Positions 1 through 64,000 of a DNA stretch of 64,000 nt are shown here, one piece after another. This DNA comes from Prasinococcaceae sp. CCMP 1430 (Eukaryota > Plantae > Prasinodermophyta). How positions within the stretch are numbered: position 1 is the stretch's first letter; each line of letters begins with the position of its first letter. A program made the translations under genes and the position numbers. Under the pieces are notes generated by a model. The model saw only the letters and a list, made by a program, of their open reading frames with translations. It made no database searches and had not been told where the DNA came from. The DNA lies in assembly GCA_013416795.1 (NCBI GenBank), contig RQSC01000056.1:64047-128046 (forward strand), given 5' to 3'.

Positions 1-2
1 TC

Positions 3-494
3 AAGGAGGTGCCGAAGTCCAAGAACGAGCAGCAGGTGGCGGCGAAGGAGGAGGAGGAGGACCTGTCACACCTGTCGCTGGAGGAGTGGATCGAGCACAA
101 GCGCGCGGGGCTGGGGCTGTCGAGCGGCGCGCGCGTGCTCCTGACAGACGCGTCCTTCAAGGAGTGGCGGGACAGGATCAACGCGGAGCGCAAACGGGCG
201 GAGGAAGAAGAGCGGGCGAAGCGCTTCAAGGGCAACCGCCTCACGGGCCGGGAGTTCTTCGCGCAGGCCAACCCCGACACCTTCACAAAGGACGACGAAG
301 AGGGCGGCGTCGACCTGCGGCAAGAGTACGGCAAGGCGAGCTCCGACATCGACTCCGAGGAGGAGCCCGAGGAGCTCACGGCAGCGGACGAGGCGGCGCT
401 CGAGGCGCTCGACGAGGCGGACCTCGCGGCGCTGGAGGGCGCCGACGCCGACGCGCTCGCCGCGGAGCTCGAGGGCGCCGCCATCGCCGAGTGA
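3..494 (+). CDS. RWD-domain/GIR2-like (DRG family regulatory) protein, 3' part only
   Basis: Acidic ORF running in from the window edge. It has a charged helix followed by GNRLTGREFF, matching the LTG(K/R)xxF motif of the RWDD1/GIR2 C-terminus, then an acidic tail. Stop at 492-494. Confidence 0.7.
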   Translation, partial: KEVPKSKNEQQVAAKEEEEDLSHLSLEEWIEHKRAGLGLSSGARVLLTDASFKEWRDRINAERKRAEEEERAKRFKGNRLTGREFFAQANPDTFTKDDEEGGVDLRQEYGKASSDIDSEEEPEELTAADEAALEALDEADLAALEGADADALAAELEGAAIAE

Positions 495-913
495 GGCGTG
501 CCGCTATACCCGCGCGTGCACGCGCGCGCCGCCGCGCGCATGGCTTGCGCACAGAAGGACGCGTCGCCGCCGGCCGCGCCAGGCACGGGCGGCGCGCCAC
601 CCTAATTGCGAATAATGATGGGAGCGTACTGTACACGCACCGAGAGGCTCTGGCGCGGGCGAGCGTGCGCGACGGGATCGCGACCCGTTTCTGTCCCGGG
701 CGACCGCGGGTGCGATGGGCGGCGCGGCGTGGCGACCGGGGAGGGCACGAGCGCGCGCGGCGCGCGCCCACGCGGCGCGCGGCAGTGGGAGTCTGTGCGC
801 GCGAGCGTGTGAGAGTACAATGGGGTGCGTTACATATCAAGTGTACAACCGTGCGCACGTGCCTGTTCTTGAGCAACCAGGGGGCAGCTCGTCCCTCGCT
901 CGCACTCGAGCGC

Positions 914-1660
914 TCACGCCCAGCCCTCGACGTTGTGGGCCTTGGCCGCCGCGGCGCGCTGGAAATCGTCCAGCGAGGCCTCGCGCTCCGCTCGTCGGCG
1001 CGCGCGCACCGCGCTGAGGTTCCTGAGCTGCGCTTTGGCGTGGGCGGCCATCTGCGCCGCCTGGGCCGGCGTGATGCGCTCGCGCGTCTCCTCTCCGTAG
1101 ATGGGGTCGTCCCCGGCGATGTTGAAGTCCGCGCGCCTGTTGGGCTTGTCCCGCCCGGTCTTCCTCGCCTGCCGTCGCTGCGCCGCCTTGGCGCGCAGGC
1201 CCGCCATCTGCATCGCGGTGCGCTCCTTGGGCGACATCGGCGTGCCGTCGGCGGGCCTGCCCCCGAGGCCCCCGCCGTTGCGCACAAAGTTGCGCCACTC
1301 CTCCCACGCGCTCCGCCCGCGCGGCAAGCGGCCCACCCTGCGCTGCGCGTCGTACGCGGTCCGCGTCACGTCGTCGCTGAGCAGGTCGAAGGCGAGCTTG
1401 AGCGCCAGGAAGCGCTCCGTCGCCGTGGCCTCGCACGCCGCCACGTCCGCGCCGCCCAGCGCGCACATCCGGTCCGGGTGGAGCTCCTTGGCCGCTCGCC
1501 GGTACGCGCCCCTGATCGCCGCGCTGTCCGCCGAGGGCGTCACGCCGAGCTCGGCGTACAGGTCGGGCCCGGGCCGATCGACCGACCGCGCGCCGGACGC
1601 CGACGCTGCGGATCGCCGCACGGACGCCCGCCTCCCCCTCCGCCCGCGCGCCCATGCCAT
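914..1660 (-). CDS. DnaJ (J-domain) protein
   Basis: J-domain DLYAELGV...IRGAYRRAAKELHPD...FLALKLAFDLLSDDVTRTAYD with an intact HPD motif. The C-terminal region is unassigned. Confidence 0.85.
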   Translation of the reverse strand: MAWARGRRGRRASVRRSAASASGARSVDRPGPDLYAELGVTPSADSAAIRGAYRRAAKELHPDRMCALGGADVAACEATATERFLALKLAFDLLSDDVTRTAYDAQRRVGRLPRGRSAWEEWRNFVRNGGGLGGRPADGTPMSPKERTAMQMAGLRAKAAQRRQARKTGRDKPNRRADFNIAGDDPIYGEETRERITPAQAAQMAAHAKAQLRNLSAVRARRRAEREASLDDFQRAAAAKAHNVEGWA

Positions 1661-2532
1661 CGTCGTTCATTCGCTCCGCGTGTGTGTGCCGATGCGTCGC
1701 AGGCGGGCGAGGGGCTCCGCCGTCGCCTTCCCCCCCGCGCGGCGGCTCCAAAAAACGCGCGCGCGCGCGTCGACCGCTTTCCGCAGTTCTCCCCCCGCGC
1801 GCCGCGCGTGCGTTCCCGCACGCGCTTTCGCGGAACGCGCGCGGCGAAACGCCGACGATTCCGCGCGCTCGTCGCGCCCGCTTTTCCCACGCACGCGGTG
1901 ACTCAGCGGCCTCGGCGCCGGCCACACGCGCGACAAAAATCCCGCATTTCGCGCACATTTTACGCTCTTTGTTAGCTCTTTTCCATATCTTTTGACCTCG
2001 TATACTTTCTGGAATTATTGGGATGTTGTCAGACACATCCGTAAAATCGAATATTCCCGCATGCACTCCCTCCCCCCTGGCGCGCGCAACCGTCGCGGCA
2101 CGCGGGGGACCGCACGCGTGCGTTTTGATGGGACACAGGTCAAAATCAACGCGGAGGGCGCGTTTTGCCATAAAAATCAACGCGAGGCGCGGGCGCAAGT
2201 CAAAGGGCATGCGAGCATGCGGGAAGCTTCCACTGTTGAACCCTCAACCGTAAATCTGCCTTCTGAGGGGTGGGAGGTTGGGGTTGTGTGGAGTTTGCGC
2301 CGGAAGCGTGACAGCGGGCGCACCGAGCCCGGTGCGGGCTGTCTGGGACCGCGCGCGCACACGCAGGCCAGGCCCGGTGGGAGGCATACGCTCCCACTGC
2401 GCCAACCGCGCGCGCCACTCTGAGGGCGTCACCGAGCGAGGCGGCGCCATATTGCGCGCGCGCGTGCGCCAACGTGGGAGCCTGGCAGGGCAGCGGGCGA
2501 CAAAGGTTGTGTGGTCTCTGTCTTCGGCGGCC

Positions 2533-3608
2533 ATGCGCAGTGACAGCGTGCTGGCGTCGAGCGACGATGACTCCGCCGAGCAGCCCGAGGCCGCGCTTCT
2601 GAGCGCTGGGCTCGACAGCGCCGCCGCCGAGCCCGCCGTTGAGCTGGAGGCGGCGCCGCAGGCCACGGGCGCCTCGCGTGGCGACCGGGAGTATGCGGCC
2701 TTGCCACTCGAAGACGAGCAAGAAGTTGAAACGGAGGCACCGCCCGAGCAAGCCATGCAGCCGCCTTCCCAGCCAGTATTGCAGCCTGGTGTCTTCCAAG
2801 TAGATGCACCTGATCGCCCCCTGTCGCTCTGGTACCTCCCGTGCTGCAACGTCGCGAACGACTCCATGTGCCTGTACTACACAATGTGCTCTCACTGCGC
2901 GCACGGTCCGTGCGCGCACGGTACGCGGCGCGTTTGTTCATTATGTGACGGCCGAGCTCCCACCTCACGGCTGGCCGGCTGACACTCTGAGGCGCTCGCG
3001 TTGGAACCACACTGACGCCCATGTTCTCCTTTGCACTCATAGCCGACACCTATGCCGCGTTCGATGCGGTTGAGTTGCTCGATCAAGGGGATGGCTCTGA
3101 GATCGACGACGACACAGTCCGAGAGACGCTCGCAGACGAGTTCACTGCCGGCACTACCTGTCTCAATCCTAATGACAGTCAGTGCATCTTCATGCGCCTT
3201 ATGGCAGTGCCGTGCATCGCATGCATGGGTGTGACGGTTGGCCTCGGCTTATTCGTCCCTGACACGGGCTTTGACTGTTGCACACCATGTTCCGCTTGTT
3301 GCGGCCTTCTGCGGTGGCCGTTAGTGTGCCTGCTTAATTGCGGCCAACCATATGCGGCGACCGTCTTTGGTCTGCTCGGTGGGTACGACCTGCTGTTTTT
3401 TGTTTCGCGTGCTTGCGTCGCCTACCCAAGGCGTCGCCGACTGAGAGAACGCTACGGCATTCCTGCAAGCCAGAACCTGTGCGGGTCCGACCTGCTTACC
3501 AAACTCGTCTGCTGGCACTGCTCGGTAAGTCAGGAGCACAGTTTCGTGCGATCCAAGTACCTCGAGGCGTGCGACCGACTACGAGCGGCAAGAGGGCACG
3601 GCGAGTGA
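2533..3608 (+). CDS. PLAC8-family Cys-rich protein (2 exons: 2533-2920, 3043-3608)
   Basis: Exon 1 ends ...WYLPCCNVANDSMCLYYTMCSHCAH. Intron 2921-3042 (GTACGC...ACTGAC...CATAG) joins in frame. Exon 2 has RRRLRERYGIP...DLLTKLVCWHCSVSQE, the PLAC8 signature. Confidence 0.8.
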
Positions 3609-3944
3609 CTCGCAGTGAGCGTACAGGGAAAATAGTGCACGCCCAACGCTGCCTGCCATACTACTGTGCTAAGCCTGGAGGGGCATGCGCAGTCGTATCA
3701 TGGCTGGCGACTGTTGGCACGCTTGGTGTTTACGACTCGTGCTGCTCACGGCTTGTGCCTTCCGACCGCTGTCGGCGGAGCTCTCTCCTGGCTAGGCGGG
3801 GGCGCGCGGCGGGCGCCACATGATCGCATCGCATCCGCATTTGCGCTTGGGCGTGCGCACATCCGAAGCTGGCCTCAGGCGGTGCCGAGACGTCCCCCGG
3901 CGGCGCCTCGACTCCTTTGGCGGCGGACGGAGACTCGGAGAGAG

Positions 3945-5309
3945 CTACTGCGACCGGAACAGGCCGAGCGACGGCATCCGCCACTCGCCGCCGCTGCGGA
4001 GCGGAAGCTCGGCCCACAGGGTGCAGATGCCGAAGCCGAAGAGCTGGTTCTTTCCCGATCCGGTATCTGGGCCGACCAGCGCCGTGTCGACGGCCTCGGA
4101 CTTGAGCAGCGCGTGCAGGTCGACAGCGGCCGCCACATCCTCGCCGGAGCGTCGCGCCACGCGGGAGCGCAGCAGCGCGGCCATCCCCGCGACGCAGGGC
4201 GAGGCCATCGACGTGCCGTCGTACTCAGCGTACCCGCCGCCCGGCACGCAGCTGATGACGTCCTGACCGTCCGCGGCGACGTCGACGCGCATGTTGGTGT
4301 TGGAGAAGAAGACTCCGTTCTGCGCCGCGGGCGTCACCTCGCCCGTCTCGTCATTGAACTCGCACGCCGCAACGGCCAGCGTTTCCGGGAAGTACGCGGG
4401 ATACGAAATCTCGGGGTCCGAGAGGGCGTCCTTGAGCGACCGTGCCGTCTGCTCGTTGCCTGCGGCGGCGATCAACGCCACGTTGCGGTCGCGCGCGTAC
4501 TTCAGCGCCGCCTGCTGCGCATTAGATGGGAAGCCGCTGCCCAAGCTCATGTTGATGACGTGGCAGCCGTCATCCACGGCGTCCCTGATGGCATTGACGA
4601 TGTCATCCGTGAAGCCCCTTCCGTCCGTACCGAGGACGCGGTAGTCGTACAGCTGCGCCCCTGGCGCCACGCCCGCGAGCAAGTTGTCCTTGGACGGCGC
4701 CGCGGCGATCGTGCCGGCGACGTGCGTGCCGTGGGGGTTGAAGGTGGAGGGGTCCTCGACCTTGCTGCGATCGCCGTTGGCGTTGCGCATGGCGACGTAG
4801 TCGCGGCGCCCGAGCAGCTTGCCCTTGAGCGCCGGGTGGCTGTCGTCGATGCCGGAGTCAATGACGCCAACGACGGTGCCCTGGCCAGTCTGCCCCTGCA
4901 GCCAATACTGGGAGGCGCCGGTGAGCCAGACGGCAGTCGGGACGAAGACCTGCTCGGCTCCATCGAGGAGGCCGTCGCTTGCCGTGTGCGCCTTGAGCGC
5001 ATTCGCGTCCACGTAGACGCCGTAGTGCGCGTCCAGGTTGGCCATGTCCTCCTTGGGGATCTCGTGCAAGGGCGCATCGCTGTCCCAGAGAGCGGGGGGA
5101 GGGCAGGGTCAGAATGCCGTCGGCGCCGCCCGCCACCACTGTGGGGCGTAGAGCGCTTGCTGGCTGGCGTGCTGGAGCGCTCGAACATGCGGCAGCTCAT
5201 GTAATGAGTCGACATACGCATTGACGGGCAGTCGCACGTACCTCGGCAGAGTTGGTGCGCCATCGCCGCTCTGCTGCAGCAGCGGCTTGTCCTCCTCGCT
5301 GGTGCGCAT
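3945..5309 (-). CDS. S8 subtilisin-like serine protease (likely 2 exons: 5309-5242, 5079-3945)
   Basis: Catalytic triad motifs VIDSGID, HGTHVAGTIAA and GTSMASPCVAG, plus oxyanion AAAGN. An in-frame TGA at 5109-5111 is removed by a 162-nt intron (GTACGT...CTGAC...GACAG, 5241-5080). The start codon is tentative. Confidence 0.9.
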
Positions 5310-6118
5310 GTCGCCCTCGTGTTCGCTGCTGCCGCGTTTGGTGCTGCACGGGTGGACAGACCTGCGAGTGTCAGGCCTTGACCGTGCGCGTGCGGCGCGC
5401 GCGGGCGCTACCGCAGGCATGCTGCGCGCGCACGCCACCAGCATCGTCTGCTGCGCTGACCTGGTGGTTCGATCGAAGGCTCGAGGCTGGCTGCGTGGGC
5501 ACGTCGTGCGTAGCACGGGGGTGGGAGGCGCGGTGCGGCGGGTACGCGGTGTGGCACACGCCCCCTCCATCCCGTCATGACACGCTTGGGAGCCGCGGCG
5601 AGCGCCGCGCGCTGCCGCGGCGTCGGCGCGCCGCGCTGCCGTGTTTCGCGTAAGACCCGCACCCAACCAGCTGATATTGTAACGAACTTCTCGGAATGTG
5701 CCAACTCGAGCGTAGCGAATCGTGCGCCGAGCCGCACAGGCCAGCTGGCGCTCGACAGACCGCGCGTCGGCGCTTCCTCGTGGCGCCCGCGCGTATCTCC
5801 AGCGGATCCCCGCTCAGCGCGTGAAGGGCGCGAGTGTGTGTGGGCGTTTCGCCACGCTGCTGACTGGGCCGCAGCCGCGCGGCGAGCAGAAGCGCCTCGC
5901 TCAGCGTCGGTCGGGGAGGCTCAGGATAATGGCAATTTTGGCACGGTCACGAGCACCACGCGTGCTCCACGCACCCACACGTGACGTTGTCGTTGACTTG
6001 GTGCTCCCCAAACAACCAGAAACTGTCATTTTGGTACGCAGTCCATTGCAGCTTGGAACGCGTATGGGACAGTTGGCTCCGTGCTCAGCTCAAGCTCCGA
6101 AGCTGGCGCGCACACTTC

Positions 6119-6577
6119 CAGTGATGCCCCAACGCCAAGGAACGCTGAGGTTGCTGCATGCCGTACGCTTTTTTTCTCAGCTTTGCATCTCCAACGAAAC
6201 CCTCCCTGAACCCCAAACATTGCACCGCAAACGCAGGCGGAGTGGCGGTGCCAGCCACGCCGCACCCGTCCGCGACCTCGGGCCGCGTCACCGCGTTGCT
6301 CATCAAGCAGCGGCTCCCACGCATCTGACGCGAAAAACACGCGTGTGCCGGCGTGCGAGCTCACGTCGGACCATCTGGTGCCAGCGCAGCGCGTGAGCTG
6401 GCCAGCATTCTCTGTTGGATTCGAGCTTTCGTTTTGATGAGCCTCGGATGTCGCAGATGGTTGAGATTTGACATTGCAGGCGAGTTCAAGCCGATGCAAT
6501 TTGATACGGACCCGTTGTGGGAGAACGTGGTGCCATCGGTTTGGCGGTTGGTCGCATTCTCTGTCGAACGACGGCGC
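6119..6577 (+). repeat. ~455-bp dispersed direct repeat, copy 1
   Basis: Colinear with 13680-14141, with long identical stretches such as GCATTCTCTGTTGGATTCGAGCTTT and GTCACCGCGTTGCTCATCAAGCAGCGGCTCC. The copies differ by substitutions and 1-nt indels. Confidence 0.95.
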
Positions 6578-7220
6578 GTCCTCCCGCCCGCAGTGTGCCC
6601 CCGGCGTATCCCTGCGCAAAGATTGCGAGTTTGCTCTTCGCCGCGGGGATGCTGACGCGGCGAGCACACGCTCATGGGCAGCCAATTCAAAGACATTTTG
6701 GTTCCCGCAAGACCTATGTATCGCATCGAACGCGTCTACACGTGGCCGTTGACATGCATCGCCCCACGTAGTCGCCAACTGTTTGTTAATTCTTCCAGCT
6801 GCGATGCGTGCACACTTAAGTGGGTCCTGCCATCAAAACGGTGCGCACGTGCGTGGTGTCACGCCAAGGCGCCCATGCGCCCACCCTACGCCGCCGGCGC
6901 TGCCGCTGTACAGCGCGCGCACTGGCATGCGCGTGCGCGCCCGTCGTGGGCTCATGACGGCTGCGTGCTGGCGACGGCGCCACTGCGCTACCGCGGCGCA
7001 CACAAGTGAGCGCGGAGCGTGACGCACTGCCACCAAGCGAAGGGGCGCGCTGCCACTGAAGGTTGTCGAGAGAGCGAGCGCACACCCCTCTGCCCACTTG
7101 CTGGTGTTGGTAGTGCTCGTGAGAGTGTTGTTGTCCCTGGCCACTGTGTGGCCATCCGTGGCCATCTATCCGGTTTACGTCAGGGTAGTCGCGGTCCATC
7201 GAGTTGGACCCTCGTGCATC

Positions 7221-9454
7221 ATGGCGGAGCCATGCACCAGCCATGCCGCTCCTGGTCAGCGCACGTCAACAGCTGATGAAGACAACATGCAGAAACTACT
7301 AGGTGTCCTCACCGACGCGAGGAGTGGCAACGCATGGAACCATTGGAACGAGCTGGACCCGATCCAAACAGAGGATGTGCCCGCACTTGCTGCCGCAGTG
7401 TCAAACAGCACGAGGCCACTTGGTCAAGACAACATTCACATTTGGGAGTTGTGTGGGCCTTGTGATATGGAGCGAGAGAGCGTGACCGACTGGCGGCGCG
7501 AGGCTCTTCTTCTCCTGGGTTGCAGCCAAGCCATTGCTTTGGCCGCCGAGGACATACGCAGACCGTGGTTGGCGCCTGTGGCGAGCACATTCCTAAGACT
7601 CGGAACTGCACTTCTTGACGCACCCATGCAACGAGTGGTTCGCGCATGGCAACACTGCGTCGATGGCATCATTGAGGTCGCGAGACTGCTGTGCTATTTC
7701 GAACGCAGTGGTGAGGCTGAGCTTGAGAGTGGCAATCGCAGCACGAGCACCGATAGTCGGTGGCGTATTCGGCGCTGGGCATTGAGCAACACAACTCCTG
7801 GACGCGAGATCGACATCGCGCTGCTGCAATTTGCGTTGCTTGGGGCGATTATCACCGAAGAGATCGCAAAAGACTCTCGTGCCAGTCTTGTTACTGCTGC
7901 GCTCGCGCCCGGCCCCTCCTCAACCTCCGAGAGACTGTCCCAAGCAGTGCAGGTGGTGGAACAGAGGTGCGGGATCAAGGAGAGGGTGCCTACGATCCAA
8001 GAGAACGTCAGGACGCTCACGGAACTCAGCGGACCGCATCCACTGTCCGACACGTACGCAAAGCCTGGAACGATGGTAATGGAAAGGTCCGAAGTTGGCG
8101 ATCGCATTTATGCTCTCAAGTCCATGAGAGCGCATGAAATCAACACCTGGCGCGCGTCTATTCCTGAGCAGGCCCAGCTTGCTCTAAAGTTGGTCCGCTT
8201 TCATGTGGGCAACGGCGACTATCCGCACCTGACAGACATGAGGGAGAGGAGATGTGCTTGGTACGATTTTCTCGTCAGGCATGGTGCAGAGCACGTTTCC
8301 GAACAGAAATACGCAGCTGAGCTCTGCCAAGATGTGCAAGTTCTTTGGCGACCGCTATTGGCTTCCAAGGTGAGGGTGACCTACATGAGCGCGCAAGACC
8401 GCAATCTCCTGCTGGGCGCATCGGTAAGAGGCCCGTACTCCGTTGGTGCAGAAGGGAATATCAGAAGGGATTCCTCGGTATCACTCGTGACAGTCTTCGA
8501 GACAGATTATGATGAACCTGGGGATCAGTACAAGTCAGACGCGCAGGCAAGCGAAATGGCCGCCCGCGCGGCCAATGACTACTTCGGAGACCCTGCCGCG
8601 GGCGCCTTTCTCAAGGCGGCTATGGACACGGACGTACTTGAAAAGGCCGATGGCGATTATCGACAGGCACGAAAACATCTCGGTCGTCACCGCCTGGCTC
8701 TGGAGCTCCTGAGTACGATGCTGAACAAGATTGAGACCTTTGGACAGAAAAAAATCAGGACGCAGGTGATGGGCACTACGGACGCCAGTTTAGCCGTGAG
8801 GCTGAAGGCGTCTGCAAAGAATTTTCTCAAATTCGCAACCACATGTTCCTGCCAGACGATGCACTGGAAGGCGTACGTCGTGGAGGTGCACTGGTGGGCG
8901 CTAGGGAGTGACGGGCGCTGGACAACCACTGAGTTCGAGAAGGTGTAGATGACTTGAGTCACCTGCTTTGGCGTTCTCGGTGACGCTACCTACATCGGCC
9001 ATTCGACACATTCGTACAGAGCTCTTCAAGGGCGGCACACAGTCTGCGAGAGCGGCACAAAGCTCTACGAGTCAATACGAACTTGCAAAAGAAGCTCTTC
9101 AAGCCGCTCGCCGAAAGCGGATTTTCCCCCGACTGGCAGCACCACTGGTCACCGCTCTCGCCGTTGCGCGTGTGGGTCTTCGTCTGGGCAGCCATCGAAG
9201 ACGTTGCGCAGATCACCATTCAGCTCATATTCCTGCTCAACGAGTCAGACGACTGTTACCCGACGTACAACGAGGCCACTGGAACGACGGTGTCGATAGT
9301 CTTTGGCGCGCTACGCCTGCTGCTAGACATAGCACTGATTCTTCCGTCGCTCAACCTGAGCAAACGCGCAAACCAGGCTGCCAAGACTGTCGCAAAGCGT
9401 CTACGAAGTGTCCGTACTGCAACCTGCGGCGCAAAGAGCACGGACGAGACCTAG
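7221..9454 (+). CDS. Unknown ~570-aa domain spliced to an XK-like two-helix C-terminal membrane module (exons 7221-8942, 9020-9454)
   Basis: Long ORF 7098-8948, first ATG at 7221. Intron 8943-9019 (AAG|GTGTAG...GTACAG|) is phase 0 on both sides. It joins the ORF in frame to ...LRERHKAL...QKKLFKPLAESGFSPDWQHHWSPLSPLRVW...EDVAQITIQL..., which is paralogous to the end of the LRR gene. Confidence 0.7.
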
Positions 9455-9570
9455 TAACGCACGTGTTCGCGACCTACCTACCGCATAGCGAGGCTGCGGG
9501 CACGAGTCGCACAATTTGAGATTGGGTGCGTGCGACACGAAAGCATCGCAGTCCCAATGCGGGCGCGACA

Positions 9571-9933
9571 TCACCGCGGCGGCGCCTCCCCTCGGCTCCT
9601 CTGAGCGTCCGCGATGATCTGCGCGAGCAGCTCGTCGGGCAGCGCCAGCGCGGCCGGGGTCGCGCCGTCGTCGTTGGCACGACCAGGGTCCGCGCCCCGC
9701 TCGAGCAGCAGAGACACCACGCTCTGCTCCTTGGCCTCGGCGGCCGCTGCCAGCACCGTGTGACCCGTCGCGTCCGTTCTCTCCGGATCCGCGCCGGCGT
9801 CGAGGAGCATGCGCACGCACGCGGCGCGCCCTGCCATCGCCGCGCGGTGCATCGCGGTGAGGCCATTGCGGTCGGCGACGTTGAGTTTGATCGGCTGTCC
9901 CCAGGGCGTGCCGTCGGCGGCGCTGCTGCCTCT
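9571..9933 (-). pseudogene. 5'-truncated duplicate of the ankyrin-repeat gene (last ~2.5 repeats and C-terminus)
   Basis: Near-identical to 18637-18999 (GQPIKLNVADRNGLTAMHRAA...RSRGEAPPR*). Similarity stops abruptly at ~9933. The frame stays open upstream into unrelated sequence, so a chimeric CDS cannot be excluded. Confidence 0.7.
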
Positions 9934-10752
9934 CACAGCACAAAGTCTGGTAGCCAGATAGCACACTCCCGGCGCCCCATCAGCCACGTCTGTGCGCGGT
10001 GCGCGCCCTGCTAATTTTGTTGCAAATTTGTGTACCCCGACAAGCGGATGTGACAACGACATCCTCGGAAGTCGCCAACTTGAACTCCACTTCGCTAGCC
10101 CGCGGCCCCGCACCGGCGCTTCCCCGCGCGTACCTGTAGCGAATCCGCGCGCAGATACGCCCCAGTCGCGAGCAGTGGAAGGCGCTCGATCGACAGACAT
10201 GGTCGCTGTGCTGACGTGGCGAGGACGCGCTTCGGCGACGGCGCGTTCGACCACACGTGCGACGCGGCCTGGCTGGGCAATTGCGGCGCGTCGAAGCGTG
10301 GGGATTCGCCATTGACTGCCCGCGCGTCCCGAGCAACCGTTCCATGGCAATTCTCATAACCGCCTCCCAACTTCGGCCAACGGTGTGCGATTTTTCTAAA
10401 CCCCAATGTCGGTGTGCACGACGGATTTGGCTATTGCTGCATTGCAGGAGCGCCCGCACAGCGCGCGCGCTGACAGCGCTGGCTGGCGCGCAGAAGCGCA
10501 CGCGCATGACGCGCGTGCGCGGGCGCCGCTAGAGCGCTCGCGCCGCGTCGCGCGCTCTCGTCTGAGGCAGCCAGTGGGATACGACGTCGCGGGGCGGGAC
10601 TTGGATCGCCCACCCTCCCTGGGGCCTGCGCCGAACGGGCCCGCGCTCCTTCCGCGCCTCCGGCCGCCCGCGCGGTCCCGCTGCCACATTGCGCGACCCA
10701 CACGCTTCGCGCACCGACAACCACACTACGCAAAACTTGCACCAGAGTGATC

Positions 10753-13416
10753 ATGGCGATGGCGTCGGCAGTCACCGCGCTGCCCCTTGGCCGGCCGCCC
10801 CGTACTTCGGCGACGCTCGCTGACGCGCGCAGCCGCGGCCGGAGCCGTCGTGCACGCCCGCGCGCCTGTGCGTACGAGGTGCGCGTGCGTGTGGCAGATC
10901 AGCGTGGCGCAGGCACAAAAGCCAGCGTTCTTCTGACGCTTGTCGGCGACGAAGGCAAAATGACAGACATTGAGATCAAAGCTGATGATGGCCTGTGGGG
11001 ACGTCTTCGTGGCTTCAGCAAAGGCGGCACGGAGTACCACACGCTTGAGGATGGCGCTCAGGTTGGCGAGCCCGGGGCAATCGTTCTCAGGATGAACACA
11101 GCAGACGACGATGGCTTCAATGCGCTGGAGAGGCGGATCCGGAAGGCGATCGTGGATGGCTCACCCGATATCCCCAAAGCAACGAGTGCCTACATCTTGC
11201 GAGACTTCGACGTGTATCACGACATTGACGACGCGCTGGGCGTGGCTGAGGTCGACGTGAGGTGCGTCGCCACCAACCGCATGTGGCGTTTCCCGCTGTA
11301 CACGTGGCTCTCCGCTGCCGAGGGCAAGCGCGAGGCGGCCGTCGCTTTCTGCGGGCGCGGCTGCCTGCCGCAGGAGACGCCGGATCACCTCAAGTTCTTC
11401 CGCGAGATGGATCGGAAATTCGGGAGCTATGCGATTCAGCTGAACAGCGTTAAAGGGGGAGCGGTGGCAGCGGCAGTCAAGCTGCCATTGCCCATATCGG
11501 AGGCCTTCAACGACGGGAAGAGGGCGACTTTCGTCGGTGGGGCAGCGCGCGTCGTCACCAGCCGACTCAAATTTTGTTCTTGCCCCGGGGGGTCGACGAA
11601 GATGGCGCTTTCACGTCCGTGCGCAAGGCTTCGTCAGCGGTGCACAAGACGCTCCGTGACAAGGCCAACGGCCCCGACGGCTCGCCTGATGCCTTCGCCG
11701 ACGAAACCTTTGGTGCCATGTTCCTTGCAGGCCCGCTTGCGGGCTACTTCGAGCGTGTTGAAGCAGATGAGGGCGGCGCACTGCTGCCCGAGCGGCTGAA
11801 GCGCGCGGGGATTGATGACAAGCTATTCGAGGGGCATCCATATGCGCCGCCAAAGGGCGCAACGCTCGCCAGCGAAGCAAGAGCAGGTCGGCTCTTCTGG
11901 ACGTCGGCGAAGTCGCTCGAAGGCTGCGCGCTGCCTGATTCCCATCTCAAGCACATCAAGCACCACGTCTCGCCCGGGGCTGCCGTATTGCTGCTCTCGC
12001 GGCCCGACCTGTCGCCGCCGCAGCTGCTGCCGCTGGCAATCTCGTTGGAGGAGCACAAAGGGGCACCGCTCTTTAAACCGGACGACGAAGAGTGGGCCTG
12101 GCGCACGGCCAAAGCCCACGTCTTGTGCAATCTGGCGCTCGTACATCAGGTGGGCCTACACTGGAGCGAATGCCACGCCGCCGCTGAGCCCATGTGCGGT
12201 GCCGTTCAGAGCCGGCTGTCGTACCTGCATCCGCTGCGGCGCCTGCTCATGCCGCACATCAACTACACGCTGGCCATCAACGCCTCAGCGCGCGGGACCC
12301 TCCTTCAGCCAAGGGGCGTCATCGAGACGCTATTCGTAGCTGGCCCCAACGGTGTGGACTTCGACCAAGAAACTGCCGAGGCATGGTCCAAGGAACTGGG
12401 CGTGAAGGTGAAGCCCACCAAAGTCAGCTTTGCAGCCAACTACTGGGCCAAGTGGGAGGGCTACACGGACCTGCCACGCATGCTCGAAAAGCGCGGGCTG
12501 AAGGAGTCGGCCGGCCTGCCGGACGACATGTTCCCCTTCCGCGCCGATGCGCTGCCGCTGTGGGACGCCATCAACACGTGGGTGGGCGAATACCTGGGTG
12601 TGTGGTATGAGAGCGACCAGGACTGCGTAGAGGATGACGAACTCAAAGAGATGATCGACGAGCTCGTGAAGGGGCTTGGCAACTGCCCCGAGGGCGTGCG
12701 CATAAAGTACGCTGAGGCGGCGACATCAAAGAAAGAGCTGCATTCTCTGATCGCGTCTTTCATCTTCCAAGTGAGCGTCATGCACGCGGCGCGCAACTTC
12801 ACGCAACATAAGTGGTTCGGCGCGATCGGTCTCGCGCCCTTCAATGTGCGCACGCCGCCGCCGTCCGACAAGACGGGATGCGACCAGCAAAGCTTCTGCG
12901 ATATGCTGCCGAGTCCCCAGGACACTCTGAGCGGCGTAGGCATCGTGAAGCTACTCTCGACGGTGCGTGCGCATGCGTTCACATCTGCTCCGCAGAGGTG
13001 CACATGCAACGGCAACATCGCGTTCGCGCCGCGCTGCGATGGCGAGCGCGTTGCCCGGCCGCGTTGGTGGTGTCCCTGCTGCATTGCACGTTCTTGCACG
13101 CCGTGTGCGCGCGCGTGCAGCTGCCTCAGCACATACGAACGCTGCGATGGCAGCGCGTACAGCTCGCTGACCGGTCTGGCTTTCTTCCGCGATCCCCCGA
13201 CATGGTCGTATCTAGTACTCAAAAGGCGACCAGTACCTCGGTAGGCCTTCACGTGACTGGATCGAGTGCCCTGAGGCCGAGCGTGCGCAAGCAAAATACC
13301 GCAAGCGCTTGGACAAGGCCACCAGGGCCGCTTGGAAGCGTGAGCTTGCACGCAGAGAGGCACAAGCGATCTCGTACGACGCGCTGCTCAAAGTTCCGAC
13401 GTCTGTCGCTATCTAA
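10753..13416 (+). CDS. LOX: Lipoxygenase with N-terminal PLAT domain and putative plastid transit peptide (exons ~10753-11536, 11602-12962, 13216-13416)
   Basis: PLAT: YEVRVRVADQRGAGTKASVLLTLVG. Iron ligands: HQVGLHWSECH, HAARNF and C-terminal PTSVAI*. Also HPLRRLLMPH...INASARGTL. Intron 12963-13215 (GTGCGT...TAG) gives KLLST|YSKGDQYLG. The frame change near 11540-11600 is explained by a 65-nt intron (11537-11601) or by a 1-nt indel. Confidence 0.92.
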
Positions 13417-13590
13417 GTATGATAGCTAGCTCTTCGATGCTGCTGGTTGCTGGAGTCACGCACACAGTTGGTGGCTTGCGGAGTGGCGCCTAGCGGCTCT
13501 ACTGAGAAGAACGATCGTGCAGAGAGAGAGGGGGGCAGTTGACGTCGTGCGCAAACCAGTACTACAGGTATCGTACAAGAGGGCCGGCTA

Positions 13591-13657
13591 AGGGGGGGGG
13601 GAGGGGGGGGGAAGAGAGGAGACAGAAAGAGATACGGATTCAGAGACAGAGACAGAG
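13591..13657 (+). repeat. G-tract plus (GA)/(GACAGA)-rich low-complexity microsatellite
   Basis: GGGGGGGGGGAGGGGGGGGGAAGAGAGGAGACAGAAAGAGA...CAGAGACAGAGACAGAG, immediately upstream of repeat copy 2. Confidence 0.8.
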
Positions 13658-13679
13658 TAGTAAGATATTTGGCGCCCCT

Positions 13680-14141
13680 CAGTGACGCCCGAACGCCGAG
13701 GAGCGCTGAGAATGCTGCATGGCGTACGCTTTGCAGCTCAGCTTTGCATCTCATACGAAACCCTCCCTGAACCCCAAACATTGCACCGCGAACTCTGGCG
13801 GAGTGGCCGTGCCAGCTGCGCCGCACCCGTCCGCGTCCTCTGGCCGCGTCACCGCGTTGCTCATCAAGCAGCGGCTCCTACGCGTCTGACGCGAAGAAGA
13901 CGAGGCAGGCTTGCGAGCTCACGTCGGACCCTCTGGTGCCAGCGCAGCGCGCGAGCTCGCCAGCATTCTCTGTTGGATTCGAGCTTTTGTTTTGATGAGC
14001 CTTGGATGTCGCAGATTGGTTGAGATTTGACATTGGAGGCGAGTTCAAGATGATGCAATTTGATACGGACCCGTCGTGGGAGAACGCGGTGGTGCTATCG
14101 ATTTGGCGGTTGGCCGCGTTCTCTTTTAAACGAAGGTGCGC
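13680..14141 (+). repeat. ~455-bp dispersed direct repeat, copy 2
   Basis: Colinear with 6119-6577 and in the same orientation. It lies ~640 bp upstream of the LRR gene ATG, as copy 1 does for the 7221 gene. Confidence 0.95.
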
Positions 14142-14781
14142 ACGCCGCGGGCCGGAGGAAATCTTTGCCATAGATACGGTTGCACACGTCAGCGAGCCCG
14201 TGCGTGGGTGTGGTTCGCCTTACTAAGCAACCAGAGCTTGCGCTCGGAGCCTCGGAGGCAGCAGTTGTGCGGCTGCGGTTAACACTGGCGCCCGCGAACG
14301 CGCGCCCGCACACCGCGATGCCGCGCCTTTTGCACTCGTCGGTGTAGGATCGCGCTGACCCCTTCTGTAGTGTCCAGCACTGCATGCGGCCCGCAAAGGG
14401 AGTGTGTGGCGAGGCACATAGTGGCACACAGTGCGCGCGTCGAGCGCAGGCGGGGCCGTGGGCACAGTGCAGGCTGCGCAGTGCGCCGGTGGCATAACGC
14501 GCCCGCCCGACACGGCGGCACAGCGGAGCGAGTGGGACGCGCGCCGAGCACGTCTTCCTTTCAGTAGCGGCGCGGGGCAGCATAGCGCGGCAACGCGGAG
14601 CAGCGGGGCAGCACGGCAGAGGTAGCGCAGAGGGCGTTGTCTGCGCAAGACGACTGCAACAAGTGACGATGAAGCGCAGCGCTGAGTGAGTCTGAGGACA
14701 GCTCAAAGCGAAAACGTGCAGCGCGACAGCAGCACAACGATATCTCGGCGTACTGAGCGGCCCGCTTTCGTGCTGTGCACC

Positions 14782-17700
14782 ATGAGGCCCGGCGGTGATG
14801 TGCTACTCATTATACTGTGGCCGCTGCGCGCGTGGCTTGCAAGCCTCTCAATGGCTGCCCCTTCGACGGCAGCGTCCACTTCGCCCCAGCGCATGTGGCT
14901 CGCTACTTGTGGATCGTGCAAGTTCTTCGATGAAGGCGGCACGCTGGTGCGCGAGACACCACCGAGTGATTGCCAGAGCCATAGCTGCTGCGGTCAGTGC
15001 GTTTCCCTCAACCTAGGGGAGTGCGCAACCTGTGGCAACCTGAGGGCGCTATCGCAGAATGTCTTCGAAGGCATGTCCGAGCTCGAAAGTCTGGACCTGG
15101 AAGACAACAATTTGATGTCGCTGCCGAAAGACATATTCGCCGATCTGACCAGCCTTCAGGATCTGGACGTGAGCAACAACCAGCTGCGCTCGCTGGCAAA
15201 CGAGCCATTCGCGGATCTGACCAGCCTGCTCAGGCTGGACGTGAGCAACAACCTGCTGGGCTCGCTGGCAAACGAGCCGCTGGCAAACAAGCCATTCGCG
15301 GACCTAGACAAATTGGAGAAGCTGGACATGGGCCAAAATCAGCTGAGCTCGCTGCCGATTGGAACGTTCGACGGCCTGCGTAACCTTCAGACGCTCGCCA
15401 TGGACGACAACAATCTGATCTCCAGTTCGCTGTCGACTGGAGTGTTCGCGGACCTGGTCAACCTGACGGTGCTTGGCATGAGCAGAAATCAACTGCGCGC
15501 GCCGCTGTCGGACGGAACATTCACAGGCTTGGCCACGCTTGAGGAGCTATACATGAAGCAAAATCAGTTAGGCTCGCTGCCGAACGGAACATTCGCGGGG
15601 CTGACCGGGTTGCTGGTTCTGAGCCTCAGAGACAATCAGCTGAGCTCGCTGTCAAGCAGAGCGTTTATGCATCTGACAAAGCTACAAAAGCTATTCATCA
15701 GCAACAACCCGCTAGACGCGGCCTCGCTGTCGGACGGGCCATTCACGGACCCGGAGTACCTGAAAGACCTTGAGAACCTGTATATGAGAGATTGCAAGCT
15801 GAGCAAGCTGCCGGATCGAGCGTTCGCCGGCCTTGGCAAGCTGCGGGTGCTAGGCATCAGGGACAACCCACTGCGCGAGCTATCGAGCGAGTCTTTTGTG
15901 AATCTGGCCAGCCTTGAAGTGCTGGACATGCGCGACAACGATCTCAACGGATCTCAACCGATGGGGCTGCTCAAGCCGCTGAGCAGCCTTACGACGCTCT
16001 CGCTGGGAAATACTAGTTCTAGTAGTACTGGTGTCGACGCAAGATCGGTGTGCTTCCACGAGTTGCCTCCGTTGGCGGTCGCGGAATACATTCGCGGGCT
16101 GCCTGTGACCGCGTGGAATAGTCGCCAATGCACCCCGACCGATTGCAGCCCGCTGCGATGTGGTACATGCGCGTTCGTGGTTGACTCTGGTACATTGCGT
16201 GCTTCTGACGAGAGTGGGAATGTCCGAGTCGCGCGTGATGAGTCTGCAACAACCACTGATTCGAGCATTTCGTGCGGCGATTGCGTTGGGCTCAACCTGT
16301 CATTCAGTGGCGTGCGCTCTTTCGAAAGTGGCGTGTTCGAGGGGCTCGACCAGCTCCGGTACCTGATCCTCGCCGACAGCGACGATGCGACTATACAGGA
16401 ACCCGTTTCTGGTGGTGCAAAGTCTGATACCGGTACGAATCACGGCCTACGGATCAACATGGTGTCGATGTTAGAGGCAACAAACAAAAACTTCACGCCA
16501 AACTTGGCGAGACTGGACGTGCGCTCGTTCGGCAGCTGCATCTTCTATCTGAACTACACCGGTGGGCGTGTAAAGGAAGGGATTACAGAGCTTCGACGCT
16601 GGTCACCTTTCGGCTTCAGAGATTGCGGTGTGATAGACGATACGGGGGAGAAGATCTCACCACGCAGCGGACTCCTGGACCTGGCGAATGCCGAACTGGA
16701 CAGCATTTCCTCCGATGTGTTTACAGAGCTGAGAGAGCTAAAGACGCTGAACCTTCGGAACAACAATATCTCAGCGTCTCCGCTTGTTCATCTTGAGAGC
16801 GCCAGAGACTTGGCATCAATTGAGACGATCGATCTACGCGACAACGACCTGCGGTCCTTGGAGCTAACGAGTAGCATTGATTGCTCTTATTTGTCTTCGG
16901 TGTCAGGCGAGGACGGCGTCAAACAGCCGGTGCTACAATTCCGTCCTGGCAATGACAAAATCAAACGCATCGCGCATCCCAGATTTTGTCCCTCCACCGA
17001 CAAGAACTGCACACCCACCTGCGAATGCCCCAAAGACGCGGGTTTCGGGAAGGTATTCGTGATGGTCAAAATCGAGGGCACCTATGTGTGCGTGGAAGAC
17101 TTCTGGCCGGATTTCTGGTACAAGTTTCTGCTGCCGCTCGTGGGGACGATCATTGTTGTTTTGTTCGCGTTAATGCTTCAAATGTGGCTACTTTCTGCCT
17201 TCCACAAGCACCACCGCCACGTCCACACGAGTAGGGGCGAGGCTGCAGAGCTCAGAGAAGTCACTCTCACGTCGCGATACCTGCAGTTCGGTGTTGCCGA
17301 GAGCATGGCTCTGCTTACGTCTGTCATGCTTTCGGTTGGCGATGTGGTGACGGACGTGCTCTTCATCACCGACTTTGTGAATGACACATGCAGGGAACTT
17401 CAGAAACCATCTATCGTCTTTTTGGCGGTTCCAGGAGGTATGATGCTCGCTGCTGGCATCGCTACCGTCATCGCTGGCATGGATCACATCGACTGGGAAA
17501 ACCGGCCGTGCCAAAGATGGCGTCCGAGTCGGCTGCTAGATGGTACGGAGCGTGCAAAAGACGTGTCCTATCCGACGCGACTCAGACTGCGAGTGGCTCG
17601 TCAGCCCGCTACAGACGAGGAGGGCTTCGCCCAGCGCCAGGTCGTCTCTAACGCGTCATCGCTCTTCACGCTGGCCGTGTGCGTGGCAGACTTCAACGCC

Positions 17701-18510
17701 ATCAAGCTCTTGCCGTGGACTGTCAGCAGGGTGCCTCCCAGCTGTTGCAAAGACGTATCCTTGCAGCAGGAGGAGGCGGAAGAGAACGAGCAGCGCGAGG
17801 AAGAGGAGAGGGCAGACAGGCTAGAGGAAAGAGCGGATGTGGAGGCGGCGGCGGCGGATGCCCAGGCGGTGGCAGAAGAGAACAGCCTGAGACAGAATGA
17901 GCGGCAGGCGTTGCGAGGGCTCCACGTTTGGCCCGACCCGACTCATCATCACCTGGCTTTTGGAAGGGAAAACATTTGGCCCGACCCGAATCCGAATCTT
18001 TATCACCGCACCCTCTCTGTGATACGGCGTTCTAGGATCTGGAATGGCCAGTGGACTCGGGCTTTTAGTAATAGGATGAGCAACCTGGAAGGGAGGTGCG
18101 AAGCTGTGCAAAAGAAACACACACGTCTGCGAGAGCGGTATGAAGCTCTGCAAGGGCAGCGCGACGCTCTGCAAGACTTTAGACGCCTGCAAAGGAAACT
18201 TTACCAGCCGCTCGCAGACAATGCATTTTCACCCGACTGGCAGCACCCATGCTCGCCGCTCTCGCCGCTGCGCGTGTGGGCCCTTGTCTGGGCGGCCATC
18301 GAAGACATTGCGCAGATCGCCATCCAGCTCACGTTTCTGCTCAACGACGCAGATAACTGCTACCCGACGTACAACGAGGCCACCGGAACGACGGTGTCGA
18401 TTGTATTCGGCGGGCTACGCCTGCTGCTAGGCACAGCATCAATGATAGCGACACTACGCGTCATGGCGCGGCGGCGGCGGCGCGCAAAAGAAAGTGAACG
18501 AGAAGACTAA
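14782..18510 (+). CDS. Signal peptide + LRR ectodomain + multi-pass XK-like membrane domain (receptor-like protein)
   Basis: Hydrophobic N-terminus (MRPGGDVLLIILWPLRAWLASL) and more than 15 typical 24-aa LRRs (LxxLDLxxNxLxxLPxxxFxxL). About 6 hydrophobic helices follow, with DVVTD, KLLPW and EDIAQIAIQL motifs and a charged coiled-coil loop. Single uninterrupted ORF. Confidence 0.85.
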   Translation: MRPGGDVLLIILWPLRAWLASLSMAAPSTAASTSPQRMWLATCGSCKFFDEGGTLVRETPPSDCQSHSCCGQCVSLNLGECATCGNLRALSQNVFEGMSELESLDLEDNNLMSLPKDIFADLTSLQDLDVSNNQLRSLANEPFADLTSLLRLDVSNNLLGSLANEPLANKPFADLDKLEKLDMGQNQLSSLPIGTFDGLRNLQTLAMDDNNLISSSLSTGVFADLVNLTVLGMSRNQLRAPLSDGTFTGLATLEELYMKQNQLGSLPNGTFAGLTGLLVLSLRDNQLSSLSSRAFMHLTKLQKLFISNNPLDAASLSDGPFTDPEYLKDLENLYMRDCKLSKLPDRAFAGLGKLRVLGIRDNPLRELSSESFVNLASLEVLDMRDNDLNGSQPMGLLKPLSSLTTLSLGNTSSSSTGVDARSVCFHELPPLAVAEYIRGLPVTAWNSRQCTPTDCSPLRCGTCAFVVDSGTLRASDESGNVRVARDESATTTDSSISCGDCVGLNLSFSGVRSFESGVFEGLDQLRYLILADSDDATIQEPVSGGAKSDTGTNHGLRINMVSMLEATNKNFTPNLARLDVRSFGSCIFYLNYTGGRVKEGITELRRWSPFGFRDCGVIDDTGEKISPRSGLLDLANAELDSISSDVFTELRELKTLNLRNNNISASPLVHLESARDLASIETIDLRDNDLRSLELTSSIDCSYLSSVSGEDGVKQPVLQFRPGNDKIKRIAHPRFCPSTDKNCTPTCECPKDAGFGKVFVMVKIEGTYVCVEDFWPDFWYKFLLPLVGTIIVVLFALMLQMWLLSAFHKHHRHVHTSRGEAAELREVTLTSRYLQFGVAESMALLTSVMLSVGDVVTDVLFITDFVNDTCRELQKPSIVFLAVPGGMMLAAGIATVIAGMDHIDWENRPCQRWRPSRLLDGTERAKDVSYPTRLRLRVARQPATDEEGFAQRQVVSNASSLFTLAVCVADFNAIKLLPWTVSRVPPSCCKDVSLQQEEAEENEQREEEERADRLEERADVEAAAADAQAVAEENSLRQNERQALRGLHVWPDPTHHHLAFGRENIWPDPNPNLYHRTLSVIRRSRIWNGQWTRAFSNRMSNLEGRCEAVQKKHTRLRERYEALQGQRDALQDFRRLQRKLYQPLADNAFSPDWQHPCSPLSPLRVWALVWAAIEDIAQIAIQLTFLLNDADNCYPTYNEATGTTVSIVFGGLRLLLGTASMIATLRVMARRRRRAKESERED

Positions 18511-18636
18511 GAAGTTAAGCGCGCGGCTTTGACCTACCGCCGGCGACGCAGGGCGGACGTGCGTTGCACAGAGCGTGACAGGGCGCGTGCGCGCTTGCGA
18601 CGCGCAGCCCTCGCAGCCCTCGCTCGCATACCAACC

Positions 18637-19710
18637 TCATCGCGGCGGCGCCTCCCCGCGGCTCCTCTGAGCGTCGATGATGATCTGCGCGAGCAGCTCG
18701 TCAGGCAGCGCCAGCGCGGCCGGGGTCGCGCCGTCGTCGTTGGCACGACCAGGCTCGGCCCCCCACTCGAGCAGCAGAGACACCACGCTCTGCTCCTTGG
18801 CCTCGGCGGCCGCTGCCAGCACCGTGTGACCCGTCGCGTCCGTTCTCTCCGGATCCGCGCCGGCGTCGAGGAGCATGCGCACGCACGCGGCGCGCCCTGC
18901 CATCGCCGCGCGGTGCATCGCGGTGAGGCCATTGCGGTCCGCGACGTTGAGTTTGATCGGCTGCCCCGAGGGCGTGCCGTCGGCGGCGCTGCCGCCCCTC
19001 GCCTCGAGGAGCGCCCCCAGGGCCTCCTCGCGCCCCTTGCTCGCGGCGAGCGACAGCGCGGTGGCGCCCGCGTTGGTCTTGGCGTTGAATACCTTGGAGG
19101 CGGCGGCTGCAGAGGGCGCGCGCGAAGGTGCGCGCACGTCAGCTGCGTGTGCGTTCAGTCGCCCTCGATCAGCCGGCAAGAGCACAAAAGCACACGCACC
19201 TCCCGCGTCCTGGCTCTCGGACTCGAGCAGCTCCCGGGCGTGCGCGCTCACAACAACCGCCATCGCACGCACTGCCGCGGCGAGCCCCTTCGCTGCGGCA
19301 GTGTGCATGGGCCCCCAGCCGGCTGCGTCCTTGCAGGCGATCAGTCTGACGGCGACGCCAGCCCGCTCCTCGCAGAGCCGCGCGGCAGCGGCGGCGTGGC
19401 CCTCGGCGACCGCGCGGTGCAGCGCGGAACGCTCGTCGGCATCGCGCGCGGTGAGGATAATGTCGTTGTCGAATGCCGCGAGGGCGTCCAGGTCTCCCTT
19501 GGACGCGGCCTCAATGGCGAGCTTGCGCAGCTCGACCTGCGCGAACGGGAATGCGGCGCCAGCACGAGCGCGCATCAGCACACAGCCAGCAATGTCAGCC
19601 TTGGCGCGCCAGCAGCGCCGCGTCGCACTAGGCCAGTGCCCGCACGGCGCGCCACGCGCTCGCACCTGCGCGTCCTTCGCTCCGCTCGACTGCCCCCCTG
19701 CTGCCGCCAT
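18637..19710 (-). CDS. Ankyrin-repeat protein (probably 1-2 introns)
   Basis: Repeats DADERSALHRAVAEGH, DAAGWGPMHTAAAKG, TNAGATALSLAASKG, DRNGLTAMHRAAMAG and DATGHTVLAAAA. ATG at 19710. A likely intron follows ...KDAQ|GTGCGA and ends ...CGCAG|. Confidence 0.85.
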   Translation of the reverse strand: MAAAGGQSSGAKDAQVRARGAPCGHWPSATRRCWRAKADIAGCVLMRARAGAAFPFAQVELRKLAIEAASKGDLDALAAFDNDIILTARDADERSALHRAVAEGHAAAAARLCEERAGVAVRLIACKDAAGWGPMHTAAAKGLAAAVRAMAVVVSAHARELLESESQDAGGACAFVLLPADRGRLNAHAADVRAPSRAPSAAAASKVFNAKTNAGATALSLAASKGREEALGALLEARGGSAADGTPSGQPIKLNVADRNGLTAMHRAAMAGRAACVRMLLDAGADPERTDATGHTVLAAAAEAKEQSVVSLLLEWGAEPGRANDDGATPAALALPDELLAQIIIDAQRSRGEAPPR

Positions 19711-19958
19711 AGCGCGTGCACCACTGCGCCCCTGTTGCGCGGTCTGGCGCCAGTATGGCACATTTCCATTTCCTGTGCCCGGCGCCACCACACAGCGCGC
19801 TCGCAGCGCGAGCGGCACGGGGTGCCGGCAGGAGAGGTGAGGCAGGGCGGCAGGCGGGCCGTCCGAGCGGCTCATCGCACACACTCGTCGGTAAGCGAGC
19901 GCTAGCAACCTCTCCGCCCGCCGGAGCCCGCACCCGCCTCGTCAACAGCCCGGCAGCG

Positions 19959-21245
19959 ATGGCGAGCTCAATGTGCACGCCCGCAACCGCGGCCACGACA
20001 GCAGCTCATCGTACCCCAGGCCGTGCCCCCCCCCGCCGGATCGCACCGGCGGCAACGAGCCAAAGCGCCCTGGCATCGCGCGTCGCAGGCCTGAAGAACG
20101 AGGGCGCGTACGCGGTGCTCGCCGCCGCGCAGGCGCTCGAGGCGCAGGGCCGCGACGTGGTGCACCTGGAGATCGGCCAGCCGGCGTATCCGACGCCGGA
20201 CCACGTCGTCGAGGCGGGCGTCGCCGCGCTGCGCGGCGGCCAGACCAAATACAGCGCGCCCGCGGGCGTGGCCGCGCTGCGCGACGCCATCGCGGCGCAC
20301 GTGAACGCCACGCGCGGCCTGGACGGCGCGCAGGCCATAAGCGGCGCCAACGTGGTGGTGGGCCCGGGGGCGAAGCCGGGCATCTTCGCCGCCGCGCTCG
20401 CGCTCGTCGAGCCCGGCGACGAGGTGGTCTACCCCGACCCAGGCTTCCCCAGCTACGGCGCGGCGGTCGACGTGTGCGCCGGCGTGCACGTGCCCGTCGC
20501 GCTCACCGCCGACGGGGCAGGCTTTGACATGGACGCGCTGGAGGCGGCCATGTCGGAGCGCACCAAGCTCATCATCGCCAACTCCCCGGGCAACCCCACC
20601 GGCGGCGTGATGCCCGCGGCGGACGTGCGGCGCATGTGCGAGCTCGCCAAAAAGTACGACGCGTGGGTGATCAGCGACGAGATATACTCGCGGCTGGTGT
20701 ACGACAGCGCGGAGGGCGCGTGCCTGTCGCCGCTGGCGGTTGAGGGCATGGCGGAGCGCACGGTGATGGTGGACGGCTTCTCCAAGACGTACTGCATGAC
20801 CGGGTGGCGGCTGGGCTGGGCCGTCGCGCCGGCCGCCCTCGCGGAGCGCATGGAGCTGCTCAACGTGCACAACTACGGCTGCACGGCGACCTTCACGCAG
20901 GCGGCGGGGCTCGCGGCGCTCGAGGGGCCGCAGGACAGCCTGGAGGAGATGCGCGCCGAGTACGAGCGGCGGCGCGACTTCGTGGTGGGCGCGCTCAACG
21001 CCATGGAGGGCGTCCACTGCCCCGAGCCGGCGGGGGCTTTCTACGCCTTCCCGGACACGTCGGCCCTGGGCATGAAGAGCGCGGACCTCGCGTCGCTGCT
21101 GCTGCAGGAGGGCGGCGTGGCCCTGCTCCCCGGCACCGACTTCGGCGCGCAGGGGGAGGGCAAGCTGCGCCTGTCCTACGTGAGCTCGATGGCCGAGCTC
21201 GAGGAGGGCCTCACGCGCATGGAAAAGGTGCTGCGCGGTCTCTGA
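19959..21245 (+). CDS. PLP-dependent class I/II aminotransferase (aspartate aminotransferase-like, bacterial subgroup Ib type) with transit-peptide-like N-terminus
   Basis: HLEIGQP, NSPGNPTG, WVISDEIY, DGFSKTYCMTGWRLG (PLP lysine) and LRLSY. Confidence 0.92.
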   Translation: MASSMCTPATAATTAAHRTPGRAPPRRIAPAATSQSALASRVAGLKNEGAYAVLAAAQALEAQGRDVVHLEIGQPAYPTPDHVVEAGVAALRGGQTKYSAPAGVAALRDAIAAHVNATRGLDGAQAISGANVVVGPGAKPGIFAAALALVEPGDEVVYPDPGFPSYGAAVDVCAGVHVPVALTADGAGFDMDALEAAMSERTKLIIANSPGNPTGGVMPAADVRRMCELAKKYDAWVISDEIYSRLVYDSAEGACLSPLAVEGMAERTVMVDGFSKTYCMTGWRLGWAVAPAALAERMELLNVHNYGCTATFTQAAGLAALEGPQDSLEEMRAEYERRRDFVVGALNAMEGVHCPEPAGAFYAFPDTSALGMKSADLASLLLQEGGVALLPGTDFGAQGEGKLRLSYVSSMAELEEGLTRMEKVLRGL

Positions 21246-21400
21246 GACACTCGCCGTCGGACGCTCGCGTCGCGCTCGCCGGAGAGTCTATGTATACATG
21301 ACCATTCCATTCTCATTTCGGTGTAACAAGCAGCGCGAGAGCAAGAGAGAGACGCGAACAAGGCCCTCCTCTCGCGAGCAAGCGCTCGGCGCCTCCCGCC

Positions 21401-23902
21401 TCAGCCCACGAAGCGCATCAGCGCGCCCTCCAGCACCTCCTTGCACGCGCCGGCCAGCGACGCGTCCTCGGTCTTGATGGTACCCGAGGCCGCGTTGCCG
21501 GTGCAGTCCACGTTGAGCTCGATGAGCGCGAGGGACACCTGCCCGCCCACGCCCGCGCCGCCCTGGCAGTGCGCGTAGAGGAAGTACTTGTACGCGGGGT
21601 GCGCCCCACCCGACGCGATGCAGTTCACGCCGGCAGACGCCAGGTGCGTGATGAGCGGGCGCGGGCCGCCCGCCAGCGACGCGCCCCCACCCGCGCCCAG
21701 CGGCGCGCCGGCGACCGTCGCCGCCGGCTCCATCGCGCCCCACGCGGCCTGGAACGCCGCGGGCGCCAGCGCGGCGCCCTGCACGAACGTCACGGCCGGG
21801 CGCGGCGGCGAGGGCGCGGGCGCACCCGCGCCCATGCCGCCCATCCCGAGCAGATCCTCGAGCGGATCCGAAAGCGGCGGCGCGGGCGCCTGCCCACCAG
21901 GTGCCGCGGGCTGGTCGAAGCCGCCGAGCAGGTCGATGGGATCGTACGCCGTGCCCCCCCCCGCGCCCGCCCCTGAAGGCGTGCCGCCCGCGTCGTCCCC
22001 GTAGTCCGCGTCCAGGTCGAGCAGGTTGTTGTCAGCGAAGGCGGACTGCTCCGCCGCGCCGCCGCCCATCGCGCCTTCGTCAGGGCCAGCCTCGCCGCCC
22101 GCGCCAAACTGGTCCGCCGGATCGGAGGTGACGAACGCCGCCGCGGGCTTGTTGTAGATCACCGAAAGGCTGTTGAACTCCTCGAAGATGGCATCCCTGG
22201 CGGCTTGGCTCTGGCCCGAGGCGAACTCCACCACGGCGTCCTTCGGCGCGGCGATGACGCCGGACGCGTCGGTCGCCGAGTGCTGCAGGAGCCGATAGTA
22301 CATGAGGGCGCGGTCGTGCACGTCCATGTGCTCGTCCTCGCACCCGGCCGCCAGCACGCGCCCCAGCATGGCCTGGCACTCGGGCGGGCGCTTGAGGAAC
22401 AGCTTGGTCGCCGCGGCGAGGAGCTCCAGGCGCACCTCGGGCGAGGCCTCGTCCGCGAAATCGTCGAGCATGGGCTCGAGCGAGTACGGCGCCGAGGGTA
22501 TCACGTGGCCGAACTCGCCCAGCATCCACACGAGCGCGGCGCGAGCGGCGGGCTCGGTGACTGAGTTCGGGGAAATGGCCGCCGCCGCTTCGAGGATGTC
22601 GAACGCGCGCTCGGGGAACCGGCGCAGCAGGTCCTTGGCCACGATGAGCGTCTCGGACACGAGGTGCGGCGAGTCCGCGTCGAGAAAGCCCAGCAGGCGC
22701 TCCGAGATGCCGCCCATGTCCTCGGTGCGGAGCGCGATGGAGCCGATCGCGTGCAGCGACGCGCGCGCAATGGGCACGTCGATGTCCGCCGCGTACTCGC
22801 TGAGCTCCGTGACGATCTCGTACACGTTGTTTTGGTCCGCCACCTCGGCCAGCATCGAGAGCTTCACGCGCTTCACGTAGGCCGGGTCGCTGTACCGGCA
22901 GTAGAACTGCTTGTAGTCGAGCGAGAACAGCGAGGGCGCGCGCGACACCAGCAGCTTGAGGTGCGACAGCACCGCAAAGGCCACCTCGGGGCTCGCGGTG
23001 GACGCCAGCGTCAGCAGCGGCGCCTTGACGCGCTCGTACACCTGCTGGTGCACCTGCTCGATCTCCATGGTGATGTGCAGGAAGAGCTTGGTGGTGGCGA
23101 GCACGATGGCGCTGTTGGTGTGCGACATGCGGTCCTCGAGCAGGTTCATGAAGGCGAACACCTCGTCGGCGTTCTCCGGCTTGTACGCGCACACGAAGTC
23201 GATGACCATGCACTGCGCGTACTCGGAGAACTCCTTGATCCTGTTGAGGAGCGAGTACACCAGCGCCTTGGTGGCCAGCCCCTCGACGCCGCCCTCGATT
23301 TCCACCAACGTCGACAGGCAGTTGGCGACCACGCCCGCGTCGCGATCGCCCGTCACCATGGCGCGCAGGGTGTCGACGAAGCCCGCGTCGACGCACGCGC
23401 TGGGGTCCAGCGCGTAGAGCTTGAGCACGCCCATGGCCGCCGTCTTGCGCACGTAGGCGCTCTCGTCCTCGAGCCCCGTGCGCAGCGGCCCCACCAGGTA
23501 CTCGACGAGGTTGGGCACGCGCAGCGAGCCCAGCGAGCGCAGGGCCAGCCCGCGGATGGTCGGGTCGGGCTCTGCGCAGTCCTTCTGCAGCGCGTTCACG
23601 GTGAGCAGCGCCAGGTCGGGCTTGCGCATCGCGTACGTCGAGATGTACAGGTACAGCATCTTCTTCAGGACCGGGTCGTCGGCGCTGCACGCCATGATCA
23701 TCTCCGTGAAGAGCCCCGACACGTCGATGGAGATCGTCATGTACGAGATCACCTTGCGGAAGGTCTCTTGCTTGGCCTCGCGCACGCCCGCCTTGGTCGA
23801 GCCCGCGAGCGAGCGCAGCCGCGAGCGCAGCTCCTCAAGCTCGCCGCGCCGCTCGCTGCCGCGGCCCGGCGCGGCCTCGCCCGCGGCGCGCGCGGGAGCC
23901 AT
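21401..23902 (-). CDS. AP4B1: AP-4 complex beta subunit (beta-adaptin-like protein A)
   Basis: KVISYMTISIDVS...LKKMLYLYISTYA...DPTIRGLALRSLGSLRVPNLVEYLVGPL matches plant beta-adaptin A. Followed by a hinge with DLL motifs and a short appendage domain. Confidence 0.93.
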   Translation of the reverse strand: MAPARAAGEAAPGRGSERRGELEELRSRLRSLAGSTKAGVREAKQETFRKVISYMTISIDVSGLFTEMIMACSADDPVLKKMLYLYISTYAMRKPDLALLTVNALQKDCAEPDPTIRGLALRSLGSLRVPNLVEYLVGPLRTGLEDESAYVRKTAAMGVLKLYALDPSACVDAGFVDTLRAMVTGDRDAGVVANCLSTLVEIEGGVEGLATKALVYSLLNRIKEFSEYAQCMVIDFVCAYKPENADEVFAFMNLLEDRMSHTNSAIVLATTKLFLHITMEIEQVHQQVYERVKAPLLTLASTASPEVAFAVLSHLKLLVSRAPSLFSLDYKQFYCRYSDPAYVKRVKLSMLAEVADQNNVYEIVTELSEYAADIDVPIARASLHAIGSIALRTEDMGGISERLLGFLDADSPHLVSETLIVAKDLLRRFPERAFDILEAAAAISPNSVTEPAARAALVWMLGEFGHVIPSAPYSLEPMLDDFADEASPEVRLELLAAATKLFLKRPPECQAMLGRVLAAGCEDEHMDVHDRALMYYRLLQHSATDASGVIAAPKDAVVEFASGQSQAARDAIFEEFNSLSVIYNKPAAAFVTSDPADQFGAGGEAGPDEGAMGGGAAEQSAFADNNLLDLDADYGDDAGGTPSGAGAGGGTAYDPIDLLGGFDQPAAPGGQAPAPPLSDPLEDLLGMGGMGAGAPAPSPPRPAVTFVQGAALAPAAFQAAWGAMEPAATVAGAPLGAGGGASLAGGPRPLITHLASAGVNCIASGGAHPAYKYFLYAHCQGGAGVGGQVSLALIELNVDCTGNAASGTIKTEDASLAGACKEVLEGALMRFVG

Positions 23903-24558
23903 GCTGGGCAGGGGGGGAAGCCGCGCCGCGCCGCACCGAGAAAACCGCGCGCTCCCGCCCCGCGCCGCGCCGCCCCCCCTTTTCCTCCCACTCGCGCGCG
24001 AGAGAGCGAACGACCGAGCGAAAGAGAGGAAAAAAAGGACCAGCGAAGGGCGAACGCGGGGGGCAGCGCCCGACGAGGCCTCCGCAGAACGGCACCCCCC
24101 TACCCCACCACCTGGCAGCCCCGCGCGCTCACGCGCGCGCTCTGTGGCGTGTGCCACGCTGCAGGCCGCCTTCGAGCGCCTTCACGTGCGCGCGCGCAAA
24201 ACGCTCGCGAACCCCCGCCTCTCAAATTAATGCGTTTTGACCTAGATCGCCCGTGGGTTATTTCACCTCAAATTGAAAGCTAATGGGGGAAGCAGAGGAA
24301 CGGGGGGGTGTTGAAGCGCGAGAGCGTGCGCCGCAGCAGCGCCACAGCGCGGGCGCCGCAGCGCGTGGGCATAGAGGCGAGGGGCTCGGCGGGCCAGAGA
24401 CTGGAGCGCGCAGGGTGGAGGCTCAGCGGCGCTCGCGTGCGTTTCGCTGCTTCTCGCGCGTGCGCTCGCGAGCTCTCGCCCGCAGCAAGGGGGGGGGGCG
24501 TGGCCGTCGCGAAGCGCGCGCGGCGCCTCCGGCTGTTGGCCGCTCGCGGCGACGCGAC

Positions 24559-26202
24559 ATGGACGCGGCGATGGCGCTGCTGGCGGACGCGCGCGGCCGT
24601 GCGAACAGGCGCCTTGCGGGGTACGACGCGGCCACTGCGGCGGTCATCGGCGCAGCGGCGGCACTGGGCGCGCGCTGGGCGCTTGCCACGCTCGCGGAGG
24701 CGGAGAAGTCCGTGCGCGCCAAGGGCTTGAAGATGGCGTCCACCGAGGCCGCCATCGCCCTCGCGATGGCCGTCCCCGGCGTCGCCGCGTTCAAGGCGCG
24801 CGAGCAGGCCAAGGTCCTGGCGAAGATGCACAAGGACAAGCCGCCGCGGGAGGACGCCCTCTTCGAGCTGCCCGCGGGGCGCAGCGCCGGGGAAGTCGCG
24901 AGCGCGCTCGGCGCGATGAAGGACATGGACGCGGCGTGGCAGGCGCGCACCTCGGGCACGGTGTACATGGGCAGCGAAGGAATGGCGGAGCACGAAGAGC
25001 TCGTAGGCAAGGCGGTCACGCAGTTCCTGCACAGCAATCCGCTTCACGGTGACCTCTTCCCCTCCGCGCAGCGCTGCGAGGCCGAGGTTGTCGCCATGTG
25101 CGCGTCGCTGCTTCACGGGGACGTCCGCACCACCGGCGTGGTCGGCAACATGACGTCAGGCGGCACCGAGTCAATTTTGATGGCGGTCAAGTCCGCGCGC
25201 GACTACGCGCGACAAACTCGCGGCATCACGGATCCGGAACTCGTCATGTGCGAGAACGCGCACCCGGCGTACGACAAGGCCGCGTCCTACTTCGGCCTCC
25301 GGGTCGTTCGCACGCGCGCGCGACCCGGCGCACTCGATGCCGATCCGGCGGCGATGCGCCGGGGCTGCTCGCGCAACACCGTGTTGCTCATCGCGAGCGC
25401 GCCGTCGTATCCGCACGGCGTCGTGGACGACGTCACGGAAATCGCGGCCACCGCGAAGAGCCTCGGGGCGTGCTGCCACGTCGACTGCTGCCTCGGAGGC
25501 TTCGTGGTGCCCTTCGCCAAGGCGGCCGGCGTGGACCTGCCGCCCTTCGACTTCGCCGTCCCGGGCGTCACCAGCATCTCCATAGACACGCACAAGTACG
25601 GCCTGGCACCCAAGGGCTCGAGCGTCGTGCTCTACCGCAGCAAGGAGCTCCGTCGCTGCATGTTCAGCGCCGCAACGGAGTGGACCGGCGGCCTCTACGT
25701 GAGCCCGTCGGTGGCCGGGAGCCGCGTGGGAAGCCTCGTGGTGGGCGCGTGGGCCGCGCTCGTGCACGTCGGCGCCGACGGCTACGCCAGCAACGCCAAG
25801 AAGATCCTGGACGCCGCCAAGCAGATGGCCCAGGGCATCGCCAAGATCGACGGCCTCGAGATCGTCGGGCGACCAGACGCGATGGTGGTCGCGTTCGGCT
25901 CGGTTGACCAGAAGGCGCTCGACATCTTCAAGGTCAACGACGCGCTGGCGGACAAGGGCTGGAGCCTCAATCCGCTGCAAAAGCCGTCGGCGCTGCACTT
26001 CTGCCTCACAATGCAGCACGTCGACGGCGCTGTTGATGACTTCCTTCGCGACCTGGCGGAGTGCGTGGCCTACGTGCGCGCGAACCCCAGCTGGGACGGC
26101 TCCGGCATGGCCCCAATCTACGGCATGGCGACCGCCATGCCCGACCGAGGCGCCATCGCGGATTTGTTGACCTACTACATGGACTCAAGCACGGACGTCT
26201 GA
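24559..26202 (+). CDS. DPL1: Sphingosine-1-phosphate lyase
   Basis: N-terminal membrane anchor, then SGTVY, NPLHGDLFP, TSGGTESILMA, CHVDCCLGGF, SISIDTHKYG (PLP lysine) and C-terminal APIYGMA. Confidence 0.95.
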   Translation: MDAAMALLADARGRANRRLAGYDAATAAVIGAAAALGARWALATLAEAEKSVRAKGLKMASTEAAIALAMAVPGVAAFKAREQAKVLAKMHKDKPPREDALFELPAGRSAGEVASALGAMKDMDAAWQARTSGTVYMGSEGMAEHEELVGKAVTQFLHSNPLHGDLFPSAQRCEAEVVAMCASLLHGDVRTTGVVGNMTSGGTESILMAVKSARDYARQTRGITDPELVMCENAHPAYDKAASYFGLRVVRTRARPGALDADPAAMRRGCSRNTVLLIASAPSYPHGVVDDVTEIAATAKSLGACCHVDCCLGGFVVPFAKAAGVDLPPFDFAVPGVTSISIDTHKYGLAPKGSSVVLYRSKELRRCMFSAATEWTGGLYVSPSVAGSRVGSLVVGAWAALVHVGADGYASNAKKILDAAKQMAQGIAKIDGLEIVGRPDAMVVAFGSVDQKALDIFKVNDALADKGWSLNPLQKPSALHFCLTMQHVDGAVDDFLRDLAECVAYVRANPSWDGSGMAPIYGMATAMPDRGAIADLLTYYMDSSTDV

Positions 26203-26377
26203 GGCGATACTACAGTGTACAGTACGCGTCGCGCGTCGCCTGCGGCATGCACACCGTTGTCACGCATGTACACTTTTGTTTTGCACGCATCGTCGCGCGA
26301 CGCCGCGCGCTCAAGCTGGGTCTCGCGCAGTGGTACAAAAGATAAAAGGTGTATGTATACAAGCGATGCCCGCGCAG

Positions 26378-28195
26378 TCACTTCTGCGTCCAGGCGTGCG
26401 CCAGGCGCAGGTGTTCGTCGCGAGCCTGCTGCCCGCCCGGCCCGCGGTACTTGCGCCCGAAGGTGTCCAGCGCTGTGAGTAATTCCATCCTGTCGTCGTC
26501 CTGGAGCGAGAGCTCGACGACACCCACCTGTGCCACCCACAAAATTGCCAATTCTGCGTGCGTGTCGTCCAACACCATGCTCCCGAGGCGCTTCACCACC
26601 GCTCCGCCGGTCTCAGGCGTGAGCTTGTGCAGGCACGGGTCCACGCGGCCGAGCAGTCGAACCAGGGCGGAGTCGCTGCCGCGCTGCGAGTTGAGCGCCT
26701 CATGGAACGCCGCGTTCAGATTGCCCTGTTCAAGGTGGGCCAGCACGCGCTGCCAGGGCGTGTGCCCGGAGCCAAAGCCGGAGCCCGCACCTGACGACGG
26801 CCCAGGTGGCGCATGCGTGCCCACCACCGGTGGGCGAGCCTTGCCAGGAAACGCGTTCTCATCCAAATGCGCGCCAACGCTGCCATCGACAACCCGTCCG
26901 CCCTCGGCCTCCGATGGCATCGCCCTCCCTCCCCTGGCAGTGAACGCACGAACCTCCCTCTCGAGCGTGTCCACCCTCGCCTCCACCCCGGACATGGCCA
27001 CCCGTGTGCTCGTGCTGAATTCCGCGACCATTTGAAGCAGCTCATCCTGCTGCGCGGCCAGGCGCCGCAACTCGACGAGGATGTCTGTCGCATCCGACTG
27101 CGAGAGTCCATCCATGCGGAGCGCGGGGGCAGGTGGAGCCTCTGGTTCAGGTTGTGGTTGTGGTTGTGGTTGTGGTCGTGGCTCAGGCTCAGGCTCTGGC
27201 TCAGGCGAAGCGTCCCTTTCATCTGGCTTCGCTGCAACCTCTGGCTCATTGACGGCCTCAGTAGACACATCTGCGCGCACGTCCTCTCCCAACACGAGCT
27301 CTGGCTCCAGTGCGTTGCCGATGACAGGCCCCTCACTGATCTCCCCCTCGGGAGGCAGCGCGGACACGACGAGAGGCACATCGCGCTTGTGGAAGAAGGC
27401 GTCATTGGGCTTCATCTGCAGCGCCGACCGCGCCCGCCGGCCGCGAGACGAAAGTCCGCCTCTGCTATCGTCTTCGTCGTCGCCACCGTCGACCCCGACC
27501 AGTCGCTCTACAGCGCGAGTGGCCTCGGTGACCGCGCTGCGCACGCTCGCGACGCGGTCATATCGAGCGCCTTCCAACGCGCTTCGCGCCTGCGACGCGT
27601 AACGCAGGAGGTCGTGCGGCAGGGAGGACGCCATCTCGACGATGAGCCGCGCGCCCGAGCGGCGAGCGGCGAAGTCCTTCGGGTCGGCCAGCGCTTGCTC
27701 CGCGAGCCGCAAGAGAGTGCCGGCGTGCGCCTGCGCCTCAGCTCCGAGCGCCAGGAGCGCGCCAAGCGCGTCGAGCGCCTCGCGCCTCGCGCCGAAGACG
27801 GGGCGCTCGACATGGCGCAGCAGCTTGGGGAACGCCGCCGTGGCCGAGCTGCGCCGCGCCGAGTCGCTCACGGTCGCACCGATCATGGCAGTCAGGCAGT
27901 GACAGGCGGTGGCCTGAATGGCCGGATCAGAGTCGTGCATCGCTTCGATGAGCGGCCGCCAAAGCGCTTCGAGCTCGCCCGCGCTCGACCCCGCGGCGCC
28001 GCTCGCAGCGAGCGCGGCGAAGGCATCGGCGCACGCATCGCTGACGGGGTCGCGCTGCTCGGCTGACCCGCTGCGCGTGCCCCCCCGCACGGTCCCCTTG
28101 AAGTGCCGCAGCAGGTGCGCCACGAGCCGCGGCACGTGCGCCGCGAGCGCGCGGCCTTTGGTGCGCGCGAGCGCAGCGAACGCGCCAAGTAGCTG
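26378..28195 (-). CDS. TORTIFOLIA1/SPIRAL2-like HEAT-repeat microtubule-associated protein (5' exon unresolved)
   Basis: HEAT region with DPVSDACADAFAAL, DPKDFAARRSGA and LEGARYDRVASVRSAV. Central coiled coil LRRLAAQQDELLQMV...VEARVDTLE. C-terminal WQRVLAHLEQGNLNAAFHEAL...LVRLLGRVDP. This is the SPR2 architecture. Confidence 0.75.
   Translation of the reverse strand, partial: QLLGAFAALARTKGRALAAHVPRLVAHLLRHFKGTVRGGTRSGSAEQRDPVSDACADAFAALAASGAAGSSAGELEALWRPLIEAMHDSDPAIQATACHCLTAMIGATVSDSARRSSATAAFPKLLRHVERPVFGARREALDALGALLALGAEAQAHAGTLLRLAEQALADPKDFAARRSGARLIVEMASSLPHDLLRYASQARSALEGARYDRVASVRSAVTEATRAVERLVGVDGGDDEDDSRGGLSSRGRRARSALQMKPNDAFFHKRDVPLVVSALPPEGEISEGPVIGNALEPELVLGEDVRADVSTEAVNEPEVAAKPDERDASPEPEPEPEPRPQPQPQPQPEPEAPPAPALRMDGLSQSDATDILVELRRLAAQQDELLQMVAEFSTSTRVAMSGVEARVDTLEREVRAFTARGGRAMPSEAEGGRVVDGSVGAHLDENAFPGKARPPVVGTHAPPGPSSGAGSGFGSGHTPWQRVLAHLEQGNLNAAFHEALNSQRGSDSALVRLLGRVDPCLHKLTPETGGAVVKRLGSMVLDDTHAELAILWVAQVGVVELSLQDDDRMELLTALDTFGRKYRGPGGQQARDEHLRLAHAWTQK
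27140..27205 (-). repeat. Hexanucleotide repeats encoding a (PE)n/(PQ)n linker in the SPR2-like protein
   Basis: (GGTTGT)n and (GGCTCA)n on the + strand; protein EPEPEPEPRPQPQPQPQPEPE. Confidence 0.85.
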
Positions 28196-28643
28196 ACCTC
28201 TCGCCCCCCACCCCCACCCCTGAGCGCCTCGCCCCCGCAGCGGGGCGCACGCGCTGTGGCGCGCGGTCAAAATCGAACGCGCGCTCGCCGCCGCCGCCCC
28301 CGCCGAAACGAAACACCCTCGATTTCATCAGGAAATGCCCAAACCTCACCACCGCTTCGCCGAGCGTCTCACGCGCATGAAACCGCAAAAATGACCCGCG
28401 CGAACGAGGACACCCCCCTTCGATCCATCGTCGAGACCGCGGCTCAGACAGACCGCACACGCAGAAAGAGAGAGCACGTCAAAAGGTGTTGCTACAAAAA
28501 GTAGATGCATTTTGATATGGGGCTGTGAGATTGGATGGCGTTCGGTCGGTCGTAACTGCCACGTGGGCAAGCGTGCGGCGCGCGCGTGCGGGCGCCGGCG
28601 CCACACGCGGCCCGCGGGCCGCACGGGCGCGGCTCCCGGGCTG

Positions 28644-28668
28644 TCTCTCTCTCTCTCTCTCTCTCTCT
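28644..28668 (+). repeat. (CT)n microsatellite upstream of the MOSC gene
   Basis: TCTCTCTCTCTCTCTCTCTCTCTCT, about 85-110 nt before ATG 28753. Confidence 0.9.
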
Positions 28669-28752
28669 GTCTCCCTCGCGCGCTCTATCTCTGTGTGGAC
28701 CTAGCCTCGCGTCGCCTCGCCTGGCGCGCGCCAGGTCTGTGGTGAGCGCGCG

Positions 28753-29616
28753 ATGGCGCGGCCGCGTGAGGTTGCGGGCGACTGCGGCGACTGCGAGCAG
28801 GAGGCGGGCTGCCAGGCGCACCTGGGGACGATCGGCCGACTCTCGCGAAGCGTTGAGGCGCGGCCGCTGCCGCCGATCGACGGCGAGCCGGGTGCGGTGT
28901 CCTACTACATGCGCGAGGATGCGCCCGAGCTGAGGCTGGTCACGAGCGAAGGTATTGCCGGTGACCGGCGCCTCTCGCCGAGCCACCTGACCCGAGCTCG
29001 CGATATACTGTTCGTGGACCCGGAGACGCTCCGCCGAATTCGGAGCGATCAAGCCGACGATGCCGGAGATACGAAGGACAGCGACGACGCGACCATGGTC
29101 GGCCAGAACGTCACGCTCAATGAGGGTGCGCGCATCGCGGAATGGTGCGTCGGCGATGAGATCCGCGTCGGCCGCACCGCCGTGGTGCGCCTCACAAGCT
29201 GCCGCCGGCCCTGCCCCAAGAACGACAACGCGCACGGCGCTGGCGCTTGCCAGCGCATGCACGAGGGTGCGCTCGGCGGAGTATTTGGCACTGTCATAGC
29301 GGGTGGGGTCGTCCGTGTGGGCGACTCGATCAGCCTTTTGCGGCGGATCTCACCTCGTTGGACGTGCGTCGGAGTGCACCTGGCGCTCTACGGCAGCACG
29401 CCCGAGATCAGCCCGGCCGTCCTGCGGGAGATCGCGCGGCTGCCGCACCTCGAGGGCCCGCGGTACAGGGACGTCGCATTGCGGCGAGCGCAGCAAGCAG
29501 AAAAGTCAGATCCATCTCCCTGGATGGACTTTCTGAGCACCCGCGCAGCCAGGTCGGTGATCCTGCTGGCGGCATGCGCGCTTGGTTGGACGCTCGGCGG
29601 ACGAGCTGGGAGCTGA
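28753..29616 (+). CDS. MOSC-domain protein (YiiM-like) with C-terminal hydrophobic segment
   Basis: GIAGDR...GQNVTL...CVGDEIRVG...LTSCRRPCPK...GGVFGTVIAGGVVRVGDSI is the MOSC signature with the conserved Cys. C-terminal VILLAACALGWTLGG. Confidence 0.8.
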   Translation: MARPREVAGDCGDCEQEAGCQAHLGTIGRLSRSVEARPLPPIDGEPGAVSYYMREDAPELRLVTSEGIAGDRRLSPSHLTRARDILFVDPETLRRIRSDQADDAGDTKDSDDATMVGQNVTLNEGARIAEWCVGDEIRVGRTAVVRLTSCRRPCPKNDNAHGAGACQRMHEGALGGVFGTVIAGGVVRVGDSISLLRRISPRWTCVGVHLALYGSTPEISPAVLREIARLPHLEGPRYRDVALRRAQQAEKSDPSPWMDFLSTRAARSVILLAACALGWTLGGRAGS

Positions 29617-29948
29617 CAGACGCGGTCGAGGTCGGCTTCGCGACCAGCTCGCACGCGGCGAGCGCCTCCAGAGGGGCATCGCCGGCGGTTCCGACGTCTC
29701 TTGGCTACAGCCCGAGCCCTCCGCCCCCCGCTCGCTCGCCCGCGCGCCGGCCACGGAGAGCCGGCGGAGGTATGGGTACTGCTTGAGCTCTGGCGGCCTT
29801 CGTGCCAACATTCGACGTAAGATTTGAACGACCGCACTTTCATTTTGACCACTTCCAATTTTGAATATACCGTGATACGGTGTTTTCAATTTGATCAGGA
29901 AAAGATCGGAAGCTTTTTGTCCTGGCAGTCTTGTTTTGATTGCATTGT

Positions 29949-32545
29949 ATGAAAAGGCTGTTGTGTTCGCGGCGCTGCCAGCGGGGCGAGCGTCACCGCC
30001 GGCGCTGCCACACTGCCCGCACGGGGCGCACCGGGGGCTGGGAGGGGGCGCCGCGCCGCGCGCGCGGCGGGGAGCGCACGACGCCCCCGCGTCGCCGCAG
30101 CAGCCTTTCGTCGCGAACGGCGGCGGCGCGCCGGCGGGCCCGGGCCCGGCGTCGAGTCCCGTCTCAATCCTCTGCGCGGGAGTCGGCGCAGTCGGCGGCG
30201 GTGACCCCGTCTTGGCGTACCGCGCGCGAGCCGCGAACGTGCGCGCAGCGCTTGCGGCGTCGGCAGCGACGCGCTCGGAGGTCATCGGGGTGCTGGACAG
30301 CCTCGAGGCTACCATGTCGGGGCTCGCCGCTGCGATGGCTCCCATCCAGGCGCGCACGCGCTCTTTGGGCGTGGGCCAGGGCAACGTGCGCGCCGCGCGT
30401 GCGTCGTGCGAGCGCGTGCTCGCAATGCTCGACGCGCCGCGCAAGTACGAACGCAGCATCGCCGCCGGTGCGAGTGGCACCTCGCTCAGACCGTTCCTCG
30501 AGGCCGTGGACGAACTGGAGAGCGCGCGCGACTTCCTGGACGAGCGCAGGGACATGCGCGGCGTCGATGACGCGCTCGCGCGCACGAACTCGCTCCTCGC
30601 TTCCGCCGGACCGCACTGCGAGCGCGAGTTCAAGGTCAGGCTGGTGCCGCCCGAGCTACGTGCGCTGCTTGCATCCCCCGGACGGCACCCCGAGGGCGAG
30701 ACGACGGTCAGGCTGGTGCCGGCCGAGGTGCGTTCGGCAACCCTCGGCGGTACCTTCACCGCTGGCAACAGCCGTGTCGCAAACGCTCCGAGGTCAAGAC
30801 GCGAGAGGGGGGGCTCAGGCAGCAGCGCCGTAACGCCTGCCTCCTCGGCGGGTGCCGAGGAGGGCGACGAGGCGGACGACGGCGGCGGCGCCCCCCACCT
30901 GGCAGCCCCGATGCCAAGCAAGGATGAGATGCCGGCCCTGGCGGCGCTCGCCGCGGCCGCTCACAGGGCGGGGAGGGGCGCGGGGATATCATCCGTGTAC
31001 CTGTCTAGCCGGGCGAGCGCCGTCTCTAAGGCGCTCGAGTCTCTTGACATGGCCGCCTTTCCGGGCGGCGACTTCCAACCCGGTGCAGTGGATGCAGTCG
31101 CGGCGCTCTCGCCCATCACGCCAGAGGTGGGGGCGCGCTCGCATGCGAGCAACGCGCGCACGCCACACGCCCCAGGAGCGCCCAACGCGCCGCCCGTCGA
31201 GTGGACCGAGGAGACCAGGCGCGTGCGTGTTTGGCGAGACGCCATCAGCGCACTGGCAGGCAGAGTGCTGCCTGCAGAGCTCGAGCTCGCCACCGAGGTG
31301 TTCGGCATGTGCAACGAAGAGGCCGCCGAGGGCGCCTTCGCTCAGGTTGCCAACCATGCGCTCGCCGCCCCGTTGCGATTCGCACGCGCTGCGGCCGCGC
31401 GGGGTCCTGGCGGCGGGTCCGTCGGCGTCCACACTGCCCGGTCGCCTGGCGGATCCTCACCTGTTGTCCCTGAGCGCAGCTTCCTCTTTCTCGACATGGT
31501 GCTAACGCTGGACGAGGCCAAAGCGGCCCTCGAGACTGCAAGCGGTAGGGTGTCCCATGGCGACAGCGTGGTCAGAGGCCGCGAGGCGGCACGGCGCGAA
31601 CCCATTCGGGGCACGGTGGCCGAGCTGGCCGCCTGCCGCGCGGAGCTGGCACATGCCTCTGCGAGCTCGGTGCGGAGCCTCATCAGCGCCGTGAAGACCG
31701 ACGCCAGCTCCTCGGTGCCGGCCAAGGGCAACGTGCACCCTCTCGCTGCATATTCGATGAATTTCCTGCGCAGGCTGGTGGCGTACCCTCCAGCGGTGCT
31801 CGCCGCCGCCGTGGGCGCCGACGCTGCGTCGCCGGCAGATCTCGACGCGCTCCTCGCAGACGTGTGCCAAGGCGTAGCCGACGCGCTCGCTGTGACCTTG
31901 GAGAGGAAAGCCGTGGCAGGCTACCCCAAGAATCACGCGCTGCGTGCGCTGTTCCTCATGAACAACGCGCAGTACATCTCACGCCACGCGAAGAAGTCCA
32001 GGTACCTTGGCCGGCTGCTAGGAGAACGGTGGCTGAAGGAGCGCAAGGCGGAAGTGCACGCGCAGGCCGACGAATACCGGCTGCGGTCGTTCGAGAAGCT
32101 CATGGAGCTGCTCACGCGCGATGCGGGCAGCGAAGGCCAGCCATCGGGAATCAAGCAGGTGAACGCCATCGTCGATGATATCCTCAAAACGCAGCGGTAC
32201 TGGACGATCGCAGATGCGAATCTGCGCGACAGGGTGCGGCGCTCCATCGCGCGCGCGATACTGCCACCGTACGCCGCGTTCGCCGAGCGCTGCAGCGTGG
32301 CGGCCGCGGCGTCGACTCCCAGCGTCGCCGGCGCCATCGTTGGCAAATTGAGCGGTGGCCAGGCGCTGAAACACTCTCCCGCCGACCTGGAGTCAATCAT
32401 CGGCGAGCTCTTCGCATTCGGAGAGGCGACTGATGACGAGACGGAGACACCGTCTGCATCCGTGCGCAGCGGCTTCACCCACGCGAGCCACGGCGTCCCA
32501 TCTAGTCATGGCACCGGAGCTGGCAACGGCGCAGCCGCACACTAA
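29949..32545 (+). CDS. EXO70: Exocyst subunit Exo70 (start/first exon uncertain)
   Basis: N-terminal RAANVRAALAASAATRSEVIGVLDSLEATMSGLAAAMAPIQART resembles plant Exo70A. Also VPAKGNVHPLAAYSMNFLRRL, ALFLMNNAQYI and QRYWTIADANLRDRVR...ILPPY. Confidence 0.9.
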
Positions 32546-32694
32546 GTGAGTGCGCCCGCGATGTCGCGGAATGCCGCCAGGATGTATGTATACTTGTTAT
32601 CTGTACTACGAGGTCCTCCCCAATAGGCCGCATGCGCAGGCCGCCCACCGGCGCGCGGCGAGCGGAGCAGAGCGCACGCCACCGAAGCGTGGCT

Positions 32695-33579
32695 TCACTC
32701 GCCGCTCTTGGCCCGGCGCTTGGCCATCATCTCCGCGATCAGGCCGGTCTGCATGGTGAAGGCCTGCGAGCTGGCGTGTTTGATGGAGACCGGGCCCACG
32801 TCGTTGGTGGACGCGCCCGCGGTGCGGAGCAGCCCCACGACCTCTTGGGTCTTGCCGAAGTATACCTGGTCGAGCGAATTGCGCAGCTTGCCCTCCATCT
32901 CCTCGATAGCCTTTCCAATATTGGTGAGGTGCGACTCGTCCGGCCTTGTGGCGGATGCTCGTTTCTTTGCCTGCCGCGTGATGTGGCCCGCCAGCGAGAA
33001 TTCGCCGCCCGAGCCATCCTTGGTCCGCAGGTACAGCATGACCGTCGAGGTCAGCGTGTACGTGCTCAGCCCATCCGCGCCCGTCTCGTCCACCTCAACC
33101 ACGTGCACGGCATCCCAGGAGCCGTCGTTGGCGTCCACGCGCTTCCCGCCCTGTTTCTTTATCAGGAAGCACCCAGCGAAGCCCCCGTCGGCCTCCCAGA
33201 GGTACACGCTGGAGAGGCCGCCTTCGTAGTACAGCTGCCTGTACGCAGACCACACTTCGTTGGCCTCGATCTCCTTCGCGCGCAGGTCCGCCGAGGGCAG
33301 CGTGGGTGGCTCTTGGTCGGCGGCGATCGCCGGGAAGTACTGGTTGCTCCACGGCGAGCGATAGCTGTCCCCGTCGCGGTTGTAGTCGCAGCACAGGTAC
33401 GACCGGCCCTTGCCCGCGGGCGACTCGTCGCACACGACCTTCAGCGGCGCGTCGATCCGCGAGCGCAGCTCGTCCTCGAGGTCGGGCGCGAGCGCCACGA
33501 GTTTCTCCAGGTTTTCGCTCACGGCCTCGGGCGGCAGCCGCCGCATTAGGTCGAGCGCGCAGTCGAGCGCATCAGGCAT
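32695..33579 (-). CDS. CAPZB: F-actin capping protein beta subunit
   Basis: DCALDLMRRLPP, YLCCDYNRDGDSYRSPWSNQY, YYEGGLSSVYLW, WDAVHVVEV and IEEMEGKLRNSLDQVYFGKT. Confidence 0.97.
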   Translation of the reverse strand: MPDALDCALDLMRRLPPEAVSENLEKLVALAPDLEDELRSRIDAPLKVVCDESPAGKGRSYLCCDYNRDGDSYRSPWSNQYFPAIAADQEPPTLPSADLRAKEIEANEVWSAYRQLYYEGGLSSVYLWEADGGFAGCFLIKKQGGKRVDANDGSWDAVHVVEVDETGADGLSTYTLTSTVMLYLRTKDGSGGEFSLAGHITRQAKKRASATRPDESHLTNIGKAIEEMEGKLRNSLDQVYFGKTQEVVGLLRTAGASTNDVGPVSIKHASSQAFTMQTGLIAEMMAKRRAKSGE

Positions 33580-34331
33580 GGCTGCACCCGGTGCGCCGCG
33601 CCCCGCACCCCCCTCCCCCCCCCCCCTCGCCTCGCCCCTGCGCCCTCTCACAGCGCGCGCACAAAAACCGACGCACCGAGCCGGCGCACGGCACACCCGC
33701 CGCGCCGCCGCCGCCGCCAATGCCCTCCACACCGCCGCAGCTCCTCCGCGCGTCGAGGGATCCGCGATCCCGCCCGCACGCGCGCGCTGCCGGACAGCAG
33801 GGGCGCGCCCCGCGCGCTCTGGCGCCCGGCGCCGTTCGAACGCCCTCCTCCCGCAGTGCCAACGCGCACGCGCTCGCCGGGTCCCCAACTAAAAAAAAAA
33901 AAAAGCTCAGGGACCTCATCACTTTGAATGCGTGGCGCCACGCGATGCGGGCCAGACCGCTGCGGTATGGAAGGCGATTTGATCTTCGATGCCACTTTTC
34001 TTGTTTTTTTTTTTTTTTTAAATTGAGTGTGAGTGTGTGTGAGCGACGGTGCTTCTCAGTCGTCGCACTCTTTCCCTTTTTTAAATTTACGGATTGGATT
34101 TCGGATGAGAAGTTCTAAAAAGTGAATACGATCATTGATGAAAAATCGGAGGTAAATTGATTTCGGTGGCGAATGGCGGAAAGCGGCGTCGCCGGGGCGC
34201 GCGCGCGCTGTGGCGCACCCATGGGGGGAGTGGGAGAGTCGAGCCGCGCGCTGTGGCTGCTGTGGCTGTGGCTGCAGGCGCGCGGGGGTGGTGGGGTGGC
34301 GGGGTCGCGCGGGCGCCACAGCGCGCGCGCG

Positions 34332-35694
34332 ATGCGCGCCGCGGGGAGTCGTCGCCTCGCTCAGGCCTGCCCCAGGGGAGCGGCGTCACGCAGCGCGGCA
34401 GCGGCGGCGGCAGCCGCGCCAGAGGTCGCTGACGACGTCAGCGACGGCGGCGCGGATGGCGGAACGGGGACGGCGGGGAAGACCTCCGGCAAGCGGCGCG
34501 GCCGCGCGCGCCACGCGTCGCTCGAGGTGAACGGCCTCCCGGTGGAGGGCCTGTCCGTCGGCGGGCAGGAGACGTGCATCATCCTGCCGACGCTGCGCGT
34601 CGCCTTCGACTCGGGGCGGTGTCCGCAGCGCTGCGTCTACCAGGTACGCGCGGAGAGTCAGCGAGCGTCCGCGCCCGTGCGCGGACTTCCTTAGCGGAGA
34701 GAGACACGAGAGCGCGTGTGTGCGTCTGCGCGCTCCTCAAGCCCTGCTCTGACACGTGGCGGCTGGTGCTGGCTCTGGCTACCCCCCACAGGACACCATG
34801 CTCGTGTCGCATGGCCACATGGACCACATCGGCGGGCTGCACAACTATGCGGCCACGCGTGGCATGCTGTCGCTGCCGGCGCCCGACGTGCTTGTACCCA
34901 AGCCAATCGCGCCTGCGGTGGCGCGCATGATGGAGTCTTGGGCGGAGCTCGACGCGGGGGAGCTGAAGCACAACCTCGTCGGTGTGCTGCCAGGGTGCGT
35001 GCTCGGGCGTCTCCGTCGCACACGGGCGCGTGCGTGGTCGTGCGCGTGCATGTGCGCGCGTGCCCCGAGCCAGGAGTCTGTGAGGCGCCTCTCCTGTGTG
35101 CGTCGCCCCCCTCGCGCCTCACACGCTGACGCGCTTGCGCGATTCCCCCCTTCACGCTTGCCATGCGCACGCAGCGACGAGCATGCGCTGAGCAGCCCCA
35201 AGGGCTACTTCGTGAAACCCTTCACGACCACGCACGTGGTGCCCTCCCAGGGCTACGTGGTGTGCTCGCGCAAGCAGAAGCTGCGTGAGGAGTACCTGGG
35301 CTTGCCGGGCGCCGAGATCAAGGCCTTGCGCCAGGCGGGCGAGGACATCACGCGCACGGTCGAGGTGGCGGAGGCGGCTTTCACGGCTGACACGACCATG
35401 GACTTCGTGAAGGTGGATGCGCCGGAGACCAGGCTCGCGCTCAGCGCCAAGGTGTTCTTCATGGAGTGCACCTTCGTCGACGACACGATGACCGCCGAAG
35501 ATGCCCGCGAGTACGGCCACACGCACCTCGACGAGATCGTCGCCAACGCCGACGCCTTCGCCAACGTGGGCGCGCTCGTGCTCATCCACTTCTCGCCGCG
35601 GTACAGCATTGAGACCATCCTCGAGTGCCTCGACAGGAAGCTGCCGCCCGAGCTCAAGGAGAAGGCGGTGCCGCTGCTCGAGGGATTCAGGTAG
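34332..35694 (+). CDS. TRZ: Short-form (TM-type) tRNase Z, plant TRZ1/2-like (exons 34332-34643, 34792-34994, 35175-35694)
   Basis: EGLSVGGQETC...AFDSGRCPQR, SHGHMDHIGG, THVVPSQGY, FTADT, MECTF and HFSPRY. Two GT-AG introns (34644-34791, 34995-35174) keep the frame. Confidence 0.93.
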
Positions 35695-36602
35695 AGCTCG
35701 CCGCGCGGCAACGCCGCATCTAATAATATCGATACAACTTCCCCCGCGCCCACGCCCGCGCGCGAGAGAGCCCGTCCAACGCAAGCGCGTCGCGGCCAGG
35801 CCCGCCGGACAGCGTGGCCGCCCTCGCCGCCTCTGCCACCGTTGCCGCCTCCACCGCCTCCGTCGCCTCCGCCGCCACTGCCTGTGCTTCAGCGGCACGG
35901 GCAGGTCAGAACGAGAGCGCACACGCCCCCACATCAAAACGAGAGCTTTTGGGGGGGGGCGACAATCGCTCGCATTCCCGCGGCGTCGGCGCATTTTTCC
36001 GCCGGCGCGCGTTTTCCGCTTTTATCGCGCGCGCGCCCGTCGCGCCGCGCGGCGCACCTTCGATCTGATATGAGAAATGTGCGGTTGGGGGAGCGTGCGC
36101 GGTCCGGACGTTTGCGGCGCGCGCGCACGGGATGTGCCACACCACGCGCAAAGCGCGCCACCACACCACCCACCGGCCCGCTACCCCCCCCCTTTCCTCT
36201 TTCTCTCCTGGACGGTGCGTGCGAGTATCGGCGCGCGCGTCGCTCGTGCGGAGCGGTCGTCGTTGTCTGCTGCTTCCGTTCGTGGCGCCCGCGCGTGCGC
36301 GCGCTGACCGTGCGGCGTGCGGCGCTTGCACTCCTGCGCGCGAATGCCTCTTCTCGTCTCTTGCTTTCCTGCCGCACCCCCTTGCGTTTGCGCGAGCGCA
36401 GGCTGCTGCGCGAGAGGCCAGGACTCGCTGGTGTCTGCAAGCGAGCGCGTGCGAGGCGGCGAGGGGGGCTCCAGAGGTGTCGCGGCTCCGACCGGCTCCC
36501 ATACGCGCCTCTGCACTTGGCCGCCCCACGTGGCCTCGCGTTTCCCAATCCCATCGTTTAGTAGAGCGAGCGCGCAGCTCGATTCCTTATTGGCGTGCCA
36601 CG

Positions 36603-39107
36603 ATGATGGCGCGCGCACTCTGGGCCCTGGCGATGTTCGGCGGGGCGGCGGTTCTCGGCGCTGCGCCGACCGCAGGCGAGGAGGGCGTCTCGGTATTGGA
36701 GACGCTGCGTCCCATGTTCTACTTTTCGGACAGCGATGGCATTCCATTCACCGTCACTGATGTGCGCGGGGAGCTCGAGGTAGACCAGTTCGACCCCGTG
36801 ATGGGAATTCTGCAGACGGTGACTGTCTGCTATTCCGGAGGCATCAGGTCCAACGGCACGCTCACCAACACTGCGAGCTCCACGGCCGTCTTCGACGGCA
36901 GTGTCTTCGCGAATCTGCGGGTGTTCGGACCGTCGGAGAGGACGACGATCGACGACGACCCGGACGGCCCTGGCTCACAGTGTAGCTTTTGGCCATTTCC
37001 GTACAACTGCCTCGCCAACTTGACGACGACGTGGAAGAACCGCACCGTCGCTCCTGGCGAGACTATTGCGCTCGAGGAGGTCGTAGCATTCACAGTGCAG
37101 GGGGAGACCGCGAATGTCCCCGCATGGATGGACGGTACATCCGGGCTGGGACGAGATGATTCATTGATGTTCGCACCGCGCAGCTTTCTGAGTTCGTCAG
37201 AGGTCTGCCTTACTGCGAGGGACCCCGAGACGATCGGCGCTTTCTCCGGGAAGGGTACGGCAAAGTTCCCCTACGCCACGCAGGCAGATCAGCGGTTCAG
37301 CGGGCTCGGCGGGAACGAAATCCGCCAGATAAGCACGCTGGTCTCTGCCAACGTCGAGGTGAAGTACGGGTGGAGTACGGCGGCTCCCACGACTGCTCCC
37401 ACCACGGTGCCCTCATCCGCCCCGACGATGGCACCCACGGAGTCGCCCACTAGCGGCGCACCGACATCGGTCCCATCCGCCTCGCCATCTGCAGCCCCCA
37501 CGGGTGCCCCGACTATGGCCCCATCGACCGCCCCTACCGCGCCGCCTACTGGAGCGCCATCTGACGCGCCCACTGGTGTGCCATCTGTGTCCCCAACGTC
37601 AGCGCCATCGGACTCGCCGTCGGAGGCCCCCACGGCAGCACCGTCGGAATCGCCGACTCTGTCACCGAGCGAATCACCAACGGACGCGCCAACGCTGAGC
37701 CCGTCCCTGTCACCGAGCGACGCGCCTACCGCAGCGCCGTCGGATTCGCCCTCAGAGAGCCCCACGTCAGCACCGTCCGAGTTCCCAACACTGTCACCGA
37801 GCGACTCACCAACGGACGCGCCGACGCTGAGCCCGACACTGTCACCGACCGCCGTGCCGTCGCTCCCGCCAGGCATGTGCTTGTGCGAGTGTTCCCCGAG
37901 CGAGACCGACACGCCAACTCTGAGCCCCACGACATTCGCCCCGACGCTCTCGCCAACCGAGATGCCGACCCTCGCGCCATCGCTGTCACCGACCGAGATG
38001 CCGACCCTCGCGCCATCGCTCTCGCCAACCGAGATGCCGACGCTCGCGCCATCGATGTCACCCACCGAGATGCCGACGCTCGCGCCATCGCTCTCGCCAA
38101 CCGAGATGCCGACGCTCGCGCCATCGATGTCACCCACCGAGATGCCGACGCTCGCGCCATCGCTCTCGCCAACCGAGATGCCGACCCTCGCGCCATCGCT
38201 GTCACCCACCGAGATGCCGACCCTCGCGCCATCGCTGTCACCCACTCAGATGCCGACCCTCGCGCCATCGCTGTCGCCGAGCGAGGCCAGGAGCGACCCG
38301 CACTTCGTTGGCCTCCGTGGACAGACCTTCCGCATCGAGGGCGACGATGGCGTCAACTATGCGCTTCTTTCAATGCCAGAGCTCGCGCTGAACGCCCACT
38401 TCAGCACAGCGTACGCTACAGGCCCAAGCAATGCCCCCCGGCCCCAAAGTACGTGGATGAGTGCGATCGCAGTCGTGACACCAGAACACAGTGTCGTCTT
38501 CAGCGTCGACGGCGCGTCTTGCGCGCTCGCGGACGCCGCCCCTGAAGGGGAAGGCGACCTCGTGGTGGGCTGCGATGGCAGTGCCAGCATCGTCTCGCTT
38601 TCCATCGACGGCACAACGGTCCCTGTCGCTCGCACGGGAGTGGTATTCATGGCACCAGAGCTGTCCCTGGTGATTTCAAGCGTCAGCTCATTTGACTCGG
38701 CGGCACCGGCTGCCATGACGCGGGCCACGCTCTTCAGCGACAAGCTTGATCTGCTGGTCGATTTCGTCGGGCCGCGCGCCGCATGGGGGGTCGCTCCCGC
38801 GGACGCGCCCATGTTCAGCCACCTCAACATGCGCATGGACCGCTTGCAGCTCGATCTCGAGGCACACGGCTTAATCGGCATCACGCAGCACGTCAAGATA
38901 GACGGGCACGGCAACGTGATCATGTCTGATCAGGACGGGGACGTCATCGACGGACAGGTGAGCGAGTACCAGCTGGCATCCCTCACCTCGACCGAGTTCA
39001 AGTTTAGCGTGTTCGATGCCCCGGGCGGCGAAGGCGAGGGCGATGGCGCTGAAACGGCAGAGATGATCACGAGTGCGGGGTTCTTCAGCGGCGAAGGCGA
39101 GCGCTAA
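36603..39107 (+). CDS. Secreted/surface mucin-like protein: signal peptide, choice-of-anchor-E-like domain, P/T/S stalk, C-terminal vWD/root-cap-like domain
   Basis: Signal peptide MMARALWALAMFGGAAVLGA. Head contains LEVDQFDPVMGILQTVTV...GAFSGKGTAKF. A long PT/PS repeat follows, then SDPHFVGLRGQTFRIEG...YALLS...HGLIG. Confidence 0.75.
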   Translation: MMARALWALAMFGGAAVLGAAPTAGEEGVSVLETLRPMFYFSDSDGIPFTVTDVRGELEVDQFDPVMGILQTVTVCYSGGIRSNGTLTNTASSTAVFDGSVFANLRVFGPSERTTIDDDPDGPGSQCSFWPFPYNCLANLTTTWKNRTVAPGETIALEEVVAFTVQGETANVPAWMDGTSGLGRDDSLMFAPRSFLSSSEVCLTARDPETIGAFSGKGTAKFPYATQADQRFSGLGGNEIRQISTLVSANVEVKYGWSTAAPTTAPTTVPSSAPTMAPTESPTSGAPTSVPSASPSAAPTGAPTMAPSTAPTAPPTGAPSDAPTGVPSVSPTSAPSDSPSEAPTAAPSESPTLSPSESPTDAPTLSPSLSPSDAPTAAPSDSPSESPTSAPSEFPTLSPSDSPTDAPTLSPTLSPTAVPSLPPGMCLCECSPSETDTPTLSPTTFAPTLSPTEMPTLAPSLSPTEMPTLAPSLSPTEMPTLAPSMSPTEMPTLAPSLSPTEMPTLAPSMSPTEMPTLAPSLSPTEMPTLAPSLSPTEMPTLAPSLSPTQMPTLAPSLSPSEARSDPHFVGLRGQTFRIEGDDGVNYALLSMPELALNAHFSTAYATGPSNAPRPQSTWMSAIAVVTPEHSVVFSVDGASCALADAAPEGEGDLVVGCDGSASIVSLSIDGTTVPVARTGVVFMAPELSLVISSVSSFDSAAPAAMTRATLFSDKLDLLVDFVGPRAAWGVAPADAPMFSHLNMRMDRLQLDLEAHGLIGITQHVKIDGHGNVIMSDQDGDVIDGQVSEYQLASLTSTEFKFSVFDAPGGEGEGDGAETAEMITSAGFFSGEGER
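37947..38270 (+). repeat. Coding tandem repeat, 9 x 36 bp (LSPTEMPTLAPS)
   Basis: Unit ctctcgccaaccgagatgccgaccctcgcgccatcg with variants; nine consecutive copies counted. Confidence 0.97.
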
Positions 39108-39549
39108 TCTTCACCATACTACGTACCGACTACTACGACTTCATACCGACGACACCTTTGTGTGATTTTAGCTCATCCTACGTACACCTACCGACACAAC
39201 GACCGACCACAACGAACGAATCAGAAAGGTGGCAGCACTGCACGATGGATGGGGAGCTTGCATGCAAACTGAGCACCGTCGCCGGGCACGCATCCCCTGC
39301 CTCAACTCCCCATCAGTGCTGCGACCACCACACGACGACGCATTCCTGCATGACTGCATGAACTGGCCACACGACAGACTGCCCAAAGCGATTGCACGGC
39401 GCCCATTCGCTCTTCGCAAGCGCCCGCATGGCTACTCTTGCGCAGCGCGCACCCGCCCGACTGCGCGAGAGACTACAGTAGCACCTGCACGCGACTTTCC
39501 GACATGCCAGGGGCACGCGCGCACGCGCGCGAGCCCGTGCCTGCATCCG

Positions 39550-40877
39550 TCAGAGGTGTTTTCGCTTCTTGGTACCATGGTGCCCTCGGTGCTTGCCCGC
39601 GGCGCCCCCACGATCCCTGACGCTGCCGACTCTGTCGCCGTTTGGCACGCCGCCACCTCCGCCGGCCCTGTTTCCCCCGCCCCCGAAGTCACCGTTGAAA
39701 CCGTCGCGCACGTGCGGGGGCAGCTGCTCGACGGAGCGCGCGAGCGCCGGGGCGCGCCTGCCCTCGCTGAGGCGCTCGCGCGCCGCGCGCCGGAAGGCTT
39801 CCAGCAGCGCGCCGGCGGAGGACTGCGGCGGCGCGCCCGCTCCCGCGCTGGCCGCGTCAGCGCGCGCGCGAGGATGCGAGCGCGCGCCTGCGTCGCGGCC
39901 GGCAGGCAGAAGCGCACCTTGTCGCCGAGGACCATGTACCAGAAGCTCACGAAGGGCGATGTCTTCTCGCCCTTGGGCCCGCTGTGCGTGTGCTTGTGCA
40001 CGCGCCAGCCACGCGGCGCCCAGTACGAGTAGCGCTTCTTGGGCGCCACGTAGGCCACTTCGCGCGCGCGCTTACCGCCCCCCACGCGCGCGGCGAACGT
40101 CGCGTAGTAGTCCTTGTCCACCACCCAGTTTGGCATGAGCATCAGTGCGGGTCGGCCCGCGCCAGCGCACAGCGGCCCCTCCACAAAGTCCAGGAGCTTC
40201 GCCACGTGGTCGGCGCTGTACGGCGGGTTGGTGACGAGCACGTCGAACTCGGGCACCTTGCCCGCGGCCGCCACGGCGTAGAAGTCCTCGCACTCGTTGT
40301 GCACGGTCTCGAAGCCCAGCGAAGCCAGGTTGGCCTTTACGGCACCGTTGCAGTAGTACGGGTCGTACACGCGCAGCTTGGCATCGCTCACGCCGAGCCG
40401 CTTGGCGTGGGCGGACAGGATGGAGGCGACGTCCGCGTAGGCCTCCACCGCCGTCTCGCAGTGGTCGCGGTCGTCCGCCACGAAGGGGTGCGCGGGCTTG
40501 GGCGTTGGCTTGCTGGCCTCCCGTTGCTGCTCCTCGAGCTCCTTGCGCCTGAGCGCCTTGAGCGCCTTCTTGGAGAGCTTTGGCTGCTGCTGCTGACCCT
40601 CCTGCCCCTGCTCCTGCGCGCCGCCCTCGCCTCGCGCGCCTTCGGTGGCCGCGTCTCCGGCGCCGCTACCAGGGCTGTCAGAGGCATGCACGTTGAGCAC
40701 GACGGCCTCATCCACCCACTCGCCGACGAGCTTCGGCTGCCCATCGGCATCGCGCGCCATGCCATCATACACGCGGCCGGTCGCGCGGTCGAGCAGGTAC
40801 AGGCCATCGCCGTGCACGACGCCCTCGAGCTCTGCCGGCGCGCCAGCGCCGCCATCGCCACGCCTGCGCTTGCCCAT
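39550..40877 (-). CDS. Putative SAM-dependent amino-(N6-adenine-type) methyltransferase (exons 40877-39918, 39822-39550)
   Basis: Motif-I-like RVYDPYYCNG and motif IV VLVTNPPYS. Intron 39917-39823 (GTGCGC...CGCAG) leads to LARSVEQLPPHVRD and a C-terminal NLS-like TKKRKHL*. Confidence 0.75.
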
Positions 40878-40983
40878 TGGTGGCGGCACGTGCGTGGCAG
40901 CACGCCCAGCCGTACACAGACGACCTGCTCGACTCCACCTACCACGCTCGTGTGGGTGTACCCAAGGGCGTCTGCGGGCCTGG

Positions 40984-43049
40984 ATGCGAGCGCGAGCGCG
41001 AGCGCGAGCTCGAGCGTGCGAGCGCCTCGCGGCCGCCCTCGCTTGCGTGCCCGCGGTCTCCGCGCGTGCCGAAGAGCGCCTGGCCGACGAGACAGCGCTG
41101 CGTGCTTTCGACGCGCCGCAGGCGCAGAACGCCAGCAGTGCAGACGGCGCTCGCCAGGCGCGCCCCGCTCGCGCGGTCGCCTTGGCTGCCGCCGGCGTTG
41201 CGGATTGGCACGAGGTTGTACTTGACGCCTGCGTGCAGGTGGCTCGCGCTCGGGAAGGGCGCTCGCGCGCCGGCGGCGTTGCCCCACCGCCACGCGGCGC
41301 CTCCAGCGACGCCGCGCACGAGCTCGCAACCTCGCAGCGCCTCGCACGCCTCCGCGGCGTGTTTGGGCCGCACGAGCAGCCGCGCCACGTGGAGCTCGTC
41401 GGCGAGCTCCGCGAGCGAGAGCGCGAGCTCACACGTCTTGACGCACTCGCCGCAAAGCACGCGCGCGCCACCGCCGGCCCTCCCGCCGTGCGGCAGCTCG
41501 ACGCACGCCGGCAGCGCGCCCAGCTCTGCCAGCGGCGCGCCGCGCCCACGCACGCCGCAGCACGCGCACGTGCCGCGCAACCCCCCGGCAGTCACCGCCT
41601 CGCCTCCACCGCCGCCGTGCTTGTATGCACGGCTGCGCGCCGCGCCCATGCGCTCGNNNNNNNNNNNNNNNNNNNNNNNNNNNNNNNNNNNNNNNNNNNN
41701 NNNNNNNNNNNNNNNNNNNNNNNNNNNNNNNNNNNNNNNNNNNNNNNNNNNNNNNNNNNNNNNNNNNNNNNNNNNNNNNNNNNNNNNNNNNNNNNNNNNN
41801 NNNNNNNNNNNNNNNNNNNNNNNNNNNNNNNNNNNNNNNNNNNNNNNNNNNNNNNNNNNNNNNNNNNNNNNNNNNNNNNNNNNNNNNNNNNNNNNNNNNN
41901 NNNNNNNNNNNNNNNNNNNNNNNNNNNNNNNNNNNNNNNNNNNNNNNNNNNNNNNNNNNNNNNNNNNNNNNNNNNNNNNNNNNNNNNNNNNNNNNNNNNN
42001 NNNNNNNNNNNNNNNNNNNNNNNNNNNNNNNNNNNNNNNNNNNNNNNNNNNNNNNNNNNNNNNNNNNNNNNNNNNNNNNNNNNNNNNNNNNNNNNNNNGC
42101 GTCCGCCGCGGGCGTCGCCGCGGCCGCCGCGACGCTCGCAGCGTCCGCGCCGGGCGACGAGGTGCGGATGCTCGCCGTGCGCGCCATGGCAGAGGCGAAG
42201 AAGGCCGGCGGGATTGCCGCCGAGGCGGTCGCGCACGCCGCAATGGTGGCGTCCGCGGCGGTGCACCTACACGCGCAACGCGCATCCGAGCCGGCCGCCG
42301 CGACGCTCACGCCAGTGGGCCTCTCGCGGCGCGTGCGCGACGTGCGCGCCAGGGTGGACGCCATCAAGGCGCAGGACGCAGGCGCAACGGTTGGTGACAG
42401 GCGATGGACGGAGTGGCGGCAGCGAGAGCGCCGCGGCAGCGACGACGACGGCCTCGCCGCGGGCGCGGCGGGTGACGCAGCCTTCTCTCCGCAACACCGA
42501 CGGCCACGCCTCTCCTACGAGGCACCCGCACCCGCACGCACTCGCACCGAAACACTCACACAAACGCACACGCGACACACTCGCGACGAGCCAGCACATG
42601 GACATGCACGCACAGAGCCGCACGCACGAGCGCTCGCACTGGGCTCGACCGTCGACGCGCCTGACGCGGCTGCTGCGATGTGGGCGGCACCATCGCCCGT
42701 GCACGCGCGCGTGCAGCTGCACGCCGCGGCGACGGACCCGAGCGCGCTGACGGCGGCATCCACGCCCTCGCCCCTTCGAACGGCGCACGAGGTGCTGCAC
42801 TTGCCGTCCCCGCAGTCGCTGAGGGGCCTCGCGCGCAGCGGCGGCTCGCCAGGCATGTCCGGCAGCCCGGCGTCGGGCGGTGCGCGGTTCTCTCGCCCGC
42901 GTGCCCGCGCGCGCACGCCGCGACCGCCGCGGCCGGAGGACGGCGCGCAGCCGACCCCGCCGCGCCCGCTGGGCGCAGCGCCCACGCTGGCGGAGCTCGC
43001 CACGCTCTGGACTCCCGGCGCCGCCAGCGCCTCGCCGCTGAGGCTGTAG
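40984..43049 (+). CDS. Hypothetical Ala-rich/coiled-coil protein spanning the assembly gap
   Basis: Coding-like ORF from ATG 40984 (…ELVGELRERERELTRLDAL…) and a coding-like ORF after the gap (…VRDVRARVDAIKAQD…) ending at TAG 43047-43049. Joining the two parts is an inference. Confidence 0.45.
41657..42098. other. Assembly gap (N run)
   Basis: Run of N. Confidence 1.
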
Positions 43050-43502
43050 CCCAGACGCCCCGCCGAGCTCGCCGAGCTCGCCGAGCTCGCGACATGGCAT
43101 AAACCCTATACACGAATATACCTTAAATATATACAAAACCTTAACCCCACTCCCACCATCGAAGCGAAGGGTCGCCGTATGTTGGGCAGCAGGTGCCGTT
43201 GCGGGCGGTGTTGGTGGGAGTGCCACAGCTCGCTCGCAGCGCGCTGTGGCGCGCCCGTCGGGCGCCCCTCGGCCCCTCGCGCCCGCGGGCCCGCGCCCAT
43301 CCCGAACGACTCGAGCCCTCGGCGGCGGCGCCGGCGCTGGTGCTGGGGCCGAGAGCGCAGCGCTCACGCGTGCGGGCAGGCCTCCGCCGCGCTCATCCCG
43401 TTCGGACCCCCGTCCCTGGTCCTTGCGCTGCGCCTGCGACGCGAGCGCATTTCAAAGACCCACGAGACCCGCCTCCACGCCTCTACGACGCCGCTCGCCA
43501 CG

Positions 43503-44027
43503 ATGGCAGCGCGCAGCGAACCGGCGGCCAATCCTCTCGTCGACGAGTTCCAGCGCCTCGGCGCACGCTTGCGCGACGAGAAAGCCGGCTGGGAGGTGCG
43601 CTTTGAGACTCCTCCTGGGGCGTACCTGCACCTGAGCAAGCCCGCGTGGGGCGACCAGCACATGGACGGCGTTCACTTCGAGGCGTACGTGATGGAGAGG
43701 GGGGAGCTCAGCGAGGCGGTGGTCGCCCTGCACTGCGAACGGGGGTGTCCGGGGGGAGACAGGAAGGCACTTATGATGGCGCTCGCGGAGCGAATACGGG
43801 CCGAGGTCGAGACGTGGGCCCGCCCAGACGGGGCAAACGTCGCGTGGGGGCCGGTCTTGCCTCGTGGGGTGGAGGACTGCACCGTCCTGGAATCGCGCGT
43901 CGCATTTCCCGCATGCGCCGGCAGTGATGCGGCCACCATCTTGGAGTACCTCGAGTCTGGGCTCGCGCGGCTGAAGCAAGAGCTGGCGCCGCACGTCGAC
44001 GCGGCGATCGAATCCGTGAAGCGCTGA
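43503..44027 (+). CDS. Hypothetical ~174-aa globular protein
   Basis: ATG 43503, GC3-rich codon usage and complex sequence (YLHLSKPAWGDQHMDGVHFEAYV...VVALHCERG). Family not recognised. Confidence 0.7.
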   Translation: MAARSEPAANPLVDEFQRLGARLRDEKAGWEVRFETPPGAYLHLSKPAWGDQHMDGVHFEAYVMERGELSEAVVALHCERGCPGGDRKALMMALAERIRAEVETWARPDGANVAWGPVLPRGVEDCTVLESRVAFPACAGSDAATILEYLESGLARLKQELAPHVDAAIESVKR

Positions 44028-44228
44028 AGGCGCATGCCAGTGCGCTGCGCAATCCTATGTCACCGGGGCGGGGCGAGCCCGTGCATGTGGCGCGACCTCG
44101 TCGCCGCGCGTCGGCGGCGGCCCTGCGACGGCGGGTGTGCTAAACAATGGGAATACCGCTCCTTACTTGTACGCTGTGCGCCAGTCTCGCTGTCGGCGCG
44201 AGGGCGCGATGGGCCTGAGTTGAGAGCC

Positions 44229-44792
44229 TCAGGCCGCCTCCGCCGTGCTTGAGGTTGCCGCTACGCCGGCGACGGCAACGGCGGCGAGGGCGGCCAACTT
44301 GGCGACGAACATGCGGCGCTTCATGCGCGCCTTGGCCTCGTAGCCCGCTCCCTCCTTCATCGTGGCGGCCACCACGCCGTAGACGGCGCTCCAAGCCTCG
44401 AGGTAGCTGGGACCCCACTCCTTTCCGAGGCCCTGCTCGAGCGTCCACAGCAGCGCAGCGCCGATGAGGTCGTAGTGCTCGGCGATCACGCCGTACTTGA
44501 CGTGCGCCTCGCCGAGCTGCTTGAGCACCGGGACGAGGCTTTCGAGGTCGTCGAGGCCTGCGACGGCCACGCCGACGGTCTTGATGACCTTGGTTGCGTG
44601 CGCGCGGAACTTGACGCTCGAGGCCCGGTCCTCGCCGTTGAAGGGGAACATGCCCTCCGCGGCGGGGGTGACCTCGAAGATGCGGTCGAAGAAGAGCTTG
44701 CCCACGGCGAAGTACTGGTCGTCGGTGGAGCCCTTCGGGAAGATCCGCCCCCAGCTGCTCTGCACGAGCGTCTTCTGCATCGCGGTCACCAT
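44229..44792 (-). CDS. Single-domain 3/3 globin with C-terminal hydrophobic tail
   Basis: LVQSSW (A helix), FFDRIFEVTPAAEGMFPF (B-CD1 Phe), FRAHATKVIKTV (distal E7 His), LKQLGEAHVKYGV (proximal F8 His), HYDLIGAALLWTL, EAWSAVYGVVAATM. Confidence 0.92.
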   Translation of the reverse strand: MVTAMQKTLVQSSWGRIFPKGSTDDQYFAVGKLFFDRIFEVTPAAEGMFPFNGEDRASSVKFRAHATKVIKTVGVAVAGLDDLESLVPVLKQLGEAHVKYGVIAEHYDLIGAALLWTLEQGLGKEWGPSYLEAWSAVYGVVAATMKEGAGYEAKARMKRRMFVAKLAALAAVAVAGVAATSSTAEAA

Positions 44793-44900
44793 CTTGTCGG
44801 CCTGCGTGCTGCTTTGGTTGCCTTTTCGGTCGTCGTCGTTGCGGAGGTCAAGGGTGGCGGCCGGGAAGGCGGGGTTGCGCAGCAGCGACGCGTCAGAACG

Positions 44901-44956
44901 CAACCGCGCAACCGCGCAACCGCGCACCCGCGCACCCGCGCAACCGCGCATCCGCG
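44901..44956 (+). repeat. 7 x 8-bp tandem repeat (CAACCGCG variants) upstream of the globin
   Basis: caaccgcg x3, cacccgcg x2, caaccgcg, catccgcg. Confidence 0.95.
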
Positions 44957-45463
44957 ATGAAGGTGCGATGCCCCAGTGGCTGAAGATCAGGACCCCCCCT
45001 CCCGCGCGAGGCGTGCCCGCCAGCCAGCAGCGAGGCCACGCGCCCGGTCGGGGCGGCAGCCCTCAACAGCCCTTGACGCTCAAATGAACCCTTCCAAAAT
45101 AACCCAAACCCACGAACACCCAACCGCAACAACACGCCCGGCGAACACGGGCCGCAGCGCGGCACCGCCCATCACGGGCTCGCAGCGCCCCGCGCGCGGG
45201 CGGACGCGTGGGCGGGCACTCTGCGTGCATGGATAGTTGGTCGCTACACCTGTGATACCTGCAAATGCCACTCGTGAGCGCGGGCCTCGCCCAGCCCCGC
45301 GACGCATCACTCGGCGCGCTTGCGGCGGGATGGTTGGCCTCCTGGGGCGCTCGCGCCCCACAGTCGTCCGGCAGGGCACGCGCGCCTCGCACCCCCCCAC
45401 ACCCTACCCCCCGCGCGCGCTCCGAGCGTGCAGTTTTCCCCCGCCCAGCGCGGAACCTAATAC

Positions 45464-46010
45464 CTAGCGGCGCCTCCACTTCTGCAGGTCTCCGCTGCTC
45501 AGATCGACGAGCTCTGTGCCGCTCTGGAAGCGTACCACGGCCGCCTCGGCGCCAAAGCCGTGCGCCTCCTCGTACATGAGCTGCACGCCGCCAGCGGTGG
45601 GACCCACCACGACGCAGCCCCACCATACCGAGCGGGTGGTGTCCTCGTCGTCGTCTGCGCGTCAGACGCGCAGGTCGGGAGGCGGCCAGGCGGTGGAGGC
45701 ATGCCGCAGGGACATTCCCGGGAACGGCCGGCCGCGCGACGCGTCAGCGACGGCAGCGCAGCGGCGCGCGACACCCTTCGGCGACGGCAGTGCATATCGC
45801 GCTGAGAGGGTTGGGTGGGGGGTGGGGGTGCGCGCGGCACCCGCAGGCCGGCGCGGCACGCACCGTTGAGCTCCCAGTGGACCTCGATGCGCTCTCCAGG
45901 CGTGGGGAGCATCGGCACTCCGCCAGCGCCCGCCGCGCCCGGGCCGTTGCCGTCGTCTGCCAGCTTGGCTGCTTTGCGAGCCCCGCCATCAGCTTTGCCG
46001 CTCGCCTGCG
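45464..46010 (-). CDS. Small protein with Tudor/SH3-like beta-barrel (exons ...45864 and 45654-45464; 5' end unresolved)
   Basis: PTPGERIEVHWELN|DDDEDTTRSVWWGCVVVG...QLMYEEAHGF...VVRF. Intron 45863-45655 (GTGCGT...CTGAC...CGCAG) keeps the frame. No start codon was located. Confidence 0.55.
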
Positions 46011-46724
46011 CGAGGGCGTCCGCGGGGAAAGTGACAGGGGAGCGACGGGGAGAGCGGTTGCGCACCGTTGGAGTCAGGAGGTGCGGTCAGCGGCACGAGG
46101 GCAGCGCGCGTGCAGCGCGCGCAACCCGCCACGGCCGCGGCGAGGGCGCTCGTGCGCGCATGGGCAGGCTCGCGGCCGCGCGCTCCCGCGCGCCTCCTCG
46201 CCCCGCCCGCGCATCCGCGTCGGCGCCCGGCCGATCGCGCCATCCCCGGCCCCCCTCCCGGCGCGCCCCGCCGCGCGCGCGCGCCCCATCGATCGGCGGC
46301 GCACCGAAACTCGCAATCGGTTGGCACCGCCATCACTTCGAATGCGAACGGCCCACTTCGGCGAAAGGGGCATGCGGAACGCTGTACCGATTCGCTCGTT
46401 TGGGGTTTGCACTGCGTGTTCCGCGGAAGGCCGTAATTTCGAGAGAAAGATGTCGATTGGGAAAGGACAATTGACATTGACATTTACGGTAGAATCTCCG
46501 TCGTTGCGTGGTCGATTCGCGCGGGACTGTGCGCGCGGGCGCGCGGGCGCGCGCTGCGTTCAGCGAGCAAATCTCCCACGGAAAACGATCGATTTCGCGG
46601 AAATTTGAACGAAATGCGCGCCATCGAAGGGGAAAGAGGGTAAAAAAAACGGCCGACGCGCGGCGTCGACCGAAAAGCGGCGGCGGCCCGCGCGGCGCGC
46701 GCGATTTTTTCCGGACGTCCGTTA

Positions 46725-46874
46725 CGCGTCAAAAATGTTCGCGTGCGTTTTGACGTGCGCGCGTGCGTTTTCCCATCGAAGCGCGTCAAAAAAGGTTCAC
46801 GTGCGTTTTGACGTGCGCGCGTGCGTTGTGCCATCGAAGCGCGTCAAAAAGTTTCGCGTGCGTTTTGACGTGCG
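46725..46874 (+). repeat. ~2.6 x 57-58-bp tandem repeat, each unit with an internal inverted repeat CGTCAAAA...TTTTGACG
   Basis: Units start at 46725, 46782 and 46840: cgcgtcaaaaa(n)gttcgcgtgcgttttgacgtgcgcgcgtgcgtt(n)ccatcgaag. Confidence 0.95.
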
Positions 46875-47657
46875 TAAGCGCACAACGCACGCAAAGGCGC
46901 ACAGTCAATAGTCGCACATGGATTGCAGACCCTCTTTCCTGGAACGAACCGTAAAGGGGGCGAAGGAGAGCAGCGCGCGCCTCGAGGCGCGCGCGCGGGC
47001 GCGGTCCCAGGGGGCGCCACTGGGTCCCACGGCCTTTTGTGAAGGGGCCCCGGGGACAGCCACGGGCGCCCCGAGTCCCTCCGGGGGGCACACCCGAGTC
47101 GTCGACCTCGGAGGCCTCGCGCGGCGCGCTCACGCACGCACTCACGGCTCTCATCATCACCTCATCAGTCAGGGGCATGCCGGCATTCTGAATTTCAGAA
47201 CCAATGAACCCTAACCTCTGAACCCCAAACAACTTCTGATCCCGCATTCAAAATGATACGTAGCTGGTTCGTCCATTTTCTACCCCAACCATGTCTGACC
47301 CTGCTACGGTACGCAGAGTATCATTTTGAATCCATACCGTACCCGTATAAACCCTACAGTAATCCGAGAGACATGGGTTGGGGTAATGGGTTGGCGAGGG
47401 CCGCGCCTCGTCCCCCACCCGCGTTCCGGACCGGGTCTTCCCCCTCGCTGAACCGGGTTCGATTTCGTGCGATCCCCGCAGAGACGCGGCGGTCGGCGCG
47501 GATGAGGATGGTCTGACCCGGTTCATCCGGGGTTCGACCCCGGGTTGTCTCGCGCGCTCGCGGCCTGGCGTTTGCGATCGCGCGCGCGCGTGGCGCGACG
47601 CCGCGCCGCGTATCGATATCGGCGCCGCTGCTGCTGCCGCACGCGCGCCCGGCCCCC

Positions 47658-47902
47658 NNNNNNNNNNNNNNNNNNNNNNNNNNNNNNNNNNNNNNNNNNN
47701 NNNNNNNNNNNNNNNNNNNNNNNNNNNNNNNNNNNNNNNNNNNNNNNNNNNNNNNNNNNNNNNNNNNNNNNNNNNNNNNNNNNNNNNNNNNNNNNNNNNN
47801 NNNNNNNNNNNNNNNNNNNNNNNNNNNNNNNNNNNNNNNNNNNNNNNNNNNNNNNNNNNNNNNNNNNNNNNNNNNNNNNNNNNNNNNNNNNNNNNNNNNN
47901 NN
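47658..47902. other. Assembly gap (N run), probably hiding the first exon of the ELIP-like gene
   Basis: Run of N followed by an intron-like 3' end (GCTGAC twice, then GCACAG at 47983). Confidence 0.9.
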
Positions 47903-47983
47903 CGTGCGGCCTGCGCGCGCGACCGTGCGCGCCGCGCTGACGCGCGCTGACACGCGACCACGCACCTGCGCGCGCACGCACAG

Positions 47984-49375
47984 CTGACGAACGCCGAGCT
48001 CGCCGAGGTGGTCAATGGCCGTCTGGGCATGGTAGGCTTCCTGTTCTGCCTCGTGGTGGAACTCGCCTCGCCCAACAACATCGGGGCGCAGCTGCAGGTG
48101 AACGCGCTGTACGTGCTGCTGGAGACCACGGCGCTCGCCACGGCCTCGTACGTGCTGCCCGAGGTCCTGCTCGGCGGCACGCTGCGCGAGAGCCTCACCG
48201 CGGCGGGCAAGAAGGCCGTCAACCCCGAGGAGGACGCGCGCGTGGCGCTGCGCTTCCCTGGCGAGTACCGCGCGCTCTTCGATGTTGAGCGCCTCAACGG
48301 ACGCGCGGCGATGGTGGGCTTTACGGCCGCGGTGCTCGCCGAGACGCTGCGCGGCGGCGACGTCGAGTACCTGCGCCTGCTGTCCGCCGGCGGCTACGAG
48401 GACCTGCTCGGGTTCAAGGACGCGCTGCTGGCGAACCACGCCAGCTTCGTGGAGGACGCCTACCTGTTCTTGCTCACCGGCACCACCTTCTTCGCCATGG
48501 GGCAGCTGGTGGGCGTGCAGCGCAAGAGCCGCTCGCTGGGCGCCAGCGTGCACACGTGGACGGGCGCGCTGCAGTTCGTGGCTTGCCTGTACCCCGTCTA
48601 CCTCGAGCGCGTGGAGCGCGCGGTGCCCGGGTGGGAGTGGCAGTGGGTGGCGCTCGCGCTGGCGATGGCCAACTGCCTGACGGTGGGGCCGCTCATGAAG
48701 TACTACAAGGGGCCCAAGGTGTACGGCGTGCTCTTCCAGCTCGGCTACGACTTCGTGATCTCCTTCCAGGGCATCCAGCTGATCGCGTGGTCCAACCTGC
48801 CGGACTCGCCGGATTGGATGTACTGGGCGGTGATGCCCTTCTGGTACTGGAGCGTGCAGAAGCTGCTCACGAGCGCGAAGTACATCGCGGCGCTCGCGCC
48901 GCCGGCGAAGGTGCCGGCGGCGCTGGGGGGGTTCGCGGAGCGCTCGCGCGCGCAGCTGGTGGGCATCAAACCCGACGCGCCCACGCTGGCGTACACGGGG
49001 CTCAACACCGCCGCCGCGCTCTTCGACAACGCGTGGATGGCGCTGTTCACGCTCAAGGGGGCGGAGGGCTTCTGGGCGTTCTCCAACGAGTTCGCGCCCA
49101 ACGACGCCGAGCTCTCCCTCATAAAACCCGCGGTCGGCAGCCTGACCGTCACCGTGGTGGTCTTCCTCGGCACGCTCGCCGCGCGCCGAAAGATCCCCGA
49201 AAACCTCGCGGGCGGCCTCAACGTCGTGCTCGGCTCGGTCGGGCCGTGGCTCATCCTGTTCTGGCACAAGCTGGTGGCGCCGGAGGAGGCGTGGTTCCCG
49301 CAGTTCCAGAACTACGGCTGGGACAGCTGCAGCGCCGTGCTCGCGCGCCTCTCGGACCACTGCACCACCTACTAG
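47984..49375 (+). CDS. ELIP/LHC-like protein (two chlorophyll-binding motifs) fused to an unknown multi-pass membrane domain; 5' exon missing
   Basis: ELAEVVNGRLGMVGF and DVERLNGRAAMVGF are LHC motifs (ExxNGRxAM), separated by a middle helix. The ORF continues without a stop for ~320 more hydrophobic, W/Y-rich residues. Confidence 0.8.
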   Translation: MTNAELAEVVNGRLGMVGFLFCLVVELASPNNIGAQLQVNALYVLLETTALATASYVLPEVLLGGTLRESLTAAGKKAVNPEEDARVALRFPGEYRALFDVERLNGRAAMVGFTAAVLAETLRGGDVEYLRLLSAGGYEDLLGFKDALLANHASFVEDAYLFLLTGTTFFAMGQLVGVQRKSRSLGASVHTWTGALQFVACLYPVYLERVERAVPGWEWQWVALALAMANCLTVGPLMKYYKGPKVYGVLFQLGYDFVISFQGIQLIAWSNLPDSPDWMYWAVMPFWYWSVQKLLTSAKYIAALAPPAKVPAALGGFAERSRAQLVGIKPDAPTLAYTGLNTAAALFDNAWMALFTLKGAEGFWAFSNEFAPNDAELSLIKPAVGSLTVTVVVFLGTLAARRKIPENLAGGLNVVLGSVGPWLILFWHKLVAPEEAWFPQFQNYGWDSCSAVLARLSDHCTTY

Positions 49376-49706
49376 AGGGGTCTCGGCACGGTGATAATAG
49401 ATGGCTCGCGGGAGAGGGCGGGGTCGGGTTGTGAATGGACGCTACGAGGGCGCCAGCGCCTGCACAGCAGCAGTGCGCCAGCCAGCCAGGGTTAATAATA
49501 GGCACGTGGAGGTATTAAAAAAAAAATAGAGATGCGACACGCGGCCGACGGAGCTTGCGCGACGGAGGCAGCGCGCGGAGCCAAGGGCGGCGCTAATGAG
49601 CGCCGGCAGCATCTCATCGCGCCGGCTGGGTTCCCGGATGCGCGAGCGCCGCCTCCTCCTCCACCGACAGGGGCGCCTGTGCGCGCGCGCGCGGCACGCG
49701 CCGAGG

Positions 49707-50948
49707 TCAGCGAGCGCGCGCTTCGTTCCGCAGTCGAGGTGAACCCTCGCGAGCAGCGTAGCCGGCGCTTCGCGAGCAGCGGCGCCGCACACGCGCGCCT
49801 GCGCGCGCTGTCGAACATACCGTGTGGTGCACGTCGCCGAAGTTGAGGTCGAAGCCTTCGAGTGCGAGGCCATCGTGCGCGAGCTGGACGTCGAGGCCTC
49901 CGTTGGCCTCGCCCCACTGGCGCAGCTCCTCGTTGACGGTGTCCTGGTCGAAATCGTGCGTCATCCCAACGCACAGCGCTCGGCGCGGCGACAGCATCCT
50001 CACGCACTCGAGCGTCTGCGGCAGATTGAAGTGCGTGTTGTGCGGCCTCTCGTAGAAGAGCGCGTCGACTATGAGCAGCTCGATGCCCTGGTCGCACAGC
50101 TCGTGGATGAGGGCCTCGGTCTGCGGCGGCAACTCGGAGATGTCGCTGAGGTACACCACGCGGCAGCCGGGGGCGCCGAAGAGGAAGCCCAGGCAGACGT
50201 AGTCCGCGCCGTGCCACACGGGCAGGGGGATCATCGTCAGTCCCGGCACGGGCTCGAACGGTCGCGCCCCGCCCCCGATGGGCGCGCCCATGGTTCGGAA
50301 CTCGAGCTGGGCCACCCGCCGCTTGACGTCAGACTTGGCGTTGGCCTCCTGCCCCTGGGGGCAAAGGTACGGGAACGCGCGCGACACGGTGCCCATCGTA
50401 TGTTCGCTCCCCCACACCGTCGTAGGGCTAACGAGCTCGGCCTGCTTGGCGTAGTCCTGCATCTTCACTGTCCTTTGCATCAGGCGGACGTCGTCCAGCC
50501 CCATCATGGCGTCTGCATGCTCATGGGTGAGCACGACTGCGTCGAGGCGGTCGACGCCGTGCTCGGGATACCACCTCAGCATTGACTCGCGGAAGGTTTT
50601 GCAGCAGTCGATTTGCACCACGCGGCGGCTCGGCTCGGCGATCGTGCCGACCCCCTCGCCGTTGGCGTTGCCGGCGTCCTCCCCCTCGTCCCCCTCCACG
50701 AGCAGCAGCAGGCTCGGGTTGCACCTGTAGTTCTTCGCGAACCGCGGGTCGACGCCGGCGCAACTCAGACACACAAGGCACCCGCCCATGTCGCCGTTTC
50801 CGTTGCCGCCGCCGCCTCGGCGCACGTACGGCGCAAGCCCCTGGCGCGCACCGTGGCGCGGCGGCGTGCGCGCGCCCACCAGGCACAGCGGATTGGGCAC
50901 ACCGCTGCTCGAGCCAGTGCCGAGAAAGACCAGTTTCGACGACGCCAT
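49707..50948 (-). CDS. Metallo-beta-lactamase fold hydrolase (PhnP/YycJ-like)
   Basis: KLVFLGTGSSSGVP, NPSLLL, QIDCCKTFRE, THEHADAMMGLDDVR, PLPVWHG, YLSDIS, HNTHFN and VGMTHD. The exact 3' end is uncertain. Confidence 0.92.
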   Translation of the reverse strand: MASSKLVFLGTGSSSGVPNPLCLVGARTPPRHGARQGLAPYVRRGGGGNGNGDMGGCLVCLSCAGVDPRFAKNYRCNPSLLLLVEGDEGEDAGNANGEGVGTIAEPSRRVVQIDCCKTFRESMLRWYPEHGVDRLDAVVLTHEHADAMMGLDDVRLMQRTVKMQDYAKQAELVSPTTVWGSEHTMGTVSRAFPYLCPQGQEANAKSDVKRRVAQLEFRTMGAPIGGGARPFEPVPGLTMIPLPVWHGADYVCLGFLFGAPGCRVVYLSDISELPPQTEALIHELCDQGIELLIVDALFYERPHNTHFNLPQTLECVRMLSPRRALCVGMTHDFDQDTVNEELRQWGEANGGLDVQLAHDGLALEGFDLNFGDVHHTVCSTARAGARVRRRCSRSAGYAAREGSPRLRNEARAR

Positions 50949-51130
50949 CGCGCCTCCGCGAGGGCAGGCTGGAGACCCGCGCGGCGCCCGCCCGCAGGCG
51001 CCACCCGACCGTCCTCCGACGCCGCTCCCTCTTCGCCCCCGCCAGTCAGCTGTCGACGGGGCGGGGGTTGGCGGGTGGGGGTGGGGTGGGGGAGCGGCGC
51101 CCCGCCGGCACCGGGCGCCGGCGCCGCGCG

Positions 51131-51411
51131 ANTCCGGCTCCGAGGACGACATCGAGGACGACGACTACGACTTCGACTTGGGCGGCTCGGCGCGTCAGCG
51201 CGCGAAGAAGGCCAGCCGGCTGTCGCGCGGCTTTGACGCGGCGCCCGACGCCATCGTGCTCGACGAGGGCGACGATGACGCGTACGCGTTCGCAGGCGCC
51301 GACGGCGGTGTCGCGGGCGCGCTCGGCTACGGCTTCGGCGCCTCGGCGTACGGCGCGCTCGGTGCGTACGGCGACGAGCCCGAGGCCCTCCGTGCCCTGC
51401 CAGAGGGCTGA
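51131..51411 (+). CDS. Small acidic hypothetical protein; start codon probably masked by the single N at 51132
   Basis: A[N]TCCGGCTCCGAGGAC reads (M)SGSEDDIEDDDYDFDLGGSARQRAKKASRL...ALPEG*, with coding-like codon usage. Confidence 0.45.
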
Positions 51412-51620
51412 CCTGTTGGGGCCAGGGCGCGCGCGGGACGGCGGGCGGGCGCCGGGGCGCCCAGGCGCCTGGCAGGCGGCCGGCGCCGGCGCCTCCTGCC
51501 CAACACCAATTTGAACTGCACCGCGCGGGGAGCTCTGCCGTTACTAACCGCCGCGGCCGACAGGGGGGGCGCGCGCGCCAAGCCGCAGGGCTCTGAAGAG
51601 GCACGATTTGTGCTGTCGCC

Positions 51621-53302
51621 ATGTGCATGGTGCTGCACGCCCCCACCGCTCCCCGAGTCGGGCTGGAATCGATCCTGCTGGCCGTGGCGGGGCTCTGCTG
51701 CATGCACTCATCGCCGGCACTCGCATCGCAAGCTGGATGCCATGCAGGCAACGGGCTCAAGACTGGCTACATCTCCGCGAGTGCTGCCTCTGTGTGGTCG
51801 CGCCTCACGCTGGCGCCCGAAGCTAACTGGGCGGGCACGCCGTGGCTAAAACACGAACCGCCGGCACTTTGCGCTCTGAGCGCGGGGTGTGCAGCAGAGG
51901 CGCAAATGCCGGAGGTACGGCGCGGCGCTGCCAATCTACGTAGTAGTAGCCAGGCCACAGACAAAATTTCACCATCCCCAGCGCTCACTCACGGCCAGTG
52001 CTGACCTGTGGATTACCCTCCCGTCGATTCGACGTCGATCCTCGCTGCCAGGGCGTTACCGGGGGCCTGGCCGCGATGCAGGGTGCGCTACCAGGGCAGG
52101 CAGCGGAGGCTTCAGTCGTTGTGGCCGTCGCATCAAGCGGCGAGATTGCTTTCAGAGGGCCGTGGGTGCAGACGGCGGCGGCGACAGACTACACCGTGCA
52201 ATGGCGGGCGGTGGGTCTCACGGCCGGCACACGGTACAATGTCACTATATTGTGTCGCGCAGATTCGGCGGCGCCGGTATCAGCGGTGGCTGAAGGGGCG
52301 TTCGTGACAGCCCCCGCACCGAGCTCGGCAGAGCAGGTCCGCTTCTGCGTGCTGTCGTGTCACGAGTTCCCTCTGCGCGACGCGGGCCTGAAGGGTCACC
52401 GCGTGTATGGCAGCATGTCCGCGCTCAATCCGCACTTTGCGGTGCACACCGGCGACATCGAGTACTACGATCGGCCCGAGCCGTTTGCTCTCAGCGAGGA
52501 CCTAGCGAGGTTCAAGTGGCAGCGACTCTTCGCGCTCCCGCTGCAGCGAAAGTTCTATTCCTATTTTGGCGTCTACAATCAGAAGGATGACCACGACGTT
52601 CTGAGGGACGATGCTGAGCCCGGCATGATGTATGGATCGCTCACGTACGAGCGTGGTCTCGCGCTTTTCGACGAGGAGCAATTCCCGAGGCGACCAGCTG
52701 GCTCGCCGACGTATCTCACACAGCGCTGGGGAAAGCATCTCCAGGTCTGGTTGCTGGAAAACAGAAACTATCGCCACCGAGCCGCGGGCACGGTGCTCGG
52801 CGATGAGCAGAAGGCGTGGCTCAAAGAGACGCTGCCTGCCTCAAATGCCACGTTCAAAGTTGTCATCACGCCGACTCCCGTGCTTGGACCTGACCACGAC
52901 TGGAAGTCTGACAACTTGGCGAACGGGGCCCCATTCCATGACGAGGCGTGGGAGGTGAAGAAACTGCTGCTACTCACAAACAATACATTTGTGGTGAGCG
53001 GGGATCGGCACTGGCAGTACGCGTCTGTCGACGAGCGCTCGATAGGGAGCGTGTGGGAGTTCGGCACCGGCGCCGCGGCAGACAAACACTCGGCGCCGGC
53101 AGCAGGGTCGAACATGCAATCTGACGGCGTGCGGCGGGCGTTCGTGCGCTGGAAGGGCGGTTTTTTAGAGGTGGAGATAAGCGAGACCCAGGCAAGCGCG
53201 TGCCATGAGACGGCTGGGGACATGTGCGGCGCGGTAGAGGCGCGTTTCACCCATCGCGACGTGGACGGCACGGCGGTGCACACCAAGACCTTCCGGGCGT
53301 AG
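51621..53302 (+). CDS. phoD: Secreted PhoD-family alkaline phosphatase/phosphodiesterase (exons 51621-51914, 52052-53302)
   Basis: Signal peptide, then GLKTGYISASAASVWSRLT, GLTAGTRY, HTGDIEYYD, QKDDHD, LLENRNYR, LGDEQKAWL and VSGDRHWQY. Intron 51915-52051 (GTACGG...GCCAG) is phase 0. Confidence 0.88.
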
Positions 53303-53873
53303 CTACATATTAGGTAATGCGAAGCACACATGTAGTACCTGGCTACTAGCCCGCGCTCGAGCCCGTTCGACTCGGCTAGAGGCGGGCCCGTGGCAGCAGC
53401 GGCCGCGGCATCGCAGCGAGCGCCTGCGAGTGGCTGCCACACTGGCGCCGCGTGACGCGAGTCACGCGACAAAACACGTCGCGGTGCATGCAGCGCCTCG
53501 AGGACTGCCTCCTCACTGGCAAAGGCTGGCCCGGCGGCTGCCAGACTGAAGTGCCAGTGGTGGTGCATCTCCGACGTCTCCATCTCCGTCCCGGCCGTAT
53601 TCTGCATGGCAACCTTGCCGACGCGGCATCAGCAAAAACAATGAGGCCAAACCGCGTAGATGCAAATTGACGGCACCCCACATTTTATTTTGCTGTGCGC
53701 TTACTATCCCGTAATTTTTACTGATTAATGTATAAATACATGTTAAATGAACTGCGGAAGTGCATTTCAAGTTTTTCTTCCGCAGCGCGCCTCTCGAGGG
53801 GCGGCGGCCGCCGCTACAGCGCGCGCCGGCGGCGCCCCCTCCCCCCTCCCCCGGGCTCCTCCCGCACAACCGC

Positions 53874-53960
53874 AGCATCATCATCATCAGCAGCATCATC
53901 AGCATCATCATCATCACCACCAGCGGCAGCAACGTCAGCAGCGGCAGCAGCAGCGGCATC
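53874..53960 (+). repeat. Compound (CAT)n/(CAG)n trinucleotide repeat
   Basis: gcatcatcatcatcagcagcatcatcagcatcatcatcatcaccaccagcggcagc... Confidence 0.9.
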
Positions 53961-54494
53961 GCCGCCGCGGCCGCCGCCGCCGCTTGTCGCGTTCGAAAAT
54001 TCGAAAAACGAACCCTGTCAATATAAACCGTAATACGACTCGTGTGCTGCACCGAATTCAACACAGTCAAATCGAGACCCACAGAGGCCCACAAGCGCGC
54101 TGCAACCGTAACCCCAAATCCTGAACCCTACACACGTGTATTCCGAACCTCAAAAAAAAAGTGTGTGTGTGTGCGGGAAAACGGCGCCGCCGCCGCCGCG
54201 GCCACTCCCACCCCCCCACACAACGCAGAGGGGAGGGGCAGGGGCGCGTGCGACGTCCCACACGCGCGCCCCGCGCGCCCCTCGGCGGCGGCCTCCCCGA
54301 GGCGCTGCCCCCATATCCCCCCCCCATCCCCCCCCCGTCGCTCTCCTCCCCTGTCCCCCTTGCGCGCGTCTGACCCCCAAGCCCGTGCTGCCCTCGCTCC
54401 CGCGCGCGACGACCCCCGCCCGGGCCACGCCACTCCCGCCCGCCGCTTCCCTAACTCCCCAACCCCTTCCCTGCCCGCGCGCACCGCGCAACAG

Positions 54495-57400
54495 CTGCTC
54501 GGCGAGCTATGCCTGGCGTCGCCCCCCGAGTCGGCGCCGGCGGCGCTGCGGTCGTTCGTGCTCGACGAGGCGCGCGACCGGAGCGGCGAGGAGTTCAAGG
54601 CCTTCATGAGCGAGCTGTACGCGCGCATCCGCGCGCTCATCGAGGCGGGCGGCGGCGGCGGGCTGGGCGCCGGCTCTGCCGGGCGCAGCATGCCGAACAA
54701 CTTCGGCATGGGCGCGCTCAGCGGCTTCCCGCCCGCCGCGCAGCGCCTGGGCGGCATCCGCGCGATCGACGCGCTGATCGACGTGCGCCTCGGCGAGGAC
54801 TCGGGCAAGATCTCGCGCTTCGCCAGCTACCTGCGCGACGTGTTCCAGCCGTCCTCGGACGCGGCGACCATGCGCGCCGCGGCCATCGCCCTCGGTCGCC
54901 TCGCGCGCACGGGCGGCTCGCTCGCCGCCGACGTGGTCGAGATCGAGGTGCGGCGCGCCCTCGAGTGGCTGCACGGCGAGCACTCGGAGGCGCGCCGCTA
55001 CGCCGCGGTGCTCGTGCTGCGCGAGCTCGCAGAGAACGCGCCCACCGTCTTCAACGTGCACGTGCCTGCGTTCATCGACGGCGTGTGGGTGGCGCTGCGC
55101 GACAAGCGCCTGCACGTGCGCGTGGCGGCGGTGTTGGCCGTGCGCGCGTGCCTCGTCGTCGTTGAAAAGCGCGAGACGCGCTACCGCGTGCAGCACTACT
55201 ACCGCATGTTCGCGAACTGCGAGGCCGGGCTTGGCTCCAATGCGAGCGTTGAGTCCATTCACGGCTCGCTGCTCACCATCGGCGAGCTGCTACGCTACAC
55301 GGGTGAGTTCATGCTCGCGCGATATGCCGACGTGGCGCAGACGGTGCTGCGGCATCGCGACCACCGCGAGCGCATGATACGCCACTGCGTGGCGCAGGTG
55401 CTGCCGCGCGTGGCACACTTCAGCCCCGAGCGCTTCGCTCGCGACTACCTGCCGCAGGCGCTCGCGCACCTCCTGGGGGTCATGCGCTCAGACAAGCCTG
55501 AGCGCGGCGTCGGCTTCTTGAGCCTTGCCGAGGTCGCGCAGGCCGTGGGCAGGGACCTCGTCCCGCATCTCAAGCCCATAGTGGCGCAGCTGCACGACGG
55601 CATCACGCCCAAGCGCGGCCGGCCGTTCTGTCCGGAGGCGCTCACCGCCATCGGCGCGCTCACTGAAGCCATCGGCCGTCCGATGGCCGAGCCGTGCGCG
55701 CAGCTGCTCCCGCTCATGTTCAATGGCGGCCTGCAGCCCACGCTGGTGGACGCGCTCACGCAGCTCTCGGCGAGCCTGCCGGCACTGCTTCCCCTCATTC
55801 GCGAGCGCCTGCTGGACATGCTCAGCCTGGTGCTGGCCAAGCGGCCATACAAGCCCAACGGCGGCGTGACAGTCCAGCCCGCTGTGCCCGAGGCTGCGCC
55901 CTCAGGCGGCTTCGGTCTCGGTGCCCTGTCGATCGGCTCCTCACCCGAGCCGCCGAGCTCGGTACCGCACGGTGCCAACCTCGTGCGCCTGGCGCTGCGC
56001 ACGCTGAGCTCGTTCGACCTCGAAGCAGCGCCGCTGCTGGACTTCGTGCACGAGTGTGTGCTGCCGTACCTCGACGCAGAAGAGGCCGCCACGCGTCGCG
56101 CGGCCTCGGTGGCATGCTGCGCCATCATGGCGCGCGCGGGCGGCTGCGTGGCGCCCGCGAGTGAGGCAGGTGCTCGCAGTATCAACAGCGCCGCCGCTGC
56201 TGCGGGCGGCCTCGCGCACGCGAGCAATGGCGCCGCGACCGTCCTGCCGTCTTCCAAGAGCTCGGCCGATGCGAGGAGGGGCGCGAGTGCGCTGCGCCGC
56301 CGCGCCGCGCTCGTTGATGACATCATGGACCGCGTGCTCGCGTGCGCGGTGACAGACGTGGACGTCAACGTGCGTGCTGCCACCCTCGAGGTGCTGGCGG
56401 GCGAGGGGCGCGCTTTCGACGCGCATCTCGCGCGCGCGGCTGCGTTGCGTGCGCTCTTCGTGACGCTCAACGACGAGGCGTTGGCTGTGCGAGTGCTCGC
56501 CGTGCGACTGTGCGGTCGCCTGAGCTACCTGAACCCTGCCTACGTGTTGCCCGCCCTTCGGCAGCACCTGCTTCAGCTGCTCGAAGATCTCGAGAGCGCA
56601 GCAGACTCGAAGCACAGGGAAGAGAGCGCGATCCTGCTAGGCGTACTCATGCGCAGCTGCACGCGGCTCGTGCTGCCATATGTGGGCCCCATGCTGAAGG
56701 CACTGGTGGCCAAGCTGCGCGCTGGCGCAAACATCTCGGGACGGCTGAGATCTTCTGGCGGCGGAGCGGGCGCGAACGGCGGTGCTGGCGGTGGCAGCGC
56801 GCGTGGCGTGACGGGCAGTGCCGTCGGCATCGTGGGCGTGGGTGGCGGAAAGGATAAAGGCGGCGCCTCTACTTCGGGGTCGCTCTTGGGCAGCTCGGCC
56901 GTCGGATTTCGTGGCTTGGCGCTCGGACAGGGCGTGTCCGCGCGCGCTGGCCCGGGCGTTGTCGCGGCCACGCTTGGCACGGTGGGGGAGCTCGCGCGCG
57001 TGAGCGGGCCCATCCTGCAGCCTTACGTCAGCGAGCTTCTGCCGCTGGTGATTGGCGCGCTGCGTGGCGATGGCGATGCCGCAGGCACGCGCGACGCTGC
57101 CGTGGCCACGCTCGGCCAGCTGGTTGCGTCGACCGGTTTCGTCATGCGGCCTTACATGGACTACCCCCACCTGTTGAGCGTGCTGCTGCGCATGCTGAGC
57201 GGCGACCTGCCATGGGCAACGCGCAGGGAGGCCATTCGATGTCTGGGGATCATAGGCGCGCTCGACCCAGCAGTGCACAAGCGCAACCTGCACGAGCTGG
57301 CGAGCGGCTCGCGCACGGTGATCAACGGTGCTGGAGGCAAGGCCAAGGCCAAGGCCAAGGCCGACAAGAACGGCGGTCGCGGACAGGGCGGTGGCGGTGG

Positions 57401-60400
57401 CGGCGGTGGTGGAGGCGGCATCGCTGTCACGGGCGATGGCAGCGACGGTGGAGCGCTGGCCGCGCAACAGGCCGCGGCTGCGTCCGCGCTCGCCTGGGCG
57501 GGCGGGGCGGACGGTGGCGCGGGCGCGGGTGGCGACGGCGAGGGCGCTGCTATGCTGGCGGAGCTACTGCCATCGGCAGGCCTCACCACGCTTTCCGGAG
57601 AGTACTATCCGACCGTGGCACTGAATGCGCTCATGCGCGTGCTGCGCGACCGGTCGCAGGGCCACCACCACATGATGGTCGTGCGGTCACTCATGTTCAT
57701 CTTCCGTGCGCTGGGCCTGGGCTGCGTACCATATTTGCCGCGCATCATCCCAGCGCTGCTGCAGGTGCTGCGCACATGCGAGGGTGGCCTGCGCGAATTC
57801 ATCCTCAATCAGCTGCCTTCGCTTGTGGCCGTCATGCGCCAGCACGCGAGGCGATACCTCGACGACCTTCTGGAAGTCGTGCACGAGTACTGGGACGGCC
57901 CCCCGGAGCTGCGCCCGCATCTGCTGCGCCTCCTGGAGGAGCTGAGCGTGGCGCTGGGCGACGAGTTCCAAGCATACTTGCACACCATCGTGCCGCAGCT
58001 GGTAGGTGCCCTCGCTGAAGCAGAGCGCAGCGGCGACTTCAGCGCGGTGCCAGCGGTGCTGCACGCCCTGGAGGCGTTCGGGCGCTCCTTGTCAGAGCAC
58101 TTCCACCTGGTCTTGCCTGCGCTCGTCCGCCTCTTCAAGAGCGGCGCCGCCGGGGCCGGCGCGCCCGTCCGCGTGCGCATCGACGCCGTGCGCTCGCTCA
58201 AGCGGCTGCTGCCGCACATGCCAGTGTCCGCCTTTGCGAGTGCGATCGCACATCCGCTGATCCGCGCGGTCGAGGAAGGGCCTGCGAGTGTGCGCGCGGC
58301 AGCGCCCGAGGCGCTCTGCGCGCTGGCTGCTGCGTTGGGCAGTGACTTTGGCATTTTCGCACCTTTGCTCCGCCGCGTGCTTGAGCGAACGGGGGTGAAC
58401 CACCCGCACCTCGAAGCGGCGCTTGCCGCGGCCGTCGCGGGGCGCAACCCGTGCGAAGTGCTGCCGCCGTCCTACCTGGGCAGCATGACGTCCGGTGGTG
58501 GTATGGACACAGGGGATGCGGCGGACGGCACCGACGGCGACACGGCAGCGGCGGCAGCTGCGGCCAGCGGTGGCGATGGGAGCAACCTAAAGCTGGCAGT
58601 GTCCGAACAGAAGCTCCAGATGGCATGGGAGTCAAGCCAGCGCTCGACGAAGGAGGACTGGAGCGAGTGGATGCGCAACTTCGCGGTCGAACTCCTCAAA
58701 GAGAGCCCTTCGCCCGCTCTGCGCGCGTGCGCGTCACTAGCGCAGCTGCAGCCCCACGTGGCGCGTGACCTCTTCGCGAGCGCCTTCGTCTCTTGCTGGA
58801 CGGAGCTGCACGAGGGCTACAAAGAACAGCTCGTCCGTTCGCTGGAGACTGCCCTCTCGAGCCCGACGTTCCCTGCCGAGATAGTGGCGACGATTCTCAA
58901 CCTCGCCGAGTTCATGGAGCACGACGAGCGCGCGCTGCCGATCAATATCCGCACTCTCGGCGCGCTCGCGCAGAAGTGCAGCGCCTTCGCGAAGGCGCTG
59001 CACTACAAGGAACTTGAATTTGGCAACAACACACCCACAGCCTCGACGGTCGAGGCACTCATCTCAGTCAACAACCAACTGCACCTCCCGCAGGCCGCCA
59101 ACGGCATCCTCGTGCACGCACAGCGCCACCTGAACATGGAGCTGCGAGAGTCGTGGTACGAGAAGCTGAACCAGTGGGAGCAGGCGCTCGCCGCCTACGA
59201 GCGCAAGGCGGCGGGGGCTGAGGACATCAAGCAGGCTCTGGAGGCCGCATTCGGCCAGATGCGCGCGCTCGCTGCGCTGGGCGAGTGGGAGCGCTTGGGC
59301 GGGCTCTGCCGTGACACGTGGCGCGGGGCGGAGCTCGTCGCGCGCTACGAGATGGCCAGCCTCGCGGCGACGGCGGCTTGGCACCTAGGCGAGTGGGAGG
59401 AAATGTCCGAGTACGTGTCTGTGCTCGACGAGTCCCCTGCGGGCGGTGGCGGGGCGGGCGGCGGCATGCTGCACTCCGTCGGCGGGGCGGCAGCGGCTAC
59501 CGGCGTCAACGCGGGAAGCCTCCGCCCGCTTCGTGTGGGCAGTAGTGTGGCCTCGGCGACTGGCCTGCCTGCCATGGGCTCGCAGAGCGACGGTGACTTC
59601 TTCCGTGCTGTGCTGGCGGTGCGATCTGGCCGTCTCGAGGCTGCGCGCGCACACGTCGATTCTGCGCGCGCTTACATCGCCACCGAGCTCGCAGCGGTTG
59701 TTGGCGAGTCGTACGAGCGCGCGTACGGCCAGCTTGTGCGCGTGCAGCAGCTGGTCGAGCTAGAGGAGTGCCTTGAGTACTCGGACCTCGAGCGGCAGCG
59801 GCTGCGCGAGCAACAGCGGAGCCATGGGGGCGTTCCTGCTGCCGCGGCCCTCGGTGAGGCTGCGCCGCCGGCGGTCCGGCAGGCGCTCATTCGCGCGGCT
59901 TGGCGTGAGCGCCTCGCTGGTGCCGAGCGCTCGATCGAGGTGTGGCAGTCCATCGTGGCCGTGCGCTCGCTCGTGCTACACCCAACGGCCGACATCCCCA
60001 CCCACCTCAAGTTCGCGTCGTTGTGCCGGCGCGCGGGGCGCGCCGAGCAGGGCCGGCGCACGCTCGTGCGCCTCCTGGGCTTCGACCCAGAAGAGGCGCC
60101 GGCCGAGTCGCAGGCAGCGCTTGCGCGCGCTTTCCCCATCACTCGCGGTGGTGATCCGGCGGTCGCGCTCGCGTACCTCAAACACGTGTGGCACACCGGC
60201 GGACGTGAGAGCGCCTTCGGAATGCTCCAGGCGCTGGCCGGAGAGCTGCATGCGCGCGCTGTCGGCGCGGCGGCGGCAGCCGCCAGCGGCACGCCCTATC
60301 AGGGTCCGCCACCCGCAAATGCGCAGTTGCTCGCCAAGATGCACCTCAAGCTAGGCATGTGGCGCTGGGCGCTCAGCCCAACGCTCGACGACGCGGCCGT

Positions 60401-62748
60401 CGCCGAGATCCTGGCGAGCCTGCGCTCGGCGACGGACAGCTCTCGTGGCTGGGCCAAGGCGTGGCATCAGTGGGCGCTCTTCAACGTGGAGGCCATGGAC
60501 CACTACTCGCGCGCCAACCCCAACGCCGCCGCGCGCCACGTGGCGCCCGCCGTAGCGGGCTTCTTCCGCAGCATCGCGCTGAGCGGGTCAGGCCGGACGC
60601 AGGGGGGCTCGCTTCAGGACATCCTGCGGCTGCTCACTCTGTGGTTTGAGCACGGCGCCGCTCCCGACGTCGAGATGGCGCTTCGGGACGGCTTCGGTCA
60701 CATCTCCATATCGACGTGGCTCGCAGTGCTGCCGCAGATCATCGCGCGCATCCACTCGAGCTCGCTCCCGGTGCGCACGCTCATCCACCACCTGCTCGTC
60801 AGGATAGGACGCCACCACCCGCAGGCGCTCATGTACCCGCTGCTGGTGGCGTGCAAATCTAGCAAGCCCTCGCGCGCCGCGGCGGCGATGGCTGTGATGG
60901 ACAACGTGCGTCAGCACAGCGCTCTACTCGTCGAGCAGGCGTCGCTCGTGAGCCAGGAGCTCATTCGCATCGCCATCCTGTGGCACGAGTCATGGCACGA
61001 AGCGCTCGAAGAGGCCAGCCGTCTGTACTTCGGGGATCACAACATACAGGGAATGCTGGCCACGCTCGCGCCGCTACACCAGCAGATGGAAAGGCAGGGC
61101 CCGGAGACGCTCAAGGAGATCGCCTTTGTTCAGGCGTACGGGCGCGAGCTGCACGAGGCCAACGAATGGTGCTCCAAGTACAAGCACACGGGGCGCGAGG
61201 CCGAGCTCAACCAGGCGTGGGATCTGTACTACCACGTGTTCAAACGCATCAACAAGCAGCTTCCAAGCCTGACCATGCTAGAGCTGCAGTACGTGAGCCC
61301 GCGACTGGTGGCCGCCAACTCGCTCGAGTTAGCCGTGCCGGGCATCTACACGGCTGGTGCGCCCGTGGTGACCATCGAAAGCTTCTCGCCACAGCTCCAG
61401 GTGATCACCTCTAAGCAGCGGCCGCGAAAGCTTAGCATCGTTGGATCGGACGGCCAGGAGTACTCGTTCCTCCTCAAGGGCCACGAGGACCTTCGCCAGG
61501 ACGAGCGCGTGATGCAGCTCTTCGGGCTGGTGAACACGCTGCTGGCGGACGATCCCGATAGCGCCACGCTCGACCTGGGCATTCACACGTACTCGGTGGT
61601 TCCGCTGAGCCAGAACTCGGGACTCATCAGCTGGGTGAAGGACTGCGACACGCTGCACTCGCTCATTCGCGAGTACCGCGAGGCGCGCAAGATCCCGCTG
61701 AACATCGAGCATCGTCTGATGCTCTCCATGTCGCCCGACTACGAGCTGCTCACGCTGCTCGCCAAGGTGGAGGTCTTTCGCCATGCGCTCAACAACACCG
61801 AAGGCAACGACCTCGCGCGCATTGTGTGGCTCAAGAGCCGCTCGAGCGAGGTGTGGCTCTCGCGGCGCACCAACTACACGCGCTCGCTGGCGACCATGTC
61901 AATGGTGGGCTACTTGCTCGGCCTGGGGGACAGGCACCCGAGCAACATCACCTTGGACCGCCTGACGGGCAAATGCATGCACATCGATTTTGGCGACTGT
62001 TTCGAGTCCGCCATGAAGCGCGAGAAGGTGCCTGAGCGCGTGCCTTTTCGCCTGACGCGCATGCTCATCAAGGCCATGGAGGTCAGCGGCATCGAGGGCA
62101 ACTTCCGCTCGACGTGCGAGGTCGTGATGGGTGTGCTGCGCTCAAACAAGGACTCAGTGCTTGCCATGCTCGAGACGTTCGTCCACGACCCGCTCATCAA
62201 CTGGAAGCTCGTCGGCGACCTCGCGGACGTCTCCGGTGGCAGTGGCAGCGGGGGCCACGCCCACATGGGGGCCCACGCCGGTGTAGGGCACCACCAGAAG
62301 GCTCGCGCCGCCACCCTCGACGCTGTCGGCCAGGCAGCCGCTGTTCCCCCGCTCGCTGCTGCCAACGGCGGAGCGGAGCCAGCGGGCGAGGTAGGCGAGA
62401 TCCTCAACGAGCGCGCGGTGGCCGTCATCCGCCGCGTGAGCGACAAACTGCACGGCCGCGACTTCGCGCCCGAGGGCGAGGTCGTCGAGCCGGGCGACGA
62501 GCTCGATGTGCCCGAGCAGGTGCAACAGCTCATCGAGCAGGCCACGTCAGACGAGAATTTGAGCCAGAGCTATGTCGGCTGGTGGTACGTCCTAGCGCTG
62601 TTGTTTGGATGCGCTCTGGCGCGAGCCCGCTTGCATTGCGCCCATGTTTTCAGCTCGATGTGTGCGCTGCAAAGCATGCCAGCGCGTGCTGACAGCACCT
62701 GACCGCTCCGCTCCTCTGTGCGCACCCCGAAACAGCGCCTTCTGGTAG
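54495..62748 (+). CDS. TOR: Target of rapamycin kinase (giant exon 54495-62584, last exon 62736-62748; first exon/start not found)
   Basis: HEAT repeats, FAT domain (WESSQRSTKEDWSEWMR), FRB (ILWHESWHEALEEASRLYFG), kinase (LLKGHEDLRQDERVMQLFGLVN, LGLGDRHPSN, HIDFGDCF) and FATC. Intron 62585-62735 restores the canonical ending YVGWCAFW*. Confidence 0.98.
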
Positions 62749-62798
62749 GGGAGACTGGCATAGCGTTGATCATTACACACTATAAACATACGTGTCGC

Positions 62799-63998
62799 TC
62801 ACACGGCGTCCCAACCCCTGACGGCGTCCGCGAGCCTCGCCGGCGGCTCGAGGCGCGGCGGGGCGGGCCAAGCGTACCCGGTTCCGCCGCTCCCCTCGAC
62901 GTGCGCGCCCTCGCCCGCCCCGCTGCTCGCCGCCTGTGCCCGCGCCTCCTCCGCGTTCGCCTCCTCCCGCCGCCGCTGCTCGAGCTGCCCCAGCATGCCG
63001 CACGCCGCGCTCTCGTCGTCGCCTCGCGACACGCGCACGGTCGCCACCACGCCGCGCTCGCCGAGCATCGCCTGGAAGGCGCGCACGGCGTCGGCCGACG
63101 TCGCCAGCAGGCCCGGCGCGCCGGGGTTCTCGTTGAACTGGATGAGGTTCACCTTGGCGCACACCGCGTGGCGCGCCAGCAGGTCGGCGAAGCGGTCGGC
63201 GTCGGCCTCCGAGTCGTTCACGCCGCGCAGCAGCACGTACTCGAGCAGCACGCTGTCACGTGCGCGCTTCTTCTTCTTCGTCCCGGGGCCGCTCCCCTCC
63301 TCCCTTGGGTAGAGCTCGGCGAGCGTCGCCATGAGCTCCTCGAGGCCGTGCTTGCGGTTGACGGGCATCAGCCAGTCGCGCGTCTCGTCGTCGGTGGCGT
63401 TGAGGCTGACGGCGAGCGCGGCGGGCGAGCGCGCGCGCAGCTCGCGAATCTGCGGCACGAGACCCGACGTCGACACGGTGACGCGCCGCCGCGGCAGCGC
63501 CACGCCGGCGTCGTCCGTCAGGATGTCCACCGCGCGCAGCACCTCCTCCAGATTGTGCAAGGGCTCGCCCATGCCCATGAACACACAGTTCCACGAGCTC
63601 GTCCGCACCGGCGCCCCCGCATCCCCAGCGTCGTCCTCCCCCTCCTTCTCTCCCGCCTCGGCGAGCGCGCGTTCCTGCTCGGCGACAAAGCGCTTGGCTT
63701 CGACCACCTGCTCTACGATGTGCGCCGCGCTCAGGTTGGCGCGCAGCCCCATGCGCGCCGTGTGGCAGAACTGGCAGTTCATCGCGCAGCCCAGCTGGCT
63801 GGAGACGCACACCGTGCGCCTGCCCGTGCGCTCCACGGGGATGATGACGGCCTCCACGAGCCCCTCCGCCGCTGCTGCCGAGCGCGCCTCGCCCCCGCTC
63901 GCGGCCGTGCGCGGCGGCTGCCTGAGGCGGAAGAGCAGCTTGGTGGTGCCGTCGGCGGCCGTGTGGGCGCCCACGCGCTCCCGCGCGCCGCCGCCGAC
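62799..63998 (-). CDS. rlmN: Radical-SAM dual-specificity RNA methyltransferase RlmN-like (5' end outside window)
   Basis: TVCVSSQLGCAMNCQFCHT (CxxxCxxC), FMGMGEPLHN, VSTSG, LAVSLNA, EYVLLRGVND, VNLIQFN and AACGML. Confidence 0.95.
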   Translation of the reverse strand, partial: VGGGARERVGAHTAADGTTKLLFRLRQPPRTAASGGEARSAAAAEGLVEAVIIPVERTGRRTVCVSSQLGCAMNCQFCHTARMGLRANLSAAHIVEQVVEAKRFVAEQERALAEAGEKEGEDDAGDAGAPVRTSSWNCVFMGMGEPLHNLEEVLRAVDILTDDAGVALPRRRVTVSTSGLVPQIRELRARSPAALAVSLNATDDETRDWLMPVNRKHGLEELMATLAELYPREEGSGPGTKKKKRARDSVLLEYVLLRGVNDSEADADRFADLLARHAVCAKVNLIQFNENPGAPGLLATSADAVRAFQAMLGERGVVATVRVSRGDDESAACGMLGQLEQRRREEANAEEARAQAASSGAGEGAHVEGSGGTGYAWPAPPRLEPPARLADAVRGWDAV

Positions 63999-64000
63999 CG

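Follow-up and report, generated by a model that had tools for sequence, protein, structure and literature searches.

Ferrochelatase 2 is a tetrapyrrole enzyme with a CAB/LHC helix, to which pigment binding and a role in regulating or localizing the enzyme are ascribed. To our knowledge, the partner in every LHC–enzyme fusion is a pigment-biosynthesis enzyme. Ferrochelatase has been listed as an LHC clade in Prasinoderma coloniale (PMC7455551). The chlorophyll c synthase of the dinoflagellate Breviolum carries a CAB domain that is dispensable for catalysis (PMC13297055). A third arrangement, the prasinophyte LCYB/LCYE/LHC fusion, is reported from Ostreococcus (Blatt 2015, cited in PMC9686992).

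How does the Prasinoderma protein compare with these systems? It consists of an N-terminal LHC domain, predicted to have three helices, and an integral eight-helix membrane domain of no recognized family. The LCYB/LCYE/LHC protein of Mamiellales (Blatt et al. 2015, Plant J 82:582) is similar in that it, too, is the product of a prasinophyte nuclear gene and links a complete LHC domain of three helices to a membrane-associated enzyme of a lipophilic pigment pathway. However, that protein carries its LHC domain at the C-terminus, on a well-known flavoprotein cyclase, whereas the LHC domain here is N-terminal, replaces a membrane helix and precedes the eight-helix domain. Chlorophyll c synthase likewise has an LHC/CAB domain on an oxidizing pigment-biosynthesis enzyme (PMC13297055), but its partner is a soluble 2-oxoglutarate/Fe(II) dioxygenase, and Pfam detects no such domain here. 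Ferrochelatase 2 is similar in bearing an LHC motif on an enzyme and differs in that the motif is one C-terminal helix on a soluble protein, rather than a three-helix N-terminal domain on a polytopic one. ELIP and HLIP (OHP) proteins, which serve in stress and assembly, resemble the three-helix domain in size and in having ExxNGRxAMxGF(x6)E on helices 1 and 3, and ELIPs are induced by high light. Unlike these small free-standing proteins, the present domain is covalently joined to a domain of 330 residues, and its best PDB and Pfam matches are generic. Finally, some family members place a cytochrome b5 or rubredoxin electron carrier N-terminal to the membrane domain and in this recall b5-fused front-end desaturases and rubredoxin-dependent AlkB-type hydroxylases, but the His-box di-iron signature of those enzymes is absent and there is no sequence or fold similarity to them.

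Gene structure and domains of the fusion protein

An expressed nuclear gene of P. coloniale with two exons has its main exon in the window, that is, the whole 64,000-nucleotide stretch of DNA that was analyzed. The gene, PRCOL_00004845, encodes 500 residues (public protein model P0028), and positions 47984–49375 of the forward strand are its second and final coding exon, which specifies residues 38–500 and the stop codon. The exon is preceded by a 3′ splice-site AG in phase 0 (47982–47983, forward strand), which is supported by RNA contigs and DNA. Exon 1 comprises 37 codons in the model (MGAAK...PPVE) and is hidden, together with the GT donor and most of the ~116-nt intron, by an assembly gap of 264 N (47639–47902). 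Exon 1 and the intron are readable in Tara DNA (contig L002), where ...CCAGTGGAG is followed by the intron (gtgcgag...cacgcacag) and then by CTGACG. The first-pass annotation had placed a stop-free reading frame at 47984–49375. The frame is indeed open from 47984 to the stop at 49373–49375, but the protein starts further upstream, 47984 being the first base after the 3′ splice site.

One transcript, from which the intron has been removed, encodes both the LHC part and the membrane part. Two RNA contigs, X1 (994 nt) and X2 (963 nt), cover 47982–48844, which includes the LHC part and half of the C-terminal domain, and beyond 47982 their loose ends continue into the last bases of exon 1, indicating a spliced transcript. 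A further RNA contig covers 48816–49512. The 3′ UTR (49376–49526, forward strand) was delimited by RNA contig ends at 49512–49526 beside a genomic A-run. The RNA contigs over the gene contain no joints and no indels, and those linking both parts come from a culture run in one case and from a metatranscriptome in the other. In addition, a 455-residue ORF is identical on 16 contigs from Tara and other sources.

The LHC domain, which is of the ELIP/HLIP type with three predicted helices, spans residues ~38–165 (47984–48367, forward strand), as delineated with PF00504 and alignment A3. PF00504 (Chloroa_b-bind) matches only the N-terminal part of the window protein (E 1.9e-8 to 4.7e-9; 35.4–37.4 bits; curated gathering cut-off, 22.3 bits) and scores 31–43.9 bits, all over the cut-off, in three other fused lineages. 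The helix 1 motif, ExxNGRLGMVGF(x6)E, is located at 48005–48061, with E-V-V-N-G-R-L-G-M-V-G-F at 48005–48040, and the helix 3 motif, ERLNGRAAMVGF(x6)E, is located at 48287–48343, with E-R-L-N-G-R-A-A-M-V-G-F at 48287–48322, both on the forward strand. None of the four fused lineages departs from the Glu, Asn and Arg residues of the two motifs (E45/N48/R50 and E139/N142/R144), and the remaining LHC domain is 34–52% identical. Judged from these two Glu-x-x-Asn/His-Gly-Arg helices, a pattern that comprises the chlorophyll ligands and the Glu–Arg pair between helices, the domain belongs to the LHC superfamily. AF2 places helices at residues 40–65, 78–99 and 130–158 with pLDDT values of just 35–75, and only helix 1 exceeds the threshold in a hydropathy scan. 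Among PDB entries, the LHC part weakly matches many LHC chains, PsbS and HliD.

The eight-helix domain encompasses residues 170–500 (48380–49372, forward strand), as defined by alignments A1, A2 and A4 and by AF2, which predicts eight long membrane-length helices with pLDDT values of 80–89 in the full-length model. Alignment A1 has a mean column identity of 64% and about 50 invariant columns. The invariant polar residues (P0028 numbering) are E194, D195, H227, R246, R249, S297, Q299, K330, T371, N378, D385, N386, K418 and R438; H189, D368, E398, H465 and E472 are nearly invariant, and many aromatic residues are also conserved. The window protein retains all invariant columns of the three alignments (E-D, H, R..R, SFQG, D-N, K and GPW).

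The domain was compared with known families by sequence and by fold. Pfam contains no match to 48380–49372 and, even at an E-value of 10, none to any of the 21 aligned members; NCBIfam also has none for residues 170–500. A profile search of PDB sequences returned only chance clathrin matches (E 0.3), and Foldseek searches of the PDB with two models yielded nothing at E <= 0.001, the weak fold resemblances being limited to 7-TM receptors, transporters and b-type cytochromes. In the ESM Atlas, shape comparison gave TM scores of <= 0.41, and feature comparison reached 0.78 with a viral cluster but produced nothing usable. An internal repeat was not detected when the two halves were aligned with hhalign (probability 0.5%). 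Several specific candidates were rejected. Membrane fatty-acid desaturases and hydroxylases require three His boxes (HxxxH, HxxHH and HxxHH; eight His), which are absent; the only conserved His residues of the domain are H189, H227 and H465, none in a box. A di-iron carboxylate protein of the AOX, PTOX or AcsF type was sought through two E...ExxH motifs on a bundle of four helices, and neither a conserved ExxH nor a fold match was found. The known fusion partners, ferrochelatase, the 2-oxoglutarate dioxygenase chlorophyll c synthase and lycopene cyclase, have no Pfam, NCBIfam or PDB-sequence match in the domain.

These results largely bear out the first-pass annotation. For its ELIP/LHC-like three-helix protein, PF00504 (35.4 bits) supports an LHC domain; of the two motifs, which it gave as ExxNGRxAM, both are present, but the first actually reads ExxNGRxGM. 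The aromatic-rich transmembrane helices that it described after the motifs are found, including the quoted stretches, and number eight in AF2. Its C-terminal part of no recognized family still has none in Pfam, NCBIfam, PDB sequences or fold libraries. A literature search for a described LHC plus eight-helix fusion returned none, and the annotation, too, had recognized none; all family members are annotated merely as hypothetical proteins in databases, and the gene identifier is not mentioned in the supplements of the P. coloniale genome paper. RNA contigs bridge both parts of a single transcript, and the check that it proposed on the C-terminal domain showed that this domain exists elsewhere in unfused form.

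Family members and their N-terminal modules

The eight-helix family is small, strongly conserved and uncharacterized, with members in prasinophytes, in dinoflagellates and in a cyanobacterium resembling Acaryochloris. When 1.84 billion representatives were searched exhaustively with a profile, only about 60 clusters matched, all of which are family members or fragments. The labeled members are from Prasinoderma, Pycnococcus/Pseudoscourfieldia, Ceratium fusus and Pyrodinium bahamense, and the cyanobacterial member lies on a metagenome contig. JGI metagenomes contributed 80 loci, all eukaryote-like and none nearer the cyanobacterial member, and no family member was found in the viral contigs searched or among the 185,579 reference species of GTDB. 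Relatives match the window protein with E-values of 1e-57 to 1e-190, and homologues at 51–68% identity share its two-part architecture. The dinoflagellate members begin with a signal peptide and a motif of the F-V/L-P-A/T-P type, a presequence that we read as typical of plastid targeting. Dinoflagellates and prasinophytes have no obvious special carotenoid in common, which speaks against a carotenoid reading.

Fusion to an LHC domain occurs in four lineages, namely Prasinoderma, a relative, Pycnococcus/Pseudoscourfieldia and a fourth. The tree groups the LHC-fused members in a single clade (100/98), which is sister to a clade holding the rubredoxin forms. The fusion is an uninterrupted ORF of 1716 nt in the Pycnococcus provasolii genome. 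Most family members have no extra domain; a single membrane helix takes the place of the LHC domain, and rubredoxin or cytochrome b5 may precede that helix. The rubredoxin form (PF00301, 23.6 bits against a cut-off of 23; E 2.8e-6 to rubredoxins of solved structure) is represented by clusters with 231 and 265 member sequences and on contigs of up to 233 kb and is limited to one small subclade of an abundant marine clade. That large clade, including the rubredoxin forms, probably represents Mamiellophyceae, judging from its abundance, chromosome-sized contigs and sequence composition. The cytochrome b5 form (P0160) has been found on one 1.7-kb contig from one run and has a long branch in the tree; its b5 domain matches PF00173 (E 1.8e-18; E 4e-14 to solved b5) and contains HPGG. 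A strongly hydrophobic helix follows both rubredoxin and cytochrome b5.

The cyanobacterial member is flanked by carotenoid genes. On contig L018, its gene (P0005) follows a CRTISO/CrtH-family flavoprotein gene (TIGR02730 in two halves, E 1e-37 and 1e-40) and is separated by 77 nt from a D27-like carotene isomerase gene (PF13225, E 5e-40). The contig derives from a cyanobacterium, as a neighboring radical-SAM gene is 79% identical to an Acaryochloris marina gene. The gene order is unchanged on a second contig with proteins 80–90% identical; the two contigs stem from a single metagenome and represent two related genomes. The carotenoid cassette beside the radical-SAM gene is absent in 80 other cyanobacteria. 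The cyanobacterial copy may reflect lateral acquisition, and its neighborhood may be accidental.

Possible functions of the eight-helix domain

What could be the biological function of the eight-helix domain? The relatives' electron-carrier domains and carotenoid-gene neighbors suggest a possible pigment-pathway (or lipid-pathway) enzyme. We give somewhat less than an even chance to the reading that the protein is a plastid-membrane redox or isomerase enzyme whose substrate is a carotenoid or some other lipophilic thylakoid compound and whose LHC domain serves for pigment binding or tethering. The domain would be a thylakoid or envelope enzyme, with a redox or isomerization step most likely, because of the rubredoxin and cytochrome b5 partners, the carotenoid neighbors and the precedents of LHC–enzyme fusions. 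In the fused clade, the LHC domain would substitute for the single N-terminal helix, and it probably binds chlorophyll and/or carotenoid. It could tether the enzyme at sites of pigment–protein assembly, transfer pigments or quench them, or make activity depend on the supply of pigment. A topology derived by counting helices, from the usual orientation of LHC proteins and from the positive-inside rule would place the N-terminus and the RKSR, KGPK and RRK loops on the stromal side and a conserved His/Glu/Asp cluster (H189, E194, D195, E398, H465 and E472) on the lumen side, where the cluster may form a metal site or a proton-relay site. By the same helix counting, rubredoxin and cytochrome b5 are across the membrane from the main conserved acidic/His cluster, an arrangement that does not fit simple direct electron delivery. 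The reading is further weakened by the single short contig behind the b5 form, the restriction of rubredoxin to one small subclade, the origin of the carotenoid gene cluster from one metagenome and the low pLDDT of the LHC part. The domain contains no catalytic motif of known oxidoreductases, neither His boxes nor ExxH pairs. Since no fold match was obtained, the term enzyme derives wholly from the domain partners and the neighborhood. The partners and the carotenoid neighborhood point toward the thylakoid pigment or lipid enzyme or transporter of the first-pass annotation, with the function itself being what we infer.

Could the fusion instead be an artifact, in which neighboring genes for a small ELIP and a membrane protein are read as one ORF or mis-assembled at the gap? 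The window has a GC content of 68% and is rich in long spurious ORFs, such as a 668-residue ORF on the opposite strand over this stretch, and the gap lies immediately upstream. Nevertheless, the artifact has a negligible probability and is refuted by single RNA contigs that bridge the LHC and membrane parts, by the junction recurring in independent Tara contigs, the Pycnococcus ORF and two further lineages, and by the grouping of the fused proteins in one clade. The two-part in-frame fusion claimed at first pass is real. A functional alternative is a non-catalytic protein that carries pigments or lipids, forms a channel, or acts as a scaffold when pigment–protein complexes are built or repaired, in which the LHC and rubredoxin modules act like OHP/HLIP and membrane-anchored RBD1/RubA in photosystem II assembly. 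RubA/RBD1 has the architecture of rubredoxin plus one membrane helix, which the rubredoxin form resembles in front of its eight-helix domain. The HLIP/ELIP-type motifs with a trailing Glu, as in assembly-associated LHC-like proteins, HliD among the weak PDB matches, the many conserved aromatics beside no recognizable catalytic motif, and the weak fold likenesses listed above also favor such a role. However, about 15 polar or charged residues are very strongly conserved, some of them within helices (D385, N386, S297 and Q299), which is more typical of an active or specific substrate site. Moreover, the cytochrome b5 fusion is hard to reconcile with an assembly scaffold, and most photosynthetic organisms have no family member, whereas assembly factors are usually universal. 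We regard a non-catalytic role as unlikely.

Front-end desaturases are typically recognized by a cytochrome b5 at the N-terminus, and P0160 has one. This feature and the rubredoxin on a plastid member raise the alternative of a plastidial front-end delta-3 acyl-lipid desaturase, which would make octadecapentaenoic acid (18:5n-3) from galactolipid-bound 18:4n-3 and use the LHC domain as a mere thylakoid anchor. The delta-3 desaturase gene for 18:5n-3 is still unidentified, and the fatty acid is made in plastid galactolipids and is almost exclusive to marine microalgae, including dinoflagellates, haptophytes, raphidophytes and Ostreococcus (PMC13706080); both the missing gene and this occurrence suit the alternative. 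The labeled members are likewise from marine prasinophytes and dinoflagellates, the latter with plastid-type presequences. However, the three His boxes of all known membrane desaturases are absent and Pfam FA_desaturase is not detected at an E-value of 10, the cyanobacterial member lies between carotenoid rather than lipid genes, and the known LHC–enzyme fusions all concern pigments. The literature consulted did not confirm 18:5n-3 in Prasinoderma or Pycnococcus. No labeled haptophyte or raphidophyte member was seen either, which is weak evidence because most matches are unlabeled. A desaturase is, on balance, highly improbable.

A possible role in a missing step of algal pigment or lipid synthesis

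The enzyme interpretation has a bolder form, which we hold to be possible but somewhat unlikely. The family would then be a new class of plastid integral-membrane enzyme with its own metal or cofactor site that performs a missing marine-algal step, and its N-terminal module would be swapped between lineages and supply pigment or electrons. The step may belong to the prasinophyte branch toward keto- or unusual-ring carotenoids or may be the delta-3 desaturation to 18:5n-3. The pathway that leads to prasinoxanthin, siphonaxanthin and loroxanthin still lacks genes (PMC11857680), and our literature search for a rubredoxin-linked prasinoxanthin gene found none.

The Prasinoderma protein would add a fourth type of LHC–enzyme fusion, and no earlier type has its LHC domain as an integral part of a polytopic membrane protein. 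The fusion is common to Prasinodermophyta and Pseudoscourfieldiales, which are very distant green lineages. Because the eight-helix family is narrow, highly conserved, plastid-directed and abundant in ocean picoplankton, and because it combines N-terminal modules of three kinds (pigment-binding, iron-sulfur and haem) with a carotenoid-flanked cyanobacterial copy, it is a concrete candidate for the missing genes of algal pigment or lipid synthesis.

Splicing and transcription of the fused gene

The window comes from the nuclear genome of Prasinoderma coloniale. The open frame of the gene studied, PRCOL_00004845, runs on the forward strand from 47984 to the stop codon at 49373-49375, and the translated ORF matches, without a difference, residues 46-500 of the public 500-aa protein model (EukProt EP00793 PRCOL_00004845-RA), whose numbering is used here. 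A 3' splice site (cacgcacag, followed by CTG; forward strand) lies directly before 47984, and an assembly gap of 264 N at 47639-47902 hides exon 1, the GT donor and the ~116-nt intron. Exon 1 comprises 37 codons in the public model and, together with the donor and the intron, is readable in the Tara metagenome scaffolds L001 and L002, which carry an identical gene.

Public RNA-run contigs were compared with window positions 47903-49750. Two contigs, one of 994 nt (culture run, same organism) and one of 963 nt (marine metatranscriptome), begin at 47982 and read the end of exon 1 upstream of it, and thus the intron is spliced out. Both contigs reach 48844 without joints, insertions or deletions, spanning the entire LHC part and half the membrane domain. 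Because these contigs bridge the two parts unbroken from 47982 to 48844, both parts reside on one transcript, the outcome of a check that the first-pass annotation had proposed. A further RNA contig covers 48816-49512/49526. The reading of the fusion as a gene-model artefact, which we regard as having a negligible probability, was excluded.

The contigs break at 48815-48845, where a 30-base word recurs in a second gene of the same organism. Loose RNA ends at this position translate to AWSAQPDAPS-WMYWAVMPFW-WWSVRKLGES, and the flanks (AWSAQPDAPS...WWSVRKLGES) resemble the unfused type and a 546-aa protein on contig L100. A second family member, located outside the window, is therefore expressed, and since the loose ends encode a member of the unfused type, P. 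coloniale has fused and unfused paralogues. The culture RNA runs match the window exactly; the metatranscriptome population differs from the reference strain by four single bases (C>G at 48295, T>C at 48322, G>C at 48808 and A>G at 49401).

None of the six metagenome scaffolds with the gene (L001-L006) extends more than ~240 nt beyond the GTG at 48008 in the upstream direction, and the gap in the reference assembly coincides with these upstream ends. Some feature near exon 1 and the promoter, perhaps very GC-rich or repeated DNA, hinders assembly there. Downstream, a convergent gene at 49707-51152 (reverse strand) encodes a metallo-beta-lactamase-fold protein (PF12706, Lactamase_B_2, matched on the Tara copies); its window copy contains one ambiguous base (X in translation). 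A loose RNA end near this gene, at 49677, suggests an intron or UTR boundary.

The LHC domain and its eight-helix partner

A Pfam PF00504 match (E 1.9e-8) is confined to the N-terminal part. The two intact chlorophyll-binding motifs recognized earlier are both present, in predicted helix 1 (ExxNGRLGMVGF(x6)E, 48005-48061) and in predicted helix 3 (ERLNGRAAMVGF(x6)E, 48287-48343). In both motifs, the Glu, Asn, Gly, Arg, Met, Phe and trailing Glu residues are invariant among the four fused lineages (Prasinoderma, a relative, P0037, Pycnococcus/Pseudoscourfieldia and P0004), and the aligned LHC domains are only 34-52% identical. Such invariance amid divergence reflects selection on the pigment-ligand residues, and the motif, with its trailing Glu, is of the ELIP/HLIP type. 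No finer subfamily is assigned because the PDB matches of the domain are generic, with LHCI, PsbS and HliD among them.

Neither Pfam nor NCBIfam assigns residues 170-500 to a family, even when 21 members are searched at E 10, and PDB sequences include no relative. AlphaFold2 yields an all-helical C-terminal domain with eight membrane-length helices (domain-only model, pLDDT 75.6 and pTM 0.72; full-length model, pLDDT 80-89 across the C-terminal part). Fold searches with Foldseek, in the ESM Atlas and with VIA-align (48,161 chains) returned only noise-level matches, in agreement with the initial description of the partner as an unknown domain, and no internal repeat was found in it. Conservation within the family is very high: alignments of prasinophyte, dinoflagellate, b5-fused and cyanobacterial members contain ~40 invariant columns, whose polar residues include E194, D195, H227, R246, R249, S297, Q299, K330, D385, N386, K418 and R438; H189, D368, E398, H465 and E472 are near-invariant.

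N-terminal modules, topology and range of the family

In the maximum-likelihood tree, the four LHC-fused proteins form one clade (100/98) that splits into Prasinoderma plus P0037 and Pycnococcus plus P0004. This clade is sister (86/82) to an abundant unfused clade (100/100), and the C-terminal domain thus exists without LHC elsewhere, a point raised by the first-pass annotation. Two rubredoxin-bearing clusters lie inside the unfused clade; their module scores 23.6 bits to PF00301 (cut-off 23), retains CxxCGY...CPxC and matches solved rubredoxins at E 2.8e-6. A canonical cytochrome b5 (PF00173, E 1.8e-18; HPGG; E 4e-14 to solved b5) is fused to one divergent member, for which a single contig of 1.7 kb is known. 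All non-LHC members have a single hydrophobic helix ahead of the eight-helix domain, and the predicted third LHC helix occupies its place in the fused clade, so that an odd helix count would always precede the domain. From helix counting, with LHC helices in their canonical orientation and the positive-inside rule applied, the RKSR, KGPK and RRK loops and the N-terminal modules would be stromal, and the H189/E194/D195/E398/H465/E472 cluster lumenal.

Another clade (P0229 and P0156; L110 125-2095) has a signal-anchor N-terminus and, between two hydrophobic helices before the domain, a soluble segment of ~60 aa that is conserved (…VSW..K.LL.RLRD…V…E.DVE.LR.RL…G…). This segment has no Pfam match and looks similar to the extracellular domain of FtsH.

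When 1.84 billion cluster representatives were searched exhaustively with an HMM, 60 clusters reached E <= 0.001, each a family member or a fragment of one; word-based searches retrieved 27 and 37. Labelled members come from Prasinoderma coloniale, Pycnococcus provasolii (GHP04361.1), Pseudoscourfieldia marina (XRB14402.1), Ceratium fusus (MMETSP1074) and Pyrodinium bahamense (A0A7S0FDX2). The abundant marine clade (clusters of up to 265 member sequences, contigs of 1-2 Mb) is, by inference only, assigned to Mamiellophyceae. In dinoflagellate members, the sequence opens with a signal peptide and then F-V/L-P-A/T-P, a pattern we read as probable plastid targeting. Viral contigs and the genomes of 185,579 bacterial and archaeal species yielded no family member. 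The proteins of the family are public and annotated as hypothetical only, and a literature search turned up no paper that describes the family or its LHC fusion.

Candidate functions of the eight-helix domain

Three independent hints agree: LHC-fusion precedents, fused electron carriers and carotenoid neighbours. We therefore tentatively read the eight-helix domain as an enzyme of the plastid membrane, either redox-active or an isomerase, that acts on carotenoids or in the metabolism of other lipophilic pigments. To our knowledge, every known LHC-enzyme fusion involves a pigment enzyme; ferrochelatase is one. Dinoflagellate Chl c synthase has an LHC-type (CAB) fusion whose CAB domain is dispensable (PMC13297055), and an LCYB/LCYE/LHC fusion is attributed to Ostreococcus (Blatt 2015, as cited in PMC9686992). 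Two classical electron carriers, rubredoxin and cytochrome b5, occupy the LHC position in other lineages.

The neighbours are those of P0005, a 367-aa cyanobacterial member (one helix plus the eight-helix domain) on an 11.9-kb metagenome contig (L018) whose radical-SAM gene is 79% identical to its Acaryochloris marina counterpart. A D27-like carotene isomerase gene (PF13225, E 5e-40) lies 77 nt downstream on the same strand. Upstream and divergent is a CRTISO/CrtH-family flavoprotein gene (TIGR02730 match in two halves) that runs into a GltD-like Fer4_20/pyridine-nucleotide oxidoreductase part. A second contig from the same sample has the same gene order, with proteins 80-90% identical, plus a CpeT gene; the cassette was not found at the equivalent place in 80 other cyanobacteria. 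Known from one environmental lineage, this neighbourhood is suggestive, not strong, support for a carotenoid role. The CRTISO/CrtH-family gene (L018 1-2395, reverse strand) occupies two overlapping ORFs, a split probably due to a frameshift or read error, and its C-terminal half continues in frame into the GltD-like module (Fer4_20 and an NAD(P)-binding oxidoreductase). Should this arrangement be genuine, the product would be a carotenoid-isomerase-family flavoprotein carrying its own NADPH/iron-sulfur electron-input domain.

Against an enzyme, the domain has no known catalytic signature, the carriers appear by helix counting to sit on the membrane face opposite the main conserved acidic/His cluster, and only one contig shows the b5 fusion. 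A carrier or assembly scaffold with no catalytic activity, which we consider unlikely, would agree with the rubredoxin-plus-one-helix layout, which resembles RubA/RBD1, and with the LHC motifs, which resemble those of OHP/HLIP, but it poorly fits the cytochrome b5 fusion and the narrow family distribution. Identity with the missing delta-3 desaturase for 18:5n-3 is more improbable still: the gene for this step is still missing (PMC13706080), the marine, plastid, prasinophyte and dinoflagellate range fits and one member bears the b5 hallmark, but the domain lacks His boxes and the cyanobacterial neighbours are carotenoid genes.

An LHC domain joined to an enzyme is a known kind of protein (ferrochelatase, Chl c synthase, LCYB/LCYE), whereas the novelty here lies in the partner domain, in the N-terminal position of the LHC domain, where it replaces a membrane helix, and in its interchange with rubredoxin and b5. 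In the pigment enzyme that we tentatively favor, the LHC domain would tether the enzyme through pigment binding or regulate it.
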